This document shows positions 1-64,000 of a stretch of DNA of 64,000 nt, piece after piece. The number at the start of each line of letters is the position of its first letter. Position 1 is the first letter of the stretch. The notes below the pieces were generated by a model. That model was not told the origin of the DNA. It saw only the letters and a list, made by a program, of their open reading frames with translations, and did not search any database. A program made the translations under genes and the position numbers. Source of the DNA: Octopus sinensis (lineage: Eukaryota); assembly GCF_006345805.1 (NCBI RefSeq), contig NC_042998.1, positions 139,128,001 to 139,192,000 of the forward strand. Direction: 5' to 3'.

Positions 1-574
1 TTTTCAAACTTTCTTTCATATATATGTGTGTGTGTGTGTATGTGTGTATATATATATATATACGTATAGCAACTTCTATTATATTCACTCTCTAATGTTA
101 TGTTACTCTCTGCAACTATCTATATAGCATTATAATTTTTTCAAACCGCTTACCTTGTCATTACATCTACACTTTTTTTTCTTTCTTGATTGTTCACTAA
201 CTGTCAAGTTTTATTCTTAGATGTATCCATAGTTCTTAAGTCCCAGACTTGCATTCAAACTAATTGTAATAAGTTATTTCTATCATAAGAATTCAAAAAT
301 TTTGAGAGACGTGAAATTATTTATTTTTTAATGCTTAAACTCAGCCCTCAGACAGCCTTCAATTTTTACTATCCAATGGGATTTTTTAGCCCATTATTTA
401 CACACTTATAGCTTTATCTACTTTTGAGTTCAACCAAATTAACTATAACATTTTTAACCACTGGAAGGAATACTGCATAAAGATACATAAAGATTAACCT
501 AGTTCAAATCTAGTAGAGATTATTTACTCATCTAATGATAGTTAAAGATCAAACCTGTCAAAATGTAATCTCAT

Positions 575-2345
575 CCTCATCATTTTTTTTTTCTGTTAGC
601 AATGGTTGGATGAGTCATTACAGTTCAAATCAGTTTTATTTAGAGCTACTGCTCTCTCCTAACTGGGTCAAAGGACCAGGTCTTGCTTGCATGTTTCATT
701 TTTAGTATGGTTTCTCTTGTTGGATGCCCTTCCTAACACCAACTGCTTAACAGTGTACTGGGTGCATTTTATCATGGCACCAGCACTACAGTGGTTGTCA
801 TATTCCCTGTAAGACTAAAGAGTCCTCTCCACCCTATGTCATTTTGTTTGTTCAAGGCAAACTTGACTGAGAGAGAAATAGAGTGATAGGTGGGAAAGGA
901 TGGTAGGAGAGGGAGTAATGGAAGAGAAATATGATAGGCAGCTACATACTGATTATTGGTAAGGAGATTGAATAAGAAGCCTACATGAGAAGTTTAATGG
1001 ATAGCAAAATATGAATGATAGTAATGCAAAGCTAGCAGTAGATATGAGTAACAGTAAATGTGAGAGGTGGATGATGATGACTAGTGATAAAGTGGAGGAG
1101 AGAGCAAGCAAGTGATGGTAAGCAGTAAAGAAGGATGATGGTAGGGAATACTGGATACGGACAAAGCTAGTATCATCCCTTGTTACATATTTGTGCGATG
1201 GAAGAGGAGTGGAGTGATAAATAGGTGATTAAATAAGGACTGATTAATTGTCATCCATAGCTACATGTGGTACTGTGATACAGTGAATAAGAAGAGAAGA
1301 TAAATGGTAGATGAGAAAGTAACAAAGAGGGCAGTGGATGGAGATTTAATAGGAATATAATAGATGAGAAACTCAGTGTGGACATACATCCTCACTTCTA
1401 TTACTGCTATCATTTTAACAATATTTTGACCAGTGGTCAGATCATTTCCAGCACTTCATGTCACCATTCATCACTATTGTTTTTTGATATCTCGTTCAAG
1501 AGTGTCAGCTTCATCACTTCATCCTATCTTGTCCCCCTTTTCCATCAACTTTGAACACTCAACAATTCATTATACAACTATCACCTTCCATGTACCCAGC
1601 ACAGTCTTCTCTCTTGCATACTACATAAAGACACATGCAATTTTTCTTTCAGCTCATTTGTGCTCTGTTGTTCACACACATTAACATCACATATCCAATA
1701 GAGCATACTTACTTCATTTCTTTCTAACCATTACACATCTATATTGAAGGTCCATATTTTGCTGATATGCAGCATCATACTTTATGTATAAGCATTACAC
1801 AATTTACCCCTTACTCTGTTGCAAGCAGAGGTAACAGCTCCATGAACTTTTCCCACCCTGTTCTTACTATAGATACAATGCTTTTAGTATTCATCTCACT
1901 ACTAATTAGGTCATTTATACAACAAAAGCTATCAACTATCTCTAGGGAGTTGTTCAAACATTTCTTGGAATCATTTTATTAGTCTACCCACCTCCCCTAC
2001 CTTCATTTTCATAATTGTATTTGTGAACCTACTGTTTTCAGGCCCCTCTGTTGGATCTACTTGGAGTAGACCTTCTCTTTCCCATAAATTCTCCTTATTC
2101 AATAATTTTACATAAAAGCATTTCTATGCTTCTTTCTTTACAGTGTCAGTAAGGACAAGTTTGTCATTTACATTTCAAACATGCTTCTTCCTAACATTTC
2201 AGTCCTCTCTTGTGCACAGCTTTGCAATCTGGATTATTTCACACCCCTGTTCCTTGTGTCACAGAACATGTACAAACTTCGTTTTGTCAGCTTCTCCCTT
2301 TGTTAAACATATCTTACATCTAGCATCTCTTGTAGCAACTTGATA
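575..2345 (-). mobile_element. Old, decayed, internally deleted RTE-type LINE (antisense to TOM1)
   Basis: Reverse complement of ~2035-2345 aligns by eye to ~5905-6215 of the young RTE (..GEADK.KF...DPTEGP). ~1480-1965 aligns to ~7275-7790 (LEIVDSF...WEKFMELLPLL). ~575-790 is the shared RTE 3' tail. Many stops and frameshifts; boundaries approximate. Confidence 0.75.
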
Positions 2346-2454
2346 TTGTTAGATGTATGACTGTAAATATTGTAAGCATACATTCTAAATAAAAGATTCG
2401 CACTTATAATTTTAGCCACTAATCTCAGATATGTCATTTCTAACTCTCTCTCTT

Positions 2455-2465
2455 TATATATATAT

Positions 2466-2532
<67 letters not shown>
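2455..2532. repeat. (TA)n microsatellite (other TA/TG/CA tracts at ~19-61, 10613-10745, 26784-26824, 28605-28650, 57311-57347, 57615-57669, 60718-60768)
   Basis: Directly visible dinucleotide runs. Confidence 0.95.
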
Positions 2533-2573
2533 TCCTTATGTTTCTAATATATTTTCTCTTTTTCTTTTCTTAG

Positions 2574-2624
2574 CTGTCTGATAAAGAAGAAGACTTGAAG
2601 GAGATGGCACAATGGTTAGCCAGT
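2574..2624 (+). CDS. TOM1: TOM1/TOM1L2-like gene, internal coding exon (LSDKEEDLKEMAQWLAS)
   Basis: Polypyrimidine tract + TAG acceptor, GTAAGT donor, 51 nt, phase 0-0. Resembles the acidic 'D..E.WL' segment near the TOM1-family C-terminus and joins in frame to the next two exons. Confidence 0.8.
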
Positions 2625-3522
2625 GTAAGTCCCTCTTCATGATTTTGTGTGTGTTTAATATCTGGATAACCTAGCTACAGTCTGATGCCTGTAATCAGTA
2701 AAATGTGTTGTTTTATAGGTACCTTCATGCATACCAATTGAAATGTCTATGCACACATCACTTTGACATTTACTATTAAGTCACACTTTCACATCTGTTG
2801 TCTATTATCAATTTCACATACTTAATCTATGTGTTGTTAAATGCTTTTAGCTGCAGTATTTCATCTATGGGAAATCCTTTTGAAGACTTACAGCATTAAA
2901 AAAGAAAAAAAAACTGTATACTTCAAAGCTAGGCAAATCAAAACCATCCTAGAAGTAAATGAGAAAGGCATTTATCAATATTTTGCAGTATTTTCTGCTC
3001 ATCAATGCCATATACTTGCCTCATTTATAGTGGAAAAAAAGTTTTAAAGTATTAAATATAATAACCAAATGTTTTGCAACCAAGTTGAACAACTTTTACT
3101 CTGGTTTCCTCAAAACATATTAACCCTTTTGTTACCAAATTTCTATTGGCATATTCTCTCTTCGTTTCAATAATTTTGAATATATTGAAATAAAATGGTC
3201 GTTTTTAATATAAATAATATCTGTTTTAATAATGGCAGGTAACTGCTACTAATAGATTGGATCTACTACATAAGTGGTTTAAACAAATCTGGTTTTTTGT
3301 TAACAACTGACATCTTGACCTATCTTTATTAAAGGAACACATTTAATTCTATGTTGCAGTTAAAAATATCATTACTTTTGTTTTTTAAAAAATGCCAGAA
3401 TTTTATGTATTTTTATAATATATACACACATAGATATATAATTCATATATTCTTTAATAGTATGTTGCAGTTGAAAATATTTTTGTTTTTTTTTTAAATG
3501 TCAAAATTTTATATATTAATAG

Positions 3523-3556
3523 GATGGACAAGCTACAGAATCCATAAGCAGTTCAG
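3523..3556 (+). CDS. TOM1: TOM1-like gene, 34-nt coding micro-exon (DGQATESISSS+g)
   Basis: TAG acceptor, GTTAGT donor, phase 0-1. The leftover G + AG of the next exon makes Glu, giving ...ESISSSEFDKFLQER, which matches TOM1-family 'EGVTSEEFDKFLEER'. Confidence 0.8.
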
Positions 3557-4396
3557 GTTAGTTAACTATTTTATAAACATAATCCATATTTCTACTGTTA
3601 ATATGAAACATTTTTTCAACTGTTTCCATTCACATTTCTACTTACTTCTTTGTTTTATATGTTACTTTTCAAATGATGGGATTGTTGTCTTAACAATTTT
3701 AGTACATAACAAACTTGGGATTAAGTAAAAATACTGACTTAATTGTTATTCAAGTCAGCAAACTGGTAACAGTGTTAGAGTGTGGGATGGAATGTCTTAC
3801 AGCATTTAATTTGATTTTGTGTTCTAAGTTCAAATCCTGTTGAGGTCAACAATAATTACCTTTCATCCATTGACTAGCAAAACTGTGAAATGATAAAGAA
3901 AGATATCTTGCAGCATCTGTTCTGGCTCTTTACATTCTGACAATAATATTTGCAATGATACTGACATCAAGCTGTATCGGCCCAAGTCAGTGGCCTTTCC
4001 CTTGAATAAACACCAATGATGTGATACGAGGAGACTTGCATGTATGAACTGCACAGGTCTGCATATACATGAAAATTGTGGAAAATTAACAGCAGAAATT
4101 ATTTGAATAACCACAAAAATCCGGTTCTATTAGATTTTTCTCTTTTTATTTTGCTCTACAATCTTTCATTTGCTTTCTTTTATTTGTTTGTGCTGCTTGC
4201 CACACTACATTGTTTGCAGCAAGAATCAAAACAGTGTTCGATTTATCTCGTCCCTCTTCTCGATTCTACATCTTGCTGACAAAACACTGACTCGAAAAAT
4301 GACCAGCTAAGCGAATTTAACTTACAACCTGTCATTCATATTCATTTTTTAAGCGTTGATTCGTAACTCTAAATCCCGTTTCTCTATTATTTATTT

Positions 4397-4658
4397 CGCC
4401 ATCTTGTATGCATGGCTTCCTGTCTGTCATGCATTTTAAATTCCTCCTTTAATTTCAGTGTCATCCCGTTATTATTCCATTCCCAGAATTCACTACAATA
4501 CTCTCTCTCTCTCCTATTTATATTATGTTTTACTCGAACCCCGAAGTTTCTAGATGTTCAGTAATTTCTGTCGCAGAAAATTCCCTACGTATTAACTTAA
4601 AACCTGTTGTTCCTTCGAGGTGACCCCGCCCTCCCACCCATCCACCAGAACCGGAAGT
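4397..4658 (+). promoter_or_regulatory. Candidate internal promoter motifs in the RTE 5' leader
   Basis: CGCCATCTTG (YY1 consensus, 4397-4406), CCCCGCCC (GC box, 4624-4631) and ACCGGAAGT (ETS consensus, 4650-4658) in a CpG-retaining segment. Motif match only. Confidence 0.4.
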
Positions 4659-4770
4659 TTCTGTTTTCTATCTTTCTTGACCCCCCCCCCGCACCCCTAT
4701 GTAGGGTTTATTGTGATCATATAGCGCAAAAACTGTGAAATTTATGCAGGTTGTAGTCTAGAGTCTCAGT

Positions 4771-7700
4771 ATGATATCTGGCAAATGCAAGCTTTCTTTT
4801 CAGGTACATAACACTGCTGTCCCTCATCCCAGGGTCTCAGAGGCCCACACCTCCCACACCCTCATGGTGGGCACACTGAAAGGTAGGTCTGGCGAGATAG
4901 TCGAGATGCTTGAACGGAGACGTGTTGATGTATGTTGTATGCAAGAAATAAGGTGGAGAGGAGGATCTGCTAGGGTCCTCACAGGCAAGGAACACAGGTA
5001 CAAGATTTTCTGGGCAGGGAACACTGACGGGGTTGGTGGCGTGGGTATACTTATCGCTGAGAAATGGATAGATAGAGTAATTGAGGTAATCAGAGTAAGT
5101 GACAGAATACTTAAGATTAGAATAGTGCTTCATAATAGATTAGCAACCATTATATCGGCCTATGCCCCTCAGCCAGGGCTACCCGATGGACAGAAAGACA
5201 GTTTCTATGACACCCTACTGCAGACCACCTCATTGACGAACGACAGGGACCTTCTCTTTGTGGCTGGTGATTTCAATGGGCATGTTGGACGACATGCTGG
5301 GGGCTTCCATGGCGTACATGGAGGCTACGGTTATGGTTCCCGCAACGAGGAGGGAACCAGGCTGCTGGAGTTCTGCGATGCGAATAGTCTTATGGTCTGC
5401 AACACTAACTTCAGGAAACCAACAAGCCACCTGGTCACCTACCGATCGGGCCGGCATACTAGCCAAATCGACTACATCCTTGCCAGAAAAAGGGAAAGAT
5501 GGCTGCTTATAAATGTCAAAACCTTCCCAGGCGAAGAATGCACCCCACAACATAGACTGGTAGTTAGTGACTTTAGGATCAGGACTAAGAGGGCGACTAG
5601 AAGACGACCAACATGGAGAAGAAGGGTCTGGAAGCTTAAAGACCCTGCGAATGGACAGAGATTTAGAGATATGTTACTTGAAGCCTTTGACGAAGTGGAA
5701 GGGGGTATAGCTACACATGGGGTAGAAGACAACTGGACGTTTCTGAGGGACAACCTGCTGAAAGCCGCTGACCAGATCTGTGGCTGGTGCAAAGTCCCCT
5801 TAAGACCCAAAATAACGTGGTGGTGGAACAATATTGTTGACAGGGCTATTAGACAAAAGAAACAGGCTTGGAAGGCCTGGAAGAACGGTGGTAGCAGGGA
5901 AGGGTATCAGACTGCCAGAAGGGAAGCTAGGAGACAGGTCTATCTAGCCAGAGGGGAAGCAGATAAGAGAAAATTTGCCAATGTCCTGCGCCGTGAGGAT
6001 GAAAGACTTGAGGTATTTCGTGTTGCAAGACAGTGTGTGAGAGAGAATCGTGATGTGGTAGGAGAGAAATGTGTTCGCATGGAGGATGGTTCACTTGCGC
6101 TAAATGAGGATGCAAAGAGAGAAGCTTGGAGACGCCACTATGAAAGGTTGCTGAATGAGGAAAATGAATGGGATAAAGAGAGTCTGCCGAATGTTGACCC
6201 TACAGAGGGACCAGCTATCCGAGTTGATAGTTCCGTGGTAGCTAAGGCAATTAGAAGCATGAAGACAGGGAAAGCCCCAGGCCCATCAGAAATTACTGCA
6301 GAGATGCTCAAAATATCTGGCAGTGTCGGCTATAACCTAGTCAACCAGGTGATACACGAAGGAGTCATACCCAATGACTGGTGCAGCAGCATACTAGTCA
6401 ACTGCTACAAAGGTAAAGGTGATGCCCTAGATACAAATAATTACAGAGGTATCAAGCTGTTGGATCAAGTAATGAAGGTTACGGAGAGGGTCATAGCCCA
6501 ACTAATTAGAGAGAGAGTTAGTTTAGATGAGATGCAGTTTGGGTTCGTGCCAGGGAAAAGTACCACTGATGCTATATTCCTGGTAAGGCAGCTGCAGGAG
6601 AAATACCTAGCCAAAGATAAGCCCCTGTACCTGGCTTTCGTTGACATGGAGAAAGCTTTTGATAGGGTCCACCGATCCCTTATCTGGTGGTCAATGAGGA
6701 AACTAGGGATAGATGAATGGCTGGTGAGGACTGTGCAAGCCATGTACAGAGATGCCGTAAGTAAGGTTAGGGTTGGCAACATGTACACAGAAGAATTCAA
6801 AGTAGAGGTTGGGGTCCACCAGGGTTCGGTACTCAGCCCCCTCCTATTTATCATAGTACTCCAGGCAATTACGGAGGAATTCAAGACAGGCTGTCCCTGG
6901 GAGCTCCTCTACGCTGACGACCTTGCTCTTATTGCTGAGTCACTATCAGAACTGGAGGAGAAGTTCCAGGTGTGGAAGGAGGGTTTAGAATCAAGGGGCC
7001 TTAGAGTCAACCTAGCTAAAACCAAAGTACTAATAAGTAGGAAGGTAGACAATCCACAAATATCTTCAGGAAGATGGCCCTGCTCGATCTGTAGAAAAGG
7101 TGTAGGTAGAAACTCTATAAGATGTACCCAGTGTAAGCTATGGACACATAAGAGGTGCAGCAATGTCAAAGGTAGGCTAACTGGGAAGATAGTTTTTGTA
7201 TGTGGCAGATGCTCGGGAGCATTAACCTCCGAAAATCTGCAGAAAACAACTTCCGTCACTTTCCAGGGGGAAAAACTAGAAGTAGTTGATAGCTTCCGTT
7301 ATCTAGGTGACCAAGTCAGTAGTGGGGGTGGGTGCGCTGAAAGTGTAACTGCTAGAATAAGAATAGCCTGGGCAAAGTTTAGGGAGCTCTTACCTCTGCT
7401 GGTGACTAAAGGCCTCTCGCTCAGAGTAAAAGGCAGACTGTATGATGCGTGTGTACGAACAGCCATGCTACATGGCAGCGAAACATGGGCCGTGACTGCT
7501 GAGGACATGCGTAAGCTCGTGAGGAATGAAGCCAGTATGCTCCGATGGATGTGTAATGTTAGTGTACATACTCGACAGAGCGTTAGCACCTTGAGAGAAA
7601 TGTTGTACCTAAGAAGCATCAGTTGTGGTGTGCAAGAGAGACGATTGCGCTGGTATGGTCATGTGGCGAGAATGGATGAAGATAGGTGTGTGAGAAAGTG

Positions 7701-7818
7701 CCAATCCCTAGCAGTTGAGGGAACCCGTGGAAGAGGTAGACCCAGGAAAACCTGGGACGAGGTGGTGAAGCACGACCTTCGAACTTTAGGCCTCACTGAG
7801 GAAATGACCAGCGACTGA
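4771..7818 (+). CDS. RTE ORF: APE endonuclease + reverse transcriptase with inserted C4HC3 (PHD-like) finger, 1015 aa
   Basis: EN motifs MQE, SAYAPQ, GDFNGH, IDYIL. RT motifs KAPGP, NYRGIKLL, QFGF, FVDMEKAFD, GVHQGSVLSP, YADD (6910-6921), FRYLG. RTE-type C-terminal 'LRWYGHVARM...RGRGRPRKTW'. True start codon uncertain. Confidence 0.92.
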   Translation: MISGKCKLSFQVHNTAVPHPRVSEAHTSHTLMVGTLKGRSGEIVEMLERRRVDVCCMQEIRWRGGSARVLTGKEHRYKIFWAGNTDGVGGVGILIAEKWIDRVIEVIRVSDRILKIRIVLHNRLATIISAYAPQPGLPDGQKDSFYDTLLQTTSLTNDRDLLFVAGDFNGHVGRHAGGFHGVHGGYGYGSRNEEGTRLLEFCDANSLMVCNTNFRKPTSHLVTYRSGRHTSQIDYILARKRERWLLINVKTFPGEECTPQHRLVVSDFRIRTKRATRRRPTWRRRVWKLKDPANGQRFRDMLLEAFDEVEGGIATHGVEDNWTFLRDNLLKAADQICGWCKVPLRPKITWWWNNIVDRAIRQKKQAWKAWKNGGSREGYQTARREARRQVYLARGEADKRKFANVLRREDERLEVFRVARQCVRENRDVVGEKCVRMEDGSLALNEDAKREAWRRHYERLLNEENEWDKESLPNVDPTEGPAIRVDSSVVAKAIRSMKTGKAPGPSEITAEMLKISGSVGYNLVNQVIHEGVIPNDWCSSILVNCYKGKGDALDTNNYRGIKLLDQVMKVTERVIAQLIRERVSLDEMQFGFVPGKSTTDAIFLVRQLQEKYLAKDKPLYLAFVDMEKAFDRVHRSLIWWSMRKLGIDEWLVRTVQAMYRDAVSKVRVGNMYTEEFKVEVGVHQGSVLSPLLFIIVLQAITEEFKTGCPWELLYADDLALIAESLSELEEKFQVWKEGLESRGLRVNLAKTKVLISRKVDNPQISSGRWPCSICRKGVGRNSIRCTQCKLWTHKRCSNVKGRLTGKIVFVCGRCSGALTSENLQKTTSVTFQGEKLEVVDSFRYLGDQVSSGGGCAESVTARIRIAWAKFRELLPLLVTKGLSLRVKGRLYDACVRTAMLHGSETWAVTAEDMRKLVRNEASMLRWMCNVSVHTRQSVSTLREMLYLRSISCGVQERRLRWYGHVARMDEDRCVRKCQSLAVEGTRGRGRPRKTWDEVVKHDLRTLGLTEEMTSD

Positions 7819-7950
7819 GACCTTTGGAAATATTCTGTACGTGAGAAGACCAGGCAGGACAAGTGAGCCCAGCCCACTTATGAATGCCTTTCCTCCCTTG
7901 GACACAAAGACCTGTTGAGGCAAGCAAAGTCGATATAGAACCTCATCCGA

Positions 7951-8391
7951 CGACAGACACCCATGCCAACACCCCATGCTTGCGAAGACATGTTGGGGCA
8001 AGCGAAACCGAATTGAACCAGCCAGGATCCCTGGCCTGGTGGTACGTAAAAAGCACTATCCGACTCGTGGCCGTGGCACGTAAAATACTCCAATGCGACC
8101 GTACGACAGGCACCCATGCCAACCCCCTTTGCTTGTGAAGACATGTTGGGGCAAGCGAAATCGAAATCGAATTGAACCAGCCAGGATCCCTGGTCTGGTA
8201 GTACGTAAAAAGCACTATCCGACTCGTGGCCGTGGCACGTAAAATACTCCAATGCGACCGTACGACAGGCACCCATGCCAACCCCCTTTGCTTGTGAAGA
8301 CATGTTGGGGCAAGCGAAATCGAAATCGAATTGAACCAGCCAGGATCCCTGGTCTGGTGGTACGTAAAAAGCACTATCCGACTCGTGGCCG
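7951..8391 (+). repeat. Tandem 153/159-bp repeats in the RTE 3' UTR (about 2.8 copies)
   Basis: Near-identical units start at 7951, 8104 and 8263. A degenerate partial unit precedes them at ~7885-7940. Confidence 0.92.
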
Positions 8392-10379
8392 ATGCCAGCA
8401 CCGCCTCGACTGGCTTCCGTGCCGGTGGCACATAAAATACACCAGTCTGACCGTGGCCGTTGCCAGCCTCGCCTGGCACCTGTGCAGGTGGCACGTAAAA
8501 AGGACCCACTACACTCACGGAGTGGTTGGCGTTAGGAAGGGCATCCAGCTGTAGAAACATTGCCAGATTAGACTGGAGCCTGGTGCAGCCTTCTGGCTTC
8601 CCAGAACCCCGGTCGAACCGTCCAACCCATGCTAGCATGGAGAACGGACGTTAAACGATGATGATGATGATGATGATGTTAGTTCTTCTTTGGTATTCCA
8701 ACTTGACGTTTTATCTAGAGTTCACTGTGACCTTTTATATCACCCAGATGTAGAACTAGCATAATCACTTTGGTTCCTTGTTATCTTCTGAGAATACACT
8801 TAAATCATCACTTCTCCACTAACTCAGTTTTATTGTTTCTTTCAAAAAGATTGTTTAAAAATAAAACCTTTTGAGACAGGAGATATAACAAATTTTGCAT
8901 GAACTTAATATGTGCAGATACAGAGCCAACACTGACTAATAGAGGCCTTATATATAACTGTTATTCCCAAGAATGACTCAGTTTTTTTTCCTTTTTTTTT
9001 TTTTTAAATCGATCATTGCAATGGCTGAAATGGCACTTTTTCCCATTCAGTCTGAAATGAAGAGAATAGCATATGTAGTATTGAGACAAAACACAAGGAC
9101 TATAACACGTTTAGAGTTTATTACCATGTAATCAATTGTACCTCACACAACCAATCTACTTTTTCTACAATATAATTTCATCATGATATTTTTTCTTTTA
9201 TTTTATCATTTCTCTACAAGATTATCTATAATATTATTGTATTTTAGGTAGGTTTTTATACCAGTAATAAACACGTACACTGTGGTTAATAGTCTAACTA
9301 ATTGATTGTTTGATTGTTAGTCAATCAATCAGCTAGGTTTGTCAATATCCTTTCATCACCATTTGCAATCTCATCAATGGCATTTTCTCTCTACTCCTGT
9401 CTCTAATTAATTGGTTAAATATTAAATAAATTACTAGTAATATAAATGAAATATAATAGGTATGTGTTGCTTATTATTAGCATAATGACCTTCCTGTATT
9501 TCAATACACATCAATTTACATCAAGAATCTTGCAAACCAAAATCAAAAAAACTAATCTAGAATGATTATTAAGTTAAAAGCGTGATGTGCTGAACAACTT
9601 GTGCATAAATATCATGAGTGAAATTTCCCTCTAGACTTTAATCTGGATGGAGGAAACTTAATCTTGGGTGTTTTTAGTAGAGTCTACTTTGTTGAAAGTA
9701 TTCAAATCATATAGCTGGTTTTGGAACACTAGTCTTCCTGCATTCCACTAGTCTTGAAGGTCTTATATATACCACTTTTCCTCCTGACTAAAAGACTTTA
9801 AAAAAAAAATGGGTTGGCGAAAAAGGCAAAATTCTAGCTTCAATTGTTAGCACTCCTCCAAAGAAAAAGGGAGATAATGTCATGACATTAAGAATAAATC
9901 TAAGTTGATTTACATGCTTGATAGTGAAAGAGGAGTCTGATCTTTGTTTGCAAACAAGAGACAATTGTGCACAAGTTTCAGATATTAGACTTCATAGGCA
10001 TAACCGAATCTACTCTAGCCTGCTTTGATCAACTGATAAAGATTGTAACATAAAGAGAAAGAGCTACTAATAATTTTTTGCCACTATAATTTGCATAATT
10101 AAAGATCAAAACTGAAATAGACCAAAAGCATGAATTCAGATAAATAAAAGGGTGATGTATGTGAATATTTTACACAAAAATGGATGGCTGTCTCTCTCAG
10201 TTTATTCCAACTCAAATTTGTTTGGTGATGTAGAGACTTATTTTTCGACTTCTTCCCTGACATAGCCTTAATGTGTCACTAGCCCGTCCTTTTTGCCTAT
10301 TTTGGATTGTAAGAAATGCTTGAATTGAGTATATTGTATAAATATATATATATCAATATGTACTTTGTCTGTCTTGCAG

Positions 10380-10534
10380 AGTTTGACAAATTCCTTCAAG
10401 AGCGGGCAGCTGCTGCTGATAATTTACCAACAATTTCTGCAAGTACTGCTGGTTCTACATCACAGCCACCCATTGTCAACCCTCGACGCCAGTTGCAGAA
10501 AGACGATGATGACAGTCCACTGTTTGCTCTATGA
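10380..10534 (+). CDS. TOM1: TOM1/TOM1L2-like gene, terminal coding exon (EFDKFLQERAAAADNLP...DDDDSPLFAL*)
   Basis: TCTTGCAG acceptor. EFDKFL.ER motif and terminal LFAL* are hallmarks of the TOM1/TOM1L2 C-terminus. TGA at 10532-10534. Confidence 0.9.
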
Positions 10535-11324
10535 GAAAAAGCAACTGGCCTCTATCTGTAACTACCGCTGTATCCTGATAGCTGAAGACATGAGGCACAG
10601 ACATTCTTTATAATGTATATATATATATGCATGTGCATATATATATATGCATGTGCATATATATATATATATATGTATGTATATATATATATGTATGTAT
10701 ATATATATATATATACATACACACACACACACATATATATAATATATTGCTGGATGATGGCTATAATAGTCGTACCAGGTTGAGGCTTCATATCTTTTTT
10801 TTTTTTTTATCTAACAGAATTCAGAACAGTCATCTAAAATGTACCAATTTTGGTGAGAGAGGGGAGGGGTAGGTGAAGAAAATACTTTCTGTGTGTGTGT
10901 GTTAAGACTTCTTCTTCCGCTAAGCACACCTACACATCCACAACCCAAAATGTGCTTGCATAGAATAACATCCTGACGTGATAATAGTCACATTCTAAGA
11001 CAATAAGAAAATTTCTATCTTTATGCACACACGTGTACATACATTCAAATGTAATGACAGTTACCTTTCTAAGACAAAAAAAATTTGTCTTCATGCACAC
11101 ACATGTACATAACAAGCACATAACACCTGCTCCTGTTTTTTTCTTTCTTTTTTTTTTTTACATACATATTTCTCTTTCTTTCCTTCTCTCACCACATATA
11201 CACACACACATACATACACACACACTTATGCAGGTAGATCAACACATAACAGCTAACATCACTTGTTCTTACAATGATTTTACTCAAAATATTATTATTA
11301 CTATTATCATTATTATTATTATTA

Positions 11325-11990
11325 AGACAGTGAGCTGGCAGAAATGTTAGCATGACAGACGAAATGCTCAGCAGCATTTTGTCCGTCTTTACATTCTAAG
11401 TTCAAATTCTATCAAGGTTAACTTTGCCTTTCTTCCTTCCAGGGTTAATAAAATAAAGTACCAGCCAAATACTGGGGTCAACAGAATTGACTAAACTCAG
11501 GTCCCCTCAAAATTGCAGGCCTTGTGCCTAAATCAGAAAAACTGTTATTATTATTATTATTATTAAGACAGCAAGCTGGCAGAATCATTAGCCTGCTGGA
11601 CAAAATGCTTAGCAGCATTTCTTCCAGCTTAAACTTCTGAGTTCAAATTCCACCAAGGTTGACTTTGCCTTTCATTCTTTCAGGGTCGATGAAATAAATA
11701 CCAGTTGAGCTAGGGGTTGATATAATCGACTAGCCCACTCCCACTCCCCAAAATTAAGACCTTGTGCTTATATTAGAAAGGATTATTATTATTATTATTA
11801 TTATTATTGCAGTGGAGTAACAGAAGCAGTAGAGTGCTAGACTAAATGCGTTGAGGTGTTTAGTTTTATCCCTTTACCCCCGTAGTTTAATTCAATGAAA
11901 TACATACCAGTAATTATATATTTTAAGTCAATCCATTTAACTGTAATACCCACTTTTTACAAATTTCGGGTCTTGTGCCATTGAAAGCTA
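11325..11990 (+). mobile_element. Head-to-tail array of ~220-bp SINEs with (TTA)n tails (2 clear + 1 degenerate copy)
   Basis: Repeated GAGCTGGCAGAA...GTTCAAATTC (pol III A/B-box-like), core GACTTTGCCTTTCATCCTTTC.GGGTCGATAAAATAAGTACCAG, and end GGCCTTGTGCCTA...(TTA)n. Confidence 0.8.
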
Positions 11991-12477
11991 TCGTATTTCT
12001 CCTCACTTCCTATTAACTTTATTACCTCCCCTTTCATCCCTCTTTTCTGCACCATTTGCATTGCTGAATGTCACTGAAGGATGAGAAGAAAGAGAGAAGC
12101 CAATATTAATGAAACCATCATGTAATCTCCGTTGAGCCTTGCCAGTGGAGAGTAATGCAATAAAAGAGAAAAATAGAATGCAACAAAAAAAAAAAATACT
12201 ATTTGAGTCAATAGTAATTTAAACCTACTTACAATCAAAGCAAAACAAGCCTTTTTTATTTTCATTATGCTGTACGCTGATCAGCTCTTATTACTATAAA
12301 CCCTCTTTCTTTCTTTTTTTATTTTTTCATATTTTTCTCTTACCCATTTCCTTCTCTTTGTCTGAAGAAAGTGCGTATCAGATGTTTTGTTACAAACATA
12401 TTACCCAATTACTCTTGACAGATACAAGATAAGGGAAGATGTGTCCTATTTCCTATATTACTGTTGTTATTAAGAAT

Positions 12478-13115
12478 GGGGCAAGTTTGTCCATCTTTAC
12501 ATTTTGAGTGCAAATTTCATCAAGGTTAATTTTGCCTTTCCTCCTTTTGAGTCGATGAAATAGGTAACGGTTGCACAGTGGGGTTGATCTAATCAATTAG
12601 CCTGCTCCCATAAAATTTCAAGCAGAAAGGCTTATTATTATTGCTGCCAGCTGGTAGAGTAGTTAGCACATTGGGCAAAATGCTTGGCAGCATTTCTTTT
12701 GGTTTTACATTCTGAGTTCAAATTCCACCACGGTCAGCTTTACCTTTCATCCTTTCAATGTTGATAAAATAAATACCAGATGAACACTAAGGTTGATATA
12801 ATCAACTAGCCCTTCTTCCCCCAAAATTTCAGGCTTTCACTTTTAATAGAAAGGATTATTAATATTAAGGCAGTGAGCAGGCAGAATAGTTAGCATGCCA
12901 GACAAAATGTTTAGTGACATTTCTTCTGGCTCTTTACATTCTGAGCTCAAATCCTGCTGAAGTCAACTTTGTCATTTATCCTTTCAAGGTTGATAAAGTA
13001 AGTACCAGTTGAGCACAGGAGAAGGGTAGGAGGCAGGTGGCAATGTAATTGAGCTATTCCTGCCTCTAAAGCTACTGGCCTTGTACCAAAATTTTAAACC
13101 ACCACTATTATTATT
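12478..13115 (+). mobile_element. Second head-to-tail array of the same (TTA)n-tailed SINE (3 copies)
   Basis: Same head, core and tail motifs as 11325-11990. Confidence 0.78.
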
Positions 13116-13347
13116 TTAAACTGTTGGATTGACCTTGCAGTTGTCTTCTCCACTACGATATTCTTAACAATCTTTCTTCACTTTGGATCCTTATATATAT
13201 ATATATATAATATATATATATATAATATGAAGTAATGCCATCAATGGATAAATGAAACTTATTGATAAAAGTTCCATGTTTATTGAAGACAGGAAAAACG
13301 CCAGCTAACAGCATTGTTATTTAAATATGTCTTATTAATTTATTTTT

Positions 13348-13705
13348 AATCCAGTTCTATTAGATTTTTCTCTTTTTATTTTACCCCACAATCTTTCATT
13401 TGCTTTCTTTTATTTGTTTGTGTTGCTTGCTGCACTACATTATTTACAGCAAGAATCAAAACTATTAACAGCCCTTCATTAGTTTTTCTTTGGTATTCCA
13501 TCTTGAAGTTTTGTCTGGAGTCTATCATTATCCTTTATATCACCCAGATATAGAACTAACATAATCTCTTTGGTTCCTTGTTATGCTCTGAGAATACACT
13601 TAAATCATCACTTCTCCACTAACTCAGTTTTATTGTTTCTTTCAAAAAGATTGTTTAAAAATAAAACCTTTTGTGACAGGAGATACAATAAATGTTGCAT
13701 GAACT
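13348..13705 (+). repeat. 358-bp segment duplicated in the last TOM1 intron (4118-4232 + 8679-8905), where it is split by the RTE
   Basis: Direct ungapped alignment by eye at offsets 9230 (left part) and 4800 (right part). Confidence 0.92.
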
Positions 13706-14149
13706 AAAAAAATAACATATACACGCATGTGTATATGTGTGTGTGTGTGTGTGTAAAGAACAAGAAGAAAAAGTGAGCTTTATCAGGAATGGTGATTTAA
13801 TTAATATGCCAAAGACAATATTTAGCTTCCATTTCGTATCGTAAAGTTTAATTTATATGTCATTAGCGCTACTTCTATAAATAGTATTTCACTTTTACAG
13901 AATTAATGATATAAAAATGTATTTTTTCTTTTAAATAAAATAAAATAAACCAAGAAAAATACTAAATAATGAAAAGGGAATTATAATTTTTTTAACTATT
14001 AATTTTGCCATTAGGCATGATGCTTTTTTCTGTTTTTGACATTTACAAAAAAGTTTATAAAGTGATGTATAGGTTTTATCCCTTCACATGTTTGAAAACT
14101 TAATTAATATTTAACTAATTTTTATTCTTGACAGTTAGTATCTACATCA

Positions 14150-14615
14150 TTATGTAAGAGAAGTTAGAGCATTCCAAGAAATACCTTGCAGTATTTTTTC
14201 CAGCTCTTTACGTCCTGAGTTCAAATTTTGTTGCTGCTTGTTTTGACTTTTGTGTTAGACAAAATGCTTCCTGGCATTTCTTCTCAGTTTACATTCTTTG
14301 TTCAGATTTCACCAAGGTCAACATATCTTTTTATCCTTTCAGGGTTGATAAAATAAACTATCTGGGCCCTGGGGTCAATGTAATCAACTTACCCCATCCC
14401 ACCAAAGTTTCAGGCCTTATGCCTACAGTAGAAAGGATTATTGTCATCATTATTATTAAAATGTGGTGAGCTGTCCTGTTCTTTACTTTCTGAATTCAAA
14501 TCCCACTGAAGTCAATGTTGACTTTCACTCCTTCAGAGTCATTAAAATAAAGTATCCCTCAAATTCTAGGGTTGGTGATATTGATAAACCTCAAAATTAA
14601 ACAGATTATTGTTAT
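14150..14615 (+). mobile_element. Third cluster of the (TTA)n-tailed SINE (partial and full copies)
   Basis: Same core motif at ~14310-14360 and ~14510-14555. Confidence 0.7.
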
Positions 14616-17600
14616 CATTTATTTATTAAAATGTGTTGTGGCAGAAGAGATGAAGTATCAGATTGAATACTTCATGCTATATTTATTGTCGCTTTGCAGT
14701 CTTGGATTGGATCCTACTGGTGTCAATAAAATAGCAGGCAAAATCTAGTTAGGGACATTCCTATGCCACTGATTTTATACAAAACTTGCTTGATGTAGGA
14801 CATTCTGGTGTTGAAACAATTTTGTTGTCTATTCTTCATAATTGGTTATATTTAGTTGAACTTCAAGCACAGCAGAAAGTAGAGAAATATAAGGATGCTT
14901 ATAAATACTACATGGAAAACTAAATAGAATTACAATTTTGGATATTTTTTTCCTTCCTAGCTTCACCCTGGACACACTTTCATCAGTAATGTGAGTAGTC
15001 ATATAGCTTTTCTACAGCAAGAAACAAGTTCTTTTCTAGCTCATTTTCTCACCCTTTAACCCCTTATCCTCTTGCAAAAAAAAAAGTCACCTCCCTCTCT
15101 TCTAGTGTAGCCTCAGTTAGTCAAAGGAGATCTTAATCTTGCAAATGTCATGGTGACCTCACTAGTGCTGTGCTTATGTATAAAAAAAATAAAGCACCTA
15201 ATTACATGTGGCAAAGTAGTTAGCATTAGATTCAGCATCTGGCTCTGTAGAAACCATGTCAAGGCAGATATCGGAGCACAATGCAGTGTTTGAATCCGTC
15301 TTATTCTGTCTGACCATCCACCCATAGACGTTAAGTGATGATGATGAACTTTTTCCTTTACCAGCAATAATAATCTGTCGAAGCACGTTTGTATCATATA
15401 AAGGGAAGTAACTCGATATTTGATATATCTCAACGTCTCTCCCCTCCTTCTCCTCCTCTCTCTCTGTGTCTACCTTCAGTGCCAAATGGTCTATCACCAA
15501 TGCAGTTGTGCCAAAACTACACCCAGTCATCCCATTCAGGTTTACACTGGCCTTGATTCAAGTAAGTCTTAATTTGTGTCTTGGTACCATTAATATTTAA
15601 GCTGTTGGAGTTGATGCAGCAGTACATAAGATAAAGAACGAGACCTTATAGTTTCTTGTTAGCTGCATTACAGTTCTGTCTTCTAGTGCTCTTAAACCTC
15701 AACTTTACACTTCATCCTTCTTGAGTGATTTAGTCCAGTATAACATCAAGGCTATTTATATCAGTTTTATGTCTTTCCTTGAAGAAATTGGTCCTGTCTC
15801 TAAATAAAGTTCCTTTTTTTTAAAGTAATTTTAATAGCTTTAGATAATTCTATTTGAAGTCGTTTCTATTACAGACACTGTGGTTAAGAAGTTTGCTCTT
15901 CAACCATGTAATTTCAGTTTCAGTTCCACTGTGTGGTACTTTGTGCAAGTGTCTACTGTAGCTTTAGGCTGACCAATGTTTTGTGAGTGAATTTGGTAGA
16001 TGAGAACTGTAGAAAGACCATCATATACATATATCCATACATGCCTACATATGTGTGTAAGTATGTACATTCTGAAAAACTGTTAAGCTACATGCAGTGA
16101 CATTTGTTGTAATTTTCCTTTAAACAAATTTTCTTCTGGGTTTCTACCGAACTTTCAGAGACATGTAGAATAAGAGATATCTTTCTTGAAAAACAGGTAA
16201 GGGTTAGCAACAGGAAAGGCTCCAGTTGTAGAACTATCTCACATAAGTATGTAAAATGACAGAACAGCAGCATTCTAGAAACCAACATCACCTAAAAACA
16301 TGTAAAATAAAACAATGCATTGATATGTATTCATCTAGCCCATTCTAGCCTGGAAAATAATTAAAACTGCAGTTTTCAACAAGTGACTTCAAAATAATGA
16401 TACTATCTGAGATAAAAACCACAAATTTAGGAAATAAGTAACTGAGTAGGCTGACACTGCCATACACACATATTCACCCCAATACATGACTGGCATTTTT
16501 ATCAACCATGAAAGGATGGAAAGCAAAGATAATTTTGATGAGATTTGAATTTAGAAAGCATTGTGAAAGCTCAACCTGGGATGAAACTATATAGACTACT
16601 GTATTCTATTCATATAAGAGTGCTTCTCTGAATCTTACCCACCAACAGATTATATAACAGAATGTTATAGTATTACCATATTTCCTTACAGTAAAATGTA
16701 AATCATCTATTCAAAATAAATTACCTTAAACAGAATCAAACTAAAAAATGCAGTTGCTTATTCTCTGCAATAGAAACTATTTCTAAAAATCTAAGAATGA
16801 ATGGATTCTAGATTAATCAAATATCTTTAAGCTACAATATGAAGTAAAAGGTTTGGTTTTTTTCCTTTAAATTAACAGATTAGGAAGGTTGTATGTAGTT
16901 ATTAATCTATATACATACACAGGAGTCAAAATATTTTGTATATAGTAGATATTGAGTTATCAGATGAATTCATTTGTTTAATCCTTTCCAATATTATTAG
17001 AATTAACACTATTTTTTTTTCATTCTTCCTCTACAACTTTTATCGCTTTTGAAATTGAATAAATATCTCTTTTCATGCAGATGATGATGGAGTGCTGGGG
17101 AGAAAAAACACTAATAAATTTATCTGACAATTCAAATGATAATAATAATAATAGATGTGTTAGTCACAGCATCTGCAATATTTTTTAAGACTGATTTCCT
17201 TCTTTTTCTAAAAGCAATATATTTCTTTGTTTTACATAATTTTGATTTGGAAGAAAATTTTGGCTACTCACCTTATTACTTAAACACTTGTCTGTTGACA
17301 AACACTGAGTAGTGTTAAATCACTAATGCAGTCACCCAGCAAGTTATAAACCTGTCTATTCTCAGAAAACCTGCCAAGTGATGTTAGAATCATTATTCAC
17401 TTAAACTCAAGTCAGTTTACAATATTTCTTCATGTTTATTTATAACATGGAATTAATTACTGAAATCTAACTCTGTTACCCAAAATACTCCAGTTTGATG
17501 AAATTATTGTTAATTGAAAGAAAACCTGAAGTCAACTTTCTTAAATGAAGGTTTTCTTTTCAATTTAACAAGTTATCTTCTATTTTTCTACCAGCTTCAA

Positions 17601-18004
17601 AAAGAATCTCTCAACCCCCCCCTCTTTTCTGCTTTCACTACTCCAAGATGTTCCATTGTCTTCATATATTATTGCTTATATCTTATTTGTGTGTGTTATT
17701 TATTTTGTTTCATAATTACTCTTGGCAATTAAAATGAATTCAATGATCAAAAAACATTTTGTTTTGTAACTTTTGCATTTTTTTTCTATCTCTCTTTCTC
17801 TTTGTCCTAAATGCTAAGACATCGGCTTGCTCTTTAAGACAAGAATATTTAATCCCACTCAAGCAAATCAAGCTTCATTCAACAACCATCACCACCAATA
17901 TCTTAGAAGTGCATTTGTAAGACACTGGCCTTTATCATCTCCCACTCTTTACTGAAATTGTTTTCCTTAAATAAAAGCAATAGGATGGCAAAAAAACTAT
18001 AATA

Positions 18005-18170
18005 GACTCGTCATAGGCAAAGTGCAGCCTGCAGGACTTTCTGAACAGCATGCCCAATAAATAAAAATTACCTTGAATTTTTTTTTTTTTTTTTTTAATA
18101 ATATGGCCCACCTATTGATGGGCCATGTCTTATGTGGCTCACTTCTCAAGAATGTTTACCCACGCCTAGT
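18005..18170. mobile_element. hAT-type MITE, degenerate
   Basis: Similar along its length to 43443-43583 (CAGGACTTTCTGAA, CCTTGAATT, TGGCCCACCT) with degenerate TIRs. Confidence 0.55.
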
Positions 18171-19653
18171 ATAGACTGATAACATATGTGTTAAACAGAA
18201 CAGGTAAAAGGTCATCTATCATGAATGCTATAATATTCTGAAGCTGTGTCAAATTTTCTTCAGTAACAGATACATTAATGATGGTTGCATTTAATATTTA
18301 TTTTGATTTTGTTGACTTTTTTTTTGTATTTTTGTTTTAAATTTCCCCCCAACTTTTCACTGTCAATGAAATTATTGTTTGTTATTAAACTAGCCATCAC
18401 TGAATAACACAATTTCAGTAACACTTTGTGGAAAGTATTCCAGTTAAACTTCTAAACTTTACAACATCTCACTTTTATTATTGCCAACCACCAAAAATAT
18501 ATTTTGAGTTTAATTTATTATTTTTAGACAATATTTATGTATATCTTAGAAATATTAAACGATGGAGGAAAGAATGATAATGAAGGTTGAAGTTGGCTTT
18601 TATGCTGCCAAACTAGAATCAACAGGAGACAGTCCATCGCAAACAGTTTTGTAGTAATTGCACCCTTTTAATGTAGGTTCTTTTATTGCAATCATGTAAA
18701 AAAAAAAAAAATGTTAATGAGTTTCATTGTGATTTAGCTAATATAGCCTGTGTTTTCTCTCTTCAGTTGGTGAAGTCGGGTGTGTATATTCAATAATAAA
18801 ATACACACATTTTCATTCAAACAGGCATTCGCATGTTTCAGTGTGTGTGGTCTGTCAGGTTTGGGTGTGTGCATATATATATATAATTTGGTCTGACCAG
18901 GTTCCTCAGTTGAAGCTAATATTTTGTAGAATATTATATATCCTGTAATCAAAATATTACAATATAACCATTTAATTTCTGCACTTTCAGTTACAGAAAT
19001 AAAATATAATTTTAGAAAAAAAATAATTGCAATCATTATTATTATTATTATCATCATCATCTTTTCGTGTATCTAATTAAAACTCTCCTGGATTTAATTG
19101 TCCAAATATGGTGATTTTAGTTACTGAATTTTATTTTTAAAAAATAAACCATGTTTCCACTTTCCCTCACAGATTTTTGCTATTAATCTTCAGATGTAAG
19201 ACAATTGTGATGTTACTAAATTCGATTAAATGTATACTTTTATCCAAAAGAGATGTTTAAAAATATGACTTTCAAGTCTTGTCTGCATGAAGGAACTGAG
19301 GGTATCTTTGTAATTATATCAAAAACGAAACAATCTACCTTGACATTCACGTTTTTTTTGTTTTGTTTTGTTTTGTTTTTTTTTAAGTTTGATCAACTAT
19401 GCAAGTTGTTTACACTTAAATAATAAAAGAACTTACCTTTCATTCTATTATTTCCAATTGTTCTTGTTTCTAAGCAAATGCAGACCTCTGCCAAACCACA
19501 CAATTTGCTATCTAGTATGTTGTGATTGGCAGGCAAAATACACCTGCTTAAAACATTTAACACTTTGTCTACCATTGGAAGTCATCAGTGCTTCCCATAG
19601 TGGGTTTTGTTTTTTTTGTTTTTTCAAGCTTCACATTACTCTGGTTCAAATTA

Positions 19654-21410
19654 CAGGCATCCCCCGTGTTACAGCTATCTCAGGTTACAGGATTTCAAGC
19701 TAAAGGAAATTGTAAAGTACGACCATTAATTTCAGGATATGGTCTGTAATTACGTTGTTATCGAAACTCATATTACATAGTTTTAAGTTGTTAACAATTT
19801 AAAACTACACTTTCTTTGTAGCTCAATGGCTACTTGCATTTTAGTTAAAATCAAAGTATATAGTTAACGATTTGAAAAACTATCAACACGTTACACACAT
19901 ATATTATGTACATAATGTTAGTATATATAGTGTGTGTATGTGCATTTCTGTCGTCAACACAAACAGCAACAGTAATATATAATATGAAGTAGATAAGCCA
20001 ATCCATTTCAAATAAAAACAATGTGATGTCCTCATGTATTTTAGAAGTTGAATAAAATTTCTTTAATCTTAGGTCTATAAGGATTGATTTCAAACTAAAC
20101 AGCCACAAGAATACAGTAAGCAAGAACAATATGACCACCACAACACCAACATTACCCACCCACCATCACTAACATCTAATTCAATGCAACCCACATAATC
20201 ACCACTATCAACCCACTAACTTGTGTTTGTACTTTCTCTTCCTCAGTCCTTCATTTTTGCATCTTACTTTCATTGTTGCATCAATAGGAATAAGACAATT
20301 TTTTGCTCTCGTAGATCAGTCTTTCCTGGGCCATTTGTGTTTTTATGATAGATTTGTTGTGGATAATTAATCAGTGCTGCTGTTGCATTTGCCTTCAATC
20401 TACGATGCCTGGAAAGAAGCTATGAGATGACAGGATTAAGTGTGAAAAGGAACTCTAAAGTCGATTATGCTGATATTAAACTGGATGTTTTAAAAACACT
20501 TGATGAGGGACGAAAGCTAAATAATAATACCAAAACATTAATTCTTGCAACATCAACAGTGGGAACAATATGTGACAAGAGAGAGAAAATTGTCAAGTGT
20601 TCAATAAGCTACTCTGCCTAGACTATTTTTCCATAGATTTAATGTAACACTTAAAACAGAAAGACTCATGAGTGATGGATCAAGGATCAGAATTGGCATA
20701 ATGTACTGATAAACACAATGGTAGAAATTTAAAAAAGGAGCCAAAAGTTTACATGATTTGCTGAAAAAGGAAGATGAAACTTGTAATGAAAAGCCCTGTA
20801 AAGGCTGGTTTGAAAGCTTTAATATGTTCATGAATTTGCACAACCTAAAAGGGACGGTTGAAACTGAAAGTGCTGATACAGAGACTGTTAATAATTATGC
20901 TGGGCAGTTGAAGTAGACTACACAGCAGAGCAAGTCCCCAATGTTGATGAAGCTGCACTTTTCTGGAAACATGTGCCTGCTAGAACTTTTATTCCTCAAG
21001 AAGTAAAATCAACACCAGGACTTGAAGCTTCCAAAAATTGTCTGACACTTCTTTGGGGAGGAAATGCTAGTGGCAGTATGAAATTAAATCCCCAACACGT
21101 GTATCACTCTGAAATCAAAAGGCTTTCAAGGGTTACACAAAGTTTAATGGATATCTAAGAGTCTTTTCAAAAAGGGGTTTACAAACTTTTTTTTTTTTAA
21201 TCCTGCAGTTGGAAGGTACAGTGCCAGACATACTATTTCCAAAAAAGCACTGCTCCTTTTAGACAATACTGAGCCACCCAGAGAACTTAGATGACTTTTC
21301 TGATAATGTGATAGTAGAATATACTCCCAAAACAAAACTTCTTTGCTCCAGCCAATGTATCAATTTGGAGCATATTATATGAATAAAACTTTCAAACAAC
21401 ATATGACAGG
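19654..21410 (+). mobile_element. Tigger/pogo-family DNA transposon relic
   Basis: TA + CAGGCATCCCCCGTGTTAC left TIR-like end. Transposase remnants: CENP-B-type HTH (IKLDVLKTLDEG...LATSTVGTI), NVDEAALFWK.PARTFI...LTLLWGGNASG, ALLLLDN and TSLLQPM(Y)Q. No right TIR seen. Confidence 0.82.
20405..21370 (+). pseudogene. Disrupted pogo/Tigger DDD transposase
   Basis: Fragments in different frames (track ORFs 20427-20621 and 20973-21158) with stops and frameshifts. The third catalytic Asp reads Tyr. Confidence 0.8.
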
Positions 21411-24400
21411 GATGTGACTATGGTATCCTTCATATTTGTCCTAGATTTGAACATGATTGTTATCATGCTGCTTTAAATAAATCTTGGTTAAGCAAACCAG
21501 TAATCAAAAATATTCTAGCCATGACCAGCACACCTTTTTAAGAATATTGAAGACAATATCATTCACTGAATCACTCCATACTTGAGACAGTGAAGCTGTA
21601 ATTTGAGAGAGATTTTACTGGTATTTCTAAAAAATTGAGTGACCATGTTGAAAATCCCTCAGTTGGTTCATGCATGAAGTCTTCTAAAACCATTTTGAAG
21701 TTTTTCTGCCACTGAACTGGCACTTTACATCCTAAATGACCAACACACAGCTCACCAAACCAACTGCAACAACCACTCAGGTGACAGCTTCTACCTATTA
21801 ACCACAACACAACACACTCGCATCAATGTAGAAAGCAAAAGTACTTCTAAAAAAAAAATGAAGTAAACTAGAACAAGTTCTACTGAGAGACAAAATTTCA
21901 AGGTTTTAGAATTCTACTATCCTTCAATCACAAACACTGCAATACTTAGATTCTTCAAGAATCTAAGTCCACTTTAACAGTTTGCATCTCCAGTCTGGCA
22001 CACCCCATATTGTCTACAATATCAGTCTGCTGGAAGCTGTCCAGAGATATCCAACCAGAACCCTCTGTCAGCTACAAAATTATCCATCTTTCCAACCAAA
22101 ACTTTGACCACGTTTTCGGATTTCTTCTACTTCCCATCTATCAAATCCATTCACAGAGCATAGGTCAAACTGAGAGCATAGTAGAAGACTCAAATTGAGT
22201 CCCACTGTGTGACCTAAAGTGCCAACCACATGGCTGGAAAGTGATCATCTTGATTATATAGCCATGCCACATATCCATTAAAAACATTTAATTTTCAGAA
22301 TTGAGTCAAATTCACTTACTATAAACCAAGGATCCATTTGTGTACATGTCTAGAATGTTAAATGTACATGTATGATAGACTTCACTGAAATATGGATATA
22401 AGATGGTGTGTACTCTGCCAAGTGTAGTAATCATCCAAACACATTGTCATACATAAATCTCTACTGTAATCCTGCTGAGCTGAAAGGGTACCTTTTGTCT
22501 TGCAAGCTACACAGTGACCTTATATTCAGGTACTGGTCACATTAAGAGTCGCTAGCACTAACCTCACAACAGCTATAACTAATCAACTAAACATTTATAT
22601 CTGATGAAACAGTAATAACTAGTTAATTACTTGAGCCTTTGTAATCAGAGAGTACCTCTTAATGGAATCCAGACTGAAAGAGAGGAATTACAATGTTCTT
22701 TGTACCTTTCAAAATTATATTATATTCTGCCAAGTGTAGTAGTCGTCTAAACACATTGTTATACATAAATCTGTGTTGTAAAAGCAACCAGCACACCCTG
22801 TAAAGTATTAGGAAGGGCATCCAGTTGTAGTAACCATGCAAGCAGTAACAAAAAAAATTTTTTTAAAGAAACACATGTAAGTAGCCAAGATTTTAACTTG
22901 GAAGAAAAACAAAGACAATGAAAGTGGATGTATATTTATTATTCTGTTCAATCTGTTGTTTCCATCTGTATTTACATTATTATTATTATTATTATTATTG
23001 TACATAACTTCATTCAGATTGATCTGATACTTGACCACTCAACAAACAGTCTCAAAACATTGGACGGCGGCAATAGCAACAACAAAGCAAAGGGCCACTG
23101 AAGCAGCCAGTCTCTTCTCCTCACTCCTGGATGTAATATCCTATGGAGGAGTCACTTTGTATAAAAATCTGCTACATCTAAACTCTTCTGCCAAGAGCCA
23201 AATCAAGTGTATTAAGAAAGAAGACAACTAACATTTCAGCAGATGTACCTGAATATTATTACCAGTCAATAACCAAATGGTCTGGTGACTTTATATCAGT
23301 TGTCTCAATTTCTGTAAGTAACTAGAATTGAGTACATCTTTATATAAATGTCTCCCTATGCCTGTCTATCTCAATTTAAAATGAAAATTAGCCAACAAGT
23401 CAGTATCCAGTTTAAAGGCTACTCTTTAAGGGAAGAGTGACCTCCCCTGGTTTTCCTTGCTTCATTTGTGGCTAGGCATATGGAAAATTTCACATTTTAA
23501 TAATTTTGTTGGAATAAATTTATTCTAGACGCTATCCCTGCCACTTTCTACTCAACCATGAGATGACAGGATTAAGTTGAGACAGTGAAAGTTGAACTCA
23601 GAATCATGAGACAACAAAATAGGATGGTGCAAAGTGTCCAGTCTCAGGCATTGACTCTCCACTTTGGAATGTACAAAGATTTCATTCAGCAAAAATATTC
23701 ATTTTCCTACACTGTACTGAAAACCAGAAGAATATAGAGAGAGAGAGAGACAGAGAGTATGTACGCATACATACATTTTATATGAGAAAATATGATTACT
23801 CTGTTTATCATAACCAGAAATACTACTAACAGTACAGTAGTAAACCACACCACTATACTGGAAGAAGACTGGATGATGAAACTCTACATGGACTGCTAAA
23901 CTCACACATCTAACTGTACATACAAGATATATTGGATATGCATGTGTGTACTTTACCATACTTCTGCCCAGTAAGTCTTATCTAACCCCACTTTCAATTA
24001 TGCAATAATATGTTAGAAGAGAGAAAATAATGTGGAGCAGGTAGCTAGAGATAGAATCTATTTCCTAATCCCACCCACAAAAAAAAAAAAGTCTTGTATA
24101 CTCTAAAAGTAAGAAGAGAAAAATATATACACAGATTTGGCTGCTTCAGTGTTTCCCAGTTGCCATGGCCGAAGCAAGAAAACAATTCTCTACCAACATT
24201 GGTAACCGATGCTTACAAAATAATGAGGGTTTTTTTTTTTTTTTTTTTTTTACATAGGTAACAAGCCTCAAATTTATATGAATGGGGAATTGGAAGTTGT
24301 GATGTTTATGCCTTTCCCAAGGATATAAGTGAAGTGGATTCTAACTTGGTCACAGACTCACAAACATGTCAATTAACAAGGGGTTATTGCCTCACCATAC

Positions 24401-25277
24401 CATCCATCAATGATAATAAATAATGCAGCATGTATAAAACTTTTCCTTTACACTTTCATGAACGATGGCACAGTTGTCTGGTAAACATGTTCACCATCTA
24501 AAATGTTCATCTGATGTCGTGAACTTTTGACCAATTAAAATGTTCCCCGAGTGAAGATCATTCCTTCCATAAACAGTATCATGTCTTCAGGTGGATGATC
24601 AACATTCCAATGTTAACCACTTACTCATGGAATCAAACCTTTTCAACATACTATACCCTAAACACCAAAACATTACTGAAGCATGATGAAGCTGTCATGT
24701 CAGAGAACCTTAGAGTCCAAAATATGACAGAAAAGATAATAAATTGAGAGGGCATGAGTTCTGTTACCAATTTTTTCCCCTTGTCATAAAGAATATTACC
24801 TAAAACAACTGATTTTACTAAAATCATAGAATCTTTTTGGAGACTTCCACATGAAATGATAAGTAAACTGTTTAAATATATATGTAACAAAAAGAAAAGA
24901 TCAAATCCATTTAAAAGCTACAGTATAAAATTCTATAAAACGGTTGCCCTATGAACAGTATTATCACAACAGAAACCATTATTGTAAAAAATAAAAGAAA
25001 CCACCATTATTATTATTATTATTATTATAATAATTACTTTTGACAGAGCACTGAAGACAAGTTTATAATACATGAAAATAGCATGCAAGCCTATACCTAT
25101 ATCACTGAATGAGAAATTATTCCAACTGTACTTGGTTATATAACAATCACAAACAAAAATGCCTTAAATGATCTGCTTTGAGCCACATGACAGAAAAATC
25201 ACACCATTGCACAATAGAAAATTTTCTGGACATACAAGTAATAAAGTATGGTTAAGATTCCAGCAACTTTTTGGAAC

Positions 25278-25562
25278 AAAGGCACGTGGCCTAGTGCTTA
25301 GGGTATTCTACTTACAATCACAAGACCATGGTTTCGATTCCAGAACTGGGCAGTGTATTGTATTCTTGAGCAAAACATTTCATTTCACATTGTTCCAGTC
25401 CACTGAGCTGTGATTGAGTAACCCTGCAATGGACTGGCATCCTGTTCAAGGGAAAATATTGTGATCTTGGTTACTTTTACACCATGAAAACCAGGTAACC
25501 AGCCCTATGAGTTTGAGGACTCGAAACAGTGATGCCCAGGAGTTGATGATGATGATAATGAT
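25278..25562 (+). mobile_element. tRNA-derived SINE (related copies ~26050-26320 +, ~27445-27740 +, ~42590-42905 +, ~46960-47272 -)
   Basis: GTGGCCTAGTG..TAGG A-box, GGTTTCGATTCC B-box, shared body TTCTTGAGCAA...TTTCACATTGCTCCAGT.CACTCAGCTG. Confidence 0.7.
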
Positions 25563-26785
25563 TCTTTTGGACATTACCACATTAAGCTAACTGCAGCTCC
25601 CCAGGATTAAAAAAAAACCCCAGCAAACTGTCGAACTTGAATGGAGTGAAACAATGGTGACTTTATAATAAAAGATTGCCAATGCTTTTGTTAGCTTTAA
25701 ACACTCTTCTTGCTTTTGTAGCAGAATTTATATTCCATAAAATTTAAATCATTCTCACACTTTCAGATATTCCACCCCCAAGAACATTTAATCCTTGCCT
25801 TACCATATTTTTGTCAACATACACTGCCTTTGTTTCAATTCATTTCTAAAATAATGAAGTATTTAACAAAATAATTTTCTCATTATTAAGCAGGGGTCTG
25901 GAACGAATTAGCACAAAATTTTGATGGAAGATAAAAAATTTGGACCACTTTAAAACATTATGAGATAGAACCTGGGGTGGTCTCAGACAGGTTGGTATCA
26001 AAAGAGTGAAAGTTTAACAACAGTATGTATGATTGTAAAAAGGCCCAAGACCTAGTTAGGGTGCTACACTCAATTATAAAATTGTGGTTTTGATTCCTGA
26101 ACCAGGCAACGTATAGTGTTCTTGAGCAAACCATTTTATTTCACACTGCTCCAGTTCACTCAACTGTAAATGAGTTCAACCAATAGCTGGGAAGTTAACC
26201 TTGTGATGGACTGGCACTCCATTCAGGGGGTGCAGTGGAGTGTTATCATTTCAGTCACTTATAAACCAAGGAAACTGGATTAAGCTTGACCTTATGAGTC
26301 CCAAGGTTCATTATAGACCTAAGCATATATATATTTGCTAGTATTCAAAAGAAGACAAAGATGTTTTGTTGTGAAACTTCAGTCTGTCAAAACTAAAACA
26401 ACAGGGTGAAAAAAAAAATGTGTAATTAAATGGACCAAATAACAGATTCCAGGAAATAAAATTTTCTCAATAAATCAACTTATTAGAAAATATATAACCA
26501 TTTAATAAACATTTATTTAGAGTAATAATGTATGTTATTTACTACAACAGTGTCCAGGTCACCTATGATCAATGTATTCTAGCCATGACTACCTCACCTT
26601 ATATTCAGACAACATATCCAAAAGTACATTATCTAATGTGTACTTCTTTTATTTATGATAGTACAGTGGAGTTGAGGGGGGGGGGATTTGGCTACTGTTT
26701 CTAACAGATCAAGCGACTAAATAAAAGCTGCTTCACTGACTCAAGTAGTACTGCAGAGAATGGGTATCATCCATTGATTTTCATG

Positions 26786-26829
<44 letters not shown>

Positions 26830-27237
26830 CCACACAATATGACAGACAGTTAATTTATTACTCCAGAGCAGTTTTCATTAGAACTGTATATACTAATGTT
26901 ATAGAGATAAAGATAGGGAAGATAGAGGGTGGGTAAGATTTCATAGCCAATTAACTTTCAGTAATTGGCCTTGACCATCAAAAAAAAGAACAAATAACCA
27001 GTGATCCTCCCAAAGAAAATATCAAATGAATCCGTCTACCCAACATAATTCAAAGCTGTGACTACTAAAACTCCTAGTGAAATGCCATTGATTACATACA
27101 CACAAAACACACAAGATCTCAACTGATGAATGATACTATAACAGTTATCATAAAGAATTAACTGCCTGATATATTGAAATTAAACAGAACCATTGTTATT
27201 AAGAACAAGGTAATTTCTTTTACAAAAATTATTTTAA

Positions 27238-27434
27238 CCCTTTAGCATTCAGATTGCTCTGTCAAATGTAATTCACATTGTTTTGAGTAAATCATGCATT
27301 ATCTTGTAGCTGTGAGGTTTTGATGATATGATTGTTTATTTTTAGAATGACATTGTAAAGTTGGTGTAAAAGGTTTTGAACATAAAAGAGGTAGAATATT
27401 TTGGTCAGATATGGCTAGTGTAAATGTTAAAGGG
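27238..27434. mobile_element. piggyBac-type MITE, ~197 bp
   Basis: TTAA on both sides; TIRs CCCTTTAGCATT / AATGTTAAAGGG. Family members at 36466-36656, ~42190-42412 and 61216-61416. Confidence 0.85.
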
Positions 27435-28598
27435 TTAAAGAATGTGAAGGTGTGCCTTAGTTCTTAGTTAGGGTGTTGGGTTCATGATAGTAACGTTGTG
27501 GTTTCGTTTCTCCAGACTGGGTGGTACACTGTATTCTTGAGAAAATTACTTCATTTCATGTTGCTCCAGTTCACTCAGCTGAAAATGTATCTCAGCAGCA
27601 GCTGGACAGAGGAGTTAATCCTGCAGCAGGCTGGCATCCCGTTCAGTAGCAGTATCATACTCTCACTCCCTTAGATGCTATGTAAACTGAGATAAACTCT
27701 AGCCTAATGAGCCCATAGGGTTTGTAACAGACTTAAGACCTAATTTTTTAAAGAACACTGGATGCAAGCAAGACTGCAGTTAAGCAGTCTGCTTTGCAAT
27801 CATTTGGTTTTAGGTTTGATCCCACTGTGCAATACCTTTGAGCAAGTGTCTACTGTCATAGTCTCAGATTAACTAATAGAGTGAAATTTGACTGGAGAGG
27901 GAGAGAGAATTGTTGCAGAGAATAAAATGTGGCATTTAGGTATTCAGTTATGGCCCTTTAGACCAATTCGGACTTAGCAAATTGATAAATAGAAATCAAT
28001 AAAAAATCATCTAAAATCCCTTAGGGCAGTACCCTAACATGCCTTAAAAGAAAAACTAATATATTTGCTTATTAAATAATATTATAACATCATTCAAGTG
28101 ATTATTCACATACACTTGAATGAAAATAAAAGGTAAAATAGTTTAAAATTGAAATGGTTATGAATAAAGGAAGTGCAAACCACAATACACAGATACTAAA
28201 TTCTTAACAAGTTTAATACATAATCATACACACACACCTGTCATTACTGATCAAAAAGGGAATTTAACTTTATCTCTGACCCACTTGCATAACCAATCCC
28301 AATTTACTAGGATAAGTTTTGCAGACAACAGGTACCAAAAATGAATTTGTGCCATGCTAATCCTTACCCTTGTTATAGCAAGCATAACTTGCTGATCAGA
28401 AACTATTAGAGAACGAATAATATTCTTTCAATAAGATCTAAGAAAGAGAGAGAGTGTGTGTGTATGTGTGTGTAAAATATTTGGCCTCAACTCTTAAGAT
28501 ATTAGAAGAACATTTTTCTCGGAATTAAAAGCTAAAATATGCGAAGATGGAAATGATTTTTTCTAAAAAATCAATACTAGAAACAATAACATATTTAT

Positions 28599-28647
<49 letters not shown>

Positions 28648-31351
28648 TATTATGATGTTACATATTTCAGTTCTATTCCAGCAGTTAAAATTACTAAAAT
28701 TTAAGTACCTCGCAACAAAAATGATTATGTTAAAAACTAGGAATTAAATTTAAAGTTTATGTAGGAACAACATCCAATAATATCATTAAAACAGCAGAAA
28801 ACAGAAGATATGCATTTTCTATTTTTACATTTTGTATCACTTTTTTAACTATTTATAATTCAATAGAGTCTTTTAAAAAAAATGGTTAAACTTTCCTGCT
28901 TTGTCTTTAATTCTTAATCCAGTTTGATAGCAATAAGTCAAGAGCTACATTTGTTCTCCAAACATGAAGCATGAGAGCTTGTGATCCACCAAACATATAT
29001 TCCTACATGCTGACAATGTAACATACTGTTGTATAAACCAATACCACACCTTCGTAAAACTATTTCTAGCAGGTTAAAATACTTGACAACCCACAGGAAG
29101 ATATGAAGACATCCAACTTTGGAAATTAGCAAAAATTTATGTCTACTAATCCAAAACATTTTTTCTACAGATTAAAAAATATATATAAAACAAACAGAAG
29201 AAATCACTTCAGAAACCAACAGGAATGTTTATCCCAGCCTCTTTGGTATTCGTTCTTTCTCTGTTATACTGCTGTCAAGTGTAGCAATTCACAAAGCAGA
29301 TTACAAAACAGCAAACAGACAGGTGTCTGCTGAACATTAACACATCCATTGCAAGAGCTTTCAATGAAAAAGTTATCACAGTTTTGGACAGACTTTACTG
29401 CAAAACTCTACCAAATATCTATAACAAAACTGATCACAACAGTATTGAATGTTAAGTCCAGTTAGAGGTTTCAGAAAATTCTCAATTATTATTTATTGAT
29501 TTTTGTATTTTCTTTTTGGCGTTTTTTTTTTCATAACATTTCACTAAAACAACATATTTCCATTCCTTCTTTCCTTTCCCATCTTTTTATTTTGAATTTT
29601 AATCTTTTTTTTTTTTTTTTTACCTGCTCACACTTAACCATTCGAAACCAAGGAAAATGTTTTATCCTTTCATAATTAAGAGAAGAGTGTATACAGAACT
29701 AATTAAGTCCAACAGACAAGATATCCTGCGATAATGACAGCCAAAACAATATGAAGATGATGGCTTTAGATTGTGTGACGCAGTTTACATTTATTTCCCT
29801 GGAATTACTCCCAGCAACAGGTAGCAAACTTCTGTTTTTATACATATTAGCAGAAAGCTAAGTTAGAAGAACTTCGTTGGTAATAAATGTTTTCTTTTTA
29901 ATAGAGGTAAATAAATAAAATAAATAATGTCTTGAATGCAGATCAGATGATTTTATTTTTGTTTTGTAATGCATGGTCACCAAAACAAGGGAGCTAGTCA
30001 AGTCAGAGTAATAATTTGGACTCAGTAACAATAGATCTTTAAATCTCTTTAGAGTTTAGCTTTTCCCAAAGTCTGAATAATTACCATCAAAGAAATGGCA
30101 CTGGTGTGTAATGTAAGCATAAGCTGTTGGTTAAGTTTCCCCAAAAAACATAGAAATAGATTTCAGCTTTGATTCCAGTTTAATTGAGAGATGTCTGTCC
30201 AGGTGTATGTATGTATGTATATATATATATATATATATATAACCACTAATTATGCTTCAAGCTACAATAACATGTTTTAATATATCTTTTCCAAAACAAT
30301 CAGAGATCATTTTTTACTTTAACAGAACCATTTTCTTTGAAGGAACTTTTAAAAAAAAATGATTTTAAAAAACAGAGTAAATCAGGTATTCTGTGTGATG
30401 TGGAGGGTTCCGTTTCAAAAATGGTAGAATATGTAACTGCTACATTCCATCATAGCAGTAGACCTAGTTTTACCGTGGAATACTGAAGTTGGAAGAAGAA
30501 CAAGATAGCTCAGGTGTGTGTGTGTGTGTACATATATATATATATGTATGTATGTATGTTTGTTATTGTGTGTATGTGTGTGTATTTATCATCATCATCA
30601 AGATTCTAAACTGCAAATGATTGTTTCACAATGCTCTGACTACTATTATTATTACTATTATACATAGTCAGCTACTAACAACAAAAACAGAAACAGTAGC
30701 AACTATCTTGTACAGTGACAGCTCTATGAAAGGTGGTGGAAAGGAAGAGGGGGTATAAATAAAAACAAAATGACAACAACATGAGGGAAGGGTTGGTTCT
30801 CAAGCTGAAACAGTGAGGCACAAGGCAGAAACAGAACAAATTCTTAAGCAGATTGTTTTGAGTAGTTTGCATAAACAGTTGGTCTTTAATGAAAAGAAAT
30901 GTCTTTGGTAATGAAACAGTTACAATAGATGTTTAATGGCAGCAATTAGACTTTGATTTTGTGTGTTATCAGCACGAACAGTTTGGTTGTCTTGCAACAT
31001 TTCTCTCTTCTCTGATTGGTATAAAATCTCACCAGATGGGGGGAAAAGTGATATTGGTAGAAGTGCTACAGCAGGAATATCAGTGAGCAATAGTTTTCAG
31101 TTTGCAGACAGTTCAATAAAACAAGATGGAACTTCAGATTATCTGCGCAGGCAGCAACAATATACAGACGGGATGAAGGTTATTTCAGACAAAGTTCTTT
31201 AAGTTGTAAATCATATGGAACTGTGCAGAAGTGCCTTCCTTCTGTTGGAACTGGTTCAATGTGAATTGTTAGTAAAACACCGATACAGCTCAGAGTCAAG
31301 TTGACAGTGATGGCAATAACAATAACAACAACAGAAATAACAACCACATGC

Positions 31352-31417
31352 TTACAGTTTCTGTTGCTGGTATTTGGAGAGCAGTGCCTCAAGTAGACGT
31401 AACCTAGCTTTTACTTG
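31352..31417 (-). CDS. FAM13A: FAM13-family gene, terminal coding exon (QVKARLRLLEALLSKYQQQKL*)
   Basis: TTTTCTCTTGCAG acceptor, TAA stop. Matches the FAM13 C-terminus 'HIKAKLRLLEVLISK'. The A/B/C paralog label is not resolvable. Confidence 0.9.
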   Translation of the reverse strand, partial: QVKARLRLLEALLSKYQQQKL

Positions 31418-32195
31418 CTGCAAGAGAAAAAGGAAAAACAGAAATGACAATTAGTCACAAAAATAATGATATCTCACATTAGCATCATCATCATCATCAT
31501 CAATATCATTTTAGCATTCCTTTTCTATGCTTGCATAGATTGTTCAGAGTTCCCTGTGGCACATTTTCTTCAGCTGGATGCCCTTCCTATTGCCAAGATA
31601 GTACTATCCCATGGCCAGACATGTTTTTACAAAATACTGGAGATGAACAACACTGCTTGTATGACAGTGACACTTATTTACAACTGTAACATAATGTCAA
31701 AATATGGACATGGACAGATGGATGGACGGCGGGGGGGGGGACACCAGGTTTTTTCCAGTTTTCATCAACCAAATTCACTCACAAGGCTTTCATCAGTCTG
31801 GAGCTAGAGTAGAAGACCCTTGTCCAAGGTTTCACAGTGGGATTGAACCCAAAACCATGTGGTTTAGAAGCAAACTTAATCACATGCCTGCTCCTAGAAA
31901 TATGTATATATACAAGCCTGGGAGTGGAGACATACAAGCAGTGTTATTCATATCTAATATTCTGCAAAAATATATCTGACCATGGGGAAAGATGATTTTA
32001 CTTGGAAACAGGTGCATAGGAAGGGCATCCAAGCATAGAAAACCTGGTTCAACTACCTATCTAACCCATACAAGCACAGATAAGTGGACATTAAAATGAT
32101 GATTATGGCAAATCAAAGCAAGTTCTATTTATTTAAACTAATACAAATATTGTGAATGTGTATAAATGGTTTTGAAACACAAAATTTAACCTTAC

Positions 32196-32250
32196 TTTGT
32201 ATTCTTGGTAATCTTCTTGTAAAGGAATTTTATCTTCTTTCTGCACTTTT
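32196..32250 (-). CDS. FAM13A: FAM13-family exon ((R)KVQKEDKIPLQEDYQEYK)
   Basis: CAG/GTAAG, 55 nt, phase 2-0. Matches 'RNVQKEDRTPMAEEYSEYK'. Confidence 0.9.
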
Positions 32251-33972
32251 CTGGAAAAATAAATATATATATATATATATATAAACCAACATAGAGAATT
32301 TTATCGTAATAGAAGGAAACAGAAGAATTGGTAGAGAAATCTAGAGAAAAAAATTGATTAAAGTTCCAAATGACTTAAAATTATAACCCTCTTTCATACT
32401 TTAACCGGTTAAAATCTGGCATAAAGCCATCCACATCTCAAAAACTACCCCCACACCACCCTCTTAATAGAGGGCACTTTTTCTTTTTCCTGCACTTTTC
32501 TTGTCTTATAAATTATTTGGCAAGCCCTTAAGTGATAGTGGCATGAGAAAAGCACCCAGTACCACACAGTACACTGTGTAAAGTGGTTGGTTTTAGAGGA
32601 CATCAAGCCATAGAAGCCATGCCAAAGCTGACATCAGGGCTTGGTGCAACCCTGCAGCTCACCAGATCCTGTCAAAACATCTAGCTGAAGCCAGTATGGA
32701 AAATGGATGCTAAGTGATAATGATATATAAATATTGTTGTTCAGTCACAGGTTGGCTTTGATGGAGCATATTGGTGATTAGAGATATTCAAGCTACGACT
32801 GTCCCTTTTTTGTTTTTTAGTAACACTACATGTCAGATCACATTATCCAATGTGTATTTTTTTACAATAATCAGGGGTATGGTTTGAAGGAAATGTGGTT
32901 GCTATTTCTATCAGACCAGGCAACAACCATAGAAGTTTGTGTGATGGCAACGATACTCATTTTACTTCTGAGATGTGATTTTGATTCACATACAAGTGAT
33001 GAGATTACAATCAATCAATGACTTACTTTGATGACTGAGAATTTAAATCTCAAATCCTGCCAGGTTTAACAGAACTATTTGCTCATCTGAGGTCCATCAG
33101 GAATTTTTAAGGGAAGTGGGCCATATGGAGTTTCTGAAGTAAAATATCTGAAATGCTGCCCCAGGATAGCCTAGGCACAGATGAGATTGTGTGGTTAAGA
33201 AGTTTGCATCTCAACCACATGGTTTCAGGTTCAGACTTACTCCATGGCACCATAGGCAAATGTCTTTTACTATAGTACCAGGTCAATCATATTCTTGTAA
33301 ATGGATTTGGTAGACAGACACTGAAAGAAGACTGTCATATGTGTGTATGCTTGTATCATCTCCTTGTCCTGACATTACATGATAGTTGTAAATGAGTGTC
33401 ATTGTCATATAAGCAGCAGCATACATTTCCAATGTTCTGTGAAAACATGCTTGGCCTTGGTGAAATATTACCTTCTTTGGTAACAAGTGAGGGTTGACAA
33501 CAGGAAAGGCATCTGGCCATAGAAAATTTTCATCAACAATTTTCATCCAACCCATGCAAGCATGGAAGAATGGATGCTAAAAGCTGCTAATTTTTCTATA
33601 ATTAGTGATGTGTTTAATAGCTTTATTTGAACGAGCTGATTAGAGCCAGTTACCACAAAGTTGTTGTTGCTGTTCTCGAGTTGAATAACCTTAAGCAGCT
33701 CTATCTTAAGATACAAATATGAAACAGAAGAAACCAAACAGAGATTTGGATGCAAGTCTCAAATTCTTCTACATCTAACCTGCCAGACTTCAGTTTGTAA
33801 CCAAGTTGGAAACCCTGACTATAGTGGCTGGTTGTGTGTAGAAGGAAGCAAGCAGTGAGAGCGTACCTCATCTTTTTTCCTAATTGTCTGTCTATATACA
33901 TTTAGAGATGTGAATGTGTCAAGAGTAGAAACAAATTATGTGTACTTAGTCAGTAGATTCATATGTAATCTG

Positions 33973-34266
33973 TGTGGTGTCACACAAAAGCGCCCATGTG
34001 TGTCACACAAAAGAGCCCATGTGGTGCCACATAAAAGCACCCATACAGTGCCATGTTAAAGCACCCATGTGACACCAGTAAAAGTGCCCATGTGATACCA
34101 CATAAAAGCAGCCAGCACACACTGTAAAGTAGATGGCATTAGGAAGAGCATCCAGCGGTAGAAACCACACCAAATCAGACTGAGGTCTGGTGCAGCCTTC
34201 CAGCTTTAGTCACACCATCCAACCCATGCCAGCAAGGACAATGGATGTTAAATGATGATGATGATG
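33973..34266 (+). mobile_element. RTE 3'-tail copy preceded by a ~24-bp minisatellite (about 6 units)
   Basis: Units of GTGCCAC.TAAAAGCACCCAT (33973-34112) run into CATTAGGAAG.GCATCCAGC...AACCCATGCCAGC...(GAT)n. Confidence 0.8.
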
Positions 34267-35277
34267 TGTGTATGTATTAATGCTTACATTCAGTGTTCAC
34301 ATGAAAATAGCACTGAACTGCAAATGGTGAACTTTATTGGTAATTCCCTATCAACAAATAGGTGCAGGTAAACCACATGTTTTAGGATTCGGTCCCATGC
34401 ACAGCACCTAAGTCAAATATCTTCTATTATAGCCATGAGCCAATAGATGGAAATTGTATGGAAGTTAATTGTGTCCAACCCATGCCAGCACTGCATTAAA
34501 TGATAAAGATGTATGTCTTTGTATTTGCTCCCTCCCCACCCCCACTGCTTGACAACCAGTGTTGGTTTGTTTATGTTTCTGTAACTGAACTGTTTGGCAA
34601 AAGAGACCAACAGAATAAGTACAAGACTTAAAAAATAAGTACTGGAGTCGACTTGTTTGACTAATCTCTTCAAGGCAGTGCCCCAGCATGGCTGTCGTCC
34701 AATGACAGAAGTAAAGGATAAAATTTAAATGCCCTAGCACTGTGGAATAAAAATAAATCCTTTACTTGAAAAAAAAAAAAAAAAAATCAACAATATGTAC
34801 TTGTCTATCCCATTCTAGCACAAAAAAGAACACAACAAACAACATCTAAGGTAAAGCATAAGAAGGGTAAAGACCCCTTTTGGTCATGAATGACCATGGA
34901 ATTGCACCTATAAAGTTACCCTCCAAGGTGCAAGTGTATGCAAGTTTATTTATGGAAGACTAGCAGTCACCTATGCATACCAGCCTCCCCTCTCTATGCC
35001 ACCAATGTTATTAAAGGGAAAAGCAAAGGCTGATACAGCTTGGCACCAGTGATATTGCAACTCATTTCTACTGCTGAGTGAACTGGAGCATTGTGAAAAA
35101 AAGGTGTCTTGCTCAAGAACACAATTCACTGCCTCATGACTGAGCCTGATGCTCTAACCACTGAGTCATGCACCAGCAATAACAACAATAGCAAATACAA
35201 AGACATGTTTCTGATATGAAGGGAGACATAGAAATACAACTGATTGTTACTTTAAGCACTAAAATATTGCCACTTAC

Positions 35278-35379
35278 CGTCCATGTTGACTAAGGAATTC
35301 ATTTTCAAAATCTCGAAGAATCTTTCTCAGCTTCCTCTTCTCAACTCGTGTCTTCGTCAGTTCTTCTTGTAGTTGAGGA
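35278..35379 (-). CDS. FAM13A: FAM13-family exon (PQLQEELTKTRVEKRKLRKILRDFENEFLSQHG)
   Basis: CAG/GTAAG, 102 nt, phase 2-2. Matches 'EKKRIRKKLRDFEDNFFRQNG'. Confidence 0.9.
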
Positions 35380-36465
35380 CTGAATTAACAATGAAAACCA
35401 TCAATGACACTTTATTTTCTAAAAGCTGTTCACTCTTGTTTCTCCTTAACTAACTCCAATGTATTTAAAATTAATTCTAAATTTAACATCATCATATCAA
35501 TTGATTATTGGATAAATTGCTTTTATCAAGTAAGCCTGGTCACTAAAGCAGACTATAGTCTGTATTCTTTTACATGTTTCAGTCATTTGACTGTAGCTAT
35601 GGCTTTAATGGTTTTAGTTGAAGAAATCGACCTCAGAACTTATTCTTCGTAAGCCTAGAACTTATTCTATCTGTCTCTTTTTGCTGAACCACTACATTAT
35701 AGGGACGTAAACACACCAACATCAGTTGTCAAGTGATGGGGGGGGGACAGATACAGAGACACACATGAATATATATACATCATCATCATCATCATCGAAC
35801 TTTCACATGAAAATAGCATAGGCTTGTTTCAGTTTTTGTCTACCTACTCCACTCACAAGGCTTTCGTTAGTTTAAGGCCCGAGGTGCCATGCAGTGAGAC
35901 TGAACCCAGAACCATGTGGTTGGGAAGCAAGCTTTTTACCACACAGTCATGCTTGCATCTAGGTAGACAAAAAACATTTTTTAGTTAAGATTTTACAAAC
36001 TCAAGATTTTCTAGAAGCATTTCATGCAGTGCCATGAAAAGATGCACCTAGTATATTCTGTAAAGTGGTTGGCATTAAGAAAGGCATCCAGCCATAAAAA
36101 CATGCCAAAATAGACATTAAAGCTTGGAACGATCCTCTGGCTCATCAGTTTCTGTGGAACCATCCAACACATGCCAGCATAGGAAATGGATGCTAAATGA
36201 TGATAATAAGTTGGAAAGCAATCTTTGATACCATAATTCTTTATAAAGTTATTACTGAATTGAATCAATTAACCTTCACACACACACAAATTTTTAAAAA
36301 ATTGAAAATAAATTAGAACTTGGTTGATCATTCAAAGCATTCACATACCTTAGTGTATCAAGCTTTGTGAAATACAAATTGTTTTAGTTGGGTTTCTCAG
36401 TGCAACTAACTTATTAGTACCTCCAAGATTTACAGCTTAAAACTTGTAAATTTAAAGATGTTTAA

Positions 36466-36656
36466 TCCTTTAGCATTCAGATTATTCTGCCAAGTGTAAT
36501 GCTTATGCAGTATCTTGTAGCAACTAAATTTCAATGATGTGATTGTTTATTTTTAGAATGACGTTTTAGCATAGTCAAGAAGCCAAATCTGGCCAGTTTG
36601 AACATAAAACAGATAACATATTTGGGCTGGATATGGCCAGTTTAAATGCTAAAGGA
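36466..36656. mobile_element. piggyBac-type MITE (same family)
   Basis: TTAA-TCCTTTAGCATT ... AATGCTAAAGGA-TTAA; body matches 27238-27434. Confidence 0.85.
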
Positions 36657-37103
36657 TTAAGAGATGTACTCATCTAACAAGTAATATGATCTGAGATAGT
36701 GTGTAGAAACTAAAATAATTACAGCATGAAAGACTAACTATTCAATAACACACAAAGACTACTGACTTGGCTTAAATATCTATTATCTGGTGTCAAAATT
36801 TTCATCACACTAAAAGGTTGAAGTGAAGTTAACTGTTTTTGCATGTTTTTGAATGGCTAACCTGTATATCTCAAGCTGTAATTGCTGGATATGTTTAATT
36901 ATGATAAAAATTAACAGCATTACACACATATTTTATGAATTTTAAGACTACATGGTATGTCAAGTTAATTTAGTAGCAACAAACATTACAGTAAATGTGT
37001 TTTTATTGAGCTATTGAAAAATAATAGTTGTTTAGAATATCACAGAGCCTGTTGCTCCCTATAACACACTAGGCAGAGAATGATAACTATAAATGTTATC
37101 CCT

Positions 37104-37349
37104 GACTGGCCTCTGTGCCGGTGACACGTAAAAAGCACCATCCGATCGTAGTCGTTTGCCAGCCTTGTCTGGCACGTAAAAAGCACCCACAACACTCATG
37201 GAGTGGTTAGCATTAGGAAGGGCATCCAGCTGTAGAAACACTGCCAGTTAAGACTGGGCCTGGGGCAGCCTTCTGGCTTCCCAGGCCCCAGTTGAACCGT
37301 CCAACCCATGCTAGCATGGAAAGTGGATGTTAAACGATGATGATGATGA
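37104..37349 (+). mobile_element. Young 5'-truncated RTE copy or RTE-tailed SINE
   Basis: Highly similar to 8408-8678 including the (GAT)n tail. Older copies at ~15150-15346, ~32538-32725, ~36028-36207 (+) and ~47282-47460, ~48715-48910, ~58088-58270 (-). Confidence 0.88.
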
Positions 37350-37497
37350 AATGGGGCCATTTTACAAAGGATCCACTAGTCAGCCAGCTACTCCAACTCA
37401 GTGTTTCTATTCTATTTCTTATTAACCATAGATCACATTGAAACTGTTACTTAAGTGCAAAGGCGTATCAATACATAAATGTATAGTATATACTTAC

Positions 37498-37718
37498 ATA
37501 GTCATTTCATGAAGTGTTGCTTCTTGGTTAATTGAGCTTTCTCCGGTGCTCATTAGGCGAGATTTGGGAGATCCACTTCCGGCAGAGGTTGCTGCTGATG
37601 AAACCTTTATTGTATCTCTTGTTAAAACTAGATCTCTGGTCACAGAAAAATCTGCAACTGTATCAAAATTTTCATCATCTTCCATTTCAGCTGTAGGCAC
37701 ATGAACTGTTTTCTTCCA
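37498..37718 (-). CDS. FAM13A: FAM13-family exon (WKKTVHVPTAEMEDDENF...EATLHEMT)
   Basis: AAG/GTAAG, 221 nt, open, phase 0-2 consistent with both neighbours. Ends in the conserved 'LH' motif before the last coiled coil. Confidence 0.85.
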
Positions 37719-38082
37719 CTTTAAGACAAAAAAAAAAAAAAGAAAGAAAGAAGAAAATTATACATCAGCAAGAATAATAGATTTCTGAAAGAATAATAAA
37801 GACAGTGCTAGCAGAGTTGTCAATCTTTAATCAAAATATTGATTCCTCTCGTTGGTACACTATCACATGTTTGCAAAAGGAGAATATACTTGAATATCAT
37901 AAAACAGGTATACAGTTGGTTGATTTAACTCCAGTGTATGACTGGTATATGTTTTATTAATCTGGGATGGCTGGTGGGAACAAAATACTGTGAAGTATAT
38001 ATTTCTACTTCCCAATCCATGCTAGCATGGGTTGGATAGTTTGACAGGATCTGACAAGCTGCTGGACTGTACTTTACTCTAA

Positions 38083-38446
38083 TACTCTTTACTCTTTTAC
38101 TTGTTTCAGTCATTTTGACTGCGGCCATGCTGGAGCACCACCTTTTTTTTTTTAGTACTTATTCTATCGGTCTCTTTTTGCCGAACCGCTAAGTGACGGG
38201 GACCTAAACACACCAGCATCGGTTGTCAAGCAATGCTAGGGGGACAAACACAGACACACAAACACACACACATATACATATATATACATATATACGACAG
38301 GCTTCTTTCAGTTTCCATCTACCAAATCCACTCACAAGGCATTGGTCGGCCCGGGGCTATAGCAGAAGACACTTGCCCAAGATGCCACGCAGTGGGACTG
38401 AACTCGCAACCGTGTGGTTGGTTAGCAAGCTACTTACCACACAGCC
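38083..38446 (-). mobile_element. Young tRNA-derived SINE with internal (TA/TG)n and (TAAAAGAG)n tail, nested in an older RTE-tail copy (~38005-38515)
   Basis: GGCTGTGTGGTAAGTAGC...GAGTTCAGTCCC head, CORE-like CTTGGGCAAGTGTCTT, CpGs retained. Relatives at ~41468-41813 (+), ~35565-35958 (-), ~33185-33345 (+), ~15878-16025 (+). Confidence 0.82.
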
Positions 38447-39302
38447 GTCTACTTTAGTATGGCTTCTACAACTAAATGCCTTTCCTAATGCCAACAACTT
38501 TACAGAGTGTACTGACCATATTTAATATAATGATTTAATGAGCTTTTTATAGCATTGTTCATGTTGAAGTAACATTATATTACAATAAGAAACAAAAAAA
38601 ACATTTAGAAAGCACTGAGACTTCTCATATTAATAACCAAGATGTTACAAGCTAACCTCCAACTATCTTGATGAAATTTAAAATCCAAGAAGAAAGAAGG
38701 AGCTTTTGGAATAGAAAAGGTGATCTAAGAAAACACAGAAAGGAGTAGTGGGGACTCCTGGAGCTCACAAAGAACAGACCCCTCCAACTCATGCCAACAT
38801 AGAAAAGTGGATGTAAAATTGATGATGAAAAAGGTGGTAGCATACAAAGACAATCAGAGTTTGAACTCCTGCATTTGTAGTAGGTTTTGAATAAAGCCAT
38901 CTGCTGTAACTTATATGATTTAAGGTAAATGACAGAAATAATTAAGATGCAAAGATAAAATAGTAAACATAAAAATGTTATAAAAATAGATGCAGGAACA
39001 GCCATGGGGCTGAAAGGTTCACTTTGCACAATATCTTGATTTCAAGATCAATCCCAATGAGTGGTAGCATCTTCAGTAAATGTCTTCTATCATTTTAGAT
39101 CTGTTCCTTCTAACCAACATGGGTAAGACCCATAGAGGCATGGAGAGAAACAGATGCAAAATGATGATGAAAAGGAGGGGTGGGAAGAGGCAGAAAGAGG
39201 AAGAAGAGGTAGAAAGAAGAGAAGAAAGAGATGACTACCGTTTCCACCACATAAACAGAATCTAGACATTTCTGGACTGTATTATATACAAATGTCACTT
39301 AC

Positions 39303-39389
39303 AAGTGGTCGAGCTGATGTTGAAACTCCAGCAGTGAGTTCAAATGGCTGATCTTCTGGGACTGTTTGAAGTTCAGTTGTATCTCTTGG
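39303..39389 (-). CDS. FAM13A: FAM13-family exon (PRDTTELQTVPEDQPFELTAGVSTSARPL)
   Basis: CAG/GTAAG, 87 nt, phase 0-0, 'LQ.V.E' motif. Confidence 0.8.
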
Positions 39390-40197
39390 CTGTATTTAAA
39401 TAAGAATGATATTTATTACATTTTAGTAAAAACAGCATTATATACAGTTAAATAAAACAGTTGTTATATTATAGTTAAATAATAAGTTATATTATATCTA
39501 AAAAATGATGGTGTTATATTTTAGTAATAAAGGTGTTTATTTCAGAAAAATAACATTACATTATATTTAAAGGTCATATAATAACTAAGAAAGAAAACAT
39601 GAAAAATTAACAGATTTTTGTCATCCAGATCTAACCAATGTGCAACATTTCAACAAATGATGGACAGTATTTATTCAATCTTGAAACTGTATGTTCAACT
39701 GTGGCAGAGGTCTCCATTACTTAAGACAACTGATTACTGAAGGAAGTGGGTTAAACTTGCTAATAAATCTTAAGTGATGGGTAAAGAATTAGAAATAATC
39801 TGTTTATCAAGCAAGTAAATAACTATGTAAGCAATTAAACATAGTTGATGAGAAAGTTAATGTATTTTGCATACATTAACCCAGTAAATTAGGCATGAAA
39901 CAACATGCTCTTTCTTACACAACAAAGACTGAAAAGAGAATTGTGTCAATGCTAAATTCCATGGAAGAAAGAAGTTTGCTGATTTCTAATAGTAAAATAT
40001 ATTTTGATCACAAGTTAGCTGAAATACCATGTTTGAAGTGTCTGTTTGAATTGGCAGGTAAGAAAAGAAATCATGTAGACATCTAATATTAGGTATGGTC
40101 ATATTAATAGTAGGGAAGCTACAGGCAGAGTGTAATGTATATACATATATCTATAATAGAATTGGTACTATAAATGAAGAAATATCATTTTCTTAAA

Positions 40198-40428
40198 TTT
40201 TGGCACAAAGCAGTTTTGGAGGTGGGGGGGAGTTTTTTTTTTTTTTGCTTTTTTATTGATCATCTACCCTCAATGCTCAACTGGTACTTATTTTATCAAA
40301 CTCAAAAGAATGAAAGACAAAGTCAACCTTGGCAGCAGTTGAGTGCAAAGAGCTGCAAGAAATTCTGCTAAGCGTTTTGTCTGGCAAATTAACAAATCTG
40401 CCAGCTTGTCACCTTAATGATGATGATG

Positions 40429-40468
<40 letters not shown>

Positions 40469-41130
40469 TGATAATAATAATAATAATAATAATAATAATA
40501 TAATAATAATATAATAATAATAATTTTGGCACAAGGCCAACAATTTCAAGGATGGGGTAAGTTGATTACATCAACCCTAGTACTTAACTGGTACTTATTT
40601 TATCAAAGTCAAACCTTGGTGGAATTTGAATTCAGAATGTGAAGACAAACAAAATGCAGCTAAGCATTCTGCCTGGCATGCTAATGATTCTGCCAGCTCA
40701 CTGCCTTAGAAATAACAATAATAATAATAATCCTTTCTACTATAGACACAAGGCCTGGAATTTGGGAGGAGGGGGCCAGTCAGTTAGATTGACCCCATCA
40801 GTATGCAACTGGTACTTAATCAATTGACCCTGAAAGGATGAAAGGTGAAGTCAACCTCAGTGGAATTTGATCTCAAAACACACCAATAGGCAAAAATACC
40901 GTTGAGTATTTTGTTTAGCATGCTAATGATTCTCCTAGCTCATAGGCACAAGGCCTAAACTTGGAGGGCAAGGGCTAGTCAATTATACCAACCACAGTGC
41001 TCAATTGGTATCTATTTCATCAAGCCCAAAAGGACAAACGGCAAAGTTGACCTCAGAACATAATGAATCAGAGAGAATAAAACTGAGATTTTTTTTTTTT
41101 TTTTGGTGGATTCTGCCAATCCACCATCTT
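40198..41130 (-). mobile_element. Head-to-tail array of four (TTA)n-tailed SINEs with a long (AAT)n tract at 40416-40523
   Basis: Reverse complements of the 11325 family: GGCACAAGGCC...CTGGTACTTATTTTATC...AAAGTCAACC...CTGCCAGCTC. Confidence 0.8.
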
Positions 41131-41855
41131 GATGCTATAACAATAATAATCATAATCAAAGGTAATAATAATTATAAATGAATGTAACTCCCAGCTAAAT
41201 TCTATTTGTGGAAGTTATAAAGCAAGTAGTCAAATCAGTATGAAAGAATTTCAGTAAACCTAACATATATGTAAATCAGTACATTTTGCTTTCAAATTTC
41301 AAAAACAATACTGCGTTCTTAATTATCATAAATAAGCACATTGGATATTATCACTAACTAAATGCGTGGTTCTCAACTGGGGTCTATTTTGTTGTTAAAA
41401 TTTATGTGCAATAAATTACTTATACTTTTACAATACACAAAATATTAACATTTTTTTTTACACAATTGACTGTATGATAAGAAGTTTGCTTCCCAACCAC
41501 ATGGTTCTAGGTTCAGTTCCACTGTGCAGCACCTTTGGCAAGTGTCATCTACTACTGGGCCAACCAAAGCCTTGTGAATGAATTTGGTAGACAGGAACTG
41601 AAAGAAGTGTGTGTGTGTCCCACCACTTGACAACTTCTGTTGGTGTGTTTTTAGATCCCCATAACTTAGCAGTTTGGCAAACGGGATCAACAGAATAAGT
41701 ACCAGGCATTACAAAAAATACTAATCACTAGGGTCAATTCATTTGACTAAAAATTCTACAAAGTGGTACCCCAGGATGGCCGCAGTCTAATGACTGAAAC
41801 AAGTAAAAGATAAATTCCTAATATTTAATTATAAAAATACAGTAGGATTATATAC

Positions 41856-41892
<37 letters not shown>

Positions 41893-42189
41893 TCAAATCA
41901 CTATGGAAAGCCAGTGGAGTAAAATAGGAATCACAGGGTTCCATGGGCAAAAAATAGTCGAAAACCAATGATCTAAACTACAGAACTATTCAGATACTTA
42001 GAATTCCAAAACTGAAGAATGCTTTCAATGATAGCATACTTAGTTCTTTGCCATTATCATTCAAACCATAGATATACTTGGAAACATTCATGGGGCCACA
42101 AAATATTAAAGTCATTAAGGAGTAATTTGGTAATAGTAGAGAATATTGGATAAGAGCTAACAGAAACAAATTGTGTTCTGGTTGGGTAA

Positions 42190-42412
42190 TTAAACTATTA
42201 GCATTCAGATTATTCTACCATATGTAATGCTTATTTATTCACATTGCTTTGAACTAATCACGTATCATCTCGTAGTTTCAGGGTTTCAATGATGTGATTG
42301 TTTATTTTTAGAATGACATTATAGGGTAGGTATGAAAGGCCGGATCTTGCTGGTTTGAAGATAAACAAGTTGAATATATCAACCTGATGTGGCTAGCTTA
42401 AATGCTAAAGGG
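42190..42412. mobile_element. piggyBac-type MITE (same family, degenerate left end)
   Basis: TTAGCATTCAGATT...GATGTGATTGTTTATTTTTAGAATGACAT...AATGCTAAAGGG. Confidence 0.75.
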
Positions 42413-43123
42413 TTATAAACAGTATTGCATTGTGTAGTGTTAATTTGGAATAGGTGGGAGAATAGACTAAAGCATCCATGGTACAGAGAGAGATCATGAA
42501 AACTTTGTAGAATTTAAAAAAAAAGAGAAAAATTCTTTAATTAATAAACTAGTCACAGTTTTTAATTGTTACTGATTGAATAAAGTAGGCTAAAAGGTTA
42601 ACAATTTCACTTCAGAACCACAAGGTCCCAGGTTTGATCCTATTGCATAGCACCTTGGACAGATATCATGCTTTATAACCTCAGGTCAACCCATAACTTG
42701 TGATTGATATTAGATAGATGGAGACTGTATAGAAGTCCATCAAGTGGATTGTACCTGTAATTCAACAGGTATATATCCTTTTCACACACTGTCTCATGCA
42801 GATACTGCCTGTTAAATTACATTAAGGGTAACATGTCAGGAATACCCAGCCACTTACATGTCAATTCAGGAGCAGGGAATTCAGCTGATCAAACAATGGA
42901 GATTCAAGACTGGGTAAAAAAGACAAGTCAGAAATAACTATGCTAAATTCCTTTCATCAGTGAGAAACAGTCCTAAGTATTGATCTTACGTTTCATCATT
43001 AAGATTTCAAAATGAAATTAAATGCTAGATTTCATATATTTTCTAAACCTTTAATGAGTGTGAACAAAAGCTCGTTACTGAACAATCTCAAGGTTATTAG
43101 TCTCTTAATAATTAGCAACATAC

Positions 43124-43207
43124 CGAAGCAGGTTTTGCAAGCATTCGTTTAACCAAACGATAATGATTGTACAGTGGTCGCATCAAATCTTTTGATATTT
43201 TGGATGA
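43124..43207 (-). CDS. FAM13A: FAM13-family exon (SSKISKDLMRPLYNHYRLVKRMLAKPAS)
   Basis: TAG/GTATG, 84 nt, phase 0-0. Matches 'MKPLYDRYRLVKQIL'. Confidence 0.9.
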
Positions 43208-43442
43208 CTAAAAAGTGGAAAATAATATCATGTAATATACAATATAAAATAAACAAATTAGGATATTTGAAATATTAATTTTAATATTGTATTTAATAAA
43301 AAATATAGTGAACCCCAAAATACAAAAATAACACTTAGTTGGACAAAAAAAAAAAAAACAACCTTTAAGACTCTTTTAGTTATAAAATATCCAAAATTAT
43401 TTTATATTAGTTTTGGGCTATGATAGGTTTTAGAGCTTAAGC

Positions 43443-43583
43443 CAGCCATGAACAAACTGTAACCTACAGGACTTTCTGAATGGCAAACCTAATGAAAACT
43501 TTCCTTGAATTGTTTTCAGTTGTGTGGCCCACCTGATGATGAACAATATTTCATGCAGCCTCAGAAAAGTTTGCCCATGGCTG
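43443..43583. mobile_element. hAT-type MITE, ~141 bp
   Basis: TIRs CAGCCATGAACAAACT / AGTTTGCCCATGGCTG. No clear 8-bp TSD. Confidence 0.65.
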
Positions 43584-45426
43584 GTTGCAAGATCTGAACC
43601 CCTTCACCACTTGAAAACCTTATTTACAACTGGATTTGAAAGTAATACTCAATACAATAAATATTTCATGCTAATGAGTCCAACAGTTTAGTACAGGGCA
43701 AGTTTGAAAATTCAGCCTATCAGCACAGATACTTTAGCTTGAGAATATAGCAATATAGCAAAAATTTAATAAGTAACACCAAGTTATCTGTTCAACAAAT
43801 TATCTCCTCTGATTTTTCACTCTCACCTTTATGCTGCTCTTAAAACTTGCTTTCCACAGGTAAATGTCAACATTGGTCAATACTCCAATGTTCAATTTTA
43901 AGATAGTCATAACAATAGGACAACTAATTTCTTTGATTATTTAAGGATTTAGTGCCAACAGGCTGTTTTAAAAACAATTTACAAATACAAAATTTCATTT
44001 TCGTCTCTTCTTTAATGGATGGATTTGTTTCAATTGAAATCTGACAAGAAACGTGTATTATATCAGGGAAATAAAAGGTAAAGTTATTTATAAGTGTCTC
44101 GTTCTTGAAACAACACAAGGTGTGATGATATGAAAAAGACTGTATGAGTGTGCATAACAAGTGTATTGATGGTGAGCAAGGCTGAGAGAGAGCTAAATAA
44201 AGCAAACTACTAAATAGAGGAGAGCAATACTTGAAGAAAGATATATCCTCATGAAAGAGGAAAGAAAGTGATATAATAGGGTTTGTATGCTGTACAAATA
44301 GCAGCTAAATCATAAAGTGAAACCAAAGTGATTGGAAGTGTTCTGGACAAAAACCCATATAGGAAATAACAATTAATCTGTTATTAACATTACTACTAAA
44401 AAATTTGAGAATTAAATTACTTGAAAATATTACAAAGTCATATAAAAACATTTAACAATAACAAAAAAAGCAATATTTCTCATCAGAGACATTACTAAAT
44501 AGAAAATCATTACATTTTTAAGAGATCGATTAAAAATTTAAATAAAAATATCACAGAGAGTTAAACCTATTTCTGACAAGCTTTTATATTAGATAAAATT
44601 AACAAATAAAGTTGTTAAAATTATAATGAAATTGTTCTATCAAAGACAGTAATTACTGAATTTATTCATGAATACTTCACCCCTTCCCACACTTACAAAA
44701 ATAATCTAATACACTTCTTGAAACAATGAATACCTTTCTAAAGTGTCATACTGGAACTGATTTTCAATATTTCAGGTAAAAGGTGTGAAAAAGCTAAAAA
44801 AAAGTAAGCTTCCACATGTTTGCACCACCTCCCAACAACGTCCCACCCCCAGTAAGTGCATATTCTCAGTGTGACAAAGTTTCAAATTCTGACTGGAACT
44901 ATTTGACTTCATTATGATGATGATGGAAATATTAACCCGTTGCAGATGGATTTAGTACTGACAGTCTGTGTTGTGTGCTGGTATTAGGCTGTTCAGTAAC
45001 TACATTTTTCATACAAGGTATTTTACAGTGTATTTACAGATTCTTTTCAGTGTGGTATATTTGAAAACAGTTCTGTACAGAGAGAGACATCACACTGCTC
45101 ACACACAATGTTTCAATGCAGTCGGTACCATTTCCCATCTACAAGGGGTTAACAATGTAAGTAAAGTGAAACTGTTCTAATCTGAAAGTAAAATCTTGCA
45201 AAAAGCTCAGCTGACAGTGAATGCATTGATGTGGCATTTGCCTAAAATGTTTTAAGTTTCCTTATGGCTTTTTTCTTTTTTTTTTAGAAAGTCTCAATGT
45301 ACAATATTAAAGCAGAGTTGTGCAACTAATTTCAATGGGAGGTATAAAATTATTAAATTCATTAAAAACTCAACTTTCTAGAAACCAAGTTAAAATACAT
45401 AAATATATAAAAATTATTTGGAAAAT

Positions 45427-45768
45427 ATCACTTTAAAGGTAATCTCTACAGATATTCTATAGAAATTATAGCCAGCACTGATTTTCGCATTGGTATTTCG
45501 TATCCAAAACATCGGATGTAGACAAACAATGAGAACGAAGATGAAAAAAAGGTATACCATATTTTGGGAGTTTTGCTCCTTCATCAGCACCCATCTAAAA
45601 AACAAAAAAAAAAATCCCAAAATATGGCATATGCACCCATTACCCTTTTTTCATCTTCGATCTTATTGCTTGTTTACATCTGACATCTCAGATACAAAAC
45701 ATTGTAACAGAAATCAGTGCTGGTTATAATTCCGATAGAAAATCTGTAGAGATAACCTTAAAAGTGAT
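45427..45768. repeat. 342-bp imperfect palindrome (foldback), probably MITE-like
   Basis: 45427-45569 is reverse-complementary to 45615-45768 over its whole length, with mismatches and one small indel. Confidence 0.88.
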
Positions 45769-46561
45769 TTCAGTGCACTGCTAACACAGTAGAACAATGT
45801 ATTGACTTATAAAAATGTTTAATATATTTTATAGTATTTTATGGTTGGTTATTGAAATACAGTATCCTTACAAGTCATTAATATTTTGAAAATAATGAAG
45901 ACTTTAGTAAAATAACTGTCATTATTAATCTGTTTTTTAGAACATAAATTAGCATGAAAGGTTTTAATTTAGATCACTTCAAAATAGGACAATTATGTAG
46001 GAGAACTAAGAGTAGTCTTAATTGTGTTGTGCAAAGTATGAACTTTGCACCCCTCCCAAGCAGAGCTGGCCAATGTTACACCCATCTGATGCAAAACCAT
46101 CTGTGATCACCACTAGTTCCATGATACAATCTGCTGTTTTAAAGTAGTCTAAGTTAAATTCTTCCATCAAACTCACATGTTAATTCATGTTTCAAATATT
46201 AGCTTAATAATGACCAAGCTATTTCAATAAATTCTTCCTTATTTTCAAAACTAATTGAAACAAAGCCAATGTTTTTCAGCAGAAATATAACAAAAGTGTT
46301 AAGGCATTTTATGTTCAAATTCATTTTAAATTTTTGTCATCATCCATGTGACCTGGGGAATTACCATAATAATTGTGCTATATATATATGTAATAAATAT
46401 AGTTATTACTAATTCATCAAACTTTTACTGGAGACTAGCACAAAAATAATATAGCCTCAACTTAGTTACTGCAATATCTGGAGATTACCAAAGTTTTTAC
46501 AAAATTATATATAAAGGAAATATTTTAGAAATAAGATCAAGAGAAAAAACTGAAGACTTAC

Positions 46562-46645
46562 TGGTCGGCCATGGATGCCCTCAAAGTGAAGGAGTGATTT
46601 CTGAATAGCTAGCTTTTCTTCTTGGATTTCATCTCTACTCATCAA
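46562..46645 (-). CDS. FAM13A: FAM13-family exon (LMSRDEIQEEKLAIQKSLLHFEGIHGRP)
   Basis: CAG/GTAAG, 84 nt, phase 0-0. Matches '[27 protein letters not shown]'. Confidence 0.92.
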
Positions 46646-48355
46646 CTGAAATAAGAAAAAAAAAACAACTTTATACTCTCTCATTGAAACTTTAAAATGG
46701 AGTTGAAATGTGTTGATGTTTTCTTTACTAGAGACATCAAATGGACATTACTAGCAAAGAAACTGACAGAGCAAGGATAGCTCTACTAATACATCATCAA
46801 CATCATCATCATCAACACAGTAGCAGTTTCAGATGCATTCTTACTCCTTACACCTGCTATAATGATTCACTGATTTTTTCCCCTCTTGTTTTGTTAATCC
46901 CAGATTCCCCCAGGAATTAGGTGTCTATTTCTGTATTTCATCATCAACAACTGGCACGTGGGCAGTTACAACAAGGGTTCCAGTTGATTTGATCAACAGA
47001 ACAGCTTGCTCATAAAATTAATGAGCAAATGGCTGAGCACTCCACATACAGGTATACCCTTAACAAAGTTCTCAGGGAGAATCAGTATGACACATTCTGT
47101 GACAAGAGTGGCCCTTTGAAATACAGGAACTACTCATTTTTTGCCATCTGAGCAGACTGGAGCAATGTGAAACAAAGCATCTTGCTCAAAGACACAACGT
47201 GCCATCAGGAATTGAACTCACAACCCTACAATTGTAAGCCAAATATCCTAACCACTAAGCCACACATCTTCACTAAACTTTATCATCATCATCATTGAAC
47301 ATCCATGCTTCACGCTGACATAAGTTGAATAGTTTGACAAGATCAGATAGACACATATTCTAGTGTCTGCTTTGGCATGGTTTCTATGGCTGAGTACCCT
47401 TCCTAATGTCAATCACTTTACAGCATGTAGTGTGCTTTTACTATGCCAGCAGTCTTAGTAAGGAAGCCATGCAGCTTGAAAGACTATGATCCCTGAGTGG
47501 TGAGGGGCACCTTTATGCAAGACTGGTGAGATCAATATAATTAACATTTCACTTGAATAGTGGCAAGTCAACAGCTACAGGAAAACTACAAGTTAGGAGG
47601 GAATTTCAGAGGGATGATGTTTTAATAGGAAAGGATTGGGTATAACAAGGAATTGGCATGGGGCTTGGTATGAACTCAATAGGAGTGATAAAAAGAGATG
47701 AGTGAATCAGAAATGCCTGAGAGGAAATGACATTAGACTGGCCATCTCCAAAAACCAGAGACCACAGTAGTAGGAGGACAGAGGTTGAAGTGTGATTCTG
47801 AGCAACTGCATGTTAATCGAGTAGCCTTTCTTTAGGTGTTGTCATAATGTGTGTGTGCGCACATGCACACGCATGTATAGAAACAGCATTGTCCCAAATG
47901 TAGAAGCAGTACTTTAGTGTCAGTCACATCTGAACTTTGAAGTGAATTAATAGTGGACTAAAAATGAAAACATCCGGCACATATTTTGTAATGTGCCACC
48001 GCCGCCGCCGCTGCACACACACTCAAGCATGTGAACAAATACATGCATATATGTGTATGATGGGCTTCTTCCAATTTCTGCCTAACCAAATCCATTCACA
48101 AAGCTTTGATAGGTCCAGGGCTACAGCAGAAGACAGATGCTGAAGGTGTGATAGAGTAGAACTGAACCTAAAACCAGGTGGCTGCTAAATGAACTTCTTA
48201 ATCACACAAAAAAATCTGGCCATCATAAAGACTTCTCTATTTTTTAAAACAGCTTATACTAATATTGTTGATATATTGTCAGTGACACATCACCATCTCA
48301 CACAACAACATGTCCAACAACATTAATATTGTGGATGTGTAAATACAATTGTTAC

Positions 48356-48525
48356 CTCCAGTTCTTCAGGGCGTCTGGCATCTCTACGTTTTTCTTTCAG
48401 TTTCTTGATAATGGACTCAAGAGTCTGTTCCATTGTTGGAACAGTAGTTGGAGATTCAGAACCGCCAGATGATGCTCCACTTCCATGCCGACTGCGACTA
48501 CTCATTTCAGCTTCTTCTTTCAGTT
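48356..48525 (-). CDS. FAM13A: FAM13-family exon (LKEEAEMSSRSRHGSG...TLESIIKKLKEKRRDARRPEELE)
   Basis: TAG/GTAAC, 170 nt, phase 1-0. Matches 'TLESIQRKLQEKRAESSRPED'. Confidence 0.9.
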
Positions 48526-49933
48526 CTATACAAAAAAAGTGAAATGGATGTTAAGATTTCAGGTGGTTTTCAAAGTTAAAATCCTCAAAACTAAGGGCAC
48601 CATTTCAAACTATAACCAAGTCTTTATAAGTGCTTGTAATTCTTCCATTTGAAAGTCATGTTATAATTACATACGCAAGTTAAGTATAAACATGTTTAAG
48701 TATTGTGTGACTGATATCATCATCATCATTTAACATTCATCTTCCATGCTGACATTGGCTGGACAGGCTGACAAGATCTGATGAGTTCAAGGACTGCATC
48801 AAACACCAGTATCTACTTTGTGTGGTTTCTGTGGATGGAGACCCTTCCTAAGATTAACCACTTTACAGCATGTACTTGGTGCATTTTTCCATGCCACCAG
48901 CACTAGCAAAATTGCTAATGAGAGTCACATATTGTATGTGTATGTTATGTGTACTGTATGTCTGTGCACACTATGTGTATCATGCATGTACATTAGTCAA
49001 AAGCAGTGCACAAAAGGGGACATATTTTAGCACTTTGCTGTGTTTGACTGTTTGTCTGGCTTGTATGTGTGTCGGTATATTATGACCAGATGTGTGTGTG
49101 CATGTGAGTGCCAGATATGTGACAAACAAATGTGGATGCAGCTGCTGAGTGTATGCAACCGTCAAGCATATGGTGCATACAACAGTTGGATGTGTGAGAC
49201 AATCAGGTGTATGTGTACATATGTGACTGCTAAATGCTCAGAATTACTGGATGGTGTATGTAATTGCATTGTATGAGTGTGTGTATGAGACTATGAGGTT
49301 ACATATACGACAGCCAGTATACATGCTGCCACTTGCACATGTGCATATCCATACATGTGCATACCTGCCATCCATGCATGTGCACATCTGCAACTCATGT
49401 ATGCACACACCAGCTGGAGTATAACAGCTGATTATTTGTATCATATAAAAATCTAACAAGTATTTGTAGCACACATCTGGTCAAGTAAGCATTAGCAATG
49501 CATAGGATGTTCTGCATACAAACCCTGTTATAACCTGCCCTCCATTGTGTTGAGTGTAATGAAAGTACACTGTATGAGTGTCAGACGTGTAGGTGTGTGC
49601 ATGTGTGCACACACACACACACACACACACATTGCACATTTCAGCAAATTTGGCATGTATGTAGATGTGCAATTCTGTCAAATAATGCCAGGAACATGGA
49701 CAATAATTTGTCTAGATAGATACCAACTGATTTGGAAAAGTGATGCACAAAGATGAGAATCTCATTTCAAGCCATTTCCCATTGCGAATATATCGACATT
49801 TTAATAACACAGCAATAAATACATTCAACAAGGTGTGTGTGAGTGTGTGTGTGTGTGTTCACACACACACACAAATCCACACATTTTATATATATATATA
49901 TATATAAACATAGAATGTGAAAATATACTTTAC

Positions 49934-50015
49934 TTTTGATTTCCTTTCTTGCTTTAGCCAAATCTGCCATGTATTTCTTGATTTCAGCTTTAGCAGTTTT
50001 ATCACTCTGTGATGG
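49934..50015 (-). CDS. FAM13A: FAM13-family exon (PSQSDKTAKAEIKKYMADLAKARKEIK)
   Basis: CAG/GTAAA, 82 nt, phase 0-1. Matches '[27 protein letters not shown]'. Confidence 0.88.
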
Positions 50016-50481
50016 CTGCAATGAGGAGAATTCAGTTCCTTTGTAACATAGAAATTGAATAAGAATCCTAGCCTAACAAATAGTCATCAAATATTTATTG
50101 ATAGCCCTCATCAACAACGCCTTATGCTTCACCAAACACAAGGGTGAAGCCATATATTTATCACATCTCATCATATTACTAAATCTTTCAATTATGGAAG
50201 ATATTCTTTGTACTCCACTCTAATGTTACTAACATATCTTTAATAGCTTTAAATGACATCTAATAGAGCAAACAGTATAATGAATATCTGGGGGAGGGCA
50301 TTATAAATGAGGTAGAGAAAACAATATATTAAATATTTAGTTCGCTGTGGGTCTTTTACTTTTAACTTATACTGTTTCTTTCTACCCAGATCTCTCTCTC
50401 TCTCTCCTCGATTCAATGTGAAACACAAGCAGAATGCCTAAGTCAACAACAGCAAGTCTCTGGTAAACATCAGCTCTGGTT

Positions 50482-50647
50482 CGTTATTTACACTATTTAC
50501 ATTTGATGGATATTTGTCCTCATCTTGTTTGTTGTTAACATGTTTCGGCTGATATACCCTCCAGCCTTCATCAGGTGTCTTGGGGACATTTTGAACCTGG
50601 GTTCTCATCCCTAAGGTATTTTTTGATATTATTATTATTAATATTAT
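50482..50647 (-). mobile_element. 166-bp insertion with a 12-bp TSD, carrying a hammerhead-like core
   Basis: TCAGCTCTGGTT at 50470-50481 and 50648-50659. Minus strand reads GACAC-CTGATGA-A-GGCTG-(10 nt)-CAGCC-GAAAC. Confidence 0.8.
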
Positions 50648-51171
50648 TCAGCTCTGGTTGTTTCAAAGCTCATTGAGTCTTTCAACAGCTACATCCTACA
50701 GTTTGATGCCTAAAGTGCCACCTCGCTTTATCAATGGTATATAACCATTCATTCTCCTAAGTCTGAAGAAGGATCAAAACCATAAAATCACAGCATCCAT
50801 AGATGATACTAACCAATATTAGTCCTGTAGGAACTTGACCACTTTCATCATCATCAATTTAATGTTAACTTTTCCGTGCTTGCACGAGTTGGGTGGAATT
50901 TATTGAGGCAGATTTTTCTATGACTTAATGCCCTTCCTATCATTATCATTCATCTGTTTCCAAGCAAGATAATATTTCCCCATGGCTAAACATGTTCTTG
51001 CAGAATGTTAGAAATGAACAACACTGCTTGTATGACAGTCACACTCATTTACAACTGTCATGCAATGTCAAGACAAGACACAAACATACATATAAATACA
51101 TATAAAATTTCTATTTATAATTTTTTTATCAATATATTTTCAAAAATAAAAAATAAATGGGTTTGACTTAC

Positions 51172-51230
51172 TCGGTATCCATGCTCTCGCTCAAAGTTTT
51201 CTTCAAATAACTTTATCTTTTTCCTCAGAG
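51172..51230 (-). CDS. FAM13A: FAM13-family exon ((S)LRKKIKLFEENFEREHGYR)
   Basis: TAG/GTAAG, 59 nt, phase 1-0. Matches 'SLKKKIRKFEDRFEEEKKYR'. Confidence 0.9.
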
Positions 51231-52030
51231 CTAGTAACATTAAAAAGTAATATATTTCAAGATTATTTAGATATTTATTCATTTACTTTATTCTCCTTCC
51301 CCCCTCACACACACAAACATTGGATTACCAAAATTGCTGAAAGATTTTATCCTAAGCTAAAAAGACAGCATAGCAGTGAGAAGCAAATGAGAAACGCATT
51401 TCTTTCTTAAATTGATGCTAAATTGACTGAAAATTTTCTAGAACAATTCTGACTGTTAAAATGTTTTGTAAAAAGTATTTTTAGAAAGTAACACAGAAAA
51501 AGATCACGGTCAGCCTAAAATTCAAATGAGCTATTTGCACTGTGGAGTGAAAAAAAAATAGGACAGTTTCAACTTGCACTAATATAGCATATAATAATTT
51601 CTGACATGCCAGCAAGGCAATACTCTCTTTTTTTTTTGTTTTTTATAGTGGGGAGGGGTTTGTACTTGACAAGCTCTTAATTTTATTGACTCTAAAAATG
51701 CAGAGTTGACTTCAGCAGGATTTCAAGTCAGAAAGTAGAGCTGAAACAAATACTGCAAGGCATTTACTCTGATGCTCAAACAGTCTTACCAATTCCTCAT
51801 AATATAAGATAGCTTAAATAGTTAAGTCAAAAGATGCTTTGAATCTGGCATATTCATAAAAGTTTTTTAAAATTGTTAAGAAAATTTTTTTTTTAAAGAT
51901 TCTCAGCTGAGATAAATTCAGAAAGATTTCAGTTTCTAACCAAGTATTTCTTATAAATCTGAAGAAACAAGTAGACCCAGCAAAGGAGAAAAGAAAAACA
52001 AAAAAATAAAAAATATCTTAGTACAAATAA

Positions 52031-52405
52031 TCTATTATATAAAATCCGTTGTCTGTCTGTGTATGTGTCTTCTAGGATCTCAGGCATCCTCCATCCGATT
52101 GCGCTCAAATTTGATACGTAGATACCGACGGTATCAGGGTGTGTATAAGTCTTGAAAAAATTACAAAAATCGATTCCAGGTGAGAATGCGATTGATAAAG
52201 CCGTGGGAACGTGCATTTGTATGTGCATGTACATCAGTTGAAATCCATCTTTTGCTGGTGTCTCAAATTTAAGTTAAATCAGCGTTTCTCAAAGGGGAGG
52301 CCTATGGGACGGTCGGACAAGTTGTTTTAAGAAAATTTGGTTTAAATGTTTGACAACTCAGCACCGTCCATTGGACGGGGAGGTGGGGCGTTTTGCTCAT
52401 GTTCA
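52031..52405 (+). mobile_element. Helitron-like non-autonomous element, 5' part
   Basis: A|TCTATTATATAAAAT start, (CTGT)n, TCCGATTGCGCTCAAATTTG motif, CpG-rich relative to the host. No 3' hairpin-CTAG end seen. Confidence 0.55.
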
Positions 52406-54296
52406 ATATAATTCAATGGCCAAATTTGACAATTTTAATGGTTCAATAATAGCTCAGCTTCAAGATTCCTATGATAATGCTACAATATTTTGAGAATCAT
52501 TGTTTTGTTTAACATCTGTTTTTCCATGCTTACATGGATTTTAACAGAGTTATTTGAGGTATAATTTTTATGGTTGGATACTCTTCCTGGTGCCAACACT
52601 TGTTTTTCAAGTAAACGATTTCTTCATTCTGCATGTCTACAAAAGGACCTAGTAACTGGTCATGTCAACAAAGATGTTAACATCAGAAAAAAGCTTCACT
52701 CAAGCAGTGACATCCACATGTGCCATGTACGTATTCAATGTGTTTCCTGTAGTTTCTGCCAACCAAATTCTCTCACATGGCATTGGTAGGTTCATGGTTG
52801 TAAAAGACACTTATTCATGCAAAGTGCCATGCAGTTAGTTCAAACCCAATCACATATAATTGCAAAACAAATCCCTCAAATAGCCAGGGCCACGTTTGCA
52901 CTATGAAGGGCTAAAAAAATGTTGGCTTTCTAAATACATGGTCAACCAATATGCAGCTTCTTTCCACTTAAGCCAGGTAATTCTTATTGACCTCCCTTCA
53001 CATGGAAAAATTTTCATACCAAGTAACAAAGAACTAAATGAAGTTAATGGTTTCTGTGTGTCATTCAATAGCTAGAATGAGTATGCCATGCTGTGACTGC
53101 CATCCCAAGATAGTTTAGAGTAGAGAGGTTGTAAATCATTGAAGAGGTTGTAAATGACGAAGAAAGGACTTCAGCAAACACAACTGATTAATTGATTAAC
53201 CAAATGATCAATCAAGTACTCAGTTAGTTAGTTGGTTGGCCACAAAGCTAATCAACTGATGAATGATAATAAAAAAATGAAATTGAACCAATGTGTGTGT
53301 GTGTGTTTTTTATTGACATAACTAGCAGGACCTGTGGAAATTCTACAGAATAAAAAAGGTTAAGAGAAGCTATTTAAGAAAGAAAGGATGATTTTTATTT
53401 TGCTACGTATTTCACTTCCAGTCACAATGATATATTATATGATTTTAAAATTTACCTCTGTTAAGCACTTTATATTTCTCTCTTTCTCTCTACCTCTTCA
53501 ACAAACTTTTTAATCATGTAATTCCCTTCTTCATGTCTTTAACATTTCTTTTTCTCTTCACCTCTCACTTCCACTAACCACATAAGTGACAGCATAATGC
53601 ACTGGCTGGCTATCTGCTCTCTCACTCACTTTCACATTCCCTCTTCATTTCTCTTCCTCCAACTCTTCCTAACAAACTAAAGCATAAAGTGTGAACAAAT
53701 ATGTAGAAGAAAAATTTCATAGATTTAATTTGATTAAAAAAAAACACTTTTCACTATCAACACACCACCACCACCGCCATCATCATCATTACTATAGTTT
53801 CCAGTAACAAAGCTCATTTAATTTCAGTTCAGTTCAGCTGTTTGTTTATATCTACTTTTTCTTGCTGTCAATGTATCTCTACTCTGACAATACAAATTGA
53901 TCTGTTTCTGCCTCTCTCTCTCTCTCTTAACATAACTACCTCCCCTGTCCATCTCTCTCTATCAGCCTTTCTTCAACCTCGCCACCAGAAGTCACCCTCT
54001 GCTAAATATTGTATCCTAAACATATCTATTTATCTTTATCTCCCCACCCTACAATACATTAACACCTCTCTCCCCCTTTTCTTTCACTGTCTTTTTCTCT
54101 TGCTCTTAACCTCTCCCTTCAACTAACCATTTGGCCTTATACATCTTTTTCTGCTTCTTCCTTCTTTCTTCTCTACTCACATTCCTTCCCTATCTCTCTC
54201 ACTTTTACTCCACCTCTAACTAAATTATAACAGCTGAACAAACAAGTAGATTATTATATAGATGACCTTCCCAAGTTACAACTAAATAGAACTTAC

Positions 54297-54358
54297 ACTG
54301 AATCTTCTTAGTCAATTGCTTTAATCTTGTAGTGTATTCATCTTCAACTGCCACATTT
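54297..54358 (-). CDS. FAM13A: FAM13-family exon (NVAVEDEYTTRLKQLTKKIQ)
   Basis: CAG/GTAAG, 62 nt, phase 2-1. Matches 'QLTRRIQ'. Confidence 0.87.
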
Positions 54359-55480
54359 CTGGAGGGAAAAAAATCATGAGAAAATAAAGACTGAAAAATA
54401 CAATTGTTATAGAAAATAAAAACTTGAAAAAAAAAAATCTGAACAATTTTGTCACTTCATATTTTATCTTCTCCATTCATGTTAGAACCAGTTCTCATTA
54501 GTTTCAAAAATAAAGACCAACTGGAAAACTAGCAGAGAGCTGAGAGGCAAGATAAGTCGTTAGATTTTAACAAAGGAATACGGAGTTTGTTTTCATTTTA
54601 TATATAAACAAGGAATTAAAGAATTAATTATGTTAATTTTAGCAAACGCAAGATAAAGAGTCAATGAGAAGAATCATAGAGCATTCATTATTATTTCTTA
54701 CAGTTAACCTTACACACAGCAACTACTGTATAAATGATGGCATCTATGACTGGAGAGTAAGCAGAGTGAAACAAATATTTTATATTTTCTGCAAGAGATC
54801 TTATTATATATTTGTTAAAGTCAAGAAATTAAGAGATTAATATTTATCATTACAATAAGGGGTAATGAAGTCCAACGATCCAGAGCAAAAATAGTCATAT
54901 TTCATGTTTGCATACAATATCTATTTAGGTAGACACTAAACACTTCTAGTCAAAATTTAAACAGAAGTAAACTGATAAAAACAAAAAGTACTTTTAATCT
55001 TTCTTTTAAATTTCTCAGTTAAACCAAAAGAAATATTAGGGGTTCACACAAGATAATGTCTCATTGGAAGATTAGCAGCGGATATGACTGAAGACAGGTA
55101 CAATTGAAGGAGACGACGTATGAGACTGTTTAAAACAGAGCAGCTATTGTAGGTGACAATACATACAAGCTTCACTGAACCTGTAAAGAAGAAATATGTC
55201 AGACTGACACAGTCCCAGATAATCAAGAAGATCAATTAAGGCAGGGTAATAATAATTAAAAAAATATTAAAAAATGGGTTAAACTCTTCTTTGAACAAAA
55301 GATCTCTGTTCTGACAATAAATCATACTTGACAATAGATTTAATCTAAGTGTCTGTACTTGTGCCAGTACAATATGTGTGTGTGTGTGCGCGCACGCATG
55401 TGCATGTATGTACAGGTCTTTGTGATCATGTACAGATGTATTTAAATATATGTATTGACTATATAGTGTGTCTATATATT

Positions 55481-55688
55481 CTTTTCTACTCTAGGCACAA
55501 GGCCTGAAATTTGGGGGGAGGGGGCCAGTTGATTAGATCACCTCCAGTATGCAACTGGTACTTAATTTACTAACCTCGAAAGGATGAAAGGCAAAGTCAA
55601 CCTTGGTGGAATTTGAACTCAGAACAGCAGATGAAATACTGCGAAGCGTTTTGTCTGGTGTGCCAACAATTCTGCCAGCTTGCTGCCC
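55481..55688 (-). mobile_element. Full-length solo copy of the (TTA)n-family SINE with a 17-bp TSD
   Basis: TAGTGTGTCTATATATT at 55464-55480 and 55689-55705. Confidence 0.9.
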
Positions 55689-57306
55689 TAGTGTGTCTAT
55701 ATATTAAGCATGCAATGTGTGTGCATGTGCTTGCATTGCCCCTTGTTCTCCTCTTGAGATAGAGAACTAGGATCTCTTTATAAATTAGAGAAATACAGAA
55801 AAGGATCATGTCACCAAGCCAGCAATATAGTTGAAATGTCATTGTCTAAGATAATGATGCTAACTTTAAAAAAAGGACACAAGCAAGAATTTATTTCCTT
55901 TGGCCAAAATCTCTTGTAGAGGTTGTTCAAATTGTATGGTATTCAAATCAGTGATCATAAATCATATCAAATTTAGAATGTGCTCAAAACAGAAACAAAA
56001 AACCTTTGAATACAACAGAGAACTGTTAAAACAGAAAAGCCTCACTTAGTGTAGCAGGCAAATTTCTTTAGAAGCAAGATAACAAAAAATTAAAAATCAC
56101 CAAGTTTCAAATACAAATTGTCTGCTTTGAAATACTATGTTAACAATAAGCATGGAATAGGTGTAATTAGACTACAATCAAACAAATAAGTTTGCCTCTA
56201 AAATCTGATTTATCCTATTGTCTCTCCATGACACTTCACAGAGCAAATCACACTATGCTAATGTAAAGTATGATCCCTAACAAAACTAAAAGCATAATGT
56301 GTAAGATACAACCTGGACATAAAGCCTATAGAATGTCTGTACACATCATAATGCATGCCATTAAGCTATAAATGAAATCAAATTTAAATTTTCTAAAATA
56401 AGTTTGTAATATAGGTGCAGATATGAATATGAATAATAGATGCAAGCATGGCTGGCTGGCTGGCTGGTTTAAGAAATTTGTTTGACATTCACATTGGTTT
56501 CAATGCTTTCTACAATAGACCTGGGCCAACCAAAGATGTGTGAGTGGATATGGTAGACGAAAACTGAAAGAAGCCCTACACATACACACATACATGAATG
56601 TATGTATATGTGTGCATATTTGTTACTGTCTCCTTGTCTTCAGAGAACATGAGAGTTGTAAACAAGTGTTACTGTTTACAAATAGTATTTCCAACCCTCT
56701 GTAGAAACATATCTGGCCTAGGGGAAATATTACCTTATGTAGAAACACGTGTGAGTTGGTAATAGGAATGGCATCTGGCCATAGAAAATCTGCCTCGACA
56801 AATCCATCTGATCCATGCAAACACGAAAAATGGACATATGATGATGATGATGATGTTGATAACGGTGTGCATGTGTACTAACTGTTACTGCTACACCAGT
56901 ATCCATTTACAGACAATATTTGTATAACAGAAACATGGTTTAGTTTTATTAGCCATGTAACCATATTATTAGCATAAACTACTTAGTGCTTTGACAAAAA
57001 CATCATCATTTCAGTTACTTGTAACGATGCTAGCTTGTTAAGGCTATAGCAAATTAAGTTACATGTATTGACATTGGTTCATATACAAATATTCATTAAT
57101 TCTATCAATGTTTCAGCATTTCTACTAATATACATTAGGTACTTGTGTTTCATATTTATTTTTGGTAGGATATACAGGCCAATACAAGTATCAATGCAAA
57201 CATAGATTTTTATCACACAATAAGCCAGCTTCCACTTCACCAAACGACCTAACTTTAGAAACTAAGGATGATTACAAAAACAAACCTTCCTTCATGTAAT
57301 ATTGAT

Positions 57307-57345
<39 letters not shown>

Positions 57346-57351
<6 letters not shown>

Positions 57352-57577
57352 GCATTCAAAAAGTATCTGACTTCATTTTTTTCTGGCAAAAACTAATGTT
57401 GTGAGGGCAAAATCTTTTGGGTGGGAAATGACACCACTCTTCCTGCACATGTAGCAAAATTTTCGCACCAGTAGGCCACATTAGTCCCTGGCTATTACAC
57501 CCTAGAATACAGATGTGTAGAGCATGCTCAGATTTTCATTTTCACGCAAGAAGACTGAACATATTGAGCAGAGACTA
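57346..57577 (+). mobile_element. Mariner-like transposon 5' fragment inside a (TA)n tract
   Basis: AGGTGCATTCAAAAAGTATCTGAC resembles a mariner TIR. It ends at a transposase-start remnant 'TEHIEQR'. Confidence 0.55.
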
Positions 57578-57611
57578 TAAACCAATGATGATGGTCTTCA
57601 TGAAGTCTGAG

Positions 57612-57661
<50 letters not shown>

Positions 57662-60600
57662 ATATATATAACTCAGCCCAGGGTGCAACACAGTGGGACT
57701 AAATACAAAAGCACATGGTTGCAAAGTGAACTCCGTAATTTCACAGCCATATCTGGACCTGTAATTTACTGAATAATCCAAAAAACTCCAAACCCAATCA
57801 ATCTATAAAACCTATAAATCCTTAAATAGTAATCATATTTGATTATATTCTGAGCAAAGTCTTATTTAGATCCCTGCATTCTATACAAAACTCTTAATAT
57901 TTTACATTTCTTTGAATTACTCTTCTTAAAACTAGAGTGTTAGTTATCACATGATGGGTGATTCTGGAAGTATACATTTGCTGCCATTGGGCAATATCAG
58001 GAAATATGATATATATATATATAATAATTATAATTCAACGTTTATCAAATTTCTTTCCTTGATGCCTATACAAAACAATGAAATTATTATCAACATCATT
58101 TAATGAATGTGTTCCATGCTGGCAAGAGTTGGACTGACCAACAGGATCTGACTAACATATTGGTCTCCAGTGTTTGCTTTGGCAAGGTTTCTACAGCCAG
58201 ATGCCTTTCCTAATGCCAACCAATTTTCAGAGTGTACTGGGTACTTTATGTGACACAAACACTAGTGATATCACCAAGTAACTCACAAGACAATACTACT
58301 CAACTGAGTAGTAGTGCAGTATTGAGGGAAGTTGCTTTGTGCTAGATATAGAGAAGGTAGGTAGGAAAGATGGACTGAAATGCATGTTTTGCTGCAGAGG
58401 AGGTACACGAATAGTTGATCAGGAAAGGGAGAAAGAATGAGATGAGACTAATATTAATTTTCAAAAGAAAAATATTACTTTAAAATAAAATTAAAACAAA
58501 TTTCTCATTTGCATAATTGCAATAAATGTATTGTTTCTTTGTAAATTTTATCAACATAAATCTGTCATTGAAAACCTACCCTTAGAAAATTTCATTTAAA
58601 AATGTGTATTTTTTAGAAAACCATAAAACATTCATCTTGTATCTCTTAAATTAACACCTTATTTCTCTTTTAACCTCACTCTCCCTCTCTCTATATGTGA
58701 AGAGTGATGAAGAATCTACCAAGCAACCAACCAACATTTATATCAGCTATTATTAAGTAGAAATTATTTTGGAGTTCATTAAAACAGACTATTCTATGAC
58801 ACGTAAAAAAAAATGCATAAAAAACCATTGAGAAAAGAAAATACTTTTTTTTAAACAAAACATTGTCTATAATAAAAATAGGGAATTATTTTATGTTCAT
58901 TTCTTTCTATTTTTTAATACAGTATTGGAGCTTTTCAACTCTACTTTGAAATTTCATAAATATATTTTTCTTTAAAAAAACAAAATCAATGAAAAATATT
59001 TTAATTATAATTCATTTGGTAATAGACAAAAAATAATGATGCTTTCAAATAAGAGGACTGCAAAATATTTCCTCATTACCAACATCAGTGGGGGGGGGGG
59101 ATTTTGTTGCTTGTAGCAAAACTAAAATGCAGAAGAATAAAATTTCCAACACAATGAAAGATTACAAAAAAATATATCTAGCACAGGTTAGAAATATAAA
59201 ATAAGTCATTCCCTGAATTTGATCAAAAGAGCAGAAGGAGTTGTGGGAATACAGCTGTATTAGCATGAGTGGGGAAGAATTCATAGAAAAATAATGAAAG
59301 AATATTTATATTTTTGCAACTAATATTCCAAATTTGCCCAACATTTGTAGGATGTTGTTATCCCAAACAGTAGTAAAATATACCAATATATAGATAAATT
59401 TTAAATGAGTTTTTAATTTGTTTAAGCATATGCAAATCTGAATGAACGAGTATATAATGAACTCATGTATGTATGCAAATAATTAAGCATTCTTACAATT
59501 AAGTTCATTTGATATTTAAAACAAACCATTTAAATCACCACCTTCAAAATTGGAATGTAAAAATACATTGTTTCTTTTTCACATATTACTAATAAAAGGT
59601 TCCCTGTCATATTTTTTTTTCATAGCTATTTTCATTCACTGGTTTACAAATCAATAATTCATTTAAACAAAGGGTAAATAATTTCAAATTACTAATATTG
59701 CCTTTCAGATTGAACATGAAAAACATCTAAAAAATAAATTCTATTCATAAGCATATACTTCTACCAATATATGATCAGCACCGTGTGTGCATGCATGTTT
59801 GTGTACACGTGTATGTATGTCATATATATGTATTTAATGTGTGTTTTTTATGGTTCTATGGATAAACAGAATCATTAAAGAAGTAAAATATATTTATAAG
59901 AAAGTCTGTCTTTAAGTATATATTTTTTGTTCTTTGACTGGTTATGATCATTAGGTTGTGCCCATACTGGAGGACAGATTCTAAGGATAGAGCATGTATG
60001 TATCAATAGGGTGTATGTATACATATCAAGTATGTACTTGAATGGAATTAATTTGGACACCAAAGAGGCATAACGCAAAATCACCTAGACACAATTGGAA
60101 TTCAGGTTGTTAATAGACAAAACCAAATATTTGTGTGTTAGAGGGCATGTATGTGGGAATATATATATTCACACAAAATCAAGTCTTTCGATCATCAATA
60201 AATGAAATTTTAAGATAAAGAAAAATGTTCCATAAAAGAAAAATTCAGAAATTAATTAACCAGAACCTTTAAATCAAAACACACTAATTAAAATTCACTT
60301 TAGCCCTTGAGCAAGGCACTGACATCTTCCTAGGTTAAAACTGTTGTCAACTATCCAGTCAAGTGCTTTGAGGCTTTACAGTACCAAATTTGACCCACAG
60401 CATTAGATGACTTAACAGTTATCTCTGTTATAAACAATTATAAGCTATAAGGCATATCTGGGATTCAAGCGAAGCATCTAATCAGTTTTCTATATCAATT
60501 TATACACACACAAAAAAAAAGTATAATGCAATGACTGTCTCTTTAAGACACACTGAAGACAAATACATAATGACCAAAATATATAGATATTAGATTTAAA

Positions 60601-60722
60601 AATACAAATAAGTTACACATTCATAAGGATTACATAATTTAATTGAATCTGGAGCTTTGAGAAATTTGCAGAACTTTTTCAAACTGCCTTTTTAAAATAT
60701 TTACTTTCACTTTTAATTATAT

Positions 60723-60772
<50 letters not shown>

Positions 60773-61215
60773 CTTTCTTTCCTACCACTTTTCCTGCTTT
60801 ATATTTTTCTCGTTTTATTTATTTATTTCTGATGAAGGACTAGTCTCTGAAATGTCCAGATACTTTTCCTTCTTTTAAGCATAAAACTAATGTAATGTTT
60901 GTTAAAACTTGTCCCTTTCATGTCATTTTTTTTTGCTCATTATACACACACATACTGCATATGGAATTTTCTTTGCTCATTATTATAAAAAATCCTGTTT
61001 TGAAACTATGTTTTAAAGTGCTTGAGAATTTATGAAATTACCAAAATTTAAAAATGAATTCTTTCACTGCTTTAAAGTTACCCATACAAGGTGCCATTAA
61101 AAGCAAAAATTTTGACACAAGAGATAACACAGAAACATGTGAACTCACTGACTGTTTTTAACTGCAACATTTTATGTCAAAGAATTGCAAGAAAAGGTAG
61201 GTGGGTGAACTTTAA

Positions 61216-61416
61216 CCCTTTAGCATTTTAACTGGGCATGACTGGCCCAAATTTTCGACCTAATTTACATTCAAACCAGATTCTCGACCTATGTCATTCT
61301 AAAAATAAATAATCACATCATTGAAATCCTGAGGCTATGAAATAATGCATGATTAATTCAAAACAATGTGAATAAATAGGCATTACATTTGATAGAGCAA
61401 TCTGAATGTTAAAGAG
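61216..61416. mobile_element. piggyBac-type MITE (same family, opposite orientation)
   Basis: TTAA-CCCTTTAGCATT left end; body is the reverse complement of the 27238 copy. Confidence 0.8.
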
Positions 61417-62181
61417 TTTAATGCATCAGCTGTCCCCAGTTTTATTGCATTTTTTAGTGCATAGTGTGTATATTTGATGTGAAAGAAATGCAGGAAATTT
61501 TTTGCATTTTTTTTTTCTTAATAATATTGAATATTTTGAACATAATGTCCCAAATTTTTTCATATAAATAATATAAGATATTGTGGAAATCTAATAATCT
61601 GAAGTTAAGCAAAAACAAAAAAAAAATGGCTTGAAAATAAAAAATGAGAGGAGAACAAAAAAGAAAATACACAGCAGACTGAAATTTCTAAACAGGGAAA
61701 AAAATTAATGCACAGAACATGAGTGGAGTAACATGCAGAGAAAGACTGGATATATCTGATGCCTTATACATCTTTGGAAATAATTCATTATGAGCAGAGA
61801 ATATTTCAATAATTTTGTTTTAACAAGAATTTCAGAATATAAAAAAAAAAATATCTCAGAACCAAAATGTATGATCACAGATGACTTGTAAAAACTAATT
61901 AAAATCGGTTTAAAAGAATGAATATTGGTAAATAATTATTTTTTATAAAATAGAAAAAAATAGTTAAAATATGAGTATCTGATTGGGAAAAAAAAAATTT
62001 TAAAAACTTGAAAAAAGTAGTATGTTTAATATCTATTTGATATCCATGTCCAAGAAGATATTGGAAGTAACTCTAAAAAAACAAATAAAAATAGAAAAGA
62101 AAAAAAAAAGTAAAAATCCATGCTCTATTTACCTTGGTTTCTGGGTTCAATTAGAGACAAAGTAGTGACAAAAATGCTAAC

Positions 62182-62226
62182 ATGAACTTTGGATGGTAGC
62201 AAATGGCATCTCGAGCTCTCGAGTGC
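62182..62226 (-). CDS. Candidate upstream exon of the FAM13-family gene (HSRARDAICYHPKF)
   Basis: Good TAG acceptor. A GTTAGC donor gives 45 nt, phase 2-2, compatible with the 54358 exon. An alternative GTAAAT donor would end the exon at 62133. No recognised homology. Confidence 0.35.
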
Positions 62227-62555
62227 CTATAAAAATGAAAAAATAACATCAAAGTACTTAGGAATAGATGTGACCAGAGACAACTGGATCAACTTTGAGA
62301 ACGTAACATATCTGTGATGTGACATAATAAAGCATCACAAATATCTGCTAGCTAGAAAAGAGATAAATATATATACATGTGTGTGCATGTAGGGGAGTTT
62401 CTGTGTGTGTATGTGTGTGAGAGTGTGTGTGTATATACACACACACACTCATATATATTCATATGATGAAAGACTCCAAAGATATTGGTGTTGGTCTACA
62501 TCAGATAGATTTGTATTATTTATAAAATCTGTAAAAAAAAATACAATGAACTTGC

Positions 62556-62779
62556 CATGTGGGGGAAGGGGCAGAGATCCGACATTTCAGACAAAGTCCT
62601 TCTTCAAAGAAAAGTTGACAAGAGTTGCAGCCAGTTTTGCTAACTTCAAGAATGTGTCTCATTGAAATCTCTCCTGTCACCACTTCACTGAAGAAGCACT
62701 TTGTCTGAAATGATGGATTTTCCACTTTCCACAGCATGTTCAATGTTCTCTTTATATTGATTTCTATCGATGTGCGTGT
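62556..62779 (-). CDS. Candidate upstream exon with GC donor (TRTSIEINIKRTLNMLWK...SAPSPT)
   Basis: Poly-T + AAG acceptor, 224-nt open frame with higher GC than its flanks, GCAAGT donor in phase 2. No recognised homology. Confidence 0.35.
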
Positions 62780-64000
62780 CTTAAAAAAAAAAAAAGGTAA
62801 TAAAACTTCTAAGATGAAGAAAATGAATTGAGTTGAAAATATGATTAAGAGATGTGTATAACAGATTGAGACTCAATTATATCATATTTAGAACAAGGTC
62901 TTTCCAGCAAGTTTTAGATAACTAAAATATCCAACCAGTTTGGATAATTTTTAATTTAAAAACAAAAAAAAACACCCAAGAAGAAGGGCAAATAGGTTCA
63001 CAAAAACTCCTCCCTCCCAAAAACAGAAAACAAAAAAAAAAGAACAAAGAGTATGTGATCATGGACAAATTGGTTCTAAATTAAATTAAAAATGCTTTTC
63101 CTTGAATACACTTTAAATTTTCTTTTTTCTCTAAAAGAACAAAAAAAAAATTGATAAATAAAGACATTTAACAGGTAAGAAAATTATCAATTATTCCCTG
63201 AGTTATCCAACAAATATCTAACTTCTGAGATAACATATATATTGTTATAAGATATATCTCAGAGTTAAAACTTTTTTTTTAATATTGACAACATCTTGTT
63301 TTAATCAGTTTGTTCTCCCATCATCAAGGTGTCTTTCTTACACCTGCCAGGCTGTGTAGACAATCCCAGATTGCATTTAAACTAGGAACCTTCATTTCTA
63401 AAAGAATGCTTAATAACATTCTTATCCACACAGTATATCAGCTAGAGTATTAAAAATGCTATTAATCTTGGATTAAAAATTAAAGTTCCTAGTTTCAATA
63501 CAGTCTAGGATTGTACATACATCCAAGAATAAGATACTCTGTGATTATAGATCAAAGCAATCAAAAGGTTGATATGAAAATACAAAAACTATGAGTTATT
63601 TAAAAAAATTTTTACTTGTGTCAATTATTAGATTGTAGTCATGTTGGGACACTGTCTTGAAGAGTTTAATTGAATAAAGTGAGTCCAAGACTTTCTCTTT
63701 TTTTTTTTGGTGGGGGGGTACCTCATAAGTCTAGTACTTATGCTTATGCTATCAATCTGTTTTGCAAAACTGTTAAATAATGTGAATGTAAACAAAACCA
63801 ACACTGGTTGCCAAGTAGTGGTGGGGGACCAACCACAAACTGATGTATGTTTGTTGTCTCACCCCCACAGACTTGACAATAGTTATATGATTAAAAAGGT
63901 GACCCACCCCCACCCTATGGTCATGGTTTTGAAGACTGCTACAAGCAATGTGATACTTTCTAGGTAAAGTACATTCCACTGGACTTTATTTCACAGAGAA

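What the first reader, a model, noticed from the sequence alone, without database searches (positions are those of the whole stretch)
2574..8865. RTE ORF is positioned for an in-frame TOM1-RTE fusion: phase-0 splice acceptor, skippable micro-exon and downstream poly(A) signal
Seen: GCTTTCTTTTCAG|G at 4791-4804 is a good 3' splice site, and 4804 is a codon boundary of the RTE ORF (V12). The TOM1 exon 2574-2624 ends in phase 0, so splicing 2624->4804 would fuse TOM1 to essentially the whole EN-RT protein. The intervening 34-nt exon has a weak acceptor (TTTTATATATTAATAG). Including it (3556->4804) gives GGT ACA TAA, a truncated TOM1 without its terminal EFDKFL...LFAL segment. An AATAAA lies at 8860-8865, just past the RTE tail. 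Inference: the element carries its own acceptor, so it may be expressed by splicing from its own leader or from host exons. It could act as a gene trap that gives an RT an endosomal-adaptor N-terminus.
Basis: partly seen in the sequence, partly recalled or inferred. Interest (0 to 1): 0.75.

Follow-up and report, generated by a model that had tools for sequence, protein, structure and literature searches.

The report
Decaying LINE inside TOM1 intron
A young, already damaged jumping gene (a LINE) sits in the last intron of the octopus TOM1 gene, the TOM1 transcripts seen splice normally around it, and the splice-site-like motif at its start is an old trait of the whole LINE family that likely does not make a TOM1 fusion protein.

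Summary
The coordinates and frame arithmetic are right, but a TOM1-RTE fusion is not supported. The 34-nt exon is joined to exon 2574-2624 in 7 of 7 laid runs, and to the normal last exon in 4 of 4 checked; skipping it would frameshift TOM1. No joint into 4804 appeared. Contigs drop rare forms, though, and it is unknown whether those animals carry the insertion. This copy (4228-8678) is 99.4% like its closest sisters yet is decaying: a 15-nt deletion removes the first endonuclease Asn, and it has a 12-nt deletion, a conserved RT Pro changed and an early stop. AATAAA 8860 lies in host DNA, not in the element. One part of the reading holds: the motif belongs to the element. TCT-TTT-CAG is kept in phase 0 in three octopus families only 70-77% alike in protein. 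But each family also keeps an in-frame ATG 11-15 codons upstream, conservation steps up at that ATG, and none of 176 copies is a spliced integrant. Verdict: an ordinary intronic insertion; whether the family motif ever acts as an acceptor remains open.

The parts
2574..2624 (+). TOM1 coding exon, 17 codons, phase 0 at both ends
   Evidence: Sequence; spliced from an upstream exon 13.5 kb away and to 3523
3523..3556 (+). TOM1 34-nt exon, needed for the frame of the last exon
   Evidence: Joint 2624->3523 GT..AG in 6 runs plus a matching loose end in a seventh; skipping frameshifts
4118..4232 (+). 5' part of the host target, a local duplicate of 13348-13462
   Evidence: 92% identity; only two copies found in the genome
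4228..8678 (+). RTE-type LINE copy, sense to TOM1; 5-nt microhomology (4228-4232) at the 5' joint; no target duplication, about 16 nt of target inferred lost
   Evidence: Family copies match from 4228 and end at the (GAT)n tail
4228..4770 (+). Element 5' UTR; sisters carry arrays of 139/162-nt monomers here, this copy keeps only the inner part
4771..4773 (+). Element's own ATG, likely start of the ORF
   Evidence: Kept in 29 of 29 young, 24 of 25 and 28 of 30 older copies; conservation steps up here
4792..4803 (+). Acceptor-like CTTTCTTTTCAG = codons L-S-F-Q of the ORF; family-wide motif, use as a splice site not seen
4771..7818 (+). Damaged EN-RT ORF (1015 aa) with a PHD-like finger: 15-nt deletion near 4866, 12-nt deletion near 6343, Pro>His at 6671, early stop at 7816
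   Evidence: Pfam; comparison with intact sisters; Pro kept in 119 of 120 relatives
7950..8391 (+). 159-nt tandem repeat (2.8 copies) in the element 3' UTR
8657..8678 (+). (GAT)n tail, the element's 3' end; the element holds no AATAAA
8679..8908 (+). 3' part of the host target, duplicate of 13479-13708; holds AATAAA 8860-8865
   Evidence: 90% identity
10380..10534 (+). Coding part of the TOM1 last exon (EFDKFL...LFAL-stop)
   Evidence: Loose end behind 3556 reads this exon in 4 of 4 runs; translation

Best explanation
This is a young, already damaged RTE-type LINE lying sense in the last intron of TOM1; the TOM1 transcripts seen include the 34-nt exon and splice round the element, and the acceptor-like TTTTCAG is a family trait that likely lies inside coding sequence read from the element's own ATG. 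Steps: (1) shown - the element is bounded by 4228 and a (GAT)n tail at 8678 and splits a host duplicate; inferred - it arrived by target-primed reverse transcription with a small target deletion. (2) Shown - intact sisters encode 1040 aa from the same ATG; inferred - that ATG is the start in vivo. (3) Shown - this copy has since gained private lesions; inferred - its endonuclease is dead and the frame is drifting neutrally. (4) Shown - the dominant mRNA runs 2624->3523 and 3556->10380; inferred - the same holds in carriers, with at most minor cryptic splicing into 4804. (5) Open - S-F-Q(V/M) is the one conserved island of the leader, most likely a protein motif or a non-splicing RNA signal.
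For: Normal splicing: 2624->3523 in 7 of 7 runs from 6 studies; 3556->last exon in 4 of 4, on single contigs of 1098 and 1131 nt in two runs. A contig crosses 4803/4804 unspliced with 72 and 37 letters either side (X5 record 21). Own ATG: kept in frame in all subfamilies, with no indel between ATG and motif in 25 of 25 and 30 of 30 older copies while the UTR upstream has indels of other lengths; a 6-nt in-frame insertion in one subfamily; families A and B have their own ATG 13 and 15 codons up; identity to the majority rises from 0.76-0.85 to 0.88-0.97 at the ATG, not at the AG (50 sequences chosen for having the motif). Intact 1040-aa ORFs in 6 of 38 fetched copies. Decay: 5 amino-acid-changing (one a stop) against 2 silent private changes on 2364:681 sites, where subfamilies differ by dN 0.048, dS 0.274. 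No spliced integrant among 62 young copies, in a genome-wide pattern search or among 176 distinct loci. None of 24 shorter proteins, nor the one near-length protein matching the N-terminal region, has a foreign start joined at V12 (23 of the 24 read in full, P0001 too, P0153 and P0122 among them).
Against: TCT TTT CAG is identical in three families 70-77% alike in protein; chance given the conserved residues is only about 0.10, and the codon before it changes residue (Leu, Pro, Ser) but stays all-pyrimidine. Codons 1-31 show 1 silent difference in 21.8 sites against 102 in 372 downstream (p 0.008, post hoc), which points to constraint on the nucleotides. 4792 is the only strict Y8-N-YAG in this intron. 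No laid contig bridges the 5' insertion joint, so carriers were not shown among the RNA animals, and tissues are unknown. In one search, 29 joints were hidden, 10 loose ends were hidden.
Confidence: 0.8

Rival explanations
1. The family keeps a real phase-0 splice acceptor just behind its ATG and uses it, in a tissue not sampled here (for example the germ line), to be spliced onto upstream host or leader exons; TOM1 would then give a minor chimeric or truncated mRNA in carriers.
For: Motif identical in three families with an all-pyrimidine codon before it; silent-site deficit over codons 1-31; S/P-F-Q also in three unnamed relatives' proteins (DNA not seen). Sense L1 copies act as gene traps when SAFB is lost, and some of these events appear in testis (PMC10901741, abstract and section 7 read).
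Against: ATG and frame equally conserved; no spliced integrant in 176 loci, where L1 acceptors that are used leave such copies (PMC5860796, abstract); family RNA crosses the site unspliced; one relative has S-F-H and one lacks the island; the element holds no AATAAA.
Confidence: 0.12
2. The conserved TTCTTTTC is an RNA or DNA signal of another kind, such as an internal initiator (TCT-like; consensus recalled) or a protein-binding pyrimidine tract, and it marks a preferred 5' end of element RNA or cDNA.
For: Five of 176 loci are cut off 6-12 nt upstream of the AG, three of them among 62 young copies at 4795-4797; nucleotide-level constraint round the motif.
Against: All five have AT-, (TA)n- or (TG)n-rich flanks with T microhomology, which explains the cluster without a start site; an RNA starting there would lack the ATG; no conserved fold.
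Confidence: 0.2
3. A functional TOM1-RT fusion protein is made by skipping the 34-nt exon, splicing to 4804 and ending at the AATAAA at 8860.
For: Frames fit; the RT YADD motif is intact; the AATAAA lies in a duplicate of a segment whose other copy may hold TOM1's own poly(A) site.
Against: Needs two events, neither seen; the insertion is very young (99.45% to its nearest sister) yet carries a neutral-looking set of lesions; the intronic duplicate has lost the second AATAAA and the GT-rich tract.
Confidence: 0.02

Closest known systems
Octopus RTE LINEs (RTE-2_OV and the O. bimaculoides RTE, PMC9115989, passages read; 13 recently active RTE families in O. vulgaris, PMC13282606, passages read)
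   Same: Single ORF of about 1040-1110 aa with EN, RT and a zinc finger; own start codon; microsatellite 3' end; recent activity.
   Different: Identity with RTE-2_OV could not be tested (its ORF is 1109 aa and PMC13282606 says the sequences were not reported); PMC9115989's main text has no occurrence of 'splic'; this copy is damaged.
Sense intronic L1 copies kept intronic by SAFB (PMC10901741, abstract and section 7 read) and exonized mouse L1 (PMC2176070, abstract)
   Same: A sense LINE in an intron carrying latent RNA-processing signals, normally spliced out.
   Different: There the element's own poly(A) site ends the trapped mRNA; this element has no AATAAA, and no exonization was seen.
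L1 SpIREs, spliced integrated retrotransposed elements (PMC5860796, abstract)
   Same: A splice-acceptor-like site near the start of the first ORF.
   Different: Used L1 sites leave spliced genomic copies; none among 176 loci here.
Ruminant p97Bcnt/CFDP2, a host protein that took in an RTE-1 endonuclease domain (seen only as a cited title in PMC4613681; the paper itself not held; details recalled)
   Different: That fusion is an expressed protein; here the copy is young, the endonuclease motif is deleted and no fusion mRNA was seen.

Membership tests
RTE-clade LINE | One ORF with AP-type endonuclease followed by RT | tested here: met
   Exo_endo_phos and RVT_1 over cut-off; 1040-aa single ORF in 6 of 38 copies
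RTE-clade LINE | 3' end in a short microsatellite rather than poly(A) | tested here: met
   (GAT)n tail in the window and in 19 of 19 sisters
RTE-clade LINE | Target site duplication | tested here: not met
   None at this copy; about 16 nt missing against the 92%-identical duplicate. A property of this insertion, not tested properly for the family
RTE-clade LINE | RT tree placement among named RTE references | not tested
   No tree with named references was built; the label rests on architecture, on database names of relatives and on recall
Retrotransposition-competent copy | Intact endonuclease motif 1, RT and C-terminus | tested here: not met
   GTLNV deleted, 4-aa deletion, Pro>His, last 16 aa lost; that the Asn is catalytic is recalled from L1 (search found no paper)
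Host-transposon fusion gene / gene trap | Acceptor in frame with a host donor | tested here: met
   2624->4804 in frame, one of eight in-frame pairs nearby
Host-transposon fusion gene / gene trap | Spliced chimeric mRNA exists | tested here: inconclusive
   Not seen in 7 runs; normal isoform seen in all; contigs drop rare forms and carriers not shown
Host-transposon fusion gene / gene trap | Purifying selection on the captured frame | tested here: not met
   5 amino-acid-changing against 2 silent private changes plus two deletions; small numbers
Host-transposon fusion gene / gene trap | Poly(A) signal carried by the element | tested here: not met
   No AATAAA in 4228-8678
Host-transposon fusion gene / gene trap | Insertion fixed and shared with sister species | not tested
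   Both read-laying runs went to RNA; no DNA run was laid
SpIRE-forming LINE | Genomic copies joined exactly at the acceptor | tested here: not met
   0 of 62, 0 in a genome-wide pattern, 0 of 176
HDV-ribozyme-headed RTE | Double-pseudoknot ribozyme at the 5' end | tested here: inconclusive
   No ribozyme family in Rfam scans; own descriptor found none but had no positive control

The most novel reading that the evidence does not exclude
The octopus PHD-bearing RTE lineage has kept a working phase-0 splice acceptor 11-15 codons behind its own ATG through at least three families, so intronic copies can be spliced onto host exons in the germ line or brain: a built-in gene-trap route for expressing a LINE protein, with TOM1 as one current host.
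Probability: 0.12. Interest if true: 0.7.

Novelty: new member of a known kind. Interest (0 to 1): 0.2.

Why it matters
As it stands, little: one more young LINE in an intron of a repeat-rich genome, spliced out in the transcripts seen. If the family motif were a used acceptor, it would give a LINE a second way to be expressed, borrowed from host genes. That would bear on the reports of RTE expression in octopus neurons and make each sense intronic copy a potential source of truncated or chimeric host proteins. The test is cheap: count reads entering at one 12-nt motif across all copies.

Tried and rejected
No RNA holder on record was listed; the runs laid were guessed RNA or of unknown kind, and their GT..AG joints show spliced RNA. 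Bins without cover (3985-4224 and 4625-4704) were not read as evidence. The copy's private allele at 5516 had no depth in 4 of 4 runs: it cannot tell silence from absence of the insertion, and contigs drop rare variants. The depth rise at 4785-4864 was rejected as a sign of splicing, because the listed pieces start at 4788-4790, on the intron side, and older subfamilies match best there. A conserved RNA structure round the motif: none (z 0.22; alignment fold matched by 14 of 100 shuffles). HDV-like ribozyme: not found, no positive control. Three distant metagenome relatives that could be read (of 5; 42-45% identity) have no acceptor-like motif upstream of the endonuclease, and none of 95 distant proteins has F-Q 15-35 residues before the Asn, so the motif is limited to the nearer clade. 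The GAT family search found nothing and shows nothing; no PDB match for the endonuclease part. The locus of gene model P0286, which has a foreign N-terminus joined downstream of V12, was not found at the cut-off used. CAG|GTACAT also reads as a weak donor; no joint left from it. Literature: 'RTE clade + splice acceptor + retrotransposon + intron' gave one paper, on SVA; 'TOM1 + octopus + retrotransposon' gave one unrelated paper. No supplements were read; those of PMC9115989 and PMC13282606 could name this family.
Full report
Observation. The letters and frames are as described. ATG 4771 opens a 1015-codon frame with endonuclease, RT and PHD-like domains, and 4804 is its twelfth codon. The host is TOM1-like: a VHS exon lies about 49 kb upstream on the same strand and matches TOM1 best among solved structures. 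The closest named relatives of the element come from Octopus species.

Chance. A strict Y8-N-YAG occurs 19 times on the + strand of the window, and 4792 is the only one in this intron, so it is a fair acceptor-like site but not rare. Eight AG/donor pairs between 4761 and 4900 give an in-frame product, including one from 3556 without any skipping. AATAAA occurs once per 633 nt and six times in this intron.

Anatomy. Family copies match from 4228 and end at a (GAT)n tail at 8678. The element split a host segment that has one other copy in the genome, at 13348-13708. Against that copy about 16 nt are missing and there is no target duplication. AATAAA 8860 belongs to this host segment; the element has none. 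The downstream copy has two AATAAA and a GT-rich tract, while the intronic one has lost the second and the tract.

State of this copy. It is 99.45% identical to its nearest sister, and 6 of 38 fetched copies encode an intact 1040-aa protein from the same ATG. The window copy lacks GTLNV, with the Asn of the first endonuclease motif, lacks four residues near 6343, and stops 16 codons early. A Pro kept in 119 of 120 relatives is His. Its private changes are five amino-acid-changing and two silent on 2364:681 sites, against dN 0.048 and dS 0.274 between subfamilies. That looks like neutral decay, on small numbers. That the Asn is catalytic is recalled from L1 work and was not found in the held papers.

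RNA. Seven runs from six studies were laid as contigs. All seven join 2624 to 3523 (six as a GT..AG joint, one as a matching loose end). The four laid on the narrow stretch continue from 3556 into the last exon, two of them on single contigs over 1 kb. The joint table is complete, three rows, and has no joint into 4804 from 2624, from 3556 or from the element leader. One contig crosses 4803/4804 unspliced with 72 and 37 letters on either side. Limits: contigs drop rare forms, 29 joints were hidden and 10 loose ends, tissues are unknown, and no contig bridges the insertion joint, so carriers were not shown.

The motif in the family. Of 72 exact matches to the sequence just behind the AG, 62 were read directly: 60 keep TTTTCAG, one has CAA and one a one-base loss; the other ten run on unbroken. 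Older copies keep it in 20 of 24 and 28 of 30 (the sets overlap), and keep the ATG as often (21 of 24, 28 of 30). No copy is joined to foreign sequence at the AG: none in a genome-wide pattern search, none of 176 distinct loci. Used L1 acceptors do leave such copies (PMC5860796, abstract).

Deeper relatives. Two more families in this genome, 70-77% alike in protein over about 460 codons, have TCT TTT CAG in the same phase, though their leaders otherwise differ (24 of 25 copies in family B, 9 of 25 exact in the older, decayed family A, whose majority has CAG). The chance of three identical codons given conserved residues is about 0.10. The preceding codon changes residue but stays all-pyrimidine. 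Codons 1-31 are also short of silent changes, 1 in 21.8 sites against 102 in 372 (post hoc). Against a splice role, each family keeps an in-frame ATG 11-15 codons upstream, indels between ATG and motif in families B and W are multiples of three, and conservation steps up at the ATG. Three unnamed relatives have S/P-F-Q-M, one has S-F-H and one lacks the island. Annotated octopus models of the family start at the element's ATG, one model excepted, which joins downstream of V12.

An unexplained point. Five of 176 loci are cut off 6-12 nt upstream of the AG, three of them in the unbiased young set. They keep the intron side, so they are not spliced copies. All have AT-rich or dinucleotide flanks with T microhomology, the simplest cause; an internal start site is the alternative.

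Mechanism. Most likely the element inserted recently, is translated from its own ATG where intact, is dead at this locus, and is removed with the intron (confidence 0.8). Rivals, which are not exclusive: a non-splicing signal at the motif (0.2), a real family acceptor used in an unsampled tissue (0.12), a functional TOM1-RT protein (0.02).

Comparison. The architecture matches the octopus RTE LINEs (PMC9115989 and PMC13282606, passages read); placement in an RT tree was not tested. The situation resembles sense intronic L1 copies that are normally spliced out (PMC10901741, abstract and section 7), except that this element has no poly(A) signal of its own. Some RTEs depend on host transcription and HDV-like ribozymes (PMC6765202, passages); no ribozyme was found here, without a positive control. 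Searches for a prior report of this motif or this locus found nothing relevant.

Verdict. An ordinary young intronic LINE, interest 0.2. The one lead worth a cheap test is the family-wide motif.

Noticed in passing
L005, L026, L057, L062, L073 (5' UTRs of sister copies); window 4228-4620: The young subfamily has 5' arrays of 139- and 162-nt monomers, over ten copies in one locus, and the UTR upstream of about 4685 is replaced between subfamilies. This recalls rodent L1 monomer promoters and promoter swapping (recalled).
   Followed up: partly
window 4864-4870; L089-L113: The same 15-nt deletion between two near-direct repeats removes the endonuclease Asn in 12 of 25 older copies (the query carried it, so the count is biased) and in many: a recurrent self-inactivating deletion, or a non-autonomous lineage.
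   Followed up: partly
window 13348-13708: Segment 2.8-3.2 kb past the TOM1 stop with AATAAA at 13660 and 13687 and a GT-rich tract; contigs at mRNA-like depth in three runs carry its alleles. It may hold TOM1's real poly(A) site, duplicated into the last intron. Those contigs also match 4081-4117, which this assembly's copy does not.
   Followed up: partly
L059, L071, L083, L241, L303: Five copies are 5'-truncated 6-12 nt upstream of the acceptor-like AG, in three subfamilies or families.
   Followed up: partly
window 8534-8546; L270-L273: A 13-nt motif in this element's 3' UTR also lies in the 5' UTR of four distant metagenome relatives, and six times in the window: the tail may derive from the head of another retroelement.
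   Followed up: partly
window 7081-7212: PHD-like finger inside the RT region (below Pfam cut-off), annotated in many of the 120 relatives.
   Followed up: no
window 3340-3522: The intron just upstream of the 34-nt exon holds an imperfect tandem duplication of its own acceptor region, with a second TAG near 3460 (seen).
   Followed up: no
window 11300-13100: A run of about 240-nt repeats separated by (ATT)n in the presumed TOM1 3' UTR, probably SINE copies.
   Followed up: no
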